Below, piece after piece: positions 1-64,000 of a stretch of 64,000 nt of DNA. The notes under the pieces were generated by a model. That model was not told the origin of the DNA and did no database searches. It saw nothing but the letters and a program-made list of their open reading frames with translations. Source of the stretch: Octopus sinensis (Eukaryota); the NCBI RefSeq assembly GCF_006345805.1, contig NC_043000.1, forward strand, positions 5,208,001 through 5,272,000. Direction: 5' to 3'. The translations under genes were made by a program, and so were the position numbers. Within the stretch, counting starts at the first letter, position 1; every line of letters starts with the position of its first letter.

Positions 1-159
1 GGCGTTTAAACAATACATGTACATAAAATATGTGATATTAACAATGTTTGCATTATAGAGCTGCTTCTAATAAATAATTTCAATTTATACATACATACAT
101 ACATACATATGTACAGACACATATATGTATGTTATGTATTCAGATATTTATGTGTGTGT

Positions 160-368
160 GCATATATTATATATAGATAGATATAGATATATACTTATAT
201 ATCTATATATATACACATACATTCATGTATAGATATATATATATATATATATATATATGTACGCATAGATATATATATATATATATATACACACATACAT
301 ATATGTATATATATACACATACATATATGGATATATACACATACATATATATATACACATACATACAA

Positions 369-399
<31 letters not shown>

Positions 400-436
400 C
401 ATATCTATACATACATATATATACATACATCTATAT

Positions 437-495
<59 letters not shown>

Positions 496-607
496 CCTAT
501 CTATCTATCTATATATATATATGTATATATATATTACATATATATACACACACATACGTACATATATATATGTGTTCACATACATATATATATATATACA
601 TATATAT
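160..607. repeat. Compound (TA)n/(CA)n microsatellite field
   Basis: Directly visible; source of the YI/IY ORFs. Confidence 0.95.
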
Positions 608-1085
608 GAATTTACCATTTCTTTTCTTTTTGCCTAGACACAAAGAGTAAGCAAATGTTTGTGTCTGTGAGGACACTTACCATAAAATAAACAAGATGAA
701 GTCATACAGGAAGCAAGAATGGTTTGATTGAAAACATAGGTCAGTATTTCTTTGAGGGAAATAATGAGAATTTAATATTAATGTCTTCCATAAGAAACTG
801 CATTGTTTTATTATTAAATTATAAAATGTTCTGTGTGGTTTGGGCTTCTAGAAAACTTGGCTGAAACATAATTTCTGATAAGTCATATAAACATTTATTA
901 CGCATTACACATGTGTAATAAATGTGGGACTCTTTTTGTGGTAGTTTAAACTTGTTAGGAATAGAAATAGCAACCAAATCTCCCTCCAAAAATACATTGC
1001 ACCCTATTTTTTTTAAACTCTTTTATTACTATGTTTCTGTTGAGACAAACACAAATGCAGAAACATACACACGTACATGCATATA

Positions 1086-1503
1086 GGAACAGGAGTGGCT
1101 GTGTGGTAAGTAGCTTGCTTACGAACCACATGGTTCCAGGTTCAGTCACACTGCGTGGCACCTTGGGCAAGTATCTTCTACTATAGCCTTAGGCCAACCA
1201 AAGTCTTGTGAGTGGATTTGGTAGACGGAAACTGAAAAGAAGCCCGTCGTGTATATGTATACGGACGTTAAATGATGATGATGATGATGATGATGATGAT
1301 GTATATGTGTGTTTGTGTTTGTTCCCCTAACATCACTTGACAACCGATGCTGGTGTGTTTATGTCCCCGTAACTTAGCGGTTCGGCAAAAGAGACCGATA
1401 GAATAAGTACTGGGCTTATAAAGAATAAGTCCTGGGGTCGATTTGCTCGACTGAAGGCGGTGCTCCTGCATGGCCACAGCCAAATGATTGAAACAAGTAA
1501 AAG
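1086..1503 (+). mobile_element. SINE family A, full-length (tRNA-like head, internal microsatellite, ...gactgaaacaagtaaaag tail)
   Basis: Head ggagtggctgtgtggtaag (A box) and ggttcagtc (B box-like); near-identical copies at 31716, 44851, 51836. Confidence 0.85.
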
Positions 1504-1828
1504 GGTATCCATACATACATACAGGCCTACATAAATGTATACAGACATAGGTGCATGTTTTAGTACAAAACATCCACCCCCAACCTATTGACAGATATGC
1601 AGTTCACACGTATTGGCATATTGGCATAAACAGTTATTGGAACTAATATCTCTGTTATCACGTAGCTAATTAGTATTATTTATATGTTGTTTCGAGACTA
1701 ATATTGAATTTTTATTGCATATTTATACATTTATGGCTGTTGCATATGAGAAATACGTGGGAGAATTTGTGTATCTTTACATGTGAAATAGAATAGATAC
1801 GTTTATCTGTGATGTATCTTAATTTTCA

Positions 1829-2280
1829 TGTGTGTGTGTTAGTGTGTGTATGTGAATATGTGTGTGTGTGTGTGTGCGTGTGTGTGTGCATGGGGTTATA
1901 TGTGAGTGTAAATGTGCGAGTGTGTATGTGTAATTGTGTATGTATGTATGTGTGTGTGTGTGAGTGTGTGTGCATATACATGTGTTTGTGTTTGTGGATG
2001 TTTGTGTATGTGTGAGAATGTGCATGTATATGTGAATGTATGTATGTGGGTGTATGTCTATGTGTGTGTATGCTTGTGTATGTGCATCTATGTGAGAATG
2101 TTTTTATGTGAGTGTGTGTATGTTTCTGTATGTATATGTTTGTGTATGAATGTGTGTATATGGGGCTGTATATACATATGTGAGTGTTTGTGTATATATG
2201 TGTATATGTCTATGTGCATTTATGTGTATGTATCTGTGTAAGTGTATCTATGAGTGTGTTTGTTACTTCTGAGTGAGTGC
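1829..2280. repeat. Degenerate (TG)n/(TGTA)n microsatellite
   Basis: Directly visible. Confidence 0.9.
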
Positions 2281-2974
2281 ACATGAAGTTCAGTCAAGTA
2301 TGAATGTGTGTGATAAAACTTTTTATTTATTCTAAAGAGTTATAGAAAATCTAGTTGCTATTTCTAGCAGGTTGTATGACCTCACAACAGACAGATTTCC
2401 TTGTTGGCTTGTAGATTAATAGGATGAATTAATGTCAGAAATTTACTTATAAAATCAAAATAAACTATAAAAAAAACTCTTAAAAACCAAAACAAAAACA
2501 AATAAAATAACATATTAAAACTATGTAAAATATAAAAATCTATTGATGTTATTTAATTTGATTTTGCTGTCATCGTGTTTCTTTAGAAAGTTGTTCTTTA
2601 CTTCAAACATAATTACAACTGAATTGTCAAAAAAAATGTTTGTTTTTCGCACTCTCTGATTCTCATCAACAAAATTCTCTCCTTTTTTAAATAGAGCTAT
2701 TCTAATCTGGAAAAATTTCCTTGACGGTTTCTTCACTCGACTATATCCATACAAAAATTGCGTCATCATTTAATCAGAAATGTTACTTAAATGTTAAAAA
2801 AAAAAATCTCTCTCCTCTAACATCATAGTGCTAAATAGTAAAGTTCAGTGGATGGTGGCAGTCGTGATAGGAGAGTTTGTAAAAGAGATTCATAGTCAAT
2901 TATTATTATTATTATTATTATTATTTTTATTTTCTTAATTTTTTTATTATTATTATGAATATTATTATTATTAA

Positions 2975-3190
2975 GGCAGTGAGCTGGTAGAGTTGTTAGC
3001 ACACTGGGTAAAATGCTTAGCGATATTTCGTCTACCACTACGTTCTAAGTTCAAATTCTGCTATGGTCGACTTTTGCCTTTCATCCTTTCGTGGTCGATT
3101 AAATAAGTACCAGTTACGCACTAGGGTCGATATAATCGACTTAATCCCTCCCCCCAAATTTGAAACCTTGTGCTTCCATTATAAAGGATT
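2975..3190 (+). mobile_element. SINE family B
   Basis: ggcagtgagctggtaga...gttcaaattc head, gtcgactttgcctttcatcctttc core shared with 16772 and 26737; flanked by (TTA)n. Confidence 0.8.
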
Positions 3191-3213
3191 ATTATTATTA
3201 TTAATTATTATCA

Positions 3214-3266
<53 letters not shown>

Positions 3267-3564
3267 TGCTACTTCTTTTAGTTTTTAAAAAGGCTTTTAG
3301 AGGTTCTCACTCATATCTATTTTTATGTTACATTCGTGTGTGTGTGTGTGTGTGTGTGTGTGATTAAAATCATTAACTGTATATTTTGCATTGCATATGC
3401 TTTTGCACATATTCAATACTGTTATAAAACATTTATCGTAGACTTGTCATTAGTCTAAATACTCTAATTGTATCCATTATTTATTTATTGTGTTCTCTTG
3501 TGATAGATATTACCTCATTTACAACTTTATAGAAACGTATTACACTCAAACATGTATGTCTCAA

Positions 3565-3742
3565 GGAGCCAGGGGCTGCTCCAGGCTCCAGTCTTATCTG
3601 GCAGTGTTTCTATAGGGCATCCAGCTGTAGAAACACTGCCAGATCAGACTGGAGCCTGGAGCAGCCCCTGGCTCCCCAGACCCCGGTCGAACCATCCAAC
3701 TCGTGCTAGCGCGGAAAACAGACATTAAACGATGATGATGAT
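3565..3742 (+). mobile_element. RTE-LINE 3' tail (family D) with 5' inverted duplication
   Basis: ggcatccagctgtagaaac...gacattaaacgatgatgatg tail as at 26140 and 33405; 48-bp inverted arm at 3565-3612. Confidence 0.75.
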
Positions 3743-3806
3743 ATATATGTATGTATATATATACATATATATATATATATACACACACACATATATATAT
3801 ATATAT

Positions 3807-3837
<31 letters not shown>

Positions 3838-3838
3838 C

Positions 3839-3915
<77 letters not shown>

Positions 3916-4319
3916 TATATGTACAGATACTTACATGTATGTATGTATGTATGTATGTATGGTTGTATGTACGTATGTATTGTAATTGTTGTTATTGTCT
4001 TAGTGTCCATTTTTCCATGCTTGCAAAAATATAAAAAATTACATAACACTTAATAGTTGTAGAGATTTTCCGTCTTAACATGAGTTAGATGAATATATCA
4101 TTGAGGCAACATATTATTTACAGCTGGGTGCTCTTCCTGTCACTAAGTCTTCTCTATGTTTCTTGTACTAGATGATTTGTTGACAGCGGTAATGACAGCA
4201 ATGTCACCACTTATAGTTCATTGAGTTTTTTTAGAGATTCACAAAAGCAAACACACAAACATCCATCCAAATACATTCATATGTAGAAACATTCAACTAT
4301 ATAATATACAAAAGGTAAT

Positions 4320-4525
4320 ATATTAAACAAACAACAAGGGAACAAAAAATTATGTAATGACTTCATTAGCTTACAGCTGTTTCTCTGACAAAAAGCAATA
4401 CACCCATAGCCAAGTTCCTGCGTATCATGTTATAGGTTTCATATATATCATTGCTATTATGCAAAAGTGTTGTAAGTCCAAAATGTTGCTTTTTCAGAAA
4501 ACAAAAAAATAGTTTCATCATTCTA
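4320..4525 (-). mobile_element. Degenerate PLE-like fragment with hammerhead remnant
   Basis: Minus strand GAAACAGCTGTA (4383-4372), same as the 49.9 kb HHR; upstream ATGATGA at 4521-4515. Confidence 0.4.
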
Positions 4526-4611
4526 TAGTAAAACTGTTGTACTGCACTTTGACAATTTTTGGTATATTGACATCTGACGCAGCTGGAGATATAATAGTTT
4601 GACCAAAAGAA

Positions 4612-4864
4612 CTGGCTATTGCAGTCATCCATGCATACCAGTCTCCTACTCTCCATGCCACCGATGTTATCCAAGGGAAAGGCAAAGGCTGATACAGCTT
4701 GGCACCAGTGACGTTGCAACTCATTTCTACAGTTGAGTGAACTGGACCAACTTGAAATAAAGTGTTTTGCTCTAGAATACAACACAGAACCCAGTCCAGG
4801 AATTGAACTCACTACCTCATGATTGTGAGCCCGACACTCTAACTACTGAGCCATGCGCCTTCAC
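4612..4864 (-). mobile_element. SINE family C (variant body 1)
   Basis: Minus head gaaggcgcatggctcagtagttagagtgtcgggctc...gagttcaattcc; same body at 13945-14270. Confidence 0.8.
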
Positions 4865-4898
4865 TATGTATGAAATTTTTCACTTTTCATCTGGCAAA

Positions 4899-4979
4899 TT
4901 AAGAGGCTATTGAATTCTTAAAGGACATTGCCATTCTCAAAGGCTTCCTTGAGGAACCAGAAATTATTATTGATCACAA
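4899..4979 (+). repeat. 81-bp direct repeat, copy 1
   Basis: Matches 6079-6159 with 4 mismatches. Confidence 0.9.
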
Positions 4980-6078
4980 AATCCTCTCACAAAGTTTTGG
5001 TTAGCTTGGAGCTATAGTAGTTGTAGAAGTAGCAGAAGGCACTTGCCTTAGGTGTTAGGTAGTGGAACCAAACCCCAAATCACTTGTATAGCGAACAATC
5101 ATCTTAACCACACAGCCATGTCGGTGCCTTTCTGTATTCATGAAATAATATGAATTAGCTTCTCATTGGTTTTATGGTCACTATTTCCTTCTCTCTCTCT
5201 TTCTCTCTCTCACACTGTTCCCTTCTCTTCTGTGCACATATGTGTGTGTGTGTATGAGCAGAGAGAGGGGGGAGAAGGAGATGGAATATCACCTGTAATG
5301 GTATCATCTTCTAGTTCAACTGTCAGTTGACAAGTTAAAGATCACTTCTAACAACAGTCTTTAATAATGCTCAGTATTCTCTCTCTCTCTTTCTCTTTCT
5401 CTCTCTCCCTCTCTCTCTCTCTCTTTGTCTCTCTCTCTCTTTGTCTCTCTCTCTTTGTCTCTCTTTCTTTCTCTCACGCTCATATTTTCTCCATTATCAA
5501 ACAGTCTGCAATATGAATTATTTCTATGGTTCAACATCATAGGATATTAAGTTGTGTATTCAGATATTCTAAATTATTTCCCACAAGAGGACATAATTAT
5601 TAAGCGACAAATAAAAAAAGACAAAAAGCAAAAATAAAATGAAAAAGGAAATATAAAAACAAAGAAAAGGCTAGTGGAATATAGAATGTGGACTGTGGAA
5701 GAGAAAATAATAGAAGCAAAATGAAAATTGAGAAATTAGAAGGCACAAAAATAAAACCATAAAAAGAACGAAAATTCATGAAAAAATTATCAATTCACCA
5801 AAAACAGAGTAACATAAAATATGTATGATTGTATCTAAATGTTCTTTCATATTTCCATAATACTCCTAACTATACATGCATGTGCATGGACACACATGCA
5901 CACACTCACACAACAACCTACAAATGCATATATAATTACACACAGCTAAACACACACGTACACACAAATTCTAAGACGAACAATTACATACATATGCATG
6001 TAAAATCCCAATGAGAGATATACTTTTTTTTTTTGAATCTCCTGATAATAAGAATATATTGTTGGAATCAATTCCATC

Positions 6079-6159
6079 TTAAGAGGCTATTGAATTCTTA
6101 AAGGACATCACCATTCTCAAAGGCTTCCTCAAGGAACCAGAAATTATTATTGATCACAA
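6079..6159 (+). repeat. 81-bp direct repeat, copy 2
   Basis: Matches 4899-4979. Confidence 0.9.
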
Positions 6160-6334
6160 CTATACATCCCGGACGCCAGGAATCAATATGTAATTTTCAT
6201 AACTTAAACTTCTTTTCTTGCCATCTTAAAACTTCCCCAAAAACAGAAAAACAGGCAGTTAACAAAGGGGAAATAATGAGTGAATAAATAAATAAATAAA
6301 TGAAAAAAACAAAGCCAAAGTTTTATAGGATATA

Positions 6335-6850
6335 TCATCATCATCATTATTATCATCATCATCATCATTTAATGTCCGTTTTCCATGCAGGCATGATTTA
6401 GACAGTTTGATGAAGCTGGCCTGCTGGAGAACTGTCCAGGTTCCATTTCTCTGTTTTTGGCATGGTTTCTACAGCTGGATACCCTTCCAATCACTTTACA
6501 TTTACAGAGTGCACTGGATGCTTTTTATGCGACACCAGTACGGGCGCTTCATGTATGGCACCCACATGGGTGCTTTCTTTATACATGGAACTGGAACAAG
6601 TACTTTACATGTGGCACTTGCATGGGTGCTATATATGTGGAAATAGCATGAGAGTTTTATAAGTGGCACCAGCCCAGGGAGCTTTATTATTGGAACCACC
6701 TCGAGTGCTTTATATGTGACACTGGCATGGAAGTTTTATATTTGGCTCCAGACAGTTGCTTTTCTACATGGCACAGACAAGGGTGCTTTTATGCGACACC
6801 AGCACTCGTGAGCCTGCAGGAGAAGGACCTCTTGGTTGACAGAGGGATGA
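6335..6850 (-). mobile_element. RTE-LINE 3' UTR (family D) with internal ~24-25 bp minisatellite
   Basis: (CAT)n-ttaatgtccgttttccatgc end on plus; repeated gtgctttt.a.gtggcacc.gca units 6518-6805. Confidence 0.7.
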
Positions 6851-6856
6851 GCCTAC

Positions 6857-6928
<72 letters not shown>

Positions 6929-6934
6929 ATATAT

Positions 6935-6988
<54 letters not shown>

Positions 6989-6989
<1 letters not shown>

Positions 6990-7205
6990 CTTCTTTGTAT
7001 ACTTACTAACTGAACATAACAAATTCGTATGTCCCAGAGTTGAAAAATTATATGCCTTTAGCTTTAGAATCTGACGAGCCATCCATGGGGCTAGGCCCTT
7101 TATGGATGTGAAACCATTGGTCACTCTATGATGGGACATATACTTAACTGCAAATAAATACATTACTTCTCTATACTTTAAAGTATGCTTCTTTTTCATT
7201 GATGA
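6989..7205 (+). mobile_element. Short PLE/retrozyme-like element in a (TA)n array
   Basis: Non-repetitive ~215 bp between (TA)n tracts; carries an HHR followed by AATAAA at 7153-7158. Confidence 0.6.
7065..7128 (+). ncRNA. Type I hammerhead ribozyme
   Basis: CTGACGA 7071-7077; helix II CATCCAT/ATGGATG plus GGGC/GCCC; GAAA 7110-7113; helix III ACC-att-GGT; GTC cleavage triplet ending 7122; helix I tagaat/actcta with 1 mismatch. Confidence 0.75.
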
Positions 7206-7224
7206 TATATATATATATATATAT

Positions 7225-7560
7225 TATTGAAATGGATAAATGAATTATCTTGTTACGGATTATTCAAATTATAACCGATACCTGGGTAGCAAAAATCACA
7301 ACAGAAAAATCACGGTTGAGGTTACGACCATGGGGTATCGCAACCGTGCCTTAGTGCGGATAATTGAAGTTTTATATATTTAGTGAGGGAAGAAATGGAG
7401 CTGAACGAAGATTTTACAAAATTCCTTTTTATTATTTTCTACACATTTTTGTAGGGAATTTGTAGGGAATTTGCAGCCTTTGAAACATGTGTAGAAAATA
7501 ATAAAAAGGAATTTTGTAAAATCTTCGTTCAGCTCCATTTCTTCCCTCACTAAATATATA
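7225..7560. mobile_element. PLE-like fold-back element (74-bp perfect inverted repeat plus one-sided extension)
   Basis: 7373-7446 is the exact reverse complement of 7487-7560; bounded by (TA)n; HHR 3' half GAAACATGTGTA then AATAAA. Confidence 0.65.
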
Positions 7561-8318
7561 TATATATTAGAAGCCAGTTAAGATCAACTCTGTCATTACT
7601 CAACATTTCATATAATCACACATATACAAGATATGTGACTGTTATCTGTCTTTCCAATAAGTATAAGCTCTATTTCATGTACTGAGTGTATTTTCTCTTT
7701 TCTTCCATTTGTATGCGTATACACAATCACACACGCATATTTTTTCCATTCATTTCCATGTTCATTTTTTTTTTTTTTTGCATTCCAGAGTTCCTGAGTT
7801 CTAATAGCAGTCTAAGATCTGTTGTCATTGTCATCGTCGATGGATGACGATGATGAAGATGACGGATGACAATGACAGATGACAATGATGGCAGATGACA
7901 ACGACAAACATAGTAATCTTTTTCCTCTGGAACACCACAGTTAACCCCTCTAGTACCCAGTTTTTCTCCCAGCCCTACTGTACCTTTGCCACTTATGTAC
8001 ACACCCAAGTTAAATTACACAACCATTGTGCTTCTTACTCATCCAATGGAACAGGTTCATATCCAAGTCTTCAAAGATCCTCGGCATTCAACACCCATGT
8101 CTTCTCCCATACAAACGAGGACTCGATATACATCTCTATGTAATAATAGCTGATATAAATGTTAGTTGGTTGGTTGATTCTGTAGTCTTGAATTATATTG
8201 TATAGAAACAGGGGGGAGGAAGAGTAAAAGGGGGACAGAGGATGTTAGCATACGAAAAATTAAAGCTGATAGAGTAATGCTGGAACTGACAAGCAGTGGG
8301 AGGATGGTGCTAAGGATG

Positions 8319-8711
8319 TAATGACATGCATAAGATCTGGTCATCAAATCTAAGTAGAGACTTCAAACTTGAAATCTTCAAAGCCACAGTCGAACCAATT
8401 CTACTATATGGCTCAGAAACCTGGACGTTATCAAAGAAGCTTGAGAGGCAGTTGGATGGAACCTACTCTCGCCTCCTTATGAGAGCTCAAAATCTCTCGT
8501 GGAAGCGCCATCCAACCAAAATGCAAATATATGGGAAACTACCACCTGTGTCATCTCTTGTGAAAGGTAGTGGAGTCCAGTTTGCTGGACATTGTTGTAG
8601 AGCTGAAAAAGAGGTAATATCTTCTCTTCTCCTCTGATGGACCGTGAAGTCTGGCGTAGCATGGTAAATTCCATTGTCTCAACCACGGTTGAACAATGAT
8701 GATGATGATGA
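8319..8711 (+). mobile_element. 5'-truncated RTE-clade LINE, ORF C-terminal fragment
   Basis: ORF 8326-8637 KLEIFKATVEPILLYGSETWTL...FAGHCCR; terminal MDREVWRSMV; (GAT)n tail; TSD tgctaaggatg at 8308-8318 and 8712-8722. Confidence 0.9.
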
Positions 8712-8919
8712 TGCTAAGGATGATAATATATACCTAGTCCATGGCTGCCAAATATACACTCTCACACACACATGATCTTCTGTCCATCACACACACAGGG
8801 CTATGTAGACTTATAAGTTCTTTACTTCTTCCTACCAACTGCTTATCAGGTTTATCCTTCTTTTTAAATTGTAGTTATATTTTGTTGTGTGTGTATGTAT
8901 GAGTGTGATTGCATGTAAG

Positions 8920-9052
8920 TGTGTGTGTGTGAGCATGTGTTGTGTGTGTGTGTGAGCATGTGTGTGTGTGTGTGTGAGCATGTGTGTGTGTGTGTGTGAG
9001 CATGTGTGTGTGTGTGTGTGAGCATGTGTGTGTGTGTGAGCATGTGTGTGTG
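8920..9052. repeat. Compound (TG)n-AGCA repeat
   Basis: Repeated units of (tg)n agca. Confidence 0.9.
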
Positions 9053-9995
9053 CATATATATGTATTTGTGACTGTTTACAAATGGTAGCAAAAACATTCT
9101 TCCAAAGTTACTTGTCATAACACTCTAGTATTATCTAGGAGTAACACTCTAATATTGCATATATTTTAATAAAAAATATAAATAAATATATAATAAAATG
9201 TTGTATTTTGGTTTTGGAGTTCCCAACCAACAGATTCTTACTATATAAATCTTGATATGTAAAGAGAAGAAAGCAGTTGAATAATTTGGCAGAATTCAGC
9301 ACATTTCTGTGAATGGCATTTCAAAGAAACAAAGATCAACTTGGTAACTTTTGCTATGAACAACTCATTTTTGAAAGCCCTTTTCTTATCCTCAGGTTTA
9401 GGATGTGGTGCATTTCATATCACATCTTAAAATAGCAAGGAACTATAGCTGTTTGAGGGTAGAATTTTTAAGCACTCAGAATTAGCAGGCCCTTATAGTA
9501 ACGACAAAAATAGAAATTCCCTTATTGGCTGGCTCACTAAATCTATTATAAAGCTGAAGGTAATAACATGATTAAGACAAAAAAAAAAGAGAGAGAGAGA
9601 GAGAGAAACCCTCACTAAATCCTTCTTGCATAGCTCAGTGATCAAGCAAAAAAAAAAAAAAAAACCAGAAAAAAGAAACCTAAAGCTACCTATAAAAAGC
9701 AGGTAACTTAAAGTATCAGTTTCTAAAAGTACCTATCACTTCCAAAAACATACACACACACATATACACTCACTCCTCACTCACATTCTTTAATCCCATC
9801 AAGCTAACCTAACAACAAATGCTAGGTAAGTAGAAAGTAGTAGAGTGGGTGGATAGAAAGATCAAGTGAGGTGCTCTTATAGCATTAGCATTGTATTTAG
9901 ATATGAAAACTGTTTAGCCTGGAACTGAAGATGCTGACAGTTCACAGATGCCAAATCTGGCCGAATGCCATTTCAGACAGGAGCAGCAGCACACA

Positions 9996-10072
9996 TCTAT
10001 CTATCTATCTATCTATCCATCCATCCATCCATCCACCCACCCATCCACCCACCCACCCACCTACCTACATAC

Positions 10073-10122
<50 letters not shown>

Positions 10123-10196
10123 CTCTATCTATCTACCTACCTATCTTTCTATCTATCTATCTATTTATCTATCTATCTATACATCTATCCATCTAT

Positions 10197-10269
<73 letters not shown>

Positions 10270-10500
10270 ATATATATACATACACATATAAGATACACAC
10301 ACACATATACTCACACATACATGCATGGACATACATATATTTATACATATATGCACAAATATATACATACACACACATGCATATATATATATATATAATA
10401 TATATATATATATAAGCATATATACTATATATATATAAGCATATATATATATAGTATAAGCATATATATTATATACAAATACACTTATATACATACATGC
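9996..10500. repeat. (CTAT)n/(CCAT)n/(TA)n microsatellite field
   Basis: Directly visible. Confidence 0.95.
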
Positions 10501-10763
10501 ATACGTGCTCTTTACTTGTTTCAGTCATTTGACTTTTAATCCATTGGGTTCTCCTTGTGTGAGTTTGTATCTCATCTTTGTTAATCCTTTTATTGTTTGT
10601 CCATTCCATACCAACAGGGAAAATGGGCATAAAATGTTGATGATGATGTTGATATATAAATCAATCAATGTATGTATATATAAGTATATGTACATGCCCC
10701 CCCCACACACACACATATATTTACACATGTAAATTTGCATACATATATGAATACACACACACA

Positions 10764-11050
10764 CGTAAAGCGTGGGATGAAGTGGTGAAAAAGTGTGTCC
10801 GGACACTGAGACTCACCAAAGAAATGACTCAGGACCATGAGATGTGGCGATTTGCTCCACTTGACAAGACATGTCAAGCTAAGTATAGGCTGGTTCTTTC
10901 AGGTGTTGGTACCACTTAAAAAACACCTGTACCAGTGCTACATAAATGCATCCATGCTGGTAGCATGTAAAAAGCACAGAGTACACTCAGTTAAGGGAGA
11001 GCGATTGGAGTCTGGACAACTTTGCTAACCAGCTCCATTTCAGAACCATC
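10764..11050 (+). mobile_element. RTE-LINE 3' end: ORF terminus plus family D UTR
   Basis: RKAWDEVVKK..RTLRLTKEMTQDHEMWRFA resembles the RTE C-terminal W...V..D...DR..WR motif; followed by degenerate family D UTR. Confidence 0.7.
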
Positions 11051-11099
11051 CAACTCACATAAAGAATCTTGCAAACAAATCCCAAAACGAAATATATAA

Positions 11100-11137
<38 letters not shown>

Positions 11138-11141
<4 letters not shown>

Positions 11142-11295
11142 AGAATTCCCCCAAAAAACAAAAGATGAAGACAGGTGGTGTAGAAAACAAACAGATGTAT
11201 TAGTATAACACTCAGGAATTGAAAAAGTCTTTTACGTTTCGAGCCTACGCTCTTCTACAGAAAGGAACACAGAAAGAAACAAGTGTGTAGTGGCT

Positions 11296-11300
<5 letters not shown>
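11138..11300 (-). mobile_element. PLE-like short element with minimal hammerhead (11264-11229)
   Basis: Minus: cttt CTGTAGA A GAGCgtagGCTC GAAAC GTA aaag; flanked by (TA)n; homologous to 13731, 17435, 61425. Confidence 0.65.
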
Positions 11301-11333
<33 letters not shown>

Positions 11334-11390
11334 GTGCACACTCACACACACATATACACCCATATGTATAAATGTACTTCTGCACACTTC

Positions 11391-11425
<35 letters not shown>

Positions 11426-11833
11426 TGTATGTATGTATGTATGTATGTATGTATGTATGTATGTATATATATATATTAGTATATACGTATATATATTGAT
11501 ACCATTGCAGATGGGTACTTTTAGCTATAAATAGCACATATGAAGATATGTACTATACAAGTACATGGAAATGATACTGCAAAGTCTATGATAAAAGATA
11601 ATTGTTAAAACAAACAGACACACACACACACACACACACACAGCCATCTGCATATACCCACGCACAAAATAAATAAACAAATTAACAACCTTAATAAGAT
11701 GAAAATATGCACCATAATCTTTAGTTTGAACTTATATCTCAGCTTTATTACTCAGTGTGTTATATCAGTACAGGACGCAATCCGACATTCATGTCTTCAG
11801 AGAAAAAAGGAATCAGACTGCATCTCTAGCGCT

Positions 11834-12235
11834 ATCATCATCACCATCATCATAATCTTTCACTTCATCATCATCATCATAATCTTTCACTTCATCATCA
11901 TCATCATCATCATTATCCTTTTCTCCTCCTCCTTTCCTCCCCCTCCTCCTCCTCATCATCATCGCCATTGTCATCATTATTTCTATCCTCATTATTCTTG
12001 TCTTCATCATCATCAACCTTTTCTGCTCCATCATCTTTATCATCCTCATCATTTGCCTCGTCCTCCTCCTTATCATCATCATCATCGTTATCTTCATCCT
12101 CCTTGCCCTCATTATCATCATCATCATTATCCTCTGCCTCTCCTCCTACTCCTCATCATTATCCTTTGCCTTTCCACCTCCTCCTCCTCATCATCATCAT
12201 CATCATCACCACCACCACCACCACCACCACCACCA
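11834..12235. repeat. (CAT)n/(CCT)n/(CAC)n trinucleotide low-complexity tract
   Basis: Directly visible; explains the poly-H/S/I ORFs. Confidence 0.9.
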
Positions 12236-12247
12236 CTGCTTCAGGCC

Positions 12248-12420
12248 CCACTTTCCCATGTGTGCATGGGTCAGATGGAATTTGTTGAGGCAGATCTTCA
12301 ATGACCAGGTGTCCTTCCTGTCACCAATCTTCACCTGTTTCCAAGCAAAGGTAACAACTTCTCCATGGCTGGATAATGATTTCATGGAACATTGGAAACG
12401 AAGAACATTGTTGACAGCTA
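12248..12420 (-). mobile_element. Retroposon 3' tail family E (related to D)
   Basis: aaatctgcctcaacaaattccatctgacccatgc..atgg module also at 15710-15830, 25790-25890, 34690-34830, 37055-37200, 45750-45860, 51040-51165, 57535-57650. Confidence 0.65.
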
Positions 12421-13304
12421 TCAGGACATGTCGAAACGAGCAGACACAAATGCAGCAGATGCATAAACAGACATCCAAATGCTGCACATTATCGCAAATT
12501 AACACATGCACTTTACAAGCATGCAGCAGATGCATATCTCTTCTCCATCGGAGCTGGCTTGGAGCTAAACAACAAGAGATGAATGTCTGAAGACTTCGTG
12601 TACACCAAGGACACTTTTACCTTCAGAAAAGGCACCAAGAAAATTCCACACCTACACGCATACACGCATACACACAAACACACACACACAATCATACACA
12701 TGCTTACATATATACAAACATACTCATGCATTCAGACACACACACACACACATACACAAAACCATGTGCAACTACAAACAGTAGGCCGATTGTTTCACCC
12801 AAGACAGAAATCCTGGACTTTTGTTGATAGGGCATGTGTTATAGATGACCTCTCATTAGAGAAAGAGGGTGGGTAGAGATAGAAAGAGAGAGTGAGAGAG
12901 ATAGTGGGAGGGAGATGGAGAGGTAGAGAGAGTAAAAGAGAGAGAGGAATTTTTCAGGTTGCCATACGTATAATTTTAGCTATTAAGATTACATCAAGAG
13001 ATAAACTGTAGGTCTCTGTAGATGTAAAACCGTCTGCAACCCTTTTCAATAGAACTGTTGTTGTGCCAACTGAGAGAAGATGGATGGTAGACAAATCTAC
13101 ATTCTATCTATGTATGTTGGTATGGAACTGTATGTGGGCTGGTGTGTGTGTGTGTGTGTGTGTGCGCGTGCATATATATGTGTTCATATATATATATAGA
13201 GATATGTATGTGTGTGTGTCATATATATATATATATATATACATACACACATATATATATGCATATGTATATTTTTGAGTGAGTGTGTATGCATGTGCAC
13301 ACAC

Positions 13305-13660
13305 ACATGTAGCTGTGTGGTAACAAGTACACTTCCCAACCACATGGCTCTGGGTTCGGTTTCACTGCATGGCACCTTGAGCAGTTGTCTTCTTGTGCTG
13401 ACCAAAGTCTTGTGAGTGGATTCTGTAGACAGAAACTGAATGAAACTGGTTGTGTATATGTTTGTGGGTTCTGTACCTGTGCTTCTCCCTGCTTCCCACA
13501 CCATCTGAAAACTGCTGTTGATGTGTATCCATTCCTTTGACTTAGAGGTTCAGCAAAAGATACCCATAGAAGAAGTACAGGTTTAAAAAAAAACAATTTA
13601 GTACTAAGGTCAATTTGTTCAACTAAAATCCTTTTCTCTAATGACTGAAACAAGTATAAA
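13305..13660 (+). mobile_element. SINE family A, diverged
   Basis: gctgtgtggtaac...ggttcggtttcactgcatggcacc...gactgaaacaagtataaag. Confidence 0.7.
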
Positions 13661-13683
13661 GTAAAACAAACACACACACACAC

Positions 13684-13727
<44 letters not shown>

Positions 13728-13730
13728 CAC

Positions 13731-13930
13731 TTCAAATTTACAGAAAATTAGACAAAGACAGGTGAGGGTACAACAAGCAGGTGTAATAGTTTGATGCTTG
13801 AGAAGAATGGAAAAGTCTTTGATGCTTCGAGCCTACACTCTTTGACAGAAATGGTTGAGAGGTAAAAAATGGAGAGAGAGAAAAAAAAAAGGAGAAAGAA
13901 AAAAATGTGCTGGTATTAACAATTCAACAT
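13731..13930 (-). mobile_element. PLE-like short element with decayed minimal hammerhead (13852-13817)
   Basis: Minus: ttt CTGTCAA A GAGTgtagGCTC GAAGC ATC aaag; flanks homologous to 11138 copy. Confidence 0.55.
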
Positions 13931-13944
13931 GTTGAAAAATATAA

Positions 13945-14270
13945 GGTCATGAATGCCCTTGGAATTGCACTTAGAAAGGTCCCCTCTGAGGCACAAGTCC
14001 AGGCAATATTGTTAATGAAAGACCAGCAGTCATCCATGCATACCAGTCTCCTCTCTCTGCATTCACTGATGTTGTCCAAGGGAAAGGCAAAGGCCAATAT
14101 GGCTTGGTACCAATGATAGCATAATTCATTTCTACAGCTGAGTGAACTGGAGCAACATGAAAATAAAGTGTCTTACTCAAGAACACAACACATGGCCTGG
14201 TCCGGGAACTGAACTCTCTACCTCATGATTGTGAGTCTGACACTCTAAACACTGAGCCATGTGCCTTCAC
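13945..14270 (-). mobile_element. SINE family C (variant body 1)
   Basis: Homologous to 4612-4864. Confidence 0.8.
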
Positions 14271-15435
14271 CTGAAATGCTTACATGTATATGAATGTATG
14301 TACATATATGTCTGTGTAACATGTGTATGTGTGTAAGCACATTTACACATTTGATTCTCTCTCTGAATTCTATTATGCATGAAAGAACTGCTTTCGATAT
14401 AAACTTATTTACTTATAAATATGGTTATGAATTTAAGCTTTGTTTTAATACATACAAAACACAAGTATCATATGTATACTGATATAATACATATGTATAA
14501 TAATAATATTCATTGAATACTTAAGTATTATATGTATTTGGGGAATAAGAAGCAGAGAAAGAGAGACAGAGACAGAGAGAAATACAGTTTTGAATATAAA
14601 GATGCTTGTGCAAAATAGCAAAGAATATTCATTCATATATATATAATTCATAGAATGATACAATAAAATAAAGAACATCTATGTAAATATAGTTTTGTTT
14701 GACTAATCATCGATGTATCTGTCTGTCTCTTTGCTTATCTTCCTGTCTGTTTCTCTGTCTGTCTGAATATCTATCATGACAGCTAAAATTTCGAAGTCAC
14801 TGTCAGCCAATCTCTTGTATAGTAGTTTAGTAAACACGTACTCCATAAACACGTATTCTGTAATTCTTCTGTTTAATGTTAACGTGTTTTTATACGTAAC
14901 TTGATATAAAAACAAACATTAGTGTGTTTATATATATACATACACACACACACACACATGTATTTGGGGTTTCTTTCAGTTTCTGTCTACCATAACTAAC
15001 TACAAAACTTTCCTGGGCCCAGGGCTAGAGTAAACGACCCTGATTGAAAATGTCACACCTGGATGCACTTGATCGAGAAGCCAGCTTCCTAACTACGCAG
15101 TCATGCTTGTAAGCTATTGTTTAAATATCTTAATACATTTAACTTGACTTCCAAAACCAGTGATTGCTTCTTTCCCACGCGTGCCCTATTTTTCTATGAA
15201 CGAACTCACATACAAGACAATGACTAAAAGAACCAATCTAAGGGACATAACTCTAAACTCCAAAGGGGCCGCTTTGTTTCTTTGCGCTGTTCCAATTCTG
15301 AGTAAAATTAAGGTTCTTTTTATTTTATTTATTTTTTTACACGACGTCTTTGCTTTCTGATCTCCAGAGAATTGTTTCTGATTTAGGCCTGAGACCCACA
15401 ATTCGGAGGTGAGTGGTGGGGTTGAGTTGATACCA

Positions 15436-15703
15436 TGGGCTACTCGACCTGAAGAAAATTCTAACTGGACCCCACCTGCAAGGTCATGCACTGTTTATCT
15501 TGATATGAAATCACCATGTCATGCACATATGATTGTGATGCATGTGCCTGGTGTACCCTTATCAGACGGGTAGTCATGATGGGTATACTGGGCTTCGTAT
15601 ATTTTACCCCAGTGTCACTTTGATGGCATGCACTGCTCTCTCACTCAATAATAATGATAATAATAATAATAATAATAATATTAATAATAATAATAATCAT
15701 AAT
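15436..15703 (+). mobile_element. Probable non-LTR retrotransposon 3' UTR with (TAA)n tail (R4/Dong-like by tail type)
   Basis: Higher-GC segment ending ctctcactc-(aat)n; clade assignment is inference only. Confidence 0.4.
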
Positions 15704-16489
15704 ACCTTATTTAGAAACAGGTAAGACCAGGTGACATTTAAGGGCATTAAGCCATAAAAAATCTGCCTCAACAAATTCCATCTGACACATGCAAGCATGG
15801 AAGAAGAGATGTTAAAATGATGATGATGATGATGATGGTGATGATGATAATGATGATGTTAATGACGACAAAGATGACGAGGATCTTCATCCTCCTCATT
15901 ATCATCATCTCTTTCGTACATTGATACATTGGGGCGGTATTGTTGACTTCCTTTGATTGTACATGAGTTAATTCTGAGTAAGCTTTTTGAGGAATAAATG
16001 CTAAATTACTTCGTCCGGCTAACACAACAACTTTAATTAATTAATTGAGACTTTAACCGGATCCAAGAGAGGTAAACTTTGCTGAACAATGCTCAACAAA
16101 AACTAAATATAGACAAGGGAGATAGATAAAGGCAAAGGGGCCAAAAAAGAAAAATCAAAAACAAACAATATATAAACTATTAATAACTTCTTTTTTTTTT
16201 TTCAAAAGTGTTGATGTACCAGAGTATTAATTAATTAATTAAAATTAGAAATAATTAATGCAGAGAGGAGAAAGAATGGAAATTAAATAGAGGTCAGATA
16301 ACGAATGTTATTAAAACACACACAAGAGCCGCCAGAAATCAGATAATAAATGTAAAGCCACAGTTTATAAAGGAAGAGATGGAAAGAAACTAACAGCCAA
16401 GCGGCAATAGAAGGAAATGCTTGTGTTGTATGTGCAATTTCAATAGCAGCTAAAATAGTTTTATATGTTTCCTGGTGGTCTCTTAGATG

Positions 16490-16675
16490 TGGGCACAGGC
16501 ATGGCTATAGGCAGGTGGCTTCCCAGTCATGTGCTTCTAGGCTTCTTGGTTCAATCCCACTGCATGGCACCTTGCAAGTGTCTTTTATCATAACCCTGGG
16601 CCAACTAAAGCCTTGTAAGGTGGATTTGGAAACTGAAAGAAGCTCATCGTATGGACATTAAATGATGGTGATGAT
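16490..16675 (+). mobile_element. SINE A left half fused to family D terminal motif
   Basis: A head through aagaagctcatcgt, then ggacattaaatgatggtgatgat. Confidence 0.65.
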
Positions 16676-16694
16676 ACATATATATATATGTATG

Positions 16695-16759
<65 letters not shown>

Positions 16760-16771
16760 TGTATACATACA

Positions 16772-16979
16772 GGCGGTTAGCTGGCAAAAACTTTAGCATG
16801 CTGGGTGAAATGCTTAGCAGCATTTTGTCTGTCTTTATGTTCTGGGTTTAAATTCTGCCAAGGTTGACTTTGCCTTTCATACTTTTGGGGGTCAATAAAT
16901 TAAGTACCTGTTGCATACTGGGATTGATCTGATCGACTGACCCCTCCCACTCCCCTTGTGCCTAGAGTAGAAAAGAATA
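16772..16979 (+). mobile_element. SINE family B
   Basis: Homologous to 2975 and 26737. Confidence 0.75.
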
Positions 16980-17434
16980 TATATATATATATATGCAATG
17001 TGCGTGTGTATGATCATAATCCTTATTTGATGTCCATGTTCCATGAGAATACAGGTTGGAGAGACAAAAGAAAAACTAAACTAGATTCTTTCACCAAAAC
17101 CTCTCAGCAAATTCAATGTTTCCTTTTATCTTCATCATCTTCAAATGTCCATCTTCTAAGGTGGCATCAGTTGAATCGTCTAACATGAGCTGATAGGTTT
17201 GAGAGCTGCATCAAGTTCTAATATCTGCTTTGGTATGGTTTTATGGTTTGATGCCCTTCCTAATGCTAATTATTTTGCAGAGTATATTGGATGCTTTTTT
17301 TTTTTTTTGCAGCACCAGCACTAGTGAGTTTACCATGCAGCTGGCAAGACTAGAGAGAAAAGCAGCTTAATTTTGAGCTCAATGTTATTCTTAATAAATA
17401 TAATTAATCTAACCATTATATATATATATATATA

Positions 17435-17634
17435 GTTAATCCAAACATGAACAATGGGAAACTACAACAACATGAGGAACAAGTATAGTGTTATTGGACG
17501 CTCAGGAAAAGGAGAGAAAGAAGAAGGATTTAACATTTTGAGTGTGGCTCTTCGTCAGAAACATAGAAAAAGGAAAGGTCCAAGGAAGGGAAGATGGGGA
17601 AAGAAAATCGCCAACGATACACACGCGGTCACAT
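17435..17634 (-). mobile_element. PLE-like short element with minimal hammerhead (17562-17527)
   Basis: Minus: ttt CTGACGA A GAGCcacACTC AAAAT GTT aaa; three CpG transitions away from canonical; adjacent to (TA)n. Confidence 0.6.
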
Positions 17635-18248
17635 ATACACACATATATAAAAGACAGACAAACAAATAGATAGACAGATAGGCAGATAGATAAATAGATA
17701 GATAGATTATGGAAGTAAAATCTCCATAATCCTGATGAAGGCTTTGGAGATATTTATGTATTAAAGGGACACTAATCGCAAAACTGGTCTTATGATCATA
17801 AGCGCACACACGTACACAGTGAGTTCTGCTCCATTTGCATCAATTCAGCATCACTAGGGATTGGCTACTTTACTTCTATGATCAATACACAGCAAACGAA
17901 GAGCAAGAGTATTGATTATAATTGATTAATTTAAAGGGACAGTTCTTAGGTTTGTTTATTTTGTTTTTGCCATTAAGATGTTTGTAAAATCTTTCCCTGG
18001 ATAAGTCTATCTGGTAACTAATTTTGATATTTACATGAACTGAAGTCTCTGTAATTAAGTATATAGCCACAAAAAATGCAAAATGTAAGGTGGGCTTGAA
18101 TTTAAAAGCTATGATTACTAATCAGAAACTAGATATAGTAGAATAGCCTACTGATGTCAACACCTACAGCTGAACTCCTAGACTTATATGCTTTCTTTTA
18201 TTTGGAAAGGGGAATATTTCCTGAAATATTATAGGATCATTAAATAAT

Positions 18249-18607
18249 GTGCCCTTTTAAAGCCTAGCCAGGCTCATGGGCCCGGTTTCCCGGTTTCTAT
18301 GGCGTATGTTTCCCAGTTTCTATGGCCTGGTCCAGGAATCGAAACCACAATCTTACGATCATGACGCTGACACACTAACCACTGAGCCATGTGCCTCCAC
18401 AAAATAAATGTGCCCTTTTAAAGCCTATCCAGGCTCATGGGCCTGGTTTCCTGGTTTCTATGGCATATGTGTTCCCCAGCTGGACAGGATGCCAGTCTAT
18501 TGCAGCGTTACTCATTTTTGCCAGCTGAGTGGACAGGAGCAACATGAAATGAAGTGTTTTGCTCAAGAACACAATGCGTCGCCCGGTCCAGGAATCGAAA
18601 CCACAAT
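18249..18607 (-). mobile_element. Two tandem SINE C copies (one internally deleted, one head-truncated)
   Basis: Both begin on plus with tgtgcccttttaaagccta..caggctcatggg; homologous to 52994-53256. Confidence 0.8.
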
Positions 18608-18999
18608 TTTAAACTGGAGTAAACATAAAACGGACACACACAAAACATGCACATTTAAATATACACACACATACACATGGATTCTCCACAGTTTTCTTCA
18701 ACCAAACATCATTCTCATGATATTGACTGCTTTAATTTTGTAATTAAAACACTTCCAACACAAATAACAATAACAACACCAACGATAACAAAAATGGCAA
18801 GAGTAATAATTACAATGGATTAATTCTGATTTATGTGTGAATGATTACGACAGACTCTTCATGACAAGTAAAATGTAAGGACATTTATTTTTGTCCTCAT
18901 GTTAGAGTCAAGCGGTAGCAAGAAACATCCAGACATCTTTTTGCTTGGATAAGAGTATCACGGCTGTTGTAGATTTGAACCTGGTACTGTATGTTAAGT

Positions 19000-19525
19000 T
19001 CCCATCCCACCCCATCCCCTACCCTCCTTTTGTACCCTCATGAACTTACCTGCCCACTTACCCTGTCTAGACTTTTGTTCCACTTCACTTACATAAATAC
19101 ACCTTTATGTAACCTTTATGAAGGTTGCCTCAACATGTCTTCACCGCATTCTCTCTTTCCTTCCTCTTTCTTTTTCCAACTGGGGTAGAAACGTATCTCT
19201 TGAACTGCAAGACATCTGTTTCTGCCCCTCTACCACACTCTAACCTCTCATCATCTGGCATAAAGCCACCTCCCTCAATACTACTCTCCTCTCACTCAAA
19301 GGGGCTTGTCTTACAAGTTACTTGGTGAACTCATGGATGATGCTGTCACATAAAAATAATAAAAAAAACCTCCATTCTACTCTGTAAAGTGTTTGGCATT
19401 AGGAAGGGCATCCAACTGTAGAAACCATGTCAAAGCAGACAGTAAAACTTGGTGCATTCTTCTGGCTTGCCAGCTCCTGTCAAATTGTCCAACCCATACC
19501 AGCATGGGAAGCAGACAATAAGGGA
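19000..19525 (+). mobile_element. Long family D (RTE) 3' UTR, diverged
   Basis: Pyrimidine-rich region, then ttaggaagggcatcc...tccaacccataccagcatgg; similar at 23540-24196, 29780-30660, 55095-55465. Confidence 0.6.
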
Positions 19526-20453
19526 TGAAAATGCTGGAGATGAGTGTACTTGCTGCCTATGGTAATGATAATGAGGTCCACTTGACAATGTTGAGTATTT
19601 ACAGTTTGGTGAACTGCACCGTTTACAGTGAATCTTTTTACGTGAAGTGATGTGATTCAAAAATCACAAATACCTTGCTCAGCCAACTGACATCCGAAAA
19701 GTTTCGGTTAGCAGTAGCAGTAGCAGAGGAAGCAGCAGCTTTTGACAAACGCAGTAAATGCAAGTACATATATCCATTAGCTTATTTCAAACCAAATAAT
19801 TCCGTGATCAATAAAACATACTAAATTTAAACTCTAAACTATTCATCACAAATAGCTAAAATAGAAATTGTCTTTGTTCTGGTTTTCCCTTTTAAAAATC
19901 AAAGATAGCAAGTGTCTAACATTGGAAAGTTGCTTTATTCTAAACTGACAGCTAAGATAGAACCATATGCTTTGATATTATATACAATCCTCAACAGATC
20001 TAATGAATTCCGTTTGTAATGTCAAACTAAATCCTTCCTGTCAATTTATATACTCAACAATGGTTATTTTACAGCTACTTTACTGGGTTAGCTATATCCT
20101 GATTGGTCAGAATCTTTCTTCTATTCTTCTTGCTCAATAGCTCTGCTCTGTTTAATCACATACTTAATTAAGAATTGCAGCAGACCTAACGTAATTAATT
20201 GCAAAACAAAAGTGATTGAATGTAGGCAAAAATAGTTTTTGGAAAATTGTTTGCCAGCATGTTGCACTTTATCCCTTTTTGCAGTATAACTTTGGCCAGC
20301 ACTGGGAGTGGATTTCGTACATGGAACTGAAAACCAGTCATATATATATACAATATACAAGTCTGTGTGTGTGTGTGTGTATTATGATTTCACTTAAGCA
20401 TAGTGATACTGATAACCATTTGTTAGAACTCAATAAACATCTGCTTTAGCATT

Positions 20454-20768
20454 GAGGACATCGTGAAGCTGCTCAGTGGGTGAGCTGATTCGTGATGTCC
20501 TCATCCCACCTCCACCTCCCAGCTGGCGCAAATGCATGGGCAGGCAGCTGAAGACCTGGGCAAAGATGATAAAGGAGGACCTCTCCGAACTCTCAGGTCC
20601 ACAGGTAGTCGGTCTGCGCAGATGGAACCGCGAATGCCTCGCTATCTCCAGTGACCTCGCACAGGACTGTCGAGTATGGGCTGCCATGGTTCGTGATGCC
20701 GTTAGGACCAGAGAAGAAGCCGGGTCAACCCACCCTGGGTGAACGCCGTCACAAGTACAAGTAAGTAG
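20454..20768 (+). mobile_element. 5'-truncated RTE-clade LINE (SR2-like C-terminus)
   Basis: ORF 20476-20742 WRK..G.QLKTW..MIKEDL...GP.V.G.RRW.....DLAQD...W...VRD; (caagta)n tail; TSD tgctttagcatt at 20442-20453 and 20769-20780. Confidence 0.9.
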
Positions 20769-20889
20769 TGCTTTAGCATTTGGTGAGTACAGAGTGTAAT
20801 ATTGGTTTCAAATTGTGGCACAAGGCCAGCAAGCTTGAAGAAGAGGAATCAGTTGATTATATTGTCTGCAGTACTCTGTTGACACTATA

Positions 20890-20952
20890 CGTCATAGGAT
20901 TCCTTGCACGGATTTTAGCTGTTCCTTCTAGCGTGCAAGGAATCCTATGATG
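20890..20952. mobile_element. Micro-MITE / short hairpin
   Basis: 19-bp perfect inverted repeat 20892-20910 / 20932-20950 with 21-nt spacer, TA on left flank. Confidence 0.5.
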
Positions 20953-21016
20953 GATACCTCCTATGTGTTTAAATGTACACTGTATTTATATATATATATA
21001 TATATATATAAATATA

Positions 21017-21533
21017 CTAGCAGTATCGCCCGGCGTTGCTCAGGTTTGTAAGGGAAATAACTATATAAGCATTTTTAGAGAGTTACTTCCCTTATAGATG
21101 CCAATTCGGGCTTTCTTAGCCATTTCTGTTTTGGTGTCTTCAAGCCATGAAGTCGTTGTTCTAAAAGAACGCTGGTCTCCTTGACAACGCTTTACGACGT
21201 TGATTTCCTTACACTCCCTTCCCCACAGCTTCACGAGGGAGGGAAGAAGGGGGAGAAGCAAACACAGGTGCAGGTGTTTGAGCGTGGACGCCAACTCCGC
21301 CGCCATCAACACACGAAAAATTATGCATTAAAATGGAATAAAAAATGATGTTAAATTATTTTTTAAATCGTAGACTCATCGTAGACGCGCGCTAATACTC
21401 AGACGGGCTCGATATGAATCACGACTATAAGATATCCAAATTTGGTTAAACTGCACCGCAAAATGTGGGAGTAGTTAGGAATCTAAATCGAAGGGGACAG
21501 ACACTCACACAACTAGAGTTTTATATATATAGA
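21017..21533 (-). mobile_element. Non-autonomous Helitron
   Basis: Minus 5' TC(TATATATATAAAA), 3' GC-rich hairpin cctgagcaacgccggg then CTAG, inserted between A and T; second copy at 46407. Confidence 0.8.
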
Positions 21534-22646
21534 TATATATGAAGCCCATCCATGGATTTACATTATAGAATTGTGATGAACCATAACTTGGGACCCTACC
21601 AAAAGATTACTTGGAATTCTTCACTAATATAAGTAATATTGTGAGCCTGGTGTGACAACAGAGAGCTTATGAAGTATTTTGCCCAAATTGATAATCCCTC
21701 ACTATTCGTTTTATATATATATCTTACAATTTCAGCTGCATGCTTCATATCTCAGCTGAAAAGAATGATGGAGACCTATAGTAAAAAACACTGTAACCTA
21801 AGAATAGTTGTTCTATGATGTAATCTGATAATGTAAGAGAAAAAGAAAAAAAGGAAAATCCCCAAAGCAAAATCCAGAGAACCAAAATATTCTGTTATAA
21901 AGAGAACCAACCATATTTTGACTATATTTGGCCTTCAATATCATCTAAAGCCAGTTAGCTGTCTAGAATGGTTCAAGGCACTAATAACATAAACAACAAA
22001 CTACCAAAAATACCAGGTGTTTAAAGGGGGTGCCAAAGGAAGGCCAGACCATTATTTTTAATTTTCTTTTATAGCCTGAATCATATTTTTTTTTCCAGTG
22101 TCTGTATTCCTGAAAGTAATAGTTGTAATGGACAAACTGTGTGCAGCATAAGGGTGGGGGAATGTACTCGTTTGGCATAGACTGGTAGAGGTGAACGAAT
22201 ATAGGGAGTGGTGAGTGAAAACTTCTTGTAGTGATGGGTGGTGGTGGTGGTGGTGGTGGTGATGATGTTGGTGGTGGTGGTAGAACGTATGGCGGGGAAT
22301 GGTAGATTTCCTATGATTTCATACTTGTAGTATTCTCCTACCTGAATTTCAGCTTAATTGAGGTGTTATTAACTCAAAGGTAAATACAGTTTTATTGCAG
22401 AATGACTAAAGATTTCAAGTCCCTTTCACCCTCAACCTCACACACACACAAACACACACACACACACACACACACACAATTACCTCTTCCTCTGCCGAAA
22501 GAAACAATTATACAATTATTCAATTAGGGGTTCTGAATTAGTCTGAAAAATCATAAGTATTCGCATCACACACGCACACACACACACACACATAGATATA
22601 TTATATACATATAATATATATATGTGCGTGTGTATATATATGTATG

Positions 22647-22702
<56 letters not shown>

Positions 22703-24196
22703 CTGGATGTATACACATACACACATACATAAACAGACATATTTTTGGCTTGAAAGAGTCTGACTTGCATCAGTCATTTCCTGGTTATAACATTTCACCT
22801 TCTTATATCTTATAGATAGTTGGTGGTGGTGGTGGTGGTGGTAGTGGTGGTGATGATGGTAGTAGTAACGAAGGAGATAGCACCAGTGCTGTTGCTGGCA
22901 GAAGATGAGGTGGTATTAGGGAGTAATGACAGAAATAAACGTGGAAATGGTTTATTGAGGAAATGATGGGAATGCTTAGAGAATGCTGTTGATGACTTTA
23001 AATGATTTCAGCCGAGACCCATTAAAGCGGACCTTATGACGCCGGACACGGTTGACTGACCATTAGGTATTGACCCACAAGTGGTTCAGTACGACGTATA
23101 CTCGATTTCAAACTTGCTTTCGACATTCATGCACATTGGCAGCAGCATCCTCACCACTATCACCATCATCATTTTCATATTTTCATCATCACCATTTAAC
23201 ATCAAGCTTTCGATGCTGGTAAGGGTTGGACAATTTGACAGAATCTGATGAATTAGGGGATTGTGTCATTGCCCCAGTGCCTGCTTCAGATTGGTTTCTA
23301 CAGCTAAAAGTTCTTTCTAACACCAAGTACTTTACAGAGTGTACAGGGTGCCTTCTTCATTAAAACCAGAACAAGTGAGGATCACATCATAACATGCAAG
23401 GCCTATAACCGAGGGAGAATAGAGGAAAGAGTGGGTGAGGATTCAAGTTGGAGGGAAAAGGATAGTAAGAAAAGAGAATGAGGGAGTATGGCAGAAAATA
23501 GTGAAGAGAGAAGGGATTAATGAGAAAAAGAGAGTTCCCAAATCGTCATTGTCGTTAAGCCCCTGGTAAACTCCACCTCAATCACACCAAATTTTTACAG
23601 TTGTCACCTACTCTTCCCTCTCCTCTACCATTCCTATATATTATCCCTGAACATTTGTTCTCATAAAATTTACTCCCTCATCTATTTTCTATCTATAGCC
23701 ATCCCTCACTCTCCCATACACTCTTGAAACCTCTACCTACCCCTTATTTCCAGTTCTCCAGTCTCCATTCACTGCTACTCACCATATTTTGAGGGTCCAC
23801 TCTGACAACTTATCACAACTATTTCTATCTCTTTCCAGCTCCATCCAACCACTCCTACCCTATCTTCTGTAATATGAGTCACCATGTAACCCTGTTACAG
23901 CAGGGAATCTGTTCTGGACCCTTATCTCTCACTTTAAACCACCTTATCTTACAACATAGTGCCACTTCCCTCTCTACTGTAGCTTCAACTCTGTCGAAGA
24001 GGTCTCTCAGACTTTCAGGCTGCATAGTGACCTCTTATGTGTTGGTGCCACGAAGAAAACCATCAAATACACACTGTTAAGAGATTGGTATGAGGAAGGG
24101 CATCCAGCCATAGAAATCATGCCACAACATTGGACATCTTAGAACTCGCTAGATCCAGTCAAACTGTCCAGCCCATGCCAGCATGTAAGATGGACA

Positions 24197-24424
24197 TTAA
24201 TCCTTTAATATTCAGATTTCTTTGTCAAATGAAATTCTCAATTATTCGCATTGTTTTGAATTAACCACGTATTATCTCGTAGCTTCAAGACGTCAAAAGT
24301 GTGTTTGAATATTTTTAGAATGACATTGTAGGATAAGTGTGAGAGGCTGGATCTGACTGGTCCGAACATAAAACAGGTAGAATATTTGGGCCAGATGTGG
24401 TCAGTTTAAATGCTAAAAGGTTAA
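24197..24424 (+). mobile_element. piggyBac-type MITE
   Basis: TTAA at both ends with TIR tcctttaatattc / aaatgctaaaagg; copies at 34147 and 36684. Confidence 0.75.
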
Positions 24425-25337
24425 ATAATGATAATGCTGCTGATTGTTGTTCTTGTTGTTGTTGTTAAGCAACAAGATGGGTAAGGGTGATTAGGTGATG
24501 GTCTAGGGCTTAGGGGTGTGAGACCCCAGACCTTGGAAAAAAAAAAATTTTGGTCGTCTTGTAATTGTTGACGCCCGACACCACTGGGAGGTGGCCCTCG
24601 AAGTCGCTGGAAATGGAGATCTCCAGGTCCAAATTCTTGGACTGCTGCTGCTGCTGATGACAACACCAGAGACGATGATGATGATGATGATGATGACGAC
24701 GATGATGATGATGATGACAGTGGTGGTGGTGGTGGTACTGAGTTGAACTCAGTCCAAACAATAAACAGGAATCCTTTCTGGATATGAACTCACCCCGACT
24801 GGTTTGGTACTTAGTCAAACGCTCTATCTCTTTTAACAGACTCTTATTCTACAATATTGGATCATTGAAGGGAATTTCTTTTCCTTTTCCTTTTTTTACT
24901 TTTTAACACGTCTAGCAAATGCCACACTCTTCTTCTTCTTCTTCTTAGGCACAATTATCTTCTTGCACTCAATTTCTCCTTGTTTTCTTCTTCTTGTTTC
25001 TTGTCTATTCCTTCTCTCCTTTACTCCCTCCCAACCCATCCTACCCACATGTGCAAACACTCACACACACTCACACACACACACACACACACATGCATGT
25101 GTGTATATACACAAACCGACCCTCTATTTCGAAGGCAATTTACTTGCTTAGCTGCTGGAGTTCAAAGTAATTGGATGTAACTGAAAGAAAACTTTATAGT
25201 CTGGAATTCCATGTGTGTGTGTGTGTGTAAGTGTGTGAGTGTCTGTTTGTATGAATGTGTTTATACACACACATACATATGCATAAAGAAATGCATAAGC
25301 ACTATATATATATATACATATGTATACATACGTATGA

Positions 25338-25383
<46 letters not shown>

Positions 25384-25408
25384 CTATGTATGTAAATCTC
25401 TCTCTCTC

Positions 25409-25442
<34 letters not shown>

Positions 25443-26139
25443 TATATACATACATATGCATATATATACATATGTATATAGATACATAGATAATATACAT
25501 ATAATATATGCATGTGTGTGTGTATATGGCTATGTCTGTGTACATATGTATATACAGGTGCAAGCATGGATGTGAGTTTAGAAAGTTTACTTCACAAACA
25601 TGTGGTTCCATCTCACCATGTGGCACCTTGGGCAGTATTTTAGCTACTAAAAATTTGGACCGACTAATTAGTGAAAACTGTACAGAAAGCCAAGATGTGT
25701 GTGTGTATGTGTGTCCATGTCCGTCCCCTGGTGATGCTGACACTTTATATTAAAACATGCCCAGCCATTGCACATTTCATCATATACACGTTATTTGGAA
25801 ACAAGTGAGGGTTGTTGACAGGAAGAGCATCCAGCAAAAGAAAACTGCTTCAGCACAGTCTCTCTACACTATACCAGCATGGAAAAGCAAGTACAAAAAC
25901 CATTGTGTTTATGTCAGCTTTTCCTTTGCTGGCATGAGTTAGACAAGATTTGTTGTGGTAGTTTTCTATGGCTGGATGCTCTTCCTGGCCCCAACACTTG
26001 TTTCCAAATAAGATATTCATTTCCCTGTGAGTTTACATGATGACCCATACAACTGCCAGGCATATTTTAAACTTCTAGATAGTGTTCCACTTGATCATTC
26101 CTCAGACAACTGTGATAAAACTCAATATATATATATATC

Positions 26140-26378
26140 ACGTAAAAGCACCATCCGTCCGTGGTCGTCTGCCAGCTCTGTCTGGCACCTGTGCGGGTGG
26201 CACGTAAAAAGCACCCACTACACTCATGGAGTGGTTGGCGTTAGGAAGGACATCCAGCCATAGAAACACTGCCAGATCAGACTGGGCCTGATGCAGCCTT
26301 CTGGCTTCACAGACCCCAGTTGAACCGTCCAACCCATGCTAGCATGGAAAGCGGACGCTCAATGATGATGATGATGAT
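26140..26378 (+). mobile_element. Family D (RTE) 3' tail, young copy
   Basis: CpGs retained; ends ggacgctcaa(tga)n. Confidence 0.8.
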
Positions 26379-26736
26379 GTTAATTATAAGGCTTGCCTTC
26401 TAGAAATAAGAGTTAAAACTTTCATTTAAGCCACCAATAATAACACAGAAAATAACGACAGAGACAATAGTAGTCGGGTCACGTACTATTGTTGTTATTA
26501 TCAACTATTTATGTTACTCTTGATAACAATAACAATAATGATATCTATATATATATATATATATGTATGTATATATATATATATATACATACATATATAT
26601 ATGTATATATATACACACACACATACGTGCATACATGCATATATGTATTTATATGTACATGAATACATGCAGGTGTGATGCTCTGTGTGTGCGTAGTGTT
26701 TGTGTGCGTATAAATGCATGCATATATACATATATA

Positions 26737-26966
26737 TATTTCTTTACTACCCACAAGGGGCTAAACACAGAGGGGACAAACAAGGACAGACAAACGGATT
26801 AAGTCGATTACATCGACCCCCAGTGCATAACTGGTACTTAATTTATTGACCCCGAAAGGATGAAAGGCAAAGTCGACCTCGGCAGAATTTGAACTCAGAA
26901 CGTAACAGCAGATGAAATACGGCTACGCATTTTGTCCGGCGTGCTAACGATTCTGCCAGCTCGCTG
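26737..26966 (-). mobile_element. SINE family B, near-consensus
   Basis: Minus head gcagcgagctggcagaatcgttagc...gagttcaaattc; tail ccccttgtgggtagtaaagaaata also at 45565-45670. Confidence 0.85.
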
Positions 26967-27294
26967 CATATATACATATATATATGTATATATATATATA
27001 TATATATACATATATATGTATATACATTTGATGCCATTGTCATCATTATAGATATAAGGAACATGCCACAAATTTCATCATCATCATCATCATCATCATC
27101 ACTAACAACATTTGCACTCTTCCAGAATCATGTGATTTTTGTGAGACCACAACCTATACCATTGTAACCACCACTACTACTACCACCATCACAACAACAC
27201 CACCACCACCACCACATCTACCACTGCCACCTTGTGTGACCAGTGTAAATTTATGTTAGATGACTATCTCTACCTTTACATAAGTGTTCATTTA

Positions 27295-27345
27295 TTTCTC
27301 TCTCTCTCCGTCTCTCTCTTCTCTGTCTGACTCCCCCTCTCTCTG

Positions 27346-27380
<35 letters not shown>

Positions 27381-27920
27381 CTCTCTCATTCTGTGTATGA
27401 CTCTTTGTCTGCCTCAGACCAGCTCTCTTTCCCCCCCTCCTTCTGGGTAGATCTCTCATCCTGTGTATGTCCCTTTGTCTCCTTTTCCTTTTCTTTCTCT
27501 GTCAGTTTGCTTCTCTCTCTCTCTCTCTTTCACACAAGCATACACATTATACACTTTCTCTTTTGTTCTCACTCTCTCCACATGTCTATCATTTCTCTTA
27601 GTATCTCAAACTCCCTCCTTTTTTCTCTTGTTATCTGCCCCCACCCCACCTATCTGTGCATATTTCATTTCTTATGTCACTATGTATTTCTTTCACTTCC
27701 TCTTCTCTCTCTCTCTCTTTCTTTCACTTTCAAAACCCATCTTTCATTTTCCATGTATCCCATTCTCTTCTTCTTCTTCTTCTTCTTCTTCTTCTTCTCT
27801 CTCACACATTCTCTGTCTCCTTCTGTTTTCCCTTTTCAATTCTCCCCATGTCTCTCTCTTTTACCTTCTCAGCACTCTTCTCTTTCTAATTACTTTATGC
27901 TCCTTCTCACTTCTTCCCTG
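27295..27920. repeat. Degenerate (CT)n/(CTT)n polypyrimidine field
   Basis: Directly visible; explains L/S/F-rich ORFs. Confidence 0.9.
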
Positions 27921-28181
27921 TTACATAAATGGGTATCTGTCTGTGTATGTATGCACGTATGTGTCTGTATTAACTACATACAAATATATATATATGCATG
28001 CAAATATACATACTATATATATGTTGTGGAACACGACCATTACTACATAAACCTGATGATTGCATAATACATGAAATTACTAGTTTATTTCGATACTGTA
28101 AAATTGTAAAAATTGTAAAATTTGGAAATAATAAAATGTGAAGATCAGACTAAGTTGGAATTTCATTGATTAATATATATA

Positions 28182-28229
28182 TACAGAGTGTGACGGGTAA
28201 ATTGTCACCATTTTATATTTTTAATTTCG
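28182..28229 (+). mobile_element. Possible Tc1/mariner-type terminus fragment
   Basis: TA-CAGAGTGTGACGGGTAAATTGTCACC; no partner end visible. Confidence 0.3.
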
Positions 28230-28232
28230 TTC

Positions 28233-28546
28233 TGGCTGTGTGGTAAGTAGCTTGCTTACAAACTACATGGTTCCGGGTTCAGTCCCACTATGTGGCACCT
28301 TCAGCAAGTGTCTTCTACTATAGCCTCGGGCCAACCAAAGCCTTGTGAGTGGATTTGGTAGACGGAAACTGAAAGAAGACTGTCATATGTGTATATATAT
28401 ATATATATCTAAGTTCAGCAAATAATTTAGATTCCAATGAATATGGTACTTAATTTAGATGCACCAGAATTTTTTTATGGTATTACCCATAAAAATATGC
28501 GGGGTGATTATAATCAAAAATAAGCAACAAGAATGGATCCATATAT

Positions 28547-28605
<59 letters not shown>

Positions 28606-28815
28606 GCATATGTTTGTGTGTCTGTGTTTATCCCCCCAACATCGCTTGACAACCGATGCTGGTGTGTTTACGTCCCCGTAACCTAGTGGTTCGGCAAAAG
28701 ACACTGATAGAATAAGTACTAGACTTACAAAGAATAAGTCCTGGAGTCAGTGTGCTCGACTAAAGGCGGTGCTCCAGCATGGCCACAGTCAAATGACTGA
28801 AACAAGTAAAAGAGT
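28233..28815 (+). mobile_element. SINE family A interrupted by a ~130-bp insert (28410-28540) in its internal (TA)n
   Basis: Left half 28233-28390 and right half 28600-28815 match the 31716 copy. Confidence 0.8.
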
Positions 28816-29665
28816 GTTTACATACACAAATTTAAATGTGAGCTACTATCAGCTATATTCTTTGATAGTACAATGATTGAACAGCTTGTAGATGTACCAT
28901 GGTTCTATTATGTAATCTGTCAAGCTCAAATTGTTTGCTGCTTTTAAGATTGTATGAAAGTACACAGCACACTATACAAGGTTGAATGATTATTGTGGTA
29001 TCCGAGCATGAAACTTATGGTAGCTCACAATTAAATCTCGTGTATTTAAATGAAATCTATCTTTCACTTGATGGAGTACTTTTTATTGATTCCCCACTGC
29101 AATAATGGAATGGTTCACCATATATACACAAGAATGAATTCCATGGGATATATTTTGCATGAAGAACATATAGTTAATTGCAGATGACCGTACTTGAAGC
29201 AGTGAGCCAAGAATTTTAACTGTAAGTTGCCAAAAATTCATTAGTGTTAATGAAAATGGAGATATGTAGAGAGTGTATATGTACATGTGTGTGTGTGTGC
29301 TGTGTGTCTGTGTGTGTGTGTGTGTGCTGTGTGTGTGTGCTGTGTGCTGTGTATGTGTGTGCTGTGTGTGTGTGCGTGTGTGTGTGTGTGTGTGTGCGTG
29401 TGTGTGCTGTGTGTGTGTGTGTGTGTGCGTGTGTGTATGTGTGTGTGTTTGTGTATGTTTTTGCCTGTGTTTGTCCCTCAGCACCACTTGACAACCGGTG
29501 TTGGTGTGTTTACATCCCCTAACTTAGTGGTTTGGCAAAAGAGACCGATAGAATAAGTACTACACTTCAAAAGTCCCGGGGTTGATTTGTTCAACTAAAA
29601 CCCTTCAAGGCGGTGCTCCAGAATGTATACAGTCAAATGACTGAAACAAGTAAAAGAAAATAAAA

Positions 29666-29708
<43 letters not shown>

Positions 29709-31024
29709 TATATATATACACACATATATATATATATATATGTATGTATATGTATATATATAGTCATTTAAATGCCCAGATGGCTCACAAGAAGTATTAT
29801 CTCTCTTGCTTGGCCTCCCCACCCTGGCAACTGTATCATTTTTAATACCCCTGCTTCTTTCCCATCCACTTTTCTTCATTCCTCTTTCTCCACGACTCAA
29901 GGTTCCTTGCTCATTCACCCTTCAACCCTACACACTTTGGCAGTCTACCTCTCCACCCACCCCCGTTCTCCTGCCCATAAAATCTTGCAAGCTGATTCTT
30001 GCATTGCAAAGCTATCTAGGCACCTTATTGCCATTATCTATCTCTCGTTCATTTTCACTCTCTCTCTCTCTCTTCCCTTCCCTTACAAGATGTGGATAGC
30101 CATGTAGGTCCTCTACAAGAACCTGCACTGCCTCCCCAACCCTTCTCATTGTTCAGTTCTCTCATTCCCTACCTTGAAGTTCTCCTCCCACCCAGATTTG
30201 TTGTTCTGCTAGCTTCATGGCAAGTGGAGGCACATGGCTTAGTGATTAGGGTGCTGAACTCATGAGCATAAGATTATGGTTTCGATTCCTGGACTGGGTG
30301 ACTCATTGTGTTCTTGAGCAATGCACTTCATTTCATGTTGCTCCAGTCCACTCAGCTGGAGCAACAGGTGAGGAACTTATACACCATTGAAACCAACCCT
30401 TATGAATTAGCATGATTCAAGAAGGTAACTTTACCTTTACCTTTGTGTACCTGCATGGCAACCTCAGTAGTGCAAGTAGCACAAAAAAAAAAAAACACCC
30501 AGTCCATATTATAAGGTGGTTAGCATTAGCAAGGGCATCCAGTCACAGAAACCATGTCAAACCACATACTGGAGCACAATGCAGTCCTTGGATACATTGG
30601 ATCCTGTCAAACCATCCAACCCATGCCATTAAGTGATGATGATGATGATGATGATGATGAGAATATGTATATGTATATATTGTTTGCATAAATATCTAAT
30701 ATTCCTTACAATGGTACCTTTGTTTCATAAGTCCATTCCTACTCATCAAAGGAAATAAAAAAATCAGTTTTATGAAATATATGATAAATATAAATAATGC
30801 TGTCTCTGTAAAGAACACAGAATAAGTCTGTAAACTGGATTGTAATCTTCTTGGATTTTCTATAACTTTTATTACAAGTGTGCATAGATATGCACACACG
30901 GAACCACTCAACAGCTCTTTCTGGTTAGATGGTTGAAGTTTAGGAGTATGGAGAACAATCTGTCTATGGTACTGAATACCAAAATAAGCATGCCAACTAG
31001 GGAACCTCTGCATTGTTGCTTAGT

Positions 31025-31216
31025 CAGCTAGAAATGCAGTAAAATCTCCCTTAAGTCACATGCTACCATCTTGAAAAGAACTTTAAATATGATACATTGA
31101 ATTACATGACCCTTGATATGCTATCTGAAAAATGAAAAAAAGAAGATAGGACAGCCATGGTTGGAATATTCTTTGATTGTAGATATGCCTTGTAAGACTG
31201 ACCCAGGGCTAAACAA
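31025..31216 (+). repeat. Old dispersed repeat (ctagaaatagcagccaaatctcc module)
   Basis: Related segments at 955-1010, 2345-2410(-), 47166-47255, 48000-48075, 48941-49046, 59460-59690(-). Confidence 0.55.
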
Positions 31217-31346
31217 TATGAATAGAGCCAATGGTGGTTGGAGCAGAAAAAGAGAAAGACATCATTACTCACAGGTTACTGCAGTAAGAAGCCCTGGCCC
31301 TGATGTTTGCAACATGGTGGACCCTATTAAAAGTATTCAAAGGCTT

Positions 31347-32203
31347 CAGTGGCTCTCAACCAGGGTTCATGTGACCTTTTGGTAGTCCATATGAACAAAA
31401 TAGTAAATTGGGGATCCACTGAAATATTTCAAGGGTTCTACGCAAGTGAAGATGCGAAAAGCAAAATAGGGAATTTGAAAGAAATATCTATTAAAGTAGT
31501 TTTTAAAGATCGACTGGCAGCAGAGGCCTACCAAAATTAAATAGTAAATTTGGGATTCACAGTAATAGTTTAAGGGCCAATGAAAATATTTTGCTTTTGA
31601 TGAAACATGTTCTCTCAGTGAGTGCTATTGCAAACTTACACAAGTGAATGAACGAGAAACAAAATAGGAATTTTGAAAGCTGTATCTATAAAACTAGTTT
31701 TTAAACATATATATAGGCGCAGGAGTGGCTGTGTGGTAAGTAGCTTGCTAACCAACCACATGGTTCCGGGTTCAGTCCCACTGCGTGGCATCTTGGGCAA
31801 GTGTCTTCTGCTATAGCCCCGGGCCAACCAAAGCCTTGTGAGTGGATTTGGTAGACGGAAACTGAAAGAAGCCTGTCGTATATATGTATATATATATATG
31901 TGTGTGTATATGTTTGTGTGTCTGTGTTTGTCCCCCTAGCATTGCTTGACAACCGATGCTGGTGTGTTTATGTCCCCGTCACTTAGCGGTTCGGCAAAAG
32001 AGACCGATAGAATAAGTACTAGGCTTACTAAGACTAAGTCTTGGGGTCGATTTGCTCGACTAAAGGCGGTGCTCCAGCATGGCCGCAGTCAAATGACTGA
32101 AACAAGTAAAAGAGTAACAGAGTAAGAGAATAGCAATGAAGGTCCAGCAGAATAAAATAACAATCAAAGGGGTTCATAGGTAAAGCAATGATTAAAAGCC
32201 ACT
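31347..32203 (+). mobile_element. hAT/Charlie-type MITE, interrupted by SINE A
   Basis: 5' CAGTGGCTCTCAACC, degenerate 3' gattaaaagccact, aggctt duplicated on both flanks. Confidence 0.55.
31716..32128 (+). mobile_element. SINE family A, full-length young copy
   Basis: Intact A/B-box-like head, CpGs retained, (gagtaa)n-like tail. Confidence 0.9.
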
Positions 32204-32576
32204 AGGCTTGATGGTGGTATTTTAAGCCAGGCCCCACCTCAAATCCATCATCTAATGTGTCCCTGTTACATTGGCATAGATTCCAAGGGAAGAAGGTTGA
32301 CAGGATAAAGACATTGCACAGGTGAACTTTTGCTAGCAGGTGAACAAAAATGGATGGAGTGTACGTAAAAAAATAAAGCTTCCATAGATGTTTCAGATAA
32401 TCATGAAATAAATCAAAGCAGGTTTTTTTGTATATTTTCATTTTTATTTTCCTTCTTTATTCTTTAAGTTTCTAAAGAGTTATATTCAGCGAAAATAACA
32501 CCTATTATATTGTAGTTTGCTATCATTGTCATTAGCTCTATCTGTTCTTTTGGATGCACTACAGTAAAATAACACC

Positions 32577-32615
<39 letters not shown>

Positions 32616-32635
32616 ACACACTTATATACACATAT

Positions 32636-32679
<44 letters not shown>

Positions 32680-32784
32680 ACACACTTATATACACATATA
32701 TACATATATATATATATATAATATATATATATATATTATATATATATATATACACACACTTATATACACATATATACATATATA

Positions 32785-32831
<47 letters not shown>

Positions 32832-33218
32832 AGAATATTATATGTATATAATATATGTCCTCATCATCATTATCATACATACACATATATATATATATAT
32901 GTACATATATATATAATGAGAAAAGAGACTAGCTGTTAGGGAAGGAGAAAAGGAGATAGGTACATAGGTGGGAGGTTTAGAGATTTATAGATATGTAGGT
33001 AGATTAGAGAGAGGGAAAGACAGACAGATAGAGTGATAGCGAACCGATAGAACACAGGAGGAGGGTGGATTCAAACATCAAACGTAAGTATTTTCTGTTT
33101 GTCTATCCATAGGCAGCAATAAAAAAAAACTAAACACAACATGAATAGGTGAATATTGCTATTGATTTTTTTCCAGGAGTAGAAACGAGAGCTGTGACAC
33201 ACACACTCACATCCATAT

Positions 33219-33265
<47 letters not shown>

Positions 33266-33404
33266 ACTGTTTTATAGATGCTGATGATGTAACAGATAAA
33301 GGTTTAAATGGCGAGCATCACTAATGAGAACTAAACAGCAAACTTCAGATTAAAAGCTCACTTTTATGGAATGATATCTGTAATACATACCTACAAACAT
33401 ACCT

Positions 33405-33852
33405 AAGAGTACCATACGAGTGAGATTGTTGCCAGAGCAACAAGCTGACCTCTGTGCCGATGGCGCTTCAAAACTACCATTCGAGAGCGATCGTTACCTG
33501 CGTCGCCTTAATGGCACTTGTGCTGGTGGCACCTTGAAAAAACATTTGAGCGTGGTCATTGCCAGTGCCACTGGACTGGCTCCTCTGCAGGTGGCACATA
33601 AAAAGCACCATTTGAGTGTGGCCTTTGCCAGTACCACCCCACTGACCCTCGTGCCGGTGGCTTGTAAAAGCACCCACTACACCTCTCTGAGCGGTAGGCG
33701 TTAGGAAGGGCATCAAGCAGTAGAAACTCTGCCAGATAAGACTGGAGTCTGGTGCAGCCATCTGGTTTGCCAGACCTCAGTCAAATCGTCTAACCCATGC
33801 TATCATCGAAAGTGGACGTTAAACAATGATGATGATGATGATGATGGTGATG
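33405..33852 (+). mobile_element. Family D (RTE) 3' UTR with ~63-bp internal tandem units
   Basis: Repeated gtgc.ggtggcac..aaaa..accatt.gag.gtg units; ends ggacgttaaacaa(tga)n. Confidence 0.8.
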
Positions 33853-33884
33853 AAACATTCATTCTTTTACTGTTGTTAATTATT

Positions 33885-34097
33885 AGTTCAAATTTTGGCA
33901 CAAGACCACCAATTTTGCAGAAGGGACTAAGTTGATTACATCAACCCCAGTACTTTACTGTCACTTGTTTCATCAACCCCAAAAGGATAAAAGGTAAAGT
34001 CAACCTCAGTAGAACTTGAACTCAGAACGTACAGACAGACAAAATGCTGCAAAGCATTTTGCCTGGTTTGCTAACGATTCTGCCAGCTCACAGCCTT
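33885..34097 (-). mobile_element. SINE family B
   Basis: Homologous to 26737; further copies at 35586-35792, 38120-38475, 43810-44020. Confidence 0.75.
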
Positions 34098-34146
34098 AAA
34101 CTGTTGTTAGTTATTAGACCATAGATTGTGGCCAGGCTGGGGCATC

Positions 34147-34351
34147 TAACTTTAAACATTTAGTCAGTAAAATGTAATGCTTATTTATTCACATTGTTCT
34201 GAATTAATTAAACATTATCTTGCTGCCTTGAGATTTCAATGATGTGATTGATTATTTTTAGAATGACATTGTAAGGTGGATGTGAGAGGCTGGATCTGGC
34301 CAGGTAGAATGTTTGGGCCTGATATGGCTGATTCAAATGCTAAAGGGTTAA
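34147..34351 (+). mobile_element. piggyBac-type MITE
   Basis: Body matches 24197; ends aaatgctaaaggg-TTAA. Confidence 0.7.
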
Positions 34352-35985
34352 ACATTTTGCCAAACTACATCCAGTGGTGTGTGAATAAGAACCTTGCTTC
34401 CCAACAACATGGTCTTGGGTTCAGTTCCACTGCATGGTACCTTGGCAAGTGCCTTCTATTTCAGCCCTGGGATGATCAAAGTCTAGTGAGTGAATTTGGT
34501 AGACAGAAAATAAAAAAGAAACCTGTAGTGTGTGTGTGTGTGTGTGTGTGTGTGTAGGTCTCTATATGTGTGTGCATATTTGTGCCACCTTGTTGTTATA
34601 GTGTGATAGTTGTAAGTGACCATCACCATCATATGAGCAACGTCACTCATTTCCAATTTTCATTGTGGCCAAGGGGGGGAATATTATCTTGCTTGGAAAT
34701 AGGTGGGAGTCATCCACAACCTGAAACCTGGGCATCCAGTTACAGAAAAAAAATCTTCAGGAACAAATTCTATCTGATCCATGCATGAAAGGAAAAGTGG
34801 ACATTAAAACAATGAAAATGATGACGACAACAACTGTGATGACGGTGATGACAACCATGATGATATGCATAGAAATGCACACAAGTGGTCAGAACAGATG
34901 CAATGGGATTAAAATTTCCAGTTGACTCTGAAAAAACCACCAACAGTATATTTACTAGCAATCATCAACATTATAATCACTACTAAATGTGACAGGCTTT
35001 ATAGGAGTTGTTCACCAGGGACTCTATAGAAACCAGTTCTTTATGCTTGTATATTCTGTTCCAGTCTTGTGACCATTTCCAATATTCCTGTTAACAGGCT
35101 TCTGGTCACTATACATATTCTGTGTACGTATGTTTTAGAAAGAGTTTATGAATATGATTATAATTATCATTTACGACTCAAATGGTGACACCAGATTCTA
35201 TTCTCCCATGTTCAGAATATCATGTTTTGACACAAATAACTTGCAAGAATTTCATTGACGCAAATATTGATTCTGTCACAAGAAACATGCATTGCATTGA
35301 GAATAGCTAAATAGAATTTGTCAAGATGCTCCAGAGAGAAAACTTTTGAGAGCACCATTCTAAATTCTAACAACTTTGGAGGCTTTCTCCGTGAAGAATC
35401 CATGATACCCAATCTATTTATTTGAGAATGTTTGTATTGGAATAGTTTAAACATTTGTTTTTCATTGGAGGAAATATTTGTTTTTGTGAATTATGCTTTT
35501 TTTAATATTTTTTTAGCCAGAGGGAATTATTATTTTTTTTAATTCTCCAAACTCGGTATTTTTGAATTTAGACAAGCAAATAAGAATCCTTTCTACTTTA
35601 GGCACAAGGCTTGAAATTTGGCAGGAGGGGTTAGTCAGTCACTGACCCCAGTGCTCAACTGATAATTTATTGACCTCAAAAAGATGAAAGGTAAAGTCAC
35701 CCTTGGTGGCGTTTGAACTCAGAACTTAATGCCAAGCAAAATGTCACTAAGCATTTTGCCAGGCATGTTAATGATTCTGCCAGCTTGCCGCCTTTTGATA
35801 TGCAAATTCTAATGCCAGGGAAAAAAACATTAGATTCAAAATTTGGCACAAAGCCAGCAAGCTCAGGAGAGAGATTAAGTTGATTACATCAACCTTAGTT
35901 TTCGACTGGCTCTTATTCTATTAATCCCAAAAGGATGACAGTAAAGTTGACTGCAACAGAATTTGAACTGAGAATGTAAAGAGAG

Positions 35986-36302
35986 GTGGAGGTGTAATGG
36001 CCCAGTGGTTAGGGCAGCAGACTCGTGGTTGGAGGATTGCAGTTTCGATTCCCAGACTGGGCATTGTATGTGTTTATTGAGCAAAAACACCTAAAAGCTC
36101 CACAAGTCTCCAACAGGGGGTGGTGGTGACCCCTGTTGTACCCTTTCGCCCCAACTTTCTCTCACTCTCTCTCCCTGTTTCTTGAGTAATGCTGCGATGG
36201 ACTGGCGTCCTGTCCAGCTGGGGGGAACACATATGCCACAGAAACAGGGAAACTGGGCCCATGAGCCTGGCTAGGCTTGAAAAGTATGAAAGAAAAATAA
36301 GA
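35986..36302 (+). mobile_element. SINE family C (variant body 2) nested in a minus-strand SINE B (35838-36370)
   Basis: TSD aatgtaaagagag at 35973-35985 and 36303-36315. Confidence 0.85.
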
Positions 36303-36683
36303 AATGTAAAGAGAGATGAAACATCACTAAGTATTTTGCCTGGCATGGTAGCAATTCTGCCAGCTCATTGTCTTATTGCAAGGGAAAAATATTAACAATA
36401 TTCACATAACGTGTATTTTCTCTTTATTTAAATATGTATGTTTTGTCAATTTTCAGAGTATAACTTTTGGGTGAAATTTAAAGTTTTGCCAACTAACCAC
36501 ATTATTAACTAAAAGGAAAGCGCAAATAATAAAAATAATTAAACAAAATATGCAGTATACCTTAAAGAATTAGAGCATCCTTAAAGAATTGAAACCCAAT
36601 CTTTTCACTAGCAAAGACCTTTTTACTTTAGCCCTTTTTATATCAACTTAGCTGAGGCAACTACGCATGCTATGATAAAAATT

Positions 36684-36916
36684 TTAACCCTTTATCATTC
36701 AAACAGGCAATATCCGGCCAAAATATTCTACCTGCTTTTTGTTCAAACTGGCCAGATCTGGACTCTCACACCTACCCTATTATGCCATTGTATAAAAAAA
36801 AAGCAATCACATCATCAAAATCTCAAAGCTACAAAAATAATGCCTGATTAATTCAATACAATGTGAATAAATAAAGCATTACATTTGACAGAATAATTTG
36901 AATGCGAAAGGGTTAA
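36684..36916 (-). mobile_element. piggyBac-type MITE
   Basis: TTAA-ccctttatcattcaaa ... tttgaatgcgaaaggg-TTAA. Confidence 0.8.
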
Positions 36917-36995
36917 ATGATAAAGTTATCTTACTATATTCTCTATTAATTTCAAAATCAATCGAAACAATGGCACTGTACTTCAACAGAAATCG

Positions 36996-37027
<32 letters not shown>

Positions 37028-37289
37028 GTCATCGTCTTCATCCTTGTCCATCTTATTGTTTAATGTCCACTTTTCCAAACTCGCATGACGCAAACAGAGT
37101 GTAAAGAGGCAGATTTGCTGCAGTTGGATGCCCATCCTGTTACTAACCCTTTTCTGTTTCTAAGTGAGGCAATATTTCCTCATGATCAGACATGCTTTTA
37201 TGGAAGATTGGAAATGAAGGGCATCATTGTATGATGGTAACACTTTTTTTTACCAGTATCATGTAATATCAACACACAGCGTACACATG

Positions 37290-37683
<394 letters not shown>

Positions 37684-39014
37684 AAAGACTAATTTCTTTC
37701 ACTTCCCATTAACGTAATCCATTCACAAGGCCTTAGTTGGCCTGGGGCTACAGTAGCAGACATATGCCCAAAGTACCACACAATGGGACTGAACCTGAAA
37801 CCTTACAGTTGGGAGGAAGCAAACTTCTTAACCACACAGCCATGTCTGCTCCACATAACATCTAGACAAAGTCGTCTATCACTATGTACATTTAAAATAC
37901 CCAGCACCAAATGATGTCTAGACATAATTAAGCTACCAGCAGCAGCAGCAGCACCACCAGCAGCACCACCATCACCACCACCACCACCACCACCACCACT
38001 TCTGACTTAGAAATTTTGCTCAAGGGTTAAAACCATTGGAGTCAAATGAAGAATATTCTCAGAATATTGGTTGTATCAAAGTATATTAGGTAGCATCTGC
38101 ACACAGTCTATGAAATATTGATTTCAAATTTTGGCACAAGGCCAGGAATTTTGTGAGTGGGTTTAAGTCGATTACATCGTCCCCAATGCTCAGCTGGTAC
38201 TTATTTTATTGACCTTGAAAGGTATGAAAGGCAAAGTCAACCATGGCAAAATTTGAATGTGGAACGTAAAGATGGATGAAATACTGTTTAGCATGCTGCC
38301 CAGTGGACTAAGAGTTCTGCAAGTTTTCTGCCACAAGGGCAACAATTTTAGGGGACGGTGAGGTAAGTCAATGACATTGACCCCAGTACTCAACTGGTAC
38401 TTATTTTATCGACCCTGAATAGATGAAAGGCGAAGTTTGAACTTAGAATGTAAAGATAGATGAAATGTTAGTAAGTCATAGGCGTAGAAGTGACAAGACC
38501 CACACATTTATATAGGATTTTTTCCTTAAGTGTTTTTCTTTCAGCAGGAACATAAAGTTGAGGTAAGAGGGCTCCGAAAGGGGTCTCAGGGAATAGCGTC
38601 CCTGCCTTCCTGAGCTAGTTTTCCACATTTTTTAAAAATCGTGGTAGAGGCCTTAGTCTTGGGACCACTCATGTCTAGAAACTAAAGTTGGGAGTAAGCA
38701 AAGGCATGCAAACACACCCATGTAGATATATATATATATATTTATATATATACATACACATATATAGGACAGTCTTTCCTCAGTTCTCATCAACCAAATC
38801 TACTCACAAGGTTTTGTTAGCTTAAAGCTATAGCAGAATTGTGTGTGTGTGTGTGTGTGTGCATGTATATTCATGCATGTATGTATGTATATACATACAC
38901 ATATATATATATGTGTACGTATATACATAGATACATATATATATATTTACATATATACATATATGTATATATTTACATATATATAGACATACACACACAC
39001 ACACACATGCACAT

Positions 39015-39045
<31 letters not shown>

Positions 39046-39356
39046 AAACAATTACGAAAGACATATATGAGCCTTTCAAAAACACACAAAGACCATTAAC
39101 TCCACATACACATTTATTTTTTGTTGTCAAAATTTCCGTTACAACAGCTGCAACAAAAACTACAATGAAACCATGTCAGTGACCCGGTCACAGTCAGTGA
39201 CCAGGTCACAGTCAGTGTGAGGAAAATCTTGGTATCAAATATTAAATGTTCAAGTGAATACAAACAAGAACTCAATAAAACTAGTAAGTCTAATTTACAT
39301 AACAGTATATGCACTGATAATGTGGATTAATTTATTCCTTGTGCACTACCCACTTC

Positions 39357-39673
39357 GTGGAGGTGCAATGGCCCAGTGGTTAGGGCAGCGGACTCGCAGT
39401 CGGAGGATCGTGGTTTCAATTCCCAGACCGGGCGTTGTGTGTGTTTATTGAGCGAAAACACCCAAAGCTCCTTGAGGCTCTGGCAGTGGGTGGTGGTGAC
39501 CCCTGTTGTACTCTTTCGTCCAAACTTTCTCTCACTCTTTCTTCCTGTTTTTTGAGTAACGCTGCGATGGACCGGCGTCTCGTCCAGCTGCGGGGAACAC
39601 ATACGCCATAGAAACTGGGAAATCGGGCCCATGAGCCTGGCTAGGCTTGAAAAAGGGCGCATAAATAAAAAAA
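39357..39673 (+). mobile_element. SINE family C (variant body 2), full-length
   Basis: tRNA-like head tggcccagtggttagg...gtttcaattcc; TSD actacccacttc at 39345-39356 and 39674-39685. Confidence 0.9.
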
Positions 39674-40848
39674 ACTACCCACTTCATGGTAAAGTTTTGG
39701 AATAATTTGGAATATAAAATATATACCACAAAACAATTAATCACTCCAGAGGTGAGAGAAGATGAGTATTCTTAAGGGTTGGTACTTAAATACAGGTTCA
39801 AGGGATTAAACAGTTAAGTGTTGGATCCCTTTTCAGTATACAATGTCAATACACATATAATAACATTCCCAAATATGCTGGTACTGAAAGGTGAGGGAAA
39901 ACAGTCAGAACGCTCCCAGTTTTTCCATTCACAGACAGATAAAATCTCTAGAGTAACTACCTACTTTGGTTTTCACAGTAGCGCAAAAAATGGTACAGTT
40001 ATTTTAAAAAATAAGGCAATAAGGCATAACTTATATTTCGCATTATTGAAACATGATGGAGGAAAGCATCAGGAATTACTATATATAGGTATGTAAACGG
40101 TTGTGTCTGTATTTATGTTGGTCCGGTGCTGTGCCAAAAAAAATTTGTAATTTAGACATTTGATAAACAGAGATCAATAAAATAAGTACAAGATTGAAAT
40201 GAGCACCATTGTGGAAATGGTTGGCTAAAAATTCCCTAGAAGGCAATGTCCCAGGGTGGCTACTTCCCAGTGACTGAGATTGGTATGATATATGTGTGTG
40301 TGTGTTTATATATTAAATATATATATATGTATACTCATATGTATATAGTTTATATATTAGTTTATATATTATTATATGCATACACACACATATATATATA
40401 TATATAAATACATATATAAATAGTATGCTTATATATAATTTTCATCAATTATATATGTAAAAAGTGTATATAAATATATATATATATATATTTGCATGTT
40501 TTAAGCATATATATGCATTCCACACACACACACACACACACACATGTATGTATATGTGTGTGTGTGTGTGTAAATATATGCATGCATGTGTTAATTGAAG
40601 TATACTGCTATTCTCATACCCACCACCACCACCACCACCACCACCACCACCACCACCACTACCATTATTCAAAAAGTGAAATAATAATAATAGTAATAAA
40701 AAAAGATCCAAAGACAACTACTATTACACAACCAAAAGCTGTAAACATGTTCTGCAATTGTAAATATACTCTGTGTGTATTCATTTAATATCTTTTGATC
40801 AATATTTGAACCAATCTAGTTCATATTTCTCACCTTTTCTAGCTCTGG

Positions 40849-40905
<57 letters not shown>

Positions 40906-41053
40906 CCTCTTTCTTTCTCTCTTCCTCTGACTCCCTTTCTCTCTCTAAATCTTTTCTAACTCTCTTACAAAATCTATTCCACTCTGCCTTTCCCTAAAAC
41001 CAACCAACTCCAACTAACTCCACCCTCTGTCTACATATATACAAACGCACACA

Positions 41054-41093
<40 letters not shown>

Positions 41094-42129
41094 TATACAT
41101 ATACTCATACATACATATACATATACACACATACATATTATATATATACATAATATATTTATATAAATGTATATATACATACTTATATTATACATATACA
41201 TATATTATATATATGATATATATATATATGTATAGATAGGTACATATATATACACACGCATACATACACTCATGTGCACACTTCTCTTTCACATTCACAC
41301 ATGCACTCTCTCTACATACTTTCTCTTTATCTTTTTCTGGCTAATTTTCTCTCCCACTCTCATTGTCTCTCTCTCTCTCTCTCTCTCTCTTTTTCTCTGT
41401 CTGTCTTGCTCTCCCTCCTTCTGGCTCACCTCCCTCTCTCTCTCTCTCACTCTCTCTCTGTCCAGCGGACACTGATAGAAAATAATCCTGATTTGTGCAA
41501 AACACTTTTGTTTCTGTCAGGTTGATGGAACAAATAATTGAATTTCCATATTATTCCTTGGCAATTCTTAGCCATGCAAATAATATCATTAAGTATTGAT
41601 TTAACCCCTTCCCAAGCAGTCCAAGAATAATAACAAACAATCAAAACATAGGGATCAAAAAGAAACACAGGAAGAAACATACAAACAATATTGGCTGCAC
41701 ATCTTATAAATCTACAATTAAGATCTTATTATATTTTTCATAGTACAACCATATTGGCCATTTATGAAATATGCAAGCATGAGTATAAACAGCTGCCTGC
41801 ATTCACATCTGCATGCACATCTGCATTCACATGTGCATTCACATATCTACGTGCACATACAAAAACAAATGCATCATTATAATTTCGTTTTTATTTATGT
41901 TTTGGTTTTGATCTGGAATAAGAGGCGATAGGTAGGTGGAACTGTTAAGCCCTGTAAGACAATTCACCTACGTAAAAGCTACTCCAGAGTAAAACCTACA
42001 AATTGCTGGTCACCACAGCCACTTTAGCCTACTGAGCCACTGTGGTCAGTCTTCCAAGTCCAGAGTCGGATCAAATTGCACAAACTAACTCTTACTTTAA
42101 AACTGTTAAGTACAGGCAGAAAGAAAAAC

Positions 42130-42660
42130 TTTGCAGTGTGAAGAATTGGTTCAAATAGCCACTTGAGGATGTACCACTCTTCCTCGTGACCTTTGGCCAT
42201 AAAAATACTGCTGTCATCAAGAGGCTATATCTATAGCCATTGTGGAATCTCTAAGACTAGTGTGACAGTTGTTCTGCTTGAATTACTTTGAGTCAGCAGC
42301 AGGAAGGAAAATATATGCAAGCATGGAGGGAATACAGAAAGTTGCATCTCCTAAGGTGAAGGCCTGAGAATTGTGGTCACTGCAGAGCTGAGGTGGTTTG
42401 GAGACAGTTTTTCATGGTTAGAGGAGGGCTGAGTCTCTGAGACAGTTATGAGTGCCAGAATGGAGGTAGCACAAGATAAAGAATTGGTAACCATGTGGTC
42501 CAGTACTACATAGTTATGGTCAAGTGACTGACAACTAAACCACCCCAACTGGGCCTGCCCAATGTGGAGGGTGTGTGGCCACCCAGTAGGCTTAAAAAGA
42601 CTTGTCAAAAGTAAATGAGCCCCTAAAAAGCCAATTGCACCCATGTCCTGGGAAGGAGAT
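42130..42660 (-). pseudogene. Possible highly decayed LINE endonuclease (APE) region
   Basis: Minus ORF contains ILALITVSETQ, resembling the APE I...SET motif; otherwise frameshifted. Confidence 0.25.
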
Positions 42661-44850
42661 GAGCACCACCAAGATTACCAAGCTCCGTGACATATTTGAA
42701 TGGATGTGACATCATCATCATCGTCATCATCATTTGATATCCATTTTCCATACATGCATGGGTTGGACGGTTTCACAGGAGATGGTAAGTGAGATGACTG
42801 CACCAAAATCCAATGTCTGGACACCAATATTTAATTCTATAATTAACTGGTCAAGGCCTGGGTCATAAAGAAACCAAAAGACCAAGAAGATCAGAAAAGA
42901 ATGATAAAATATCTTGATAATCAATAGCAGCAATTCAATGGGAAGAACTCAAATTGACTGATAGAGAAGGAAGAAGCTTGCAGCAAGGGATGTTTGCAAC
43001 ATAAGTTTAAATCCCAGCAGAGGCTTTTCATCTCATTTCATTTCTTGTATATCATCAGTCTGTAAAGAGATAGGATCTATTAGGCTCTCTTGATTTTGAC
43101 ACATGCTATATGATAATCAAAATCAATATGATAGCAGTATAAATAATAATAACCAAAATGATTAACAACTGATGGTCTAGTGACCTATAAAGGAAACCAA
43201 ATGTAAATGTAGTGAAAGCACAGAAGGCTTTGAATACATTTACAGACTGCAGTTTAGACCCGGTTTTGAAGTACTATAACCAGGAAAGAAACAAATATTC
43301 CTGTGGCTAGGATACTATCCAAAAGAATAGTTAAACAGACAAGGGATGGATCCCTTTCGACATATGCTGCCAATGCACACAAGATAATATTCTCAGATGA
43401 TTCTGTACCTAAACCCAACAGTTTGGTGAACTGAGGTACATAAGATAAATTGCACTGCCCATATGCAGATTTGAACTCAAGATCTGAGGTAACCCTCTTA
43501 AATGAACTAATATTTCTATATCTAATATAAGGCTCTTCTACTTGTCTGTTTTAGTAATTTCCCTTCTCCACATCCTATAAGTAATTAAATATTGGCATTC
43601 TTTTATAGAAATTTTATACAAGAATTTAAGAAAAAACAGACTATAATTTTTCTCTGTCTACTAAAATAGCAATGTAAAATTTCTTTTTGTTTTTGTTTTC
43701 TAAGTGTTACATGAATTCTTCCTTCTGTTTTTTTCTTCAAAAATTACAAATAGGATTGGCAGACATATTTATTTAATGTACAAATTAATCTAATTGTTTC
43801 TAATTTAGCCCAAGGCCAACAATCTCAAGGGTTGGGGGAGCTACATGATTACGTTGACCCTAGCACTTGACTACTACTTCATTTTATCAAATCCCCCTCC
43901 TCCACCCCACCACCACTACAAGAAAAAAAAAGATGCAAGGTAACTTTGACAGGATTTGAACTTGAAGTGCAGAGAACAATTACTGCAAAGCAATCAATCC
44001 AATACTCTAATGACACTGTAAGTCAATTAGTCTAAAAATTTATTTAATAATAAATAAAGTTAATTCCTAAAGCAGTGAACTGTCAAAGAGGGTGAAGTGA
44101 TGGAGTCATTAGAAGATCAAATAGAATGCCTTGTGGTGTTTGTTCTGGCCCTTGGCACCCTCAGTTATAGCCCATCAGGGAAACCTTTATTTATTGTCCT
44201 TCTGTTGTCAATAAATAAATTACCAGTCCAGAATAGTAGATTAGTGAAATTAATAGAACATTGGATAGGAAGCTTTGTAGTATCTGTTCCAACATTTTGC
44301 ATTCTTCATTCACATTTCGTTGTCTGTCACTGGCCTTCTCATAGCACCAAATGGGTCCCTTAAGACCTTGCTAACAGAGACAGCCCTCCAATGTCAAACA
44401 GAATGGTACATATGTTGGTTGAATAACTGTCATATCAATAAAAACATGGTTATATGCATAAAGCAGGATAAAAACAAGGAGAGGAAACAGAAAACATTTG
44501 ATTCTTTAAAGTCTGTTTGGTGAGAGACAAATACATGGTTCAAATCCCATCAGTGAAGTCTCCTCTTTATCTTTTCAGCCTCAAATTGCAAATCATAATT
44601 AGATTTATGTTAAAGTCTTTTCCATCCTATTATAAATGTGATGTAAATCGAAAGACAAATGCTTATGATGATCAGAATATGAAACTCTGCAGCTGAGGTT
44701 GCTTATATAAACATAACCAACTGCAGAGTTAATATCCCCAAAATGATTGGATGAATAACATACATAGGTATATACCTATACACATATATACACATACATG
44801 CATATATATCAGTATATTTATCTACCTATATATCTATACATATATATATA

Positions 44851-45054
44851 TACTCTTTTTACTCTCTCTCTTTTACTTGTTTCAGTCATTTGACTGCGGC
44901 CATGCTGGAGCACCACCTTTAGTTGAGCAAATCAACCCCGGGACTTATTCTTTGTAAGCCCAGTACTTATTCTATCGGTCTCTTTTGCCGAACCGCTAAG
45001 TGACGGGGACGTAAACACACCAGCATCGGTTGTCAAGCAATGCTAGGGGGACAA

Positions 45055-45093
<39 letters not shown>

Positions 45094-45248
45094 CGACAGG
45101 CTTCTTTCAGTTTCCATCTACCAAATCCACTCACATTGGTCGGCCCGGGGCTATAGCAGAAGACACTTGCCCAAGATGCCACGCAGTGGGACTGAACCCG
45201 GAACCATGTGGCTGGTTAGCAAGCTACTTACCACACAGCCACTCCTGC
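44851..45248 (-). mobile_element. SINE family A, full-length
   Basis: Reverse complement of the 31716 copy with a short internal deletion. Confidence 0.9.
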
Positions 45249-46406
45249 TGTATATATCCATATATACATAAGAGTATGTTTATAATGTAAATACAAGACC
45301 AGTAGCTTTGAAGGGTTGTTAAAGGTTGATACTTAAACATCTTTCCATGAGACTAAACAGGTGATAGAAGAATAGATCCCTTTCAGCATAGAATGCCAAT
45401 ATACATAAGATAACATTCCCAGAAGAGATGGTACCTAAACCCAAAAGCTTGGTGAACAGAGGTATATAAAATTAAGTGAACAGCCAAAATACATAAAATA
45501 CATTCAGTGGATCTGAACTCATGGTCTGCCAATACCATATCCACTTGGCCATTATACTTCTCCAAAATGTACCAGTTACGCACTGGGGTTGATGTAATCA
45601 ACTTAATTCCTTTGTCTGTCCTTGTTTATCCCCTCTATGTTTAGCCCCTTGTGGGCAATAAAGAAATAAATGTCACTGTCATAAAGAAATGACCTTCATT
45701 TCCAATTTTCAGTAAAAAGATCTCTGGCCATATGGAAGTTGGCTTAACTTAAAAACAGGCAAGGGTTGGGTACAGGAAGAGCATCTGGCCATAGAAAATC
45801 TGCCTCAACAAATTATGCTTGACCCATGCAAGTATGAAAAAGTGGATGTTAATATGACAACTAAAAAAATTAAATGCATGAATACACAATGAAATACTGT
45901 GAGCTGATTTGAACCCAGAAACAATGAGCTGGTAGTCCAATAATTGCTTGCCCATTCAGCTTCCATATAGACAATAGGTTATTATGATATCATAATTGAT
46001 AATTCTGTTATTGATTTACCATTAGAGGTAAGTAATAGTTAATGCTGTTCCCCCTATCCACATTAATATGAAATATGTCGTTATAATTTAATGGTGCATA
46101 TAAGTGCTTACCATTTGTCACAAAAGGCTACACAACACAAATATGTAGGGGAGAAGGACAGTTATTTGAATAAAGCTCAATATACGGGTGCTAATTATTT
46201 TATGAACTCTAGAAGAAGGAAATGGTAAAGTGAGCCCGTGATGGGAAATTAACCTCCCCACACCCCCACCCCGACCATTTCTGCCTCCAACTGCACTTAG
46301 ATTATTTTAACGACCCTAGTGGGATGAAAGGCAAGGCTAACCTCTGTTGGATTTGAAGTAAGACTATAAAGAACTAGAAACATGTTAGCACATATCTTTA
46401 TATATA

Positions 46407-46802
46407 CTAGCAGTATCGCCTGGCGTTGCTCGGGTTTGTAAGGGAAATAACTATATAAGCATTTTTAGAGAGTTATAGCAAAAAAATAGCAAAAAATGCA
46501 TTAAAAATGGAAAAAAAATTATGGTAAATTTTTTTTTATATCGTTGACTCATCGTAGACATTTTAGAGAGTTACTTCCCTTATATAATAGCGAAAAAATG
46601 CATTAAAATGGAAAAAAATTATGGTAAATTTTTTTTAAAATCGTAGACTCATCATAGACGTGCGCTAATACCCAGAAGGGCTCGATATGAATCACGACTA
46701 TAAGATACCCGGTTTTGGTTAAACTGCACCGCAAAATGTGGGAGTAGTTAGGAATCTAAATCGTAGGAGACAGACACACAACCTTACTTTTATATATAAA
46801 GA
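46407..46802 (-). mobile_element. Non-autonomous Helitron, second copy
   Basis: Same termini as 21017-21533; internal ~100-bp tandem duplication. Confidence 0.8.
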
Positions 46803-47254
46803 TATTAGCAACAGAGGCATCCTTTGGAAGGATGAAAGACAGATGTGGCCTCAACAAGATTCAAACGTAGAACATAAAGGGGGCATAGTAAAAGACTGAA
46901 AGATATTTTGTCTAGCTCCCTAATGTTGAGTTCATGTTTCATTGTCTTGACAAGGAGGAATTTCAACCGTGTTTCGTGGTCTGCTACCACAACAGCTCCT
47001 TTGTAAGATCCAGTTAGCTCAAGACATCATCAGGAGAAACCACAACCGGTTTCGGCCCCTACTCCTCTACCGTTTTGACGTGGTGGGGGCCCCTCCTTTC
47101 GGAGGTGTCTTCAGCTCTGGTGTTGGGTGCATGTCTTCTTTCTTCTGTTCCCTCAACATCAACTCAACACTTGAATAAACTATGCTGCCCAAGACGGCAG
47201 AAAAAACTCACTACATGGTCACCTATCATGCTAGTAATAATCTCCTTTGAGTTA

Positions 47255-47607
47255 TCCATCCATCCATCCATCCATCCAATCCATCCATCCATCCATCCAC
47301 CCACCCACCCACCCATCCATTCATCCATCCATCCATCCACCCACCCCCACCCATCCACCCACCCACCCACCCATCCATCCATCCATCCACCACCCATCCA
47401 CCCACCCACCCATCCACCCATGCATCCATCCACCCATCCACACATCCACCCATCCATCCATCCATCCATCCACCCACCCACCATCCATCCATCCACCCAC
47501 CCATCCATCCACCCACCATCCATCCATCATCCATCCATCCATCCATCCATCCCCCACCCACCCACCCATCCATCCATCCATCCATCCATCCATCCATCCA
47601 TACATCC
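47255..47607. repeat. (CCAT)n/(CCAC)n tetranucleotide array
   Basis: Directly visible. Confidence 0.95.
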
Positions 47608-49112
47608 ATGCATGCATGCATGCACACACATGTATATATACACAAATTCTTTTATTCTCTTATTCTCTCCTGAGAAATAGAATTTACTCCCACTTAAATG
47701 TGGATGTTCTGTTAGAATAAGCTATACTGAGGTGAATACTATGAGAGAAACTCTCGTATTGACCTTTGCTGTAACATGCACTCTTGTTTATAGCACTAAT
47801 GGGGAGATAAATCCCCATCATCTTCAGGACTGAGACCACCAGATCATGTGACTTGAACCTTCTTTGGCTGCTGCTATCTCTAGCAGCCAATTGTCCATCG
47901 TTGACACAAAACATACACGATTTAGTGGGGATGAATATTACCTCTCAGTAAGATGTGTGTTCTGATGCTCTAACGATTCTGTGAATTCGATAAAAGCAAC
48001 AGGCCAGAGAGGAAGTCTCTATATGGTTGCTTAATCTACTAGAAATAGCAGCTGAATGTTCAAATGACACACTCAGCTATCCATTTCAGGAAAAAAAAAA
48101 ATTAATAGAAAGGTGTATTGAATATGCACCTGGAGAAAGAAAAGGAGGTAGGGCAACACCAGCAACAACAACAATGTCGTATAATGGTGATGACAATTAA
48201 GATAATGATGATGATGATGATGATGATGATGATGGTAATGATGATGATGAAAGCAAATTACCATGAAGTAAAACAACAATAGTAAAAAAAAAAGGGGAAA
48301 AAAATCCCCCTTAAGTGGTGATGTTAAGTAATAAAGTGTTTTTATGTCTAATTCACAAAGTAGACAATTGTAGCTGTTTGTAACCATGGCGATAATAAAA
48401 ATGGGAGGAGCAGGAAGAGGAGGAAAAAAGGAGTAGGAGGAAGGGGAGGAGAAGGCGGAGCAATATTGCAATATCTAAGAATATTATACTATTCCGTTTT
48501 TTTTTCCTCTTTCTTCATATTTTTTCGCATTTTTCTATTTCCTCTTCCTCCTCCCCTTCTTCTTCCTCCCCTTCTTTTTCTTCTTCTTTCTCTCCAACCC
48601 CCAATCCCTTCCTTCCACCTCCTTTTCATCCACTCCCTACGCATTTTTTTTTTTTTTTTCAATACAAACAGATTTATTGAATAAGCGAGGCCATGGAGTA
48701 AATGTCTGGGTTTCTAAATAGCTTTACAAATCAATCAGTACAGATGGCAGACACCAAAAAGAAAGATGAAATAAGCAGGTTATTAAAAAAATACATGCAT
48801 TTACAGACATATTTAAAAAAAAAAAATTTCCTTCTTCATTTATGTGTGTGTGTGTGTGTGTGTTTGGTTTATATTTGCACTTAACTTAAACACATGTGTA
48901 CACACATATCTGCAAATGTAAGCAAACAAACATGTACGTTAACACTTGAATAAACATTTGTACTATGCTGCCCAAGATGGCAGAAAAAACGCACTACATG
49001 GTCACCTATCATGCTAGTAATAGCAACAAAATCTCCTTTGAATTATACATACATGCATCCACCCATACGTACATATATGCATACACCCACACACACATAT
49101 ATATATGCACAC

Positions 49113-49800
49113 ATTCTTTTATTCTTTTACTTGTTTCAGTCATTTGACTGTGGCCATGCTGGAGCACCGTCTTTAGTTGAACAAATTGACCCCAGAACTT
49201 ATTGTTTGTTAGCCTAGTACTTATTCTATCAGTCTCTTATCTGAACTGCTAAGTTACAAGGATGTAAACATATCCACATCAGTTGTCAAGCGATGTTGGG
49301 GGACAAACAGACACACAAACATATACACACACATACATACATACATGCATATACATATACATATATATATAATCTATCTATATATATATATATATGCACA
49401 CACAACAGGCTTCTTTCAGTTTCCATCTACCAAATCCACTCACAAGGCTGTGGTCGGCCCGAGGCTATAGTAGAAGACACTTGCCCAAGGTGCCATGCAG
49501 TGGGAATGAACCCAGAAGCATGTGGTTGGTAAGCAAGCTACTTACCACACAGCCACTCCTGCACCTAATACACATATTTATCTTTTATCTTTTACTTTTT
49601 TTAGTCATTTGACTGTGGCCATGCTGCAGCACCACCTTGAAGGGTTTTAGTCAAATGAATCAAGCCCAGCACCTATTTTTTGTTTAAAGCTTGGTTCTTA
49701 TTTTGTCAGTCTTTTTGTCAAACCGTTTAGTTACAGGGATGTAAACAAACCAACAGCATTTGTCAAGTGGTGGTGAGGGAAAAACACAAACACAGAGACA
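49113..49800 (-). mobile_element. SINE family A full copy (49113-49565) plus adjacent right-half copy (49580-49800)
   Basis: Homology to 31716. Confidence 0.8.
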
Positions 49801-49926
49801 TACACACATAGATATATATTTATATATATACATGTATGTGTGTGTGTGTGTGTATATAAATATGTGTATAAAAAACACATTAAAACTAATGGTCATTACA
49901 TAGTTTTCCTTTATTGGAGCAAATTT

Positions 49927-50051
49927 GGCTTACAGCTGTTTCCAGTAGTCATTATGGGTACATTACTGACGGATTTACCCAATTGGTCTATTGATCAGTT
50001 GAGAAAAAATTGGAAGTCCTAAGAAAGTTAATGCTACTTTCATCAGAGTCC
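49927..50051 (-). ncRNA. Type I hammerhead ribozyme with extended helix II
   Basis: Minus: ggact CTGATGA (50046-50040) a AGTAG CATTA ...~74 nt... TAATG a CTACT g GAAA (49942-49939) CAGCTG TA / agcc; AATAAA 16 nt after the cleavage site. Confidence 0.65.
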
Positions 50052-50074
50052 TTTTGATAATTCCTCACTATTAG

Positions 50075-50137
<63 letters not shown>

Positions 50138-50138
<1 letters not shown>

Positions 50139-50454
50139 GTTATCAGTAATAATATAGGGTGAAATCAATTAATTTGGAATAATCATTAATTTCACCAAGT
50201 AGATTTCGGCATGTAAAAGCCCCATTCGAGGAAAGTTTAAGTAATACTAAATAATTAAGGGTTTAGCAACGATTTGCCTCACCACACACCGAGTTTAGAA
50301 ATAGCTATTCCTTCTACTAAAAGGGAGATCTCAGTAAAACCACAGCGGTGGTTTTACTGAGATCTCCCTTTTAGTAGAAGGAATAGATATAACCCTTTGA
50401 CTGCTATTTCTAAACTCGGTGTGTGGTGAGGCAAATCGTTGCTAAACCCTTAAT

Positions 50455-50456
<2 letters not shown>
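50138..50456. mobile_element. PLE-like fold-back element (92-bp inverted repeat, 4-nt loop, 17-nt bulge, one-sided extension)
   Basis: 50252-50343 pairs with 50348-50456; (TA)n on both flanks. Confidence 0.65.
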
Positions 50457-50492
<36 letters not shown>

Positions 50493-51835
50493 AAGAACAG
50501 GAAGGCAAAACACAACCAAAAGTGGGCTCAGTAATGAACTCCAGAACCTGCTCTGGTATCCAGTATCAAAGAATGCTGGGCATGGAACCTGGGATAGGCA
50601 AAAGTGCTCGTTATGCAATCATTTTGGTATTTTGTTGAAGCACGTTTATGTCCTACAAAACTTTGGATAACACATTGTTTTCTGCTTATTACTTATATAT
50701 ATATGATTATGATGATGTTGATGGTAACGATGATGATGATGATGACAGTGATGAAGACAATGATGATGATGATTGAAATATGTATTGAATGAGTTTTAAA
50801 AAAATAGTAATGGTAACAACAAAATTTGAACCCAAATGCACCTTACTCATTAATTTAGTTACAAATCCTAAAGGAGAAGTTTTGTTATACCCCTGCTTGA
50901 AATTTGGTGGCATTGGGTGTGGCAGCACAACCTATACAGCAACCACCATGCACCACTGGTCTTGAAATCACACAATGAATATTGTCATCATACAAGCTAT
51001 GTCCTTCTTTTCCAGTCACCCCTGAAAACATGTTCAGATATTGGAAAATATTACCTATCTCAGAAACAGGAAAAGATTGGTGTAAGGCAGTTGCATCTGG
51101 CTGCAAAAAATCTGCCTCACCAAATTTCACCTATTCCATGCAGGTATGGCAAAATGGATGTTAAGACAATAACACTCTGAGTATAAAACAGAATCAGAGT
51201 AAAAACTTTCCATAAATCAAACACCAGACTTAATTGCTTAAAAATAAACTGTTGATCACCTGAAATTAGAGGCATTTCATTTTTTTCTTCTTTCTTTCTT
51301 TCTTTTTGTAAATTAATGATTTTTATTTCTATGTTAGTGGAACTCTTCAACTCATGTCTGGAAATCACTTAATTCTTAATTCAAGAACATTCAAGAATAT
51401 TTATTTCAAATGTTTGGAGATACAATTTCAAAAACCTCAACAGAACACTATAATTAGGTGTGTGTATGTGCATGTGCGCGTACATACATATGCATACATA
51501 TACACACACATGTATATACATACATATATAAATATATATACACACATACACAAATATGTGTGGTGTGTGTGTATATAGGCATTCCATAAATTTGAAACAT
51601 GATCCAAAACAAAGTATGGCAGAATCCAGGTAAAAGGTTTCATAAATCAAACAACCAGCCGACTACTTAAAAGCAAGCACATGTGGCTTTAAATGCGAAG
51701 AATTTAATAATAATTTTTTCTTTTTTTTTTTCTGATTAATATATTTATTTTCAGATACACCTGATACTGCGAGCACATACACATTAGTTCTGAATTCACT
51801 GGATAACTGGATGTGTGTGTGTGTGTGTGTGCATA

Positions 51836-52249
51836 TACTCTTTACTCTTTTACTCTTTTACTTGTTTCAGTCATTTGTCTGTGACCATGCTGGAGCACTG
51901 CCTTTAGTCGAGCAAATCGACCCCGGGACTTATTCTTTGTAAGCCTAGGACTTATTCTATCAGTCTCTTTTGCCAAACAGCTAAGTTACGGGGATGTAAA
52001 TAAACCAGCATCAGTTGTCAAGTGATGTTGGGGGGACAAACACAGACACAAACATATACACATACGTACATATATATACATATATACGACGGGCTTCTTT
52101 CAGTTTCCATCTACCAAATCCACTCACAAGGCTTTGGTTGACCCAAGGCTATAGTAGAAGACACTTGCCCAAGGTGCCACACAGTGGGACTGAATCCGGA
52201 ACCATGTGGTTGGTAAGCAAGCTACTTACCACACAGCCACTCCTACGCC
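51836..52249 (-). mobile_element. SINE family A, full-length
   Basis: Reverse complement of the 31716 copy. Confidence 0.9.
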
Positions 52250-52275
52250 TATAAGCAATGAAATTCTGGAAATAA

Positions 52276-52624
52276 TCTGTTGTGTCTGGGGAAAGTCATT
52301 TTCTGTTTGTGCTTTATAACATAACACCCTCACCAGTAAAATTTCCACTTATTTCTTTTTTATATTTTCCTAAAATTTTCGTTGCATCTTGCAACCTTTT
52401 CAATAGTCAAGACTATTCAAAACTATTGAAAAGGTTGAAAAGGTTGCAAGACACAACGAAAATTTTAGGAAAATATAAATAAGAAATAAGTGGAAATTTT
52501 ACTGGTGAGTGTGTTACATTATAAGGCACAAAAAGAAAATGACTCTCCCCAGACACAACAGAATATGCTTCAACACATGAACTCACATAAAGAATCTTGC
52601 AAACCAAATCCCAAAACGAAATAT
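52276..52624. mobile_element. PLE-like fold-back element (~132-bp arms) with variant hammerhead in each arm
   Basis: 52276-52407 pairs with 52422-52562; extension 52563-52624 matches 11052-11094. Confidence 0.7.
52370..52406 (-). ncRNA. Minimal hammerhead-like motif with U3-A8 covariation
   Basis: cta TTGAAAA G GTTGC aagat GCAAC GAAA A TT T tag. Confidence 0.45.
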
Positions 52625-52993
52625 TGTCATAAGTTTATCAAAAACGTCCATGCCTGTTTTCAGACTTTTAGTTAGCTCTTGATTCATAAGTTCTGAGTAA
52701 TATAATGCTTTCCTTTCATAAGTCCCGAGTTACCCTAGTGGTTGAAAAAAAAATTGGGAATGTGTATCATATGTTATACATGGACACCAAGGACAGGCAA
52801 AGGGTTTTGTAGCTTAGGCACATAAATCCTACTTTCATGGAACAATGATTGACTCACACTTTGTTTCACATATATGATACGTGGATGTGAGGGACACATG
52901 TGCTGTGCATCATGTGGGATATACAGGATAAGCAGAGGATTAAGATTTTGTTCCAAACGTTCTGAGTAATATAAAGTTATCTTTTAACAGCCT

Positions 52994-53256
52994 GTGGAGG
53001 CACCTGGCTTAGTGGTTAGAGTGTCAGCATCATGACTGTAAGATTGTGGTTTCAATTCTTGGACCAGGCGATGTGTTGTGTTCTTGAGCAAAACACTTCA
53101 TTTCACATTGCTCCAGTCCACTCAGCTGGCAAAAATGAGTAACACTGTGTTGGACTGGCATCCCATCCAGCTTGGGAACACATATGCCATGGAAACCGGG
53201 GAACTGGGCCTATGAGACTGGTTAGGCTATAAAAGGGTGCATTTATTTATTTATTA
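52994..53256 (+). mobile_element. SINE family C (variant body 3), full-length
   Basis: TSD ttttaacagcct at 52982-52993 and 53257-53268; (attt)n tail; related copy 53320-53530. Confidence 0.9.
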
Positions 53257-53744
53257 TTTTAACAGCCTAAGTTACTCTAGTGCTTGAGAAAAAATATGAA
53301 AGCATATCGTATATGATGTGGGTGTGTATGGCTTAGTGATTAACGCATCGGACTCAGGATTGTAAGATAGTGGTTTCAATTCCTGGGCAGTGATTTCTGT
53401 TTTGAGCAAAACGCTTCATTTCATGTTGCTCCAATCCACTCAGCTGGCAAAAATGAGTAATCCTATGACAGACTGGCATTCGGTCCAGGGAAGAATATAG
53501 ACACCAGACAAACTGGGAAACTAGTTCTATGCTCCTTATGGAGTGATGTGGACTAATCATGAACAACAAGGAAATATGTCCTGTGTACCATGCGTGATAT
53601 ACAGGACAAACAAAGGCTCAAGAGGATTGTAACAATGTACACCAACATCATCAACTTTGCCATTTTTATAGCTTTCTGATAATTGTCATTAAAATTCTCA
53701 GCTTTGTTTTATTCCTTCTGGGTCATGGCAGATTTGGTTGTGTA

Positions 53745-54235
53745 CCATTTTGCTGAGGTCAACTTTGCTTTTCATCCTTTTAGGGTCAATAAATTAAGCT
53801 CCAGTCAAACACTGGGGTTGATGCTATTGACTATCCCTCCCCCAAAATTTAAGGTCATGTGCCTATAGAAGAAAAGATTATCATTACAATTATTATTAAG
53901 GTGACGATCTGACAGAATCGATTGCATGCTCGGTGAAATGCTGACTAGTATTTCATCCATCTTTACATTCTAAATGACTTTGCCTTTCAACCTTTTGAGG
54001 CAGATAAATTAAATACCAGCCAAGTACTGGGGTCGATGTAATCGACTATAAACCTCAACAAAAAAATTTCAGGCCTTGTGCCTATAGCAGAAAGGGTTAT
54101 TATTATTATTAGAAAAACAAGTCAGCAAAAACACTGAAGTCAATAAAATAAGTACCAGTTGTACACTGGGGTCCATGTGATCAACAAACCCTCTTCTCCA
54201 AAATTTCAGGCCTTATGTTTGCAGTGGAAAAGATC
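53745..54235 (+). mobile_element. Cluster of three SINE B copies/fragments
   Basis: Repeated gactttgcctttca.ccttt...aagtaccag...ctggggtc core. Confidence 0.7.
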
Positions 54236-56254
54236 ATCATCATCACCACCACCACCACCATCAACATCACCACTACCACCATCAACATCACCACTACCAC
54301 CATCAACATCATCACCACCATCATCGTCATCACCATCATCATCATCATTGTTAAAAAGCCTTCTTTTCTTGCTAACACCTTGAGCAGTTCACATGCCTTT
54401 ATGATTCTGTGAGATACTTTGGTGGGCGTTCAAACTTCTGACATGTCTAACGAATTTAGATAGGTCTTGGGCAACGATCCAAAATGGTCAGGCTAAGTAC
54501 AAGAAATCAGACCTCCAAGTTAAAAGATTAGACATGGAGCTAGCTTACCCCATTTCTGTAAATACTAAATATAGTTATGGATAACTGCAAAAGAGAACAT
54601 AAAAAGTGCAGCAGACACAGGAAACTGGCTTTATGATCAAATTTGATAAACGGGCAAATGTTTGAAAGTTATGTCTGCTTATGCCAAAAATGAAATCTAA
54701 AATATATGCCAATATCTAGTTATGAGTACAAAGTAATATATCAGTTTTGCTTTAAAAAGAAAAGAGGATACCCTGCAAAGAGGGAGAGAGAGAGAGAGGT
54801 GGGGTGAGAGAGATAGTGAGAAATGAATAATTAATTGTACATGAGATGCTGAGACATTTGATTGGTTAAAGTATTTGATTCTCAACTTTCTTTGGATAAA
54901 TTGGCGCAGGTTCTGGATGTGTGGCAAGAGAAATTTGTCGTTTCTTGACTCCAACTACAGGGTGATTCAAAAGTCTCCCTTTGTGGGCAGTAAAGAAATA
55001 AGAAGCTAAATTCTCAGATATGAGATAAAACCCATGATTTGATACAATTTTACTAAATTCTTCATTATTTCTAAGATTAATTGAAATGAAGATCACTGCC
55101 TCCAATGCCCCCTCCCCTCTCAAATATTCCTTGTCTTGCAAGTTACTTGGTGACCTTGCTGGTACTGGTGCTGGTGCCATGTAAAAAGCATCCAATCCAC
55201 ACTGTTGACATTTGGAAAGGAATCCAGGTGTAAAAACTATGCCAAAACTGACTTTGCCTGTGCTGATGCCATGTGAAAAGCACTCAGTCCATTCTGTGGG
55301 GTGGTCTGTGTTAGGAAGGGTATCCAGTCATAAAAAACCACGCCAAAACCGACACAGAAGCCCGTAGTAGTTCTTCTGCTTGGCCAGCTCCAGTCAAACT
55401 GTCCAACCCATGCCAGCATGGAAGGAGGATGTTAAATGATGATGATGATGATAATGATGATGATGAAATCAGTGTATTTCAACAGAGATATGGTGACAAA
55501 AGGGTTAGAAGAATAGCGAGTGTACTTGACCAAATCTTTAGATTTTTTCTGTATGAAAGTGGCTTTGCTTTTAATGAATAACTACGTGTTGTAGTTCATC
55601 ACTTCATATAAAGTGCAGACTATATGACGTATGTATAAGACAATGATGTTTTAAGAATCACTGATTTAAGGTAATCCTCAGGCAGAAACAGTGCAACACA
55701 GCATATATAATAAAGTAAGGTTCTTCATATTATGGGCCCAGTTTATGCCATGAGATTCTAATCCATGTATTTCTTTTACAGGGCTTCAGTCAACCTGAGG
55801 CTATAGAGAAAGACATTAGACATTGGCTCAAGAAGCAGAGCCTGATAAAACAACAACAAACCAACATTGGTTGTTTCACTATTTATTTTATCAGCTTACT
55901 TTTTGCTTTAAAGACTAGGTTTATTGCAGCTTTCTTTTAGTTCGTTATTTTCAGGCAATCACCATCAATGTTTCTTGTTACAGACTAAATTTGATTAGAA
56001 TCCTTCACTCTTTACTGATTACAGCTGAGAGCCATTTTGATAGTGGCATTGTAGCAAAATGAGAAATTGTATACAATACCAAATTCTACAAATTGTCTGA
56101 AGATCTCGTGTAACCATGGCAACAGAGAATGTATATATATATATATTTTTTTTTTTTATTAATGTATCAAAGCAAAGTAGCTATGGTAACAAAAATAATG
56201 TTGCTTCCAACGCCAGCAATCCTTATTTATATATGCACATGCACAAACATCATA

Positions 56255-56286
<32 letters not shown>

Positions 56287-56464
56287 GAGGGGATGCACTT
56301 GTGAACATGTGAGATTTGCAGTCACCAGGGTAACGAGCTGTTTGCTTGTTCAGCTTTTTACATCATTTCAGAGAAAAATACTGCAGCCATAGTGACAAAA
56401 TTTTTCCCTCATTATTTCAGTTAGCAGGTATAAAACAACTGAAGTCTACTCAATGCTCGGTATT

Positions 56465-56490
56465 ACATACATATATAAATACACACATAC

Positions 56491-56532
<42 letters not shown>

Positions 56533-56616
56533 CCATATCCATATTCATATATGTACACACACATATATATATATATACATATATACATATATATATATAT
56601 GATATATATATACATA

Positions 56617-56656
<40 letters not shown>

Positions 56657-56684
56657 ATATCCATATTCATATATGTACACACAC

Positions 56685-56723
<39 letters not shown>

Positions 56724-56730
56724 TGTGTGT
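56465..56730. repeat. (TA)n/(TG)n field with a duplicated atccatatccatattcatatatgtacacac unit
   Basis: Directly visible. Confidence 0.9.
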
Positions 56731-56954
56731 AAATGTTCTTTTCCATTCACTTTGATATCCATTTCCTATTTCATGCTAGCATGGTCGGGATATGTGTACA
56801 GTGTGAGAGCAATTCTTTTGTTTTCCTTTTTATTTTGTAAATTTGGATGTTTTTATTTTTTATTTCTGACAATCACAACTGAACTGTGAAGTAAGAAAGG
56901 AATCTATTTGTCAGCCAGAAAAATGAGGCAAATGGTGTTTTATTTTTTATCGTT

Positions 56955-57330
56955 TTATCTTTTGCTTGTTTCAGCCATTAGACTGTGGCCATGCTGGGGC
57001 ACCACCTTGAAAGGTTTAGCTGAACAAATCAACCCCAGTACTTATTTTTTGAGCCTGTCTTTTTTTTTTTTTTTTACCAAACTTCTACTTTAGGGGGATG
57101 TAAATGCACCAACACCAGTTGTCAAGTTGCAGTGGGGGACAAACACACAACACACACACACACACGCGTGCACACACACATGTACGACAGGTTTCTTTCA
57201 GTTTCTGTCTGCCAAATCCACTCACATGGCTTTGGTCGACCCAAGGCTATAGTAGAAAGCACTTACCCAAGGTGCTACACAGTTGGACTGACACCAGAAC
57301 CTGGCGGTCTTCTTACCACACAACCACACA
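56955..57330 (-). mobile_element. SINE family A, diverged
   Basis: Homology to 31716. Confidence 0.7.
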
Positions 57331-58714
57331 CTATGCATTTCTCCCATGTGGACAAGACAACGGTGCACAGTAAAATTTTTTTTCACAACCTGCATCACTA
57401 CTTGGTCTGCAAACTTAAGATGAAAGATAGTATAGATGTAACAATTAAATGCCTTCTAAGTTGTCTCTGTTAACTCATTACTATCACCACCACCACCACC
57501 ACCACCACCACCATCGCCATCATTATCATCACTGCCATTGTTTAATATCCATTTTTCCCCATGTTTGCATGGGTTGGACAGAATCTGTAGCAGCAGATTT
57601 TCTATGATCAGAAACCTTTCCCATTGCCAACCCTCACCTGTTTCCAAGCAAGTTCTGAGTTCAAATTCTGCCATGGTCGATTTTGCCTTTCATCCTTTTG
57701 GGGATGATAAAATAAGTACCAGTTAAACACCAGGGATCATTGTAATCAAGTTATCCCCTTCTCTGAAATTGCTGGCCTTGTGTCAAAATTTGAAACCAAC
57801 ATTTCCTCATAACCAGGCAACTTTACATAAAAGACTGGAAACCCGTTACATGATGGTGCAACTCATTTACAACTATCATACCATGTCAATGCCAGAAGAC
57901 AGTAACTCTCACATACACACATTACAACAGGTTTCTTTCAGTCTCCATCCTCCAAATCCATCCACAACGCTTTGGTCACTTGAAGACATTTGCCCAAGGT
58001 GCCTGCTATACACTGGGACTGAACACAGAACCATGGGATTAGAAAGCAAACTTCTTACCACGCAGCCAAACCTGTGCCTGTTAATTATGTATAATGAAAT
58101 TATTAAAAAACATTTCCATCATAGAAATATTTTCCATGCATCTGTGCCATACTTCATTTACACACAACTGCAATAAATAAATTTTACTGAAATAAAGAAT
58201 TACGCTGCTGATGACTGGGTGATGTTAAGACTCAAAGATGGAAACTTTGTAAAAGAAAGACAAAAAATAACAGAAATGTGAATTGCTTTGCAACTAATAT
58301 GACAGCATGAAAAGAACATGTGGTTACATTATTTTGTGAATAATTAAAGAATTTACCATTCAATCTAGCCAAATCCTAAAACCTCTAACGACAGAACTGT
58401 TTGCTCAAACCAGCTGTACTTAACCAAAAACAAGAACAAAATCTCATAAGAAATCAATGTTTTGTTGTTGATTTTTTTTTTGAGTGGATGTTGGTTTTTT
58501 TTAGTTTGATTATTTTCATCAATTTTTTAACGAATACATCTCATGTAGTATTTTGTGTATTGAAGGGTTAAAGAACAATCCTGAATTCCTGAACTGAAGT
58601 GATATTATATCATGTTCTGTTGCCAGCCTTCAACATAAATATCTTAGCATATACATTGTGCTAGGACTAATGATGAAGAATTCCTTTTATTTTTTATAAT
58701 TAATTTATAGCGTG

Positions 58715-59299
58715 TCTTTTACTTGTTTCTGTTATTAGACTGTGGCCATGCTGCAGCACTGCCTTTAGTCACGCAAATCGACTCCAGGACTTATTCTTTG
58801 TAAGCTTAGTACTTATTCTATTGGTCTCTTTTCCCAAACTGCAAAATAACAAGGACATAAACACACCAGCATCCGTTGTCAAGCTATGGTAGGGGGACAA
58901 ACACAGGCACACAAACATATACATACATACATATATGTATACACACACACACACACACACACACGTGATGGGCTTCTTTCAGTTTCCGTCTACCAAATCC
59001 ACTCACAAGGCTTTGGTCGGCCTGAAGCTATAGTAGAAGACACTTGCCCAAGGTGCCACGCAGTGGGACTGAACCTGGAACCATGTGGTTGGTAAGCAAG
59101 CTACTCACCACACACCCACTCTTGTGCCTATATATATATATATGTATGTATGTATGTATACGATGGGCTTCTTTCAGTTTCTGTCTACCAAATCCACTCA
59201 CAAGGCTTTGCTCAGCCCAAGGCTAAAGTAGAAGACACTCACCCAAGGGCACCATGCAGTGGGACTGAACGTAGGGGAAAGCACACAGCCATGCCTGCA
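58715..59299 (-). mobile_element. SINE family A full copy (58715-59128) plus tandem left-half copy (59160-59299)
   Basis: Homology to 31716. Confidence 0.85.
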
Positions 59300-59730
59300 T
59301 ATACACACACGCACACATATATACCCTTATCATCATTAACATCATTGTTTTAACATGCATACATATGTGCAGACGAATAGTCAGCCTTGACCGGCAGAGG
59401 CCGTAGATATGGCATTGAAAATTATAAATAAATCAATTTCTTAAAAACAAATGTCTTTGTTTAGCCTCAGGTCAATATTGATTAATCAAACCTATGATCA
59501 AAAGTATTTTAGCTGGAATAATTCTATCTATTTTGGGGACAGTTTATCAAAGACTGCATTATCCAATGTGCCCCTTGTTTTTTTTGGTTTTTTTTTACAT
59601 AATGGTTGAATGTGATTTGCTGGCAGGAGATTTGACTGTTATTTCTAGTTTGACTGATTGCCTATGTAAAGGCTCATTTGTTGGCTTTGTCATCAAATAC
59701 AATGTCACGCTGATCTTACTTTCAGATTAC

Positions 59731-59788
<58 letters not shown>

Positions 59789-59987
59789 GAGTAGGTGTGT
59801 GGATGTGAGTGTGTGTGCAACAGTCAGCTACAAACACCATAATGTGAGAAGGACTGTATCCATAATCCAAAGTAGTGCCCACCCTGGTCACACTTGCATC
59901 AAGAGGGATATTTTTTTCTTTTTAAATGTACCTAAATCTAAATGTTTTATCAATGCATTATTTAGAACTTTCATAAATTTACTTTAT

Positions 59988-60036
<49 letters not shown>

Positions 60037-60976
60037 TATACACACACATACACAATATATATGCATTACATATATATATATATATATCATATTGATATCA
60101 AATATATATTTATATATATATAAATATGTATATATATGCATATACATGCATACACATACACACACACATATATATATATACACATGCATATACACACATA
60201 CACACATGCATATACATACACACACATATATATATGTATGTATATATATATATGAATATATGTATATATATATACATATATATATGTATACGTGCTTGCA
60301 TATATATATATATATATGCACACACACAATTCATATGTATCTATTATATATGTGTGTGTGTGTAAACACACTTGTACATACACATGCACACACAAGCATG
60401 CACATACACACACACACACACACCCACAAATACATATGCCGACAGAAACTGAATAAAATGAAATGTAGAAGAGTGAAGATTGGTTTTAAAACATCGAGTA
60501 TAGTCGATGCGTAATGTTGAGTCGGTTATATAAGCATACCACAACCTTACAAATACAGACGGTATATGGCGAAGCCACACAGTGTAGATAGAACAATGAA
60601 GGAGAGAGAGAGAGAATGAAGGAGTGAGGGAGGGAGGGAGGGAGATGAAGTGAGACAAAGAGAGAGAGAGAAATTGGGGGGGAGGTAAGTCGGGGTGTTT
60701 ACTGTGGAAAAAAAAAACAGGAGCAAAAAACAGACAAAATATATATGACAACCAATTATTGTGCTGTCTGTCTCTATAGCTATCGATCAGTCAACCTACT
60801 TTTTCGATGACCTACACACACCACACTTCTACGAGCAGAAACCTTGCTGTATCATATTGATCTCCTAACACACAAACACACAGAAACACACACACATGAC
60901 AAGCACACATACGTTCACATACACACGTGCATACGTACGTTCATACAGGTGTGTGTATATATGCAGCAAACTGAAC

Positions 60977-61033
<57 letters not shown>

Positions 61034-61424
61034 CGCACGAACACACACACACACGAACACACACACACGTTTATGATTATCTAAGTCATCGTTGAAGACA
61101 TTACTGAAACCGTGTCAGCATCAACCAAAGTCAAATGAAAGAAGAGAGAGAGAGAAAGAAACCTAAATACTAATGCAATTACCAGAAAGACGGTGCAGAC
61201 ACATGTACATACAAGTATAGAGGGATATGTTTGTGTATACACATGTGAGTGTATATGTACACACGCATACACACACACACACCTATATATATATACATAT
61301 ATATATAGAGAGAGAGAAAGATAGATACATAGATAGATAGACATATGTCTGAAAATATATATATATATATTTAAACATGAATATATGTATATATGTCTAT
61401 AAATTTATATATATTTTCAGTATC

Positions 61425-61612
61425 TGGTGACCATCTCATTGAGACACATTTGTTGTTTACTTCCAGTTTTTTCCCTCCTCATCTCTCCTTTCTAGATAAG
61501 AGCATATGCTTGAAATGTAAATGACTTTTCTTTCTATGTTTTCAGAGAATAAAACTAATACACGCTGTTTGTTTGTATTTTAACCTCATCTTCATGTTTT
61601 TTAATATTTTTG
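61425..61612 (+). mobile_element. PLE-like short element with decayed minimal hammerhead (61488-61527)
   Basis: cttt ctagat aagagc atat gctt gaaa t gta aatgac; downstream ctaatacac..tgtttgttt homologous to 11138 copy. Confidence 0.5.
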
Positions 61613-61695
61613 CATAATATATATATATTTACAATTATACATTTATATGTATGTATATGCACACACACACATATGTGTATGTAATATATATATAT

Positions 61696-61727
<32 letters not shown>

Positions 61728-61730
61728 CAC

Positions 61731-61777
<47 letters not shown>

Positions 61778-61817
61778 CAGTTTATACACACGTACATACA
61801 AATATATATGTATATGC

Positions 61818-61922
61818 CCTGTGCTGGTGGCACGTAAAAAGCAGCCACTGCCTCTCCAGACCTCAGTCAAACCGTCCAACTCATGCCAGCATGGAAAACT
61901 GACGTTAAACGATGATGATGAT
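61818..61922 (+). mobile_element. Family D tail, internally deleted
   Basis: gtgctggtggcacgtaaaaagca joined to ccagacctcagtcaaaccgtccaac...gacgttaaacgatgatg. Confidence 0.75.
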
Positions 61923-61993
61923 GGTGTGTGTGTGTATGTGTGCAATGATGATGTATAGGTGTTTATCCCTGTGTATATGCATATGTGTATATA

Positions 61994-62096
<103 letters not shown>

Positions 62097-62313
62097 ATAT
62101 ACATATACATATATAAATACATACATATATATATACATATATATATATACATATATATATACATATATATAGATATAATTATACATACATATATATACAT
62201 ATATAAACATGCACATATACATACATACAAATAAATATATATTATATATATGAATGTCTACTTATTTATTTGTCATGACTATACTTTAAATAAACAGTAT
62301 GGTGTAAAAGAAC

Positions 62314-62374
<61 letters not shown>

Positions 62375-62780
62375 CATGCGTACAATTCCAGTGTGTAAGC
62401 ACACACAGGCTATTAGTACAGCATCGAAACGCACCTCTCCTGATAATGACCCAGCAACATCTTAATTATTTTTCCATATGATTTATTAACTTTATAGGGT
62501 GTAGCAGATAAAATCAGTGTAACGTTTTAATTATGACACACCGTAAGGAGCGAAAGAAATAAAAATAACGAAAAGAAAAAGACAAAATGAGCAGAAACAA
62601 AACTGTTAAACATAATAAATACTATAAAAAAAGGAGAAACAGACAACTGAAGTAAATAATTAGTTGCTAACTGACTTAACTGGTCCCACCTACTATCTTT
62701 CTCATTAGCAGAGTTTTAGCCCTTTCAAACGTACAGACACACAGAGATACACAGATTTTCTTAATTTCTTTTTCTCTCGC

Positions 62781-62916
62781 TCTATCTATCTATCTATCTA
62801 TCTATCAATCTGTATATCTATCTATCTTTCTATCCATATCTATCTATCTATCTATCAATTTATCTGTCTATCTTCTATCTGTCTATCTATCTATCTATCT
62901 ATCTATCTCTGTCTGT

Positions 62917-62950
<34 letters not shown>

Positions 62951-62953
62951 CTT

Positions 62954-63004
<51 letters not shown>

Positions 63005-63083
63005 CTGTCTGTTTATCTATCTATCTATCTATCTATCTATCTCTATTTGTCTGTTTATCTATCTATCTATCTATCTATCTATT

Positions 63084-63122
<39 letters not shown>

Positions 63123-63193
63123 CTGTCTGTTTATCTATCTATCTATCTATCTATCTCTATTTGTCTGTTTATCTATCTATCTATCTATCTATC
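62781..63193. repeat. (CTAT)n array with ctgtctgttt interruptions
   Basis: Directly visible. Confidence 0.95.
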
Positions 63194-63501
63194 TCTTACT
63201 GATTCCAACATTTTAATAACATAGTTGCTTCTGTCTTTTCTTTCTTTGTTTCTTTCAATAATTGCATCATTTTCATGGACACATTTAGACACAAACACAC
63301 ACGCACACACAAACACACACACACACACACACAGACACACACACACACACATACATAAATACATACATGCACACATACACACACATACATACACACATAC
63401 ACACAAACATACAAGCACAATTACATATACTCACATGCAAGCATTTGAAACTGGTATGATATATATGCATTTATAGACCAACATATGTATGTATGTGTGT
63501 A

Positions 63502-63552
<51 letters not shown>

Positions 63553-64000
63553 GCATATACATACATACATACATACATACTCATACGCACATGTACATAT
63601 GCACAAATGCATTCATACAAGCATATATATTTACACAAAGATGTTTATATAAGTATATATATATATATACACATACATGCACAGAAATATATACACTTGC
63701 ACAGATACACACCATGTATACATACTGATGCATGTACATATACATGTTTACATAAATAAATAGACGCATATGTATGCCGATACACATAAACATGTAATAC
63801 ATACAATATTGCATATATGCATGTGTACATAAATGTATGTATTTATGTATGTGAGTGCATGTATGCAAGTATGTATACATATACTCACACAACATACAAA
63901 AATACATGCATTTATACAGACACACATACAATATACATACATGCATACATACTTTTATATATTCACATATTCATATATTCATACATACATACATACATAC

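Follow-up and report, generated by a model that had tools for sequence, protein, structure and literature searches.

The minus strand of the window, i.e., the whole 64,000-nt stretch of Octopus sinensis DNA analysed here (contig NC_043000.1, positions 5,208,001 to 5,272,000), very likely carries a terminal-repeat hammerhead from a Hydra-clade Penelope-like element (PLE), in the form of a decayed and dispersed copy. Helix II of this hammerhead is a 97-nt domain for which a rod is predicted; the source element likely cut its RNA after GUA as a dimer, and the copy in the window is predicted to be inactive. The copy belongs to a genomic family that is linked to an open reading frame (ORF) with a reverse transcriptase (RT) and, at the C terminus, a GIY-YIG endonuclease. 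The copies of this family have two preferred 3′ ends, and a long helix II is found in many hammerhead families of the same genome.

Direct reading of the minus strand from 50051 to 49927 showed that the elements listed in the original prediction are all present, including the helix II of 5+5 bp, the domain of about 100 nt, and the GUA triplet at 49931 (Table 1). The CUGANGA and GAAA boxes and the NUH triplet are those of a type I minimal PLE hammerhead. The spacer between CUGAUGA and GAAA, which makes up the 97-nt helix II domain, is almost four times the maximum of the published descriptor, where a stem II of 3–7 bp and a loop of 3–10 nt allow at most 26 nt (Cervera and de la Pena 2014, PMC4209133). 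Searches limited in length do miss hammerheads of this kind, as had been anticipated. The G10.1–C11.1 pair that is conserved in the hammerheads of PMC4209133 is absent in the window family, and the first helix II pair is A–U, flanked by A and G. This A–G at 10.1/11.1 had been singled out as a peculiarity, but a single unpaired base to either side of helix II proved to be the norm in the short families of this genome and in the published Hydra hammerheads. Likewise, the bulge described in helix I is a G>A substitution at 50049 in a helix that reads GGCT/AGCC in the family; this pair is G–C in 47 of 65 family copies. Helix III is dimer-competent, with a predicted duplex energy of −11.1 kcal/mol and no monomer hairpin (0.0). 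The core had also been called intact. This holds for its letters, all of which are there, but it does not imply activity, as the window copy is predicted to misfold.

Table 1. Positions of the hammerhead elements and of related features in the window.
Feature	Position	Strand	Basis or remark
Helix I 5′ strand, g-gact	50047..50051	-	Family GGCT; G>A at 50049 gives an A–C mismatch
Catalytic box CUGAUGA (C3–A9)	50040..50046	-	Sequence
Unpaired A, then helix II 5′ arm AGTAG+CATTA (5+5 bp)	50039 (A); 50038-50029 (arm)	-	
74-nt insert	49955..50028	-	Rod predicted in near-typical copies
Helix II 3′ arm TAATG-a-CTACT with bulged A, then unpaired G	49954-49944 (arm); 49949 (bulged A); 49943 (G)	-	
GAA box, palindromic helix III ACAGCUGU, A17 of GUA	49942-49940 (GAA); 49939-49932 (helix III); 49931 (A17)	-	
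Palindrome as DNA letters, ACAGCTGT	49939-49932	-	Sequence
Cut site, predicted	Between 49931 and 49930	-	After GUA
Helix I 3′ strand AGCC	49927..49930	-	Sequence
AATAAA	49910..49915	-	Usual in the family of the window copy
5′-truncated insertion, 184 nt: hammerhead, then 63 nt up to the first 3′ end of the family	49868..50051	-	Comparison with copies
25 nt from the far 3′ end of the same element (about +240 to +265), inverted and attached to the 5′ junction	50054..50078	+	Long ends of copies
(CT)n/(TA)n microsatellite flank	50075..50138	.	Kind of target used by Hydra elements
Hammerhead remnant from another family (L153 type), ~54-nt helix II domain, CUG lost	4349..4442	-	Alignment

The Rfam scan of the window at gathering thresholds gave no match. 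The loose core pattern was found twice in the window against 0.91 expected occurrences, and 24 of 100 shuffles reached two. The window copy folded no better than its shuffles (z 0.10), and the hammerhead was absent from its free fold. Within the window alone, the spacing of the motif is thus not beyond chance, and it is the genome-wide matches that establish the motif as real. The expected count and the z value would fit a chance pairing of two short motifs in AT-rich DNA; this reading is nevertheless already refuted, and we give it practically no weight, by the multi-copy family with its fixed spacing, by 701 genomic matches against 0 in the control, and by the ORF linkage.

A decayed relative had been proposed at 4.4 kb. 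The site is a hammerhead remnant of another family, as it aligned to L153, L160, and L147 with scores of 83, 72, and 70 versus 32 for the window motif; the spacers of this L153/L160/L147 family measure 43–54 nt. Another site on the minus strand, at ~47040–47115, has CTGAAGA, 54 nt, and then GAAACCGGTT, i.e., a palindrome but no clear helix II, and its hammerhead-like spacing is probably due to chance. A further observation concerns a near-perfect fold-back of ~205 nt in (TA)n at 50252–50456 (54 nt at 100% and 43 nt at 98%). It is very deep in the sequencing runs X7 and X15 and nearly absent in X8 and X17, and this run depth suggests a young, lineage-restricted repeat.

The search of the 2.7-Gb, microsatellite-rich genome for the family of the window motif yielded 48 scored matches from 1273 candidates, the best of them at 84–90% identity. 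All 33 letters specified in the strict family pattern were kept in 23 copies, and all 12 core letters in 35 of 65. Since 23 copies keep every specified letter at a median divergence of 9.7%, we infer that several hundred dispersed, ~10%-diverged copies span the motif. The four pairs of helix I (GGCT/AGCC) were each paired in 52–59 of 64–65 copies. AATAAA, which is usual in the window family, was found in 0/26, 0/7, 0/5, and 2/9 copies of other clusters and in 3/4 copies of one more; as it is not general to the class, its role is doubtful. We also considered a short head-to-tail tandem retrozyme without an ORF and rejected it, as no array is present at the site and the copies are dispersed and ORF-linked.

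The carrier was approached by walking upstream from the hammerhead. An AT-rich untranslated region (UTR) of ~1.2 kb came first and, further upstream, a linker and a GIY-YIG endonuclease, the latter two at two independent loci. Of 20 loci chosen by the endonuclease, 8 have the endonuclease, the 3′ UTR, the hammerhead, and the tail in colinear order on a single strand, one of the eight being the locus of the query itself. The decayed near-full copy L280 shows the order tail (the stretch found after the hammerhead in other copies), ATG, RMRWR, SDKT, RT, CNSRGDREC, and C-terminal endonuclease. The diagnostic motifs and (TA)n targets of the Hydra clade were described by Craig et al. (2021, PMC8557442). 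RMRWR and SDKT in L280 correspond to the RWK and DKT diagnostics, at this one locus and with K read as R. In L057, CELC stands before the E and CKH after the N, which matches the Hydra endonuclease diagnostics. The CxCx5C-like linker retains cysteines 1 and 3 in L280 and cysteines 1 and 2 in L057 and L066; all three were seen together in no copy. The family also shows the Hydra-type preference for (TA)n insertion, 5′ truncation with inversion, and two 3′ ends. Judged by these motifs, the carrier is probably a Hydra-clade PLE.

All the family ORFs seen were broken and no copy was intact; the ORF region of L280 together with the ~1.2-kb 3′ UTR suggests a length of >3 kb versus generally <3 kb for Hydra elements. 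A complete pLTR–ORF–pLTR tandem of the window-motif family was not found among the loci examined. The (TA)n targeting and published notes on "half-cores" had suggested an origin from Naiad elements. This was rejected because the endonuclease is C-terminal, not N-terminal; the published 3′ end of Naiad_Ovul also differs from that of the family. Two 12–14mers of the family were absent from the text of the supplement of Craig et al. (2021), where line breaks might mask a match. The minus strand of L075 (1874–2758) carries a decayed RT that is very similar to the published protein of Hydra-1_Obim; this insertion is distinct from a family copy that lies 5 kb away.

The 3′ ends of the 65 copies were then classified, against a reference that stops at +258. 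Past the cut site, 35 copies end between +40 and +75, whereas 15 extend to at least +253; of the rest, 6 end in between, 7 end before +40, and 2 have no room. Two preferred ends are consistent with the findings of Frangieh et al. (2024, PMC11167929) on PAc, a Poseidon element in which the RT was shown to start at two internal sites. All the classified copies, which had been picked to span the motif, extend past the cut site, pointing to uncleaved RNA as the template. Meanwhile, of the 5′ junctions in 32 copies from the first 30 loci (L001–L030), 19 lie within ~15 nt of CUGAUGA, 4 at 23–37 nt upstream, none from there to ~190 nt, and 9 further up. The cluster may reflect a transcription start inside the terminal repeat, an RT stop, or microhomology at (TA)n; a transcription start within the PLE terminal repeat is described in a review.

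The copy in the window is 5′-truncated, and the short inverted fragment at its 5′ junction is, by its sequence, a typical PLE inversion. Compared with the commonest letters of the 65 copies, it has 15 differences in 162 columns, 13 of which fall within the 74-nt insert. Its hammerhead fold costs 10.8 kcal/mol above the minimum-energy fold, its predicted homodimer contains no double hammerhead, and the window holds no partner hammerhead on the same strand. The window yielded no Hydra ORF remnant, and its 34 long frames gave no sign of a host gene. The stretch is included in DNA sequencing runs of five organism labels, with no RNA run listed, and contigs of four sequencing runs cover the motif; among the pieces listed for these four runs, none covers the locus from end to end. 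Some contigs of two runs presumed to be RNA cross the predicted cut site, but as contigs reveal neither the strand nor the RNA ends and may contain DNA, they speak neither for nor against expression or cleavage.

It is very improbable that the locus is an active ribozyme that, together with its poly(A) signal, has been taken up by the host for processing a transcript of its own. The intact core letters, helix II arms, and AATAAA, as well as the concentration of changes in the insert, would agree with such a use. However, the cost of the fold, its absence from the predicted dimer, the mutated helix I, and the missing partner on the same strand speak against it. A survivor like the window copy is also expected by chance, given that the 12 core letters are retained in more than half of the 65 copies and the full 33 letters in 23. 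The locus is probably a dead transposon fragment, and from its modelled fold we predict that the window copy is inactive.

In near-typical copies, the insert is predicted to form a bulged rod that continues helix II and is capped by an 8-bp hairpin. The rod comprises 39 pairs with 86.8% of the cells paired, the structure being taken from one of the copies. The near-typical natural copy L006, when co-folded with itself, gave a complete double hammerhead at minimum energy. By the strict double-hammerhead criterion, 3 of 20 exact-core family copies folded in this way versus 5 of 32 short-arm copies; in the minimum-energy model, the full double hammerhead was not seen in any long-arm copy from other families (0 of 111) or in any mid-length copy (0 of 34). 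RNAalifold did not recover the hammerhead from 55 family copies, and in a sister family it recovered only the base of helix II.

Covariation across paralogues had been proposed as a check. Within the window family it was not above shuffles (53/500 for pairs and 44/500 for cells). Neutral decay of the copies once inserted would lead to both this and the failure of RNAalifold, yet neither gives support to the structure. The sister family (17 copies, 97–107 nt) showed 30 cells with double changes versus 16.8 after shuffling (0/500), although the shuffle ignores relatedness. The folding of the inserts was modest, with a median z of −1.09 and 35 of 112 below −2; the corresponding values of the flanks were −0.32 and 14 of 111. 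An alternative hairpin competed with the 3′ arm of helix II in L023 and one L170 copy with a pair probability of 0.89–1.0.

The fold predictions also bear on the idea that the long-arm families have stopped cleaving and that their core letters persist for recognition by a promoter, the RT, or the endonuclease, or by inertia. None of the 111 other long-arm copies folds as a double hammerhead in the model, and helix I is weak in several families; in addition, mutating the PAc hammerhead left insertion in vitro unaffected, and RNA ends at its cut site were not found (Frangieh et al. 2024, PMC11167929). Nevertheless, the boxes, the NUH triplet, the palindrome, and the closure of helix II have persisted while the surrounding sequence turned over, and near-typical copies of the window family fold correctly as often as short-arm copies. 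We consider the loss of cleavage unlikely, and cleavage by the source element as a dimer remains the reading that we favour.

For the genome-wide search of long spacers, CTGATGA and GAAACAGCTGT, i.e., one helix III palindrome, were fixed and the triplet letter was left free, and reversed patterns served as controls. The exact-core matches numbered 2106 for spacers of 8–38 nt, 1531 for 39–79 nt, 701 for 80–110 nt, and 222 for 111–170 nt, whereas the controls gave 1, 1, 0, and 0 matches in the same bins. It should be noted that the reversed control does not guard against an upstream box that happens to lie next to a genuine 3′ half, and among the longest matches there are some of this kind. With spacers of at least 39 nt there were 2454 matches, some of the longest of which are chance pairs, and they outnumber the 2106 with spacers of 8–38 nt.

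The clusters were analysed in the first 30 loci of each spacer search, from which 3 of 120 loci with an inner motif were dropped. At least nine multi-copy clusters have spacers of at least 80 nt, and helix II closes in them with different sequences. In 24 clusters with spacers of 80–170 nt, the arms of helix II paired at −4.55 kcal/mol with their own partners versus −2.05 kcal/mol when swapped, the ranges not overlapping; the values for 10 clusters with 39–79 nt were −4.76 versus −1.87 kcal/mol. Helix I pairing was clear for the spacers of 39–79 nt (3.06 of 4 versus 1.93 swapped) and marginal for those of 80–170 nt (2.21 of 4 versus 1.92 swapped, with overlapping ranges). The NUH triplet was obeyed in 116 of the 120 examined loci, although its letter was free in the pattern, and helix II was as a rule flanked by a single unpaired base on either side (A–A, A–G, U–U, or C–A), in short families too. 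Among 60 loci from other long families, a Hydra-like ORF lay upstream on the same strand in only 4 cases, each represented by a single locus.

L227–L234 form a young, near-intact Hydra-like family with open frames of 400–900 aa, CUGACGA, a spacer of ~52 nt, and the palindrome AUGGCCAU. In L227 (1112–3869), a single open frame has a different endonuclease-like segment ahead of the Hydra RT; two PLEs are probably nested there in frame. Long spacers were also seen in hammerheads of L202, L208, and L229 (58, 43, and 59 nt), whose palindromes are different, and the class thus extends beyond ACAGCUGU; the helix III region of L202 is tandemly repeated.

One base of helix II was observed with spacers of 21, 29, 49, and 61–71 nt (L084, L092, L145, and others), and this graded series suggests that helix II grew step by step at its tip. 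Spacer lengths form a continuum between 20 and about 135 nt, and different families have unrelated sequences. A large-insert class of hammerheads, as postulated in the original prediction, thus exists and is much larger than had been guessed; it is not one subclass, as lengths are graded over many lineages.

The rod might be a selected functional domain, either a platform for protein binding or a folding switch that holds the ribozyme off until the RT has used the uncleaved RNA. We regard this as a tentative possibility, not the probable one. It would agree with the recurrence of long arms in the at least nine multi-copy clusters, with the double changes in the sister family, with the hairpin that competes with the 3′ arm in some copies, and with the uncleaved template suggested by the classified copies, selected as they were to span the motif; moreover, another PLE hammerhead requires its protein (Frangieh et al. 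2024, PMC11167929). On the other hand, the lengths are continuous, the sequences are unrelated between families, and the most abundant class is short-armed; a motif shared among the inserts was not noticed. Most likely, the extension of helix II is tolerated and shaped by a folding constraint on source elements and is not a new catalytic part.

The window family resembles the Hydra-clade hammerheads of Craig et al. (2021, PMC8557442) in its type I core near the 3′ end of the element, the palindromic helix III, the single unpaired base on each side of helix II, and the (TA)n targets. The C-terminal GIY-YIG, RW(K/R), DKT, CxxC, and CxH are likewise shared, and the linker resembles CxCx5C, with two of the three cysteines in each of L280, L057, and L066. 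The published Hydra loop 2 has 3–10 nt, whereas the spacer here has 97 nt and those of sister families up to ~135 nt. The window family has a 3′ UTR of ~1.2 kb. The hammerhead listed for Hydra-1_oBim in PMC8557442 is a different, short one. The minimal PLE hammerheads of Cervera and de la Pena (2014, PMC4209133) share with it the CUGANGA, GAAA, and NUH elements, a short helix I, a palindromic helix III, an extra base after A9, mostly solo copies, and an expected low activity of the dimer only. Contrary to the statement that PLE hammerheads usually have a very short helix II, that paper reports one larger than usual, of 7–8 bp.

As with the hammerhead of PAc (Frangieh et al. 2024, PMC11167929), copies of the window family pass the cut site, have two preferred ends, and lie in AT-rich targets. 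However, the two ends are ~195 nt apart here versus the 30–40 bp tail of PAc, and the ORF starts ~280 nt after the cut, whereas that of PAc starts inside stem II (PMC11167929). Two kinds of precedent for a longer helix II are given in PMC8557442 (Craig et al. 2021), namely the plant element PLE-X1_sMoe, whose loop 2 of ~35 nt is the longest in the table, and the "HHR_half_core" cases of Naiad elements with half-cores 35–50 nt apart. These cases are isolated, marked as deviating, from other clades, and shorter, and the part of that paper available to us describes no genome-wide series of lengths. Non-LTR retrozymes (PMC7229834; bioRxiv 10.64898/2026.07.22.740005) are similar in having type I hammerheads in animal repeats and are related to PLE terminal repeats, but they are short tandem units without an ORF, while the window family is dispersed and tied to an ORF. 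A helix II of 40–135 nt in PLE hammerheads had no report in the literature searched, parts of PMC10085705, PMC3088659, PMC6765202, PMC13725137, and PMC7229834 included, which does not prove its absence from print.

The likely course of events can be outlined as follows. By analogy with known PLE hammerheads, two hammerheads, in tandem repeats or in two transcripts, would pair through the 8-nt palindrome, and cleavage of the dimer would be slow and probably assisted by the protein of the element, as for another PLE. Reverse transcription would begin internally, ~+63 or ~+258 past the site, on uncleaved RNA, and insertion would take place at (TA)n. Lineages may lengthen the tip of helix II as long as the tip folds back and the closing pairs stay. 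Such lengthening is possible because the tip points away from the core and minimal hammerheads need no loop–loop contact.

The core of mammalian Clec2 hammerheads is split by a long insertion outside helix II, in a single-copy motif of the mRNA 3′ UTR that is active as a monomer. The core of the window motif is also split by a long insertion, but it is borne by a transposon and the insertion lies in helix II.

The ~2,400 long-spaced matches in the genome are invisible to the standard PLE descriptor. As matches with spacers of 39 nt or more exceed its 26-nt limit and the Rfam scan was blank, hammerhead censuses and statements that a PLE has no hammerhead need to be redone with an open helix II. 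It is conceivable, though we would not expect it, that Hydra-clade elements of this lineage have repeatedly made helix II a domain of 40–135 nt that binds the protein of the element or, as a folding switch, times cleavage relative to reverse transcription, and that PLE clades described as lacking hammerheads have some that are overlooked in the same way, such as the Naiad half-cores; animal counts would then be substantially underestimated. The graded natural series, with 21, 29, 49, and 61–71 nt on one base and 97–135 nt in other families, offers a ready test of the role of PLE hammerheads and of the amount of RNA that helix II of a dimeric minimal hammerhead can accommodate.
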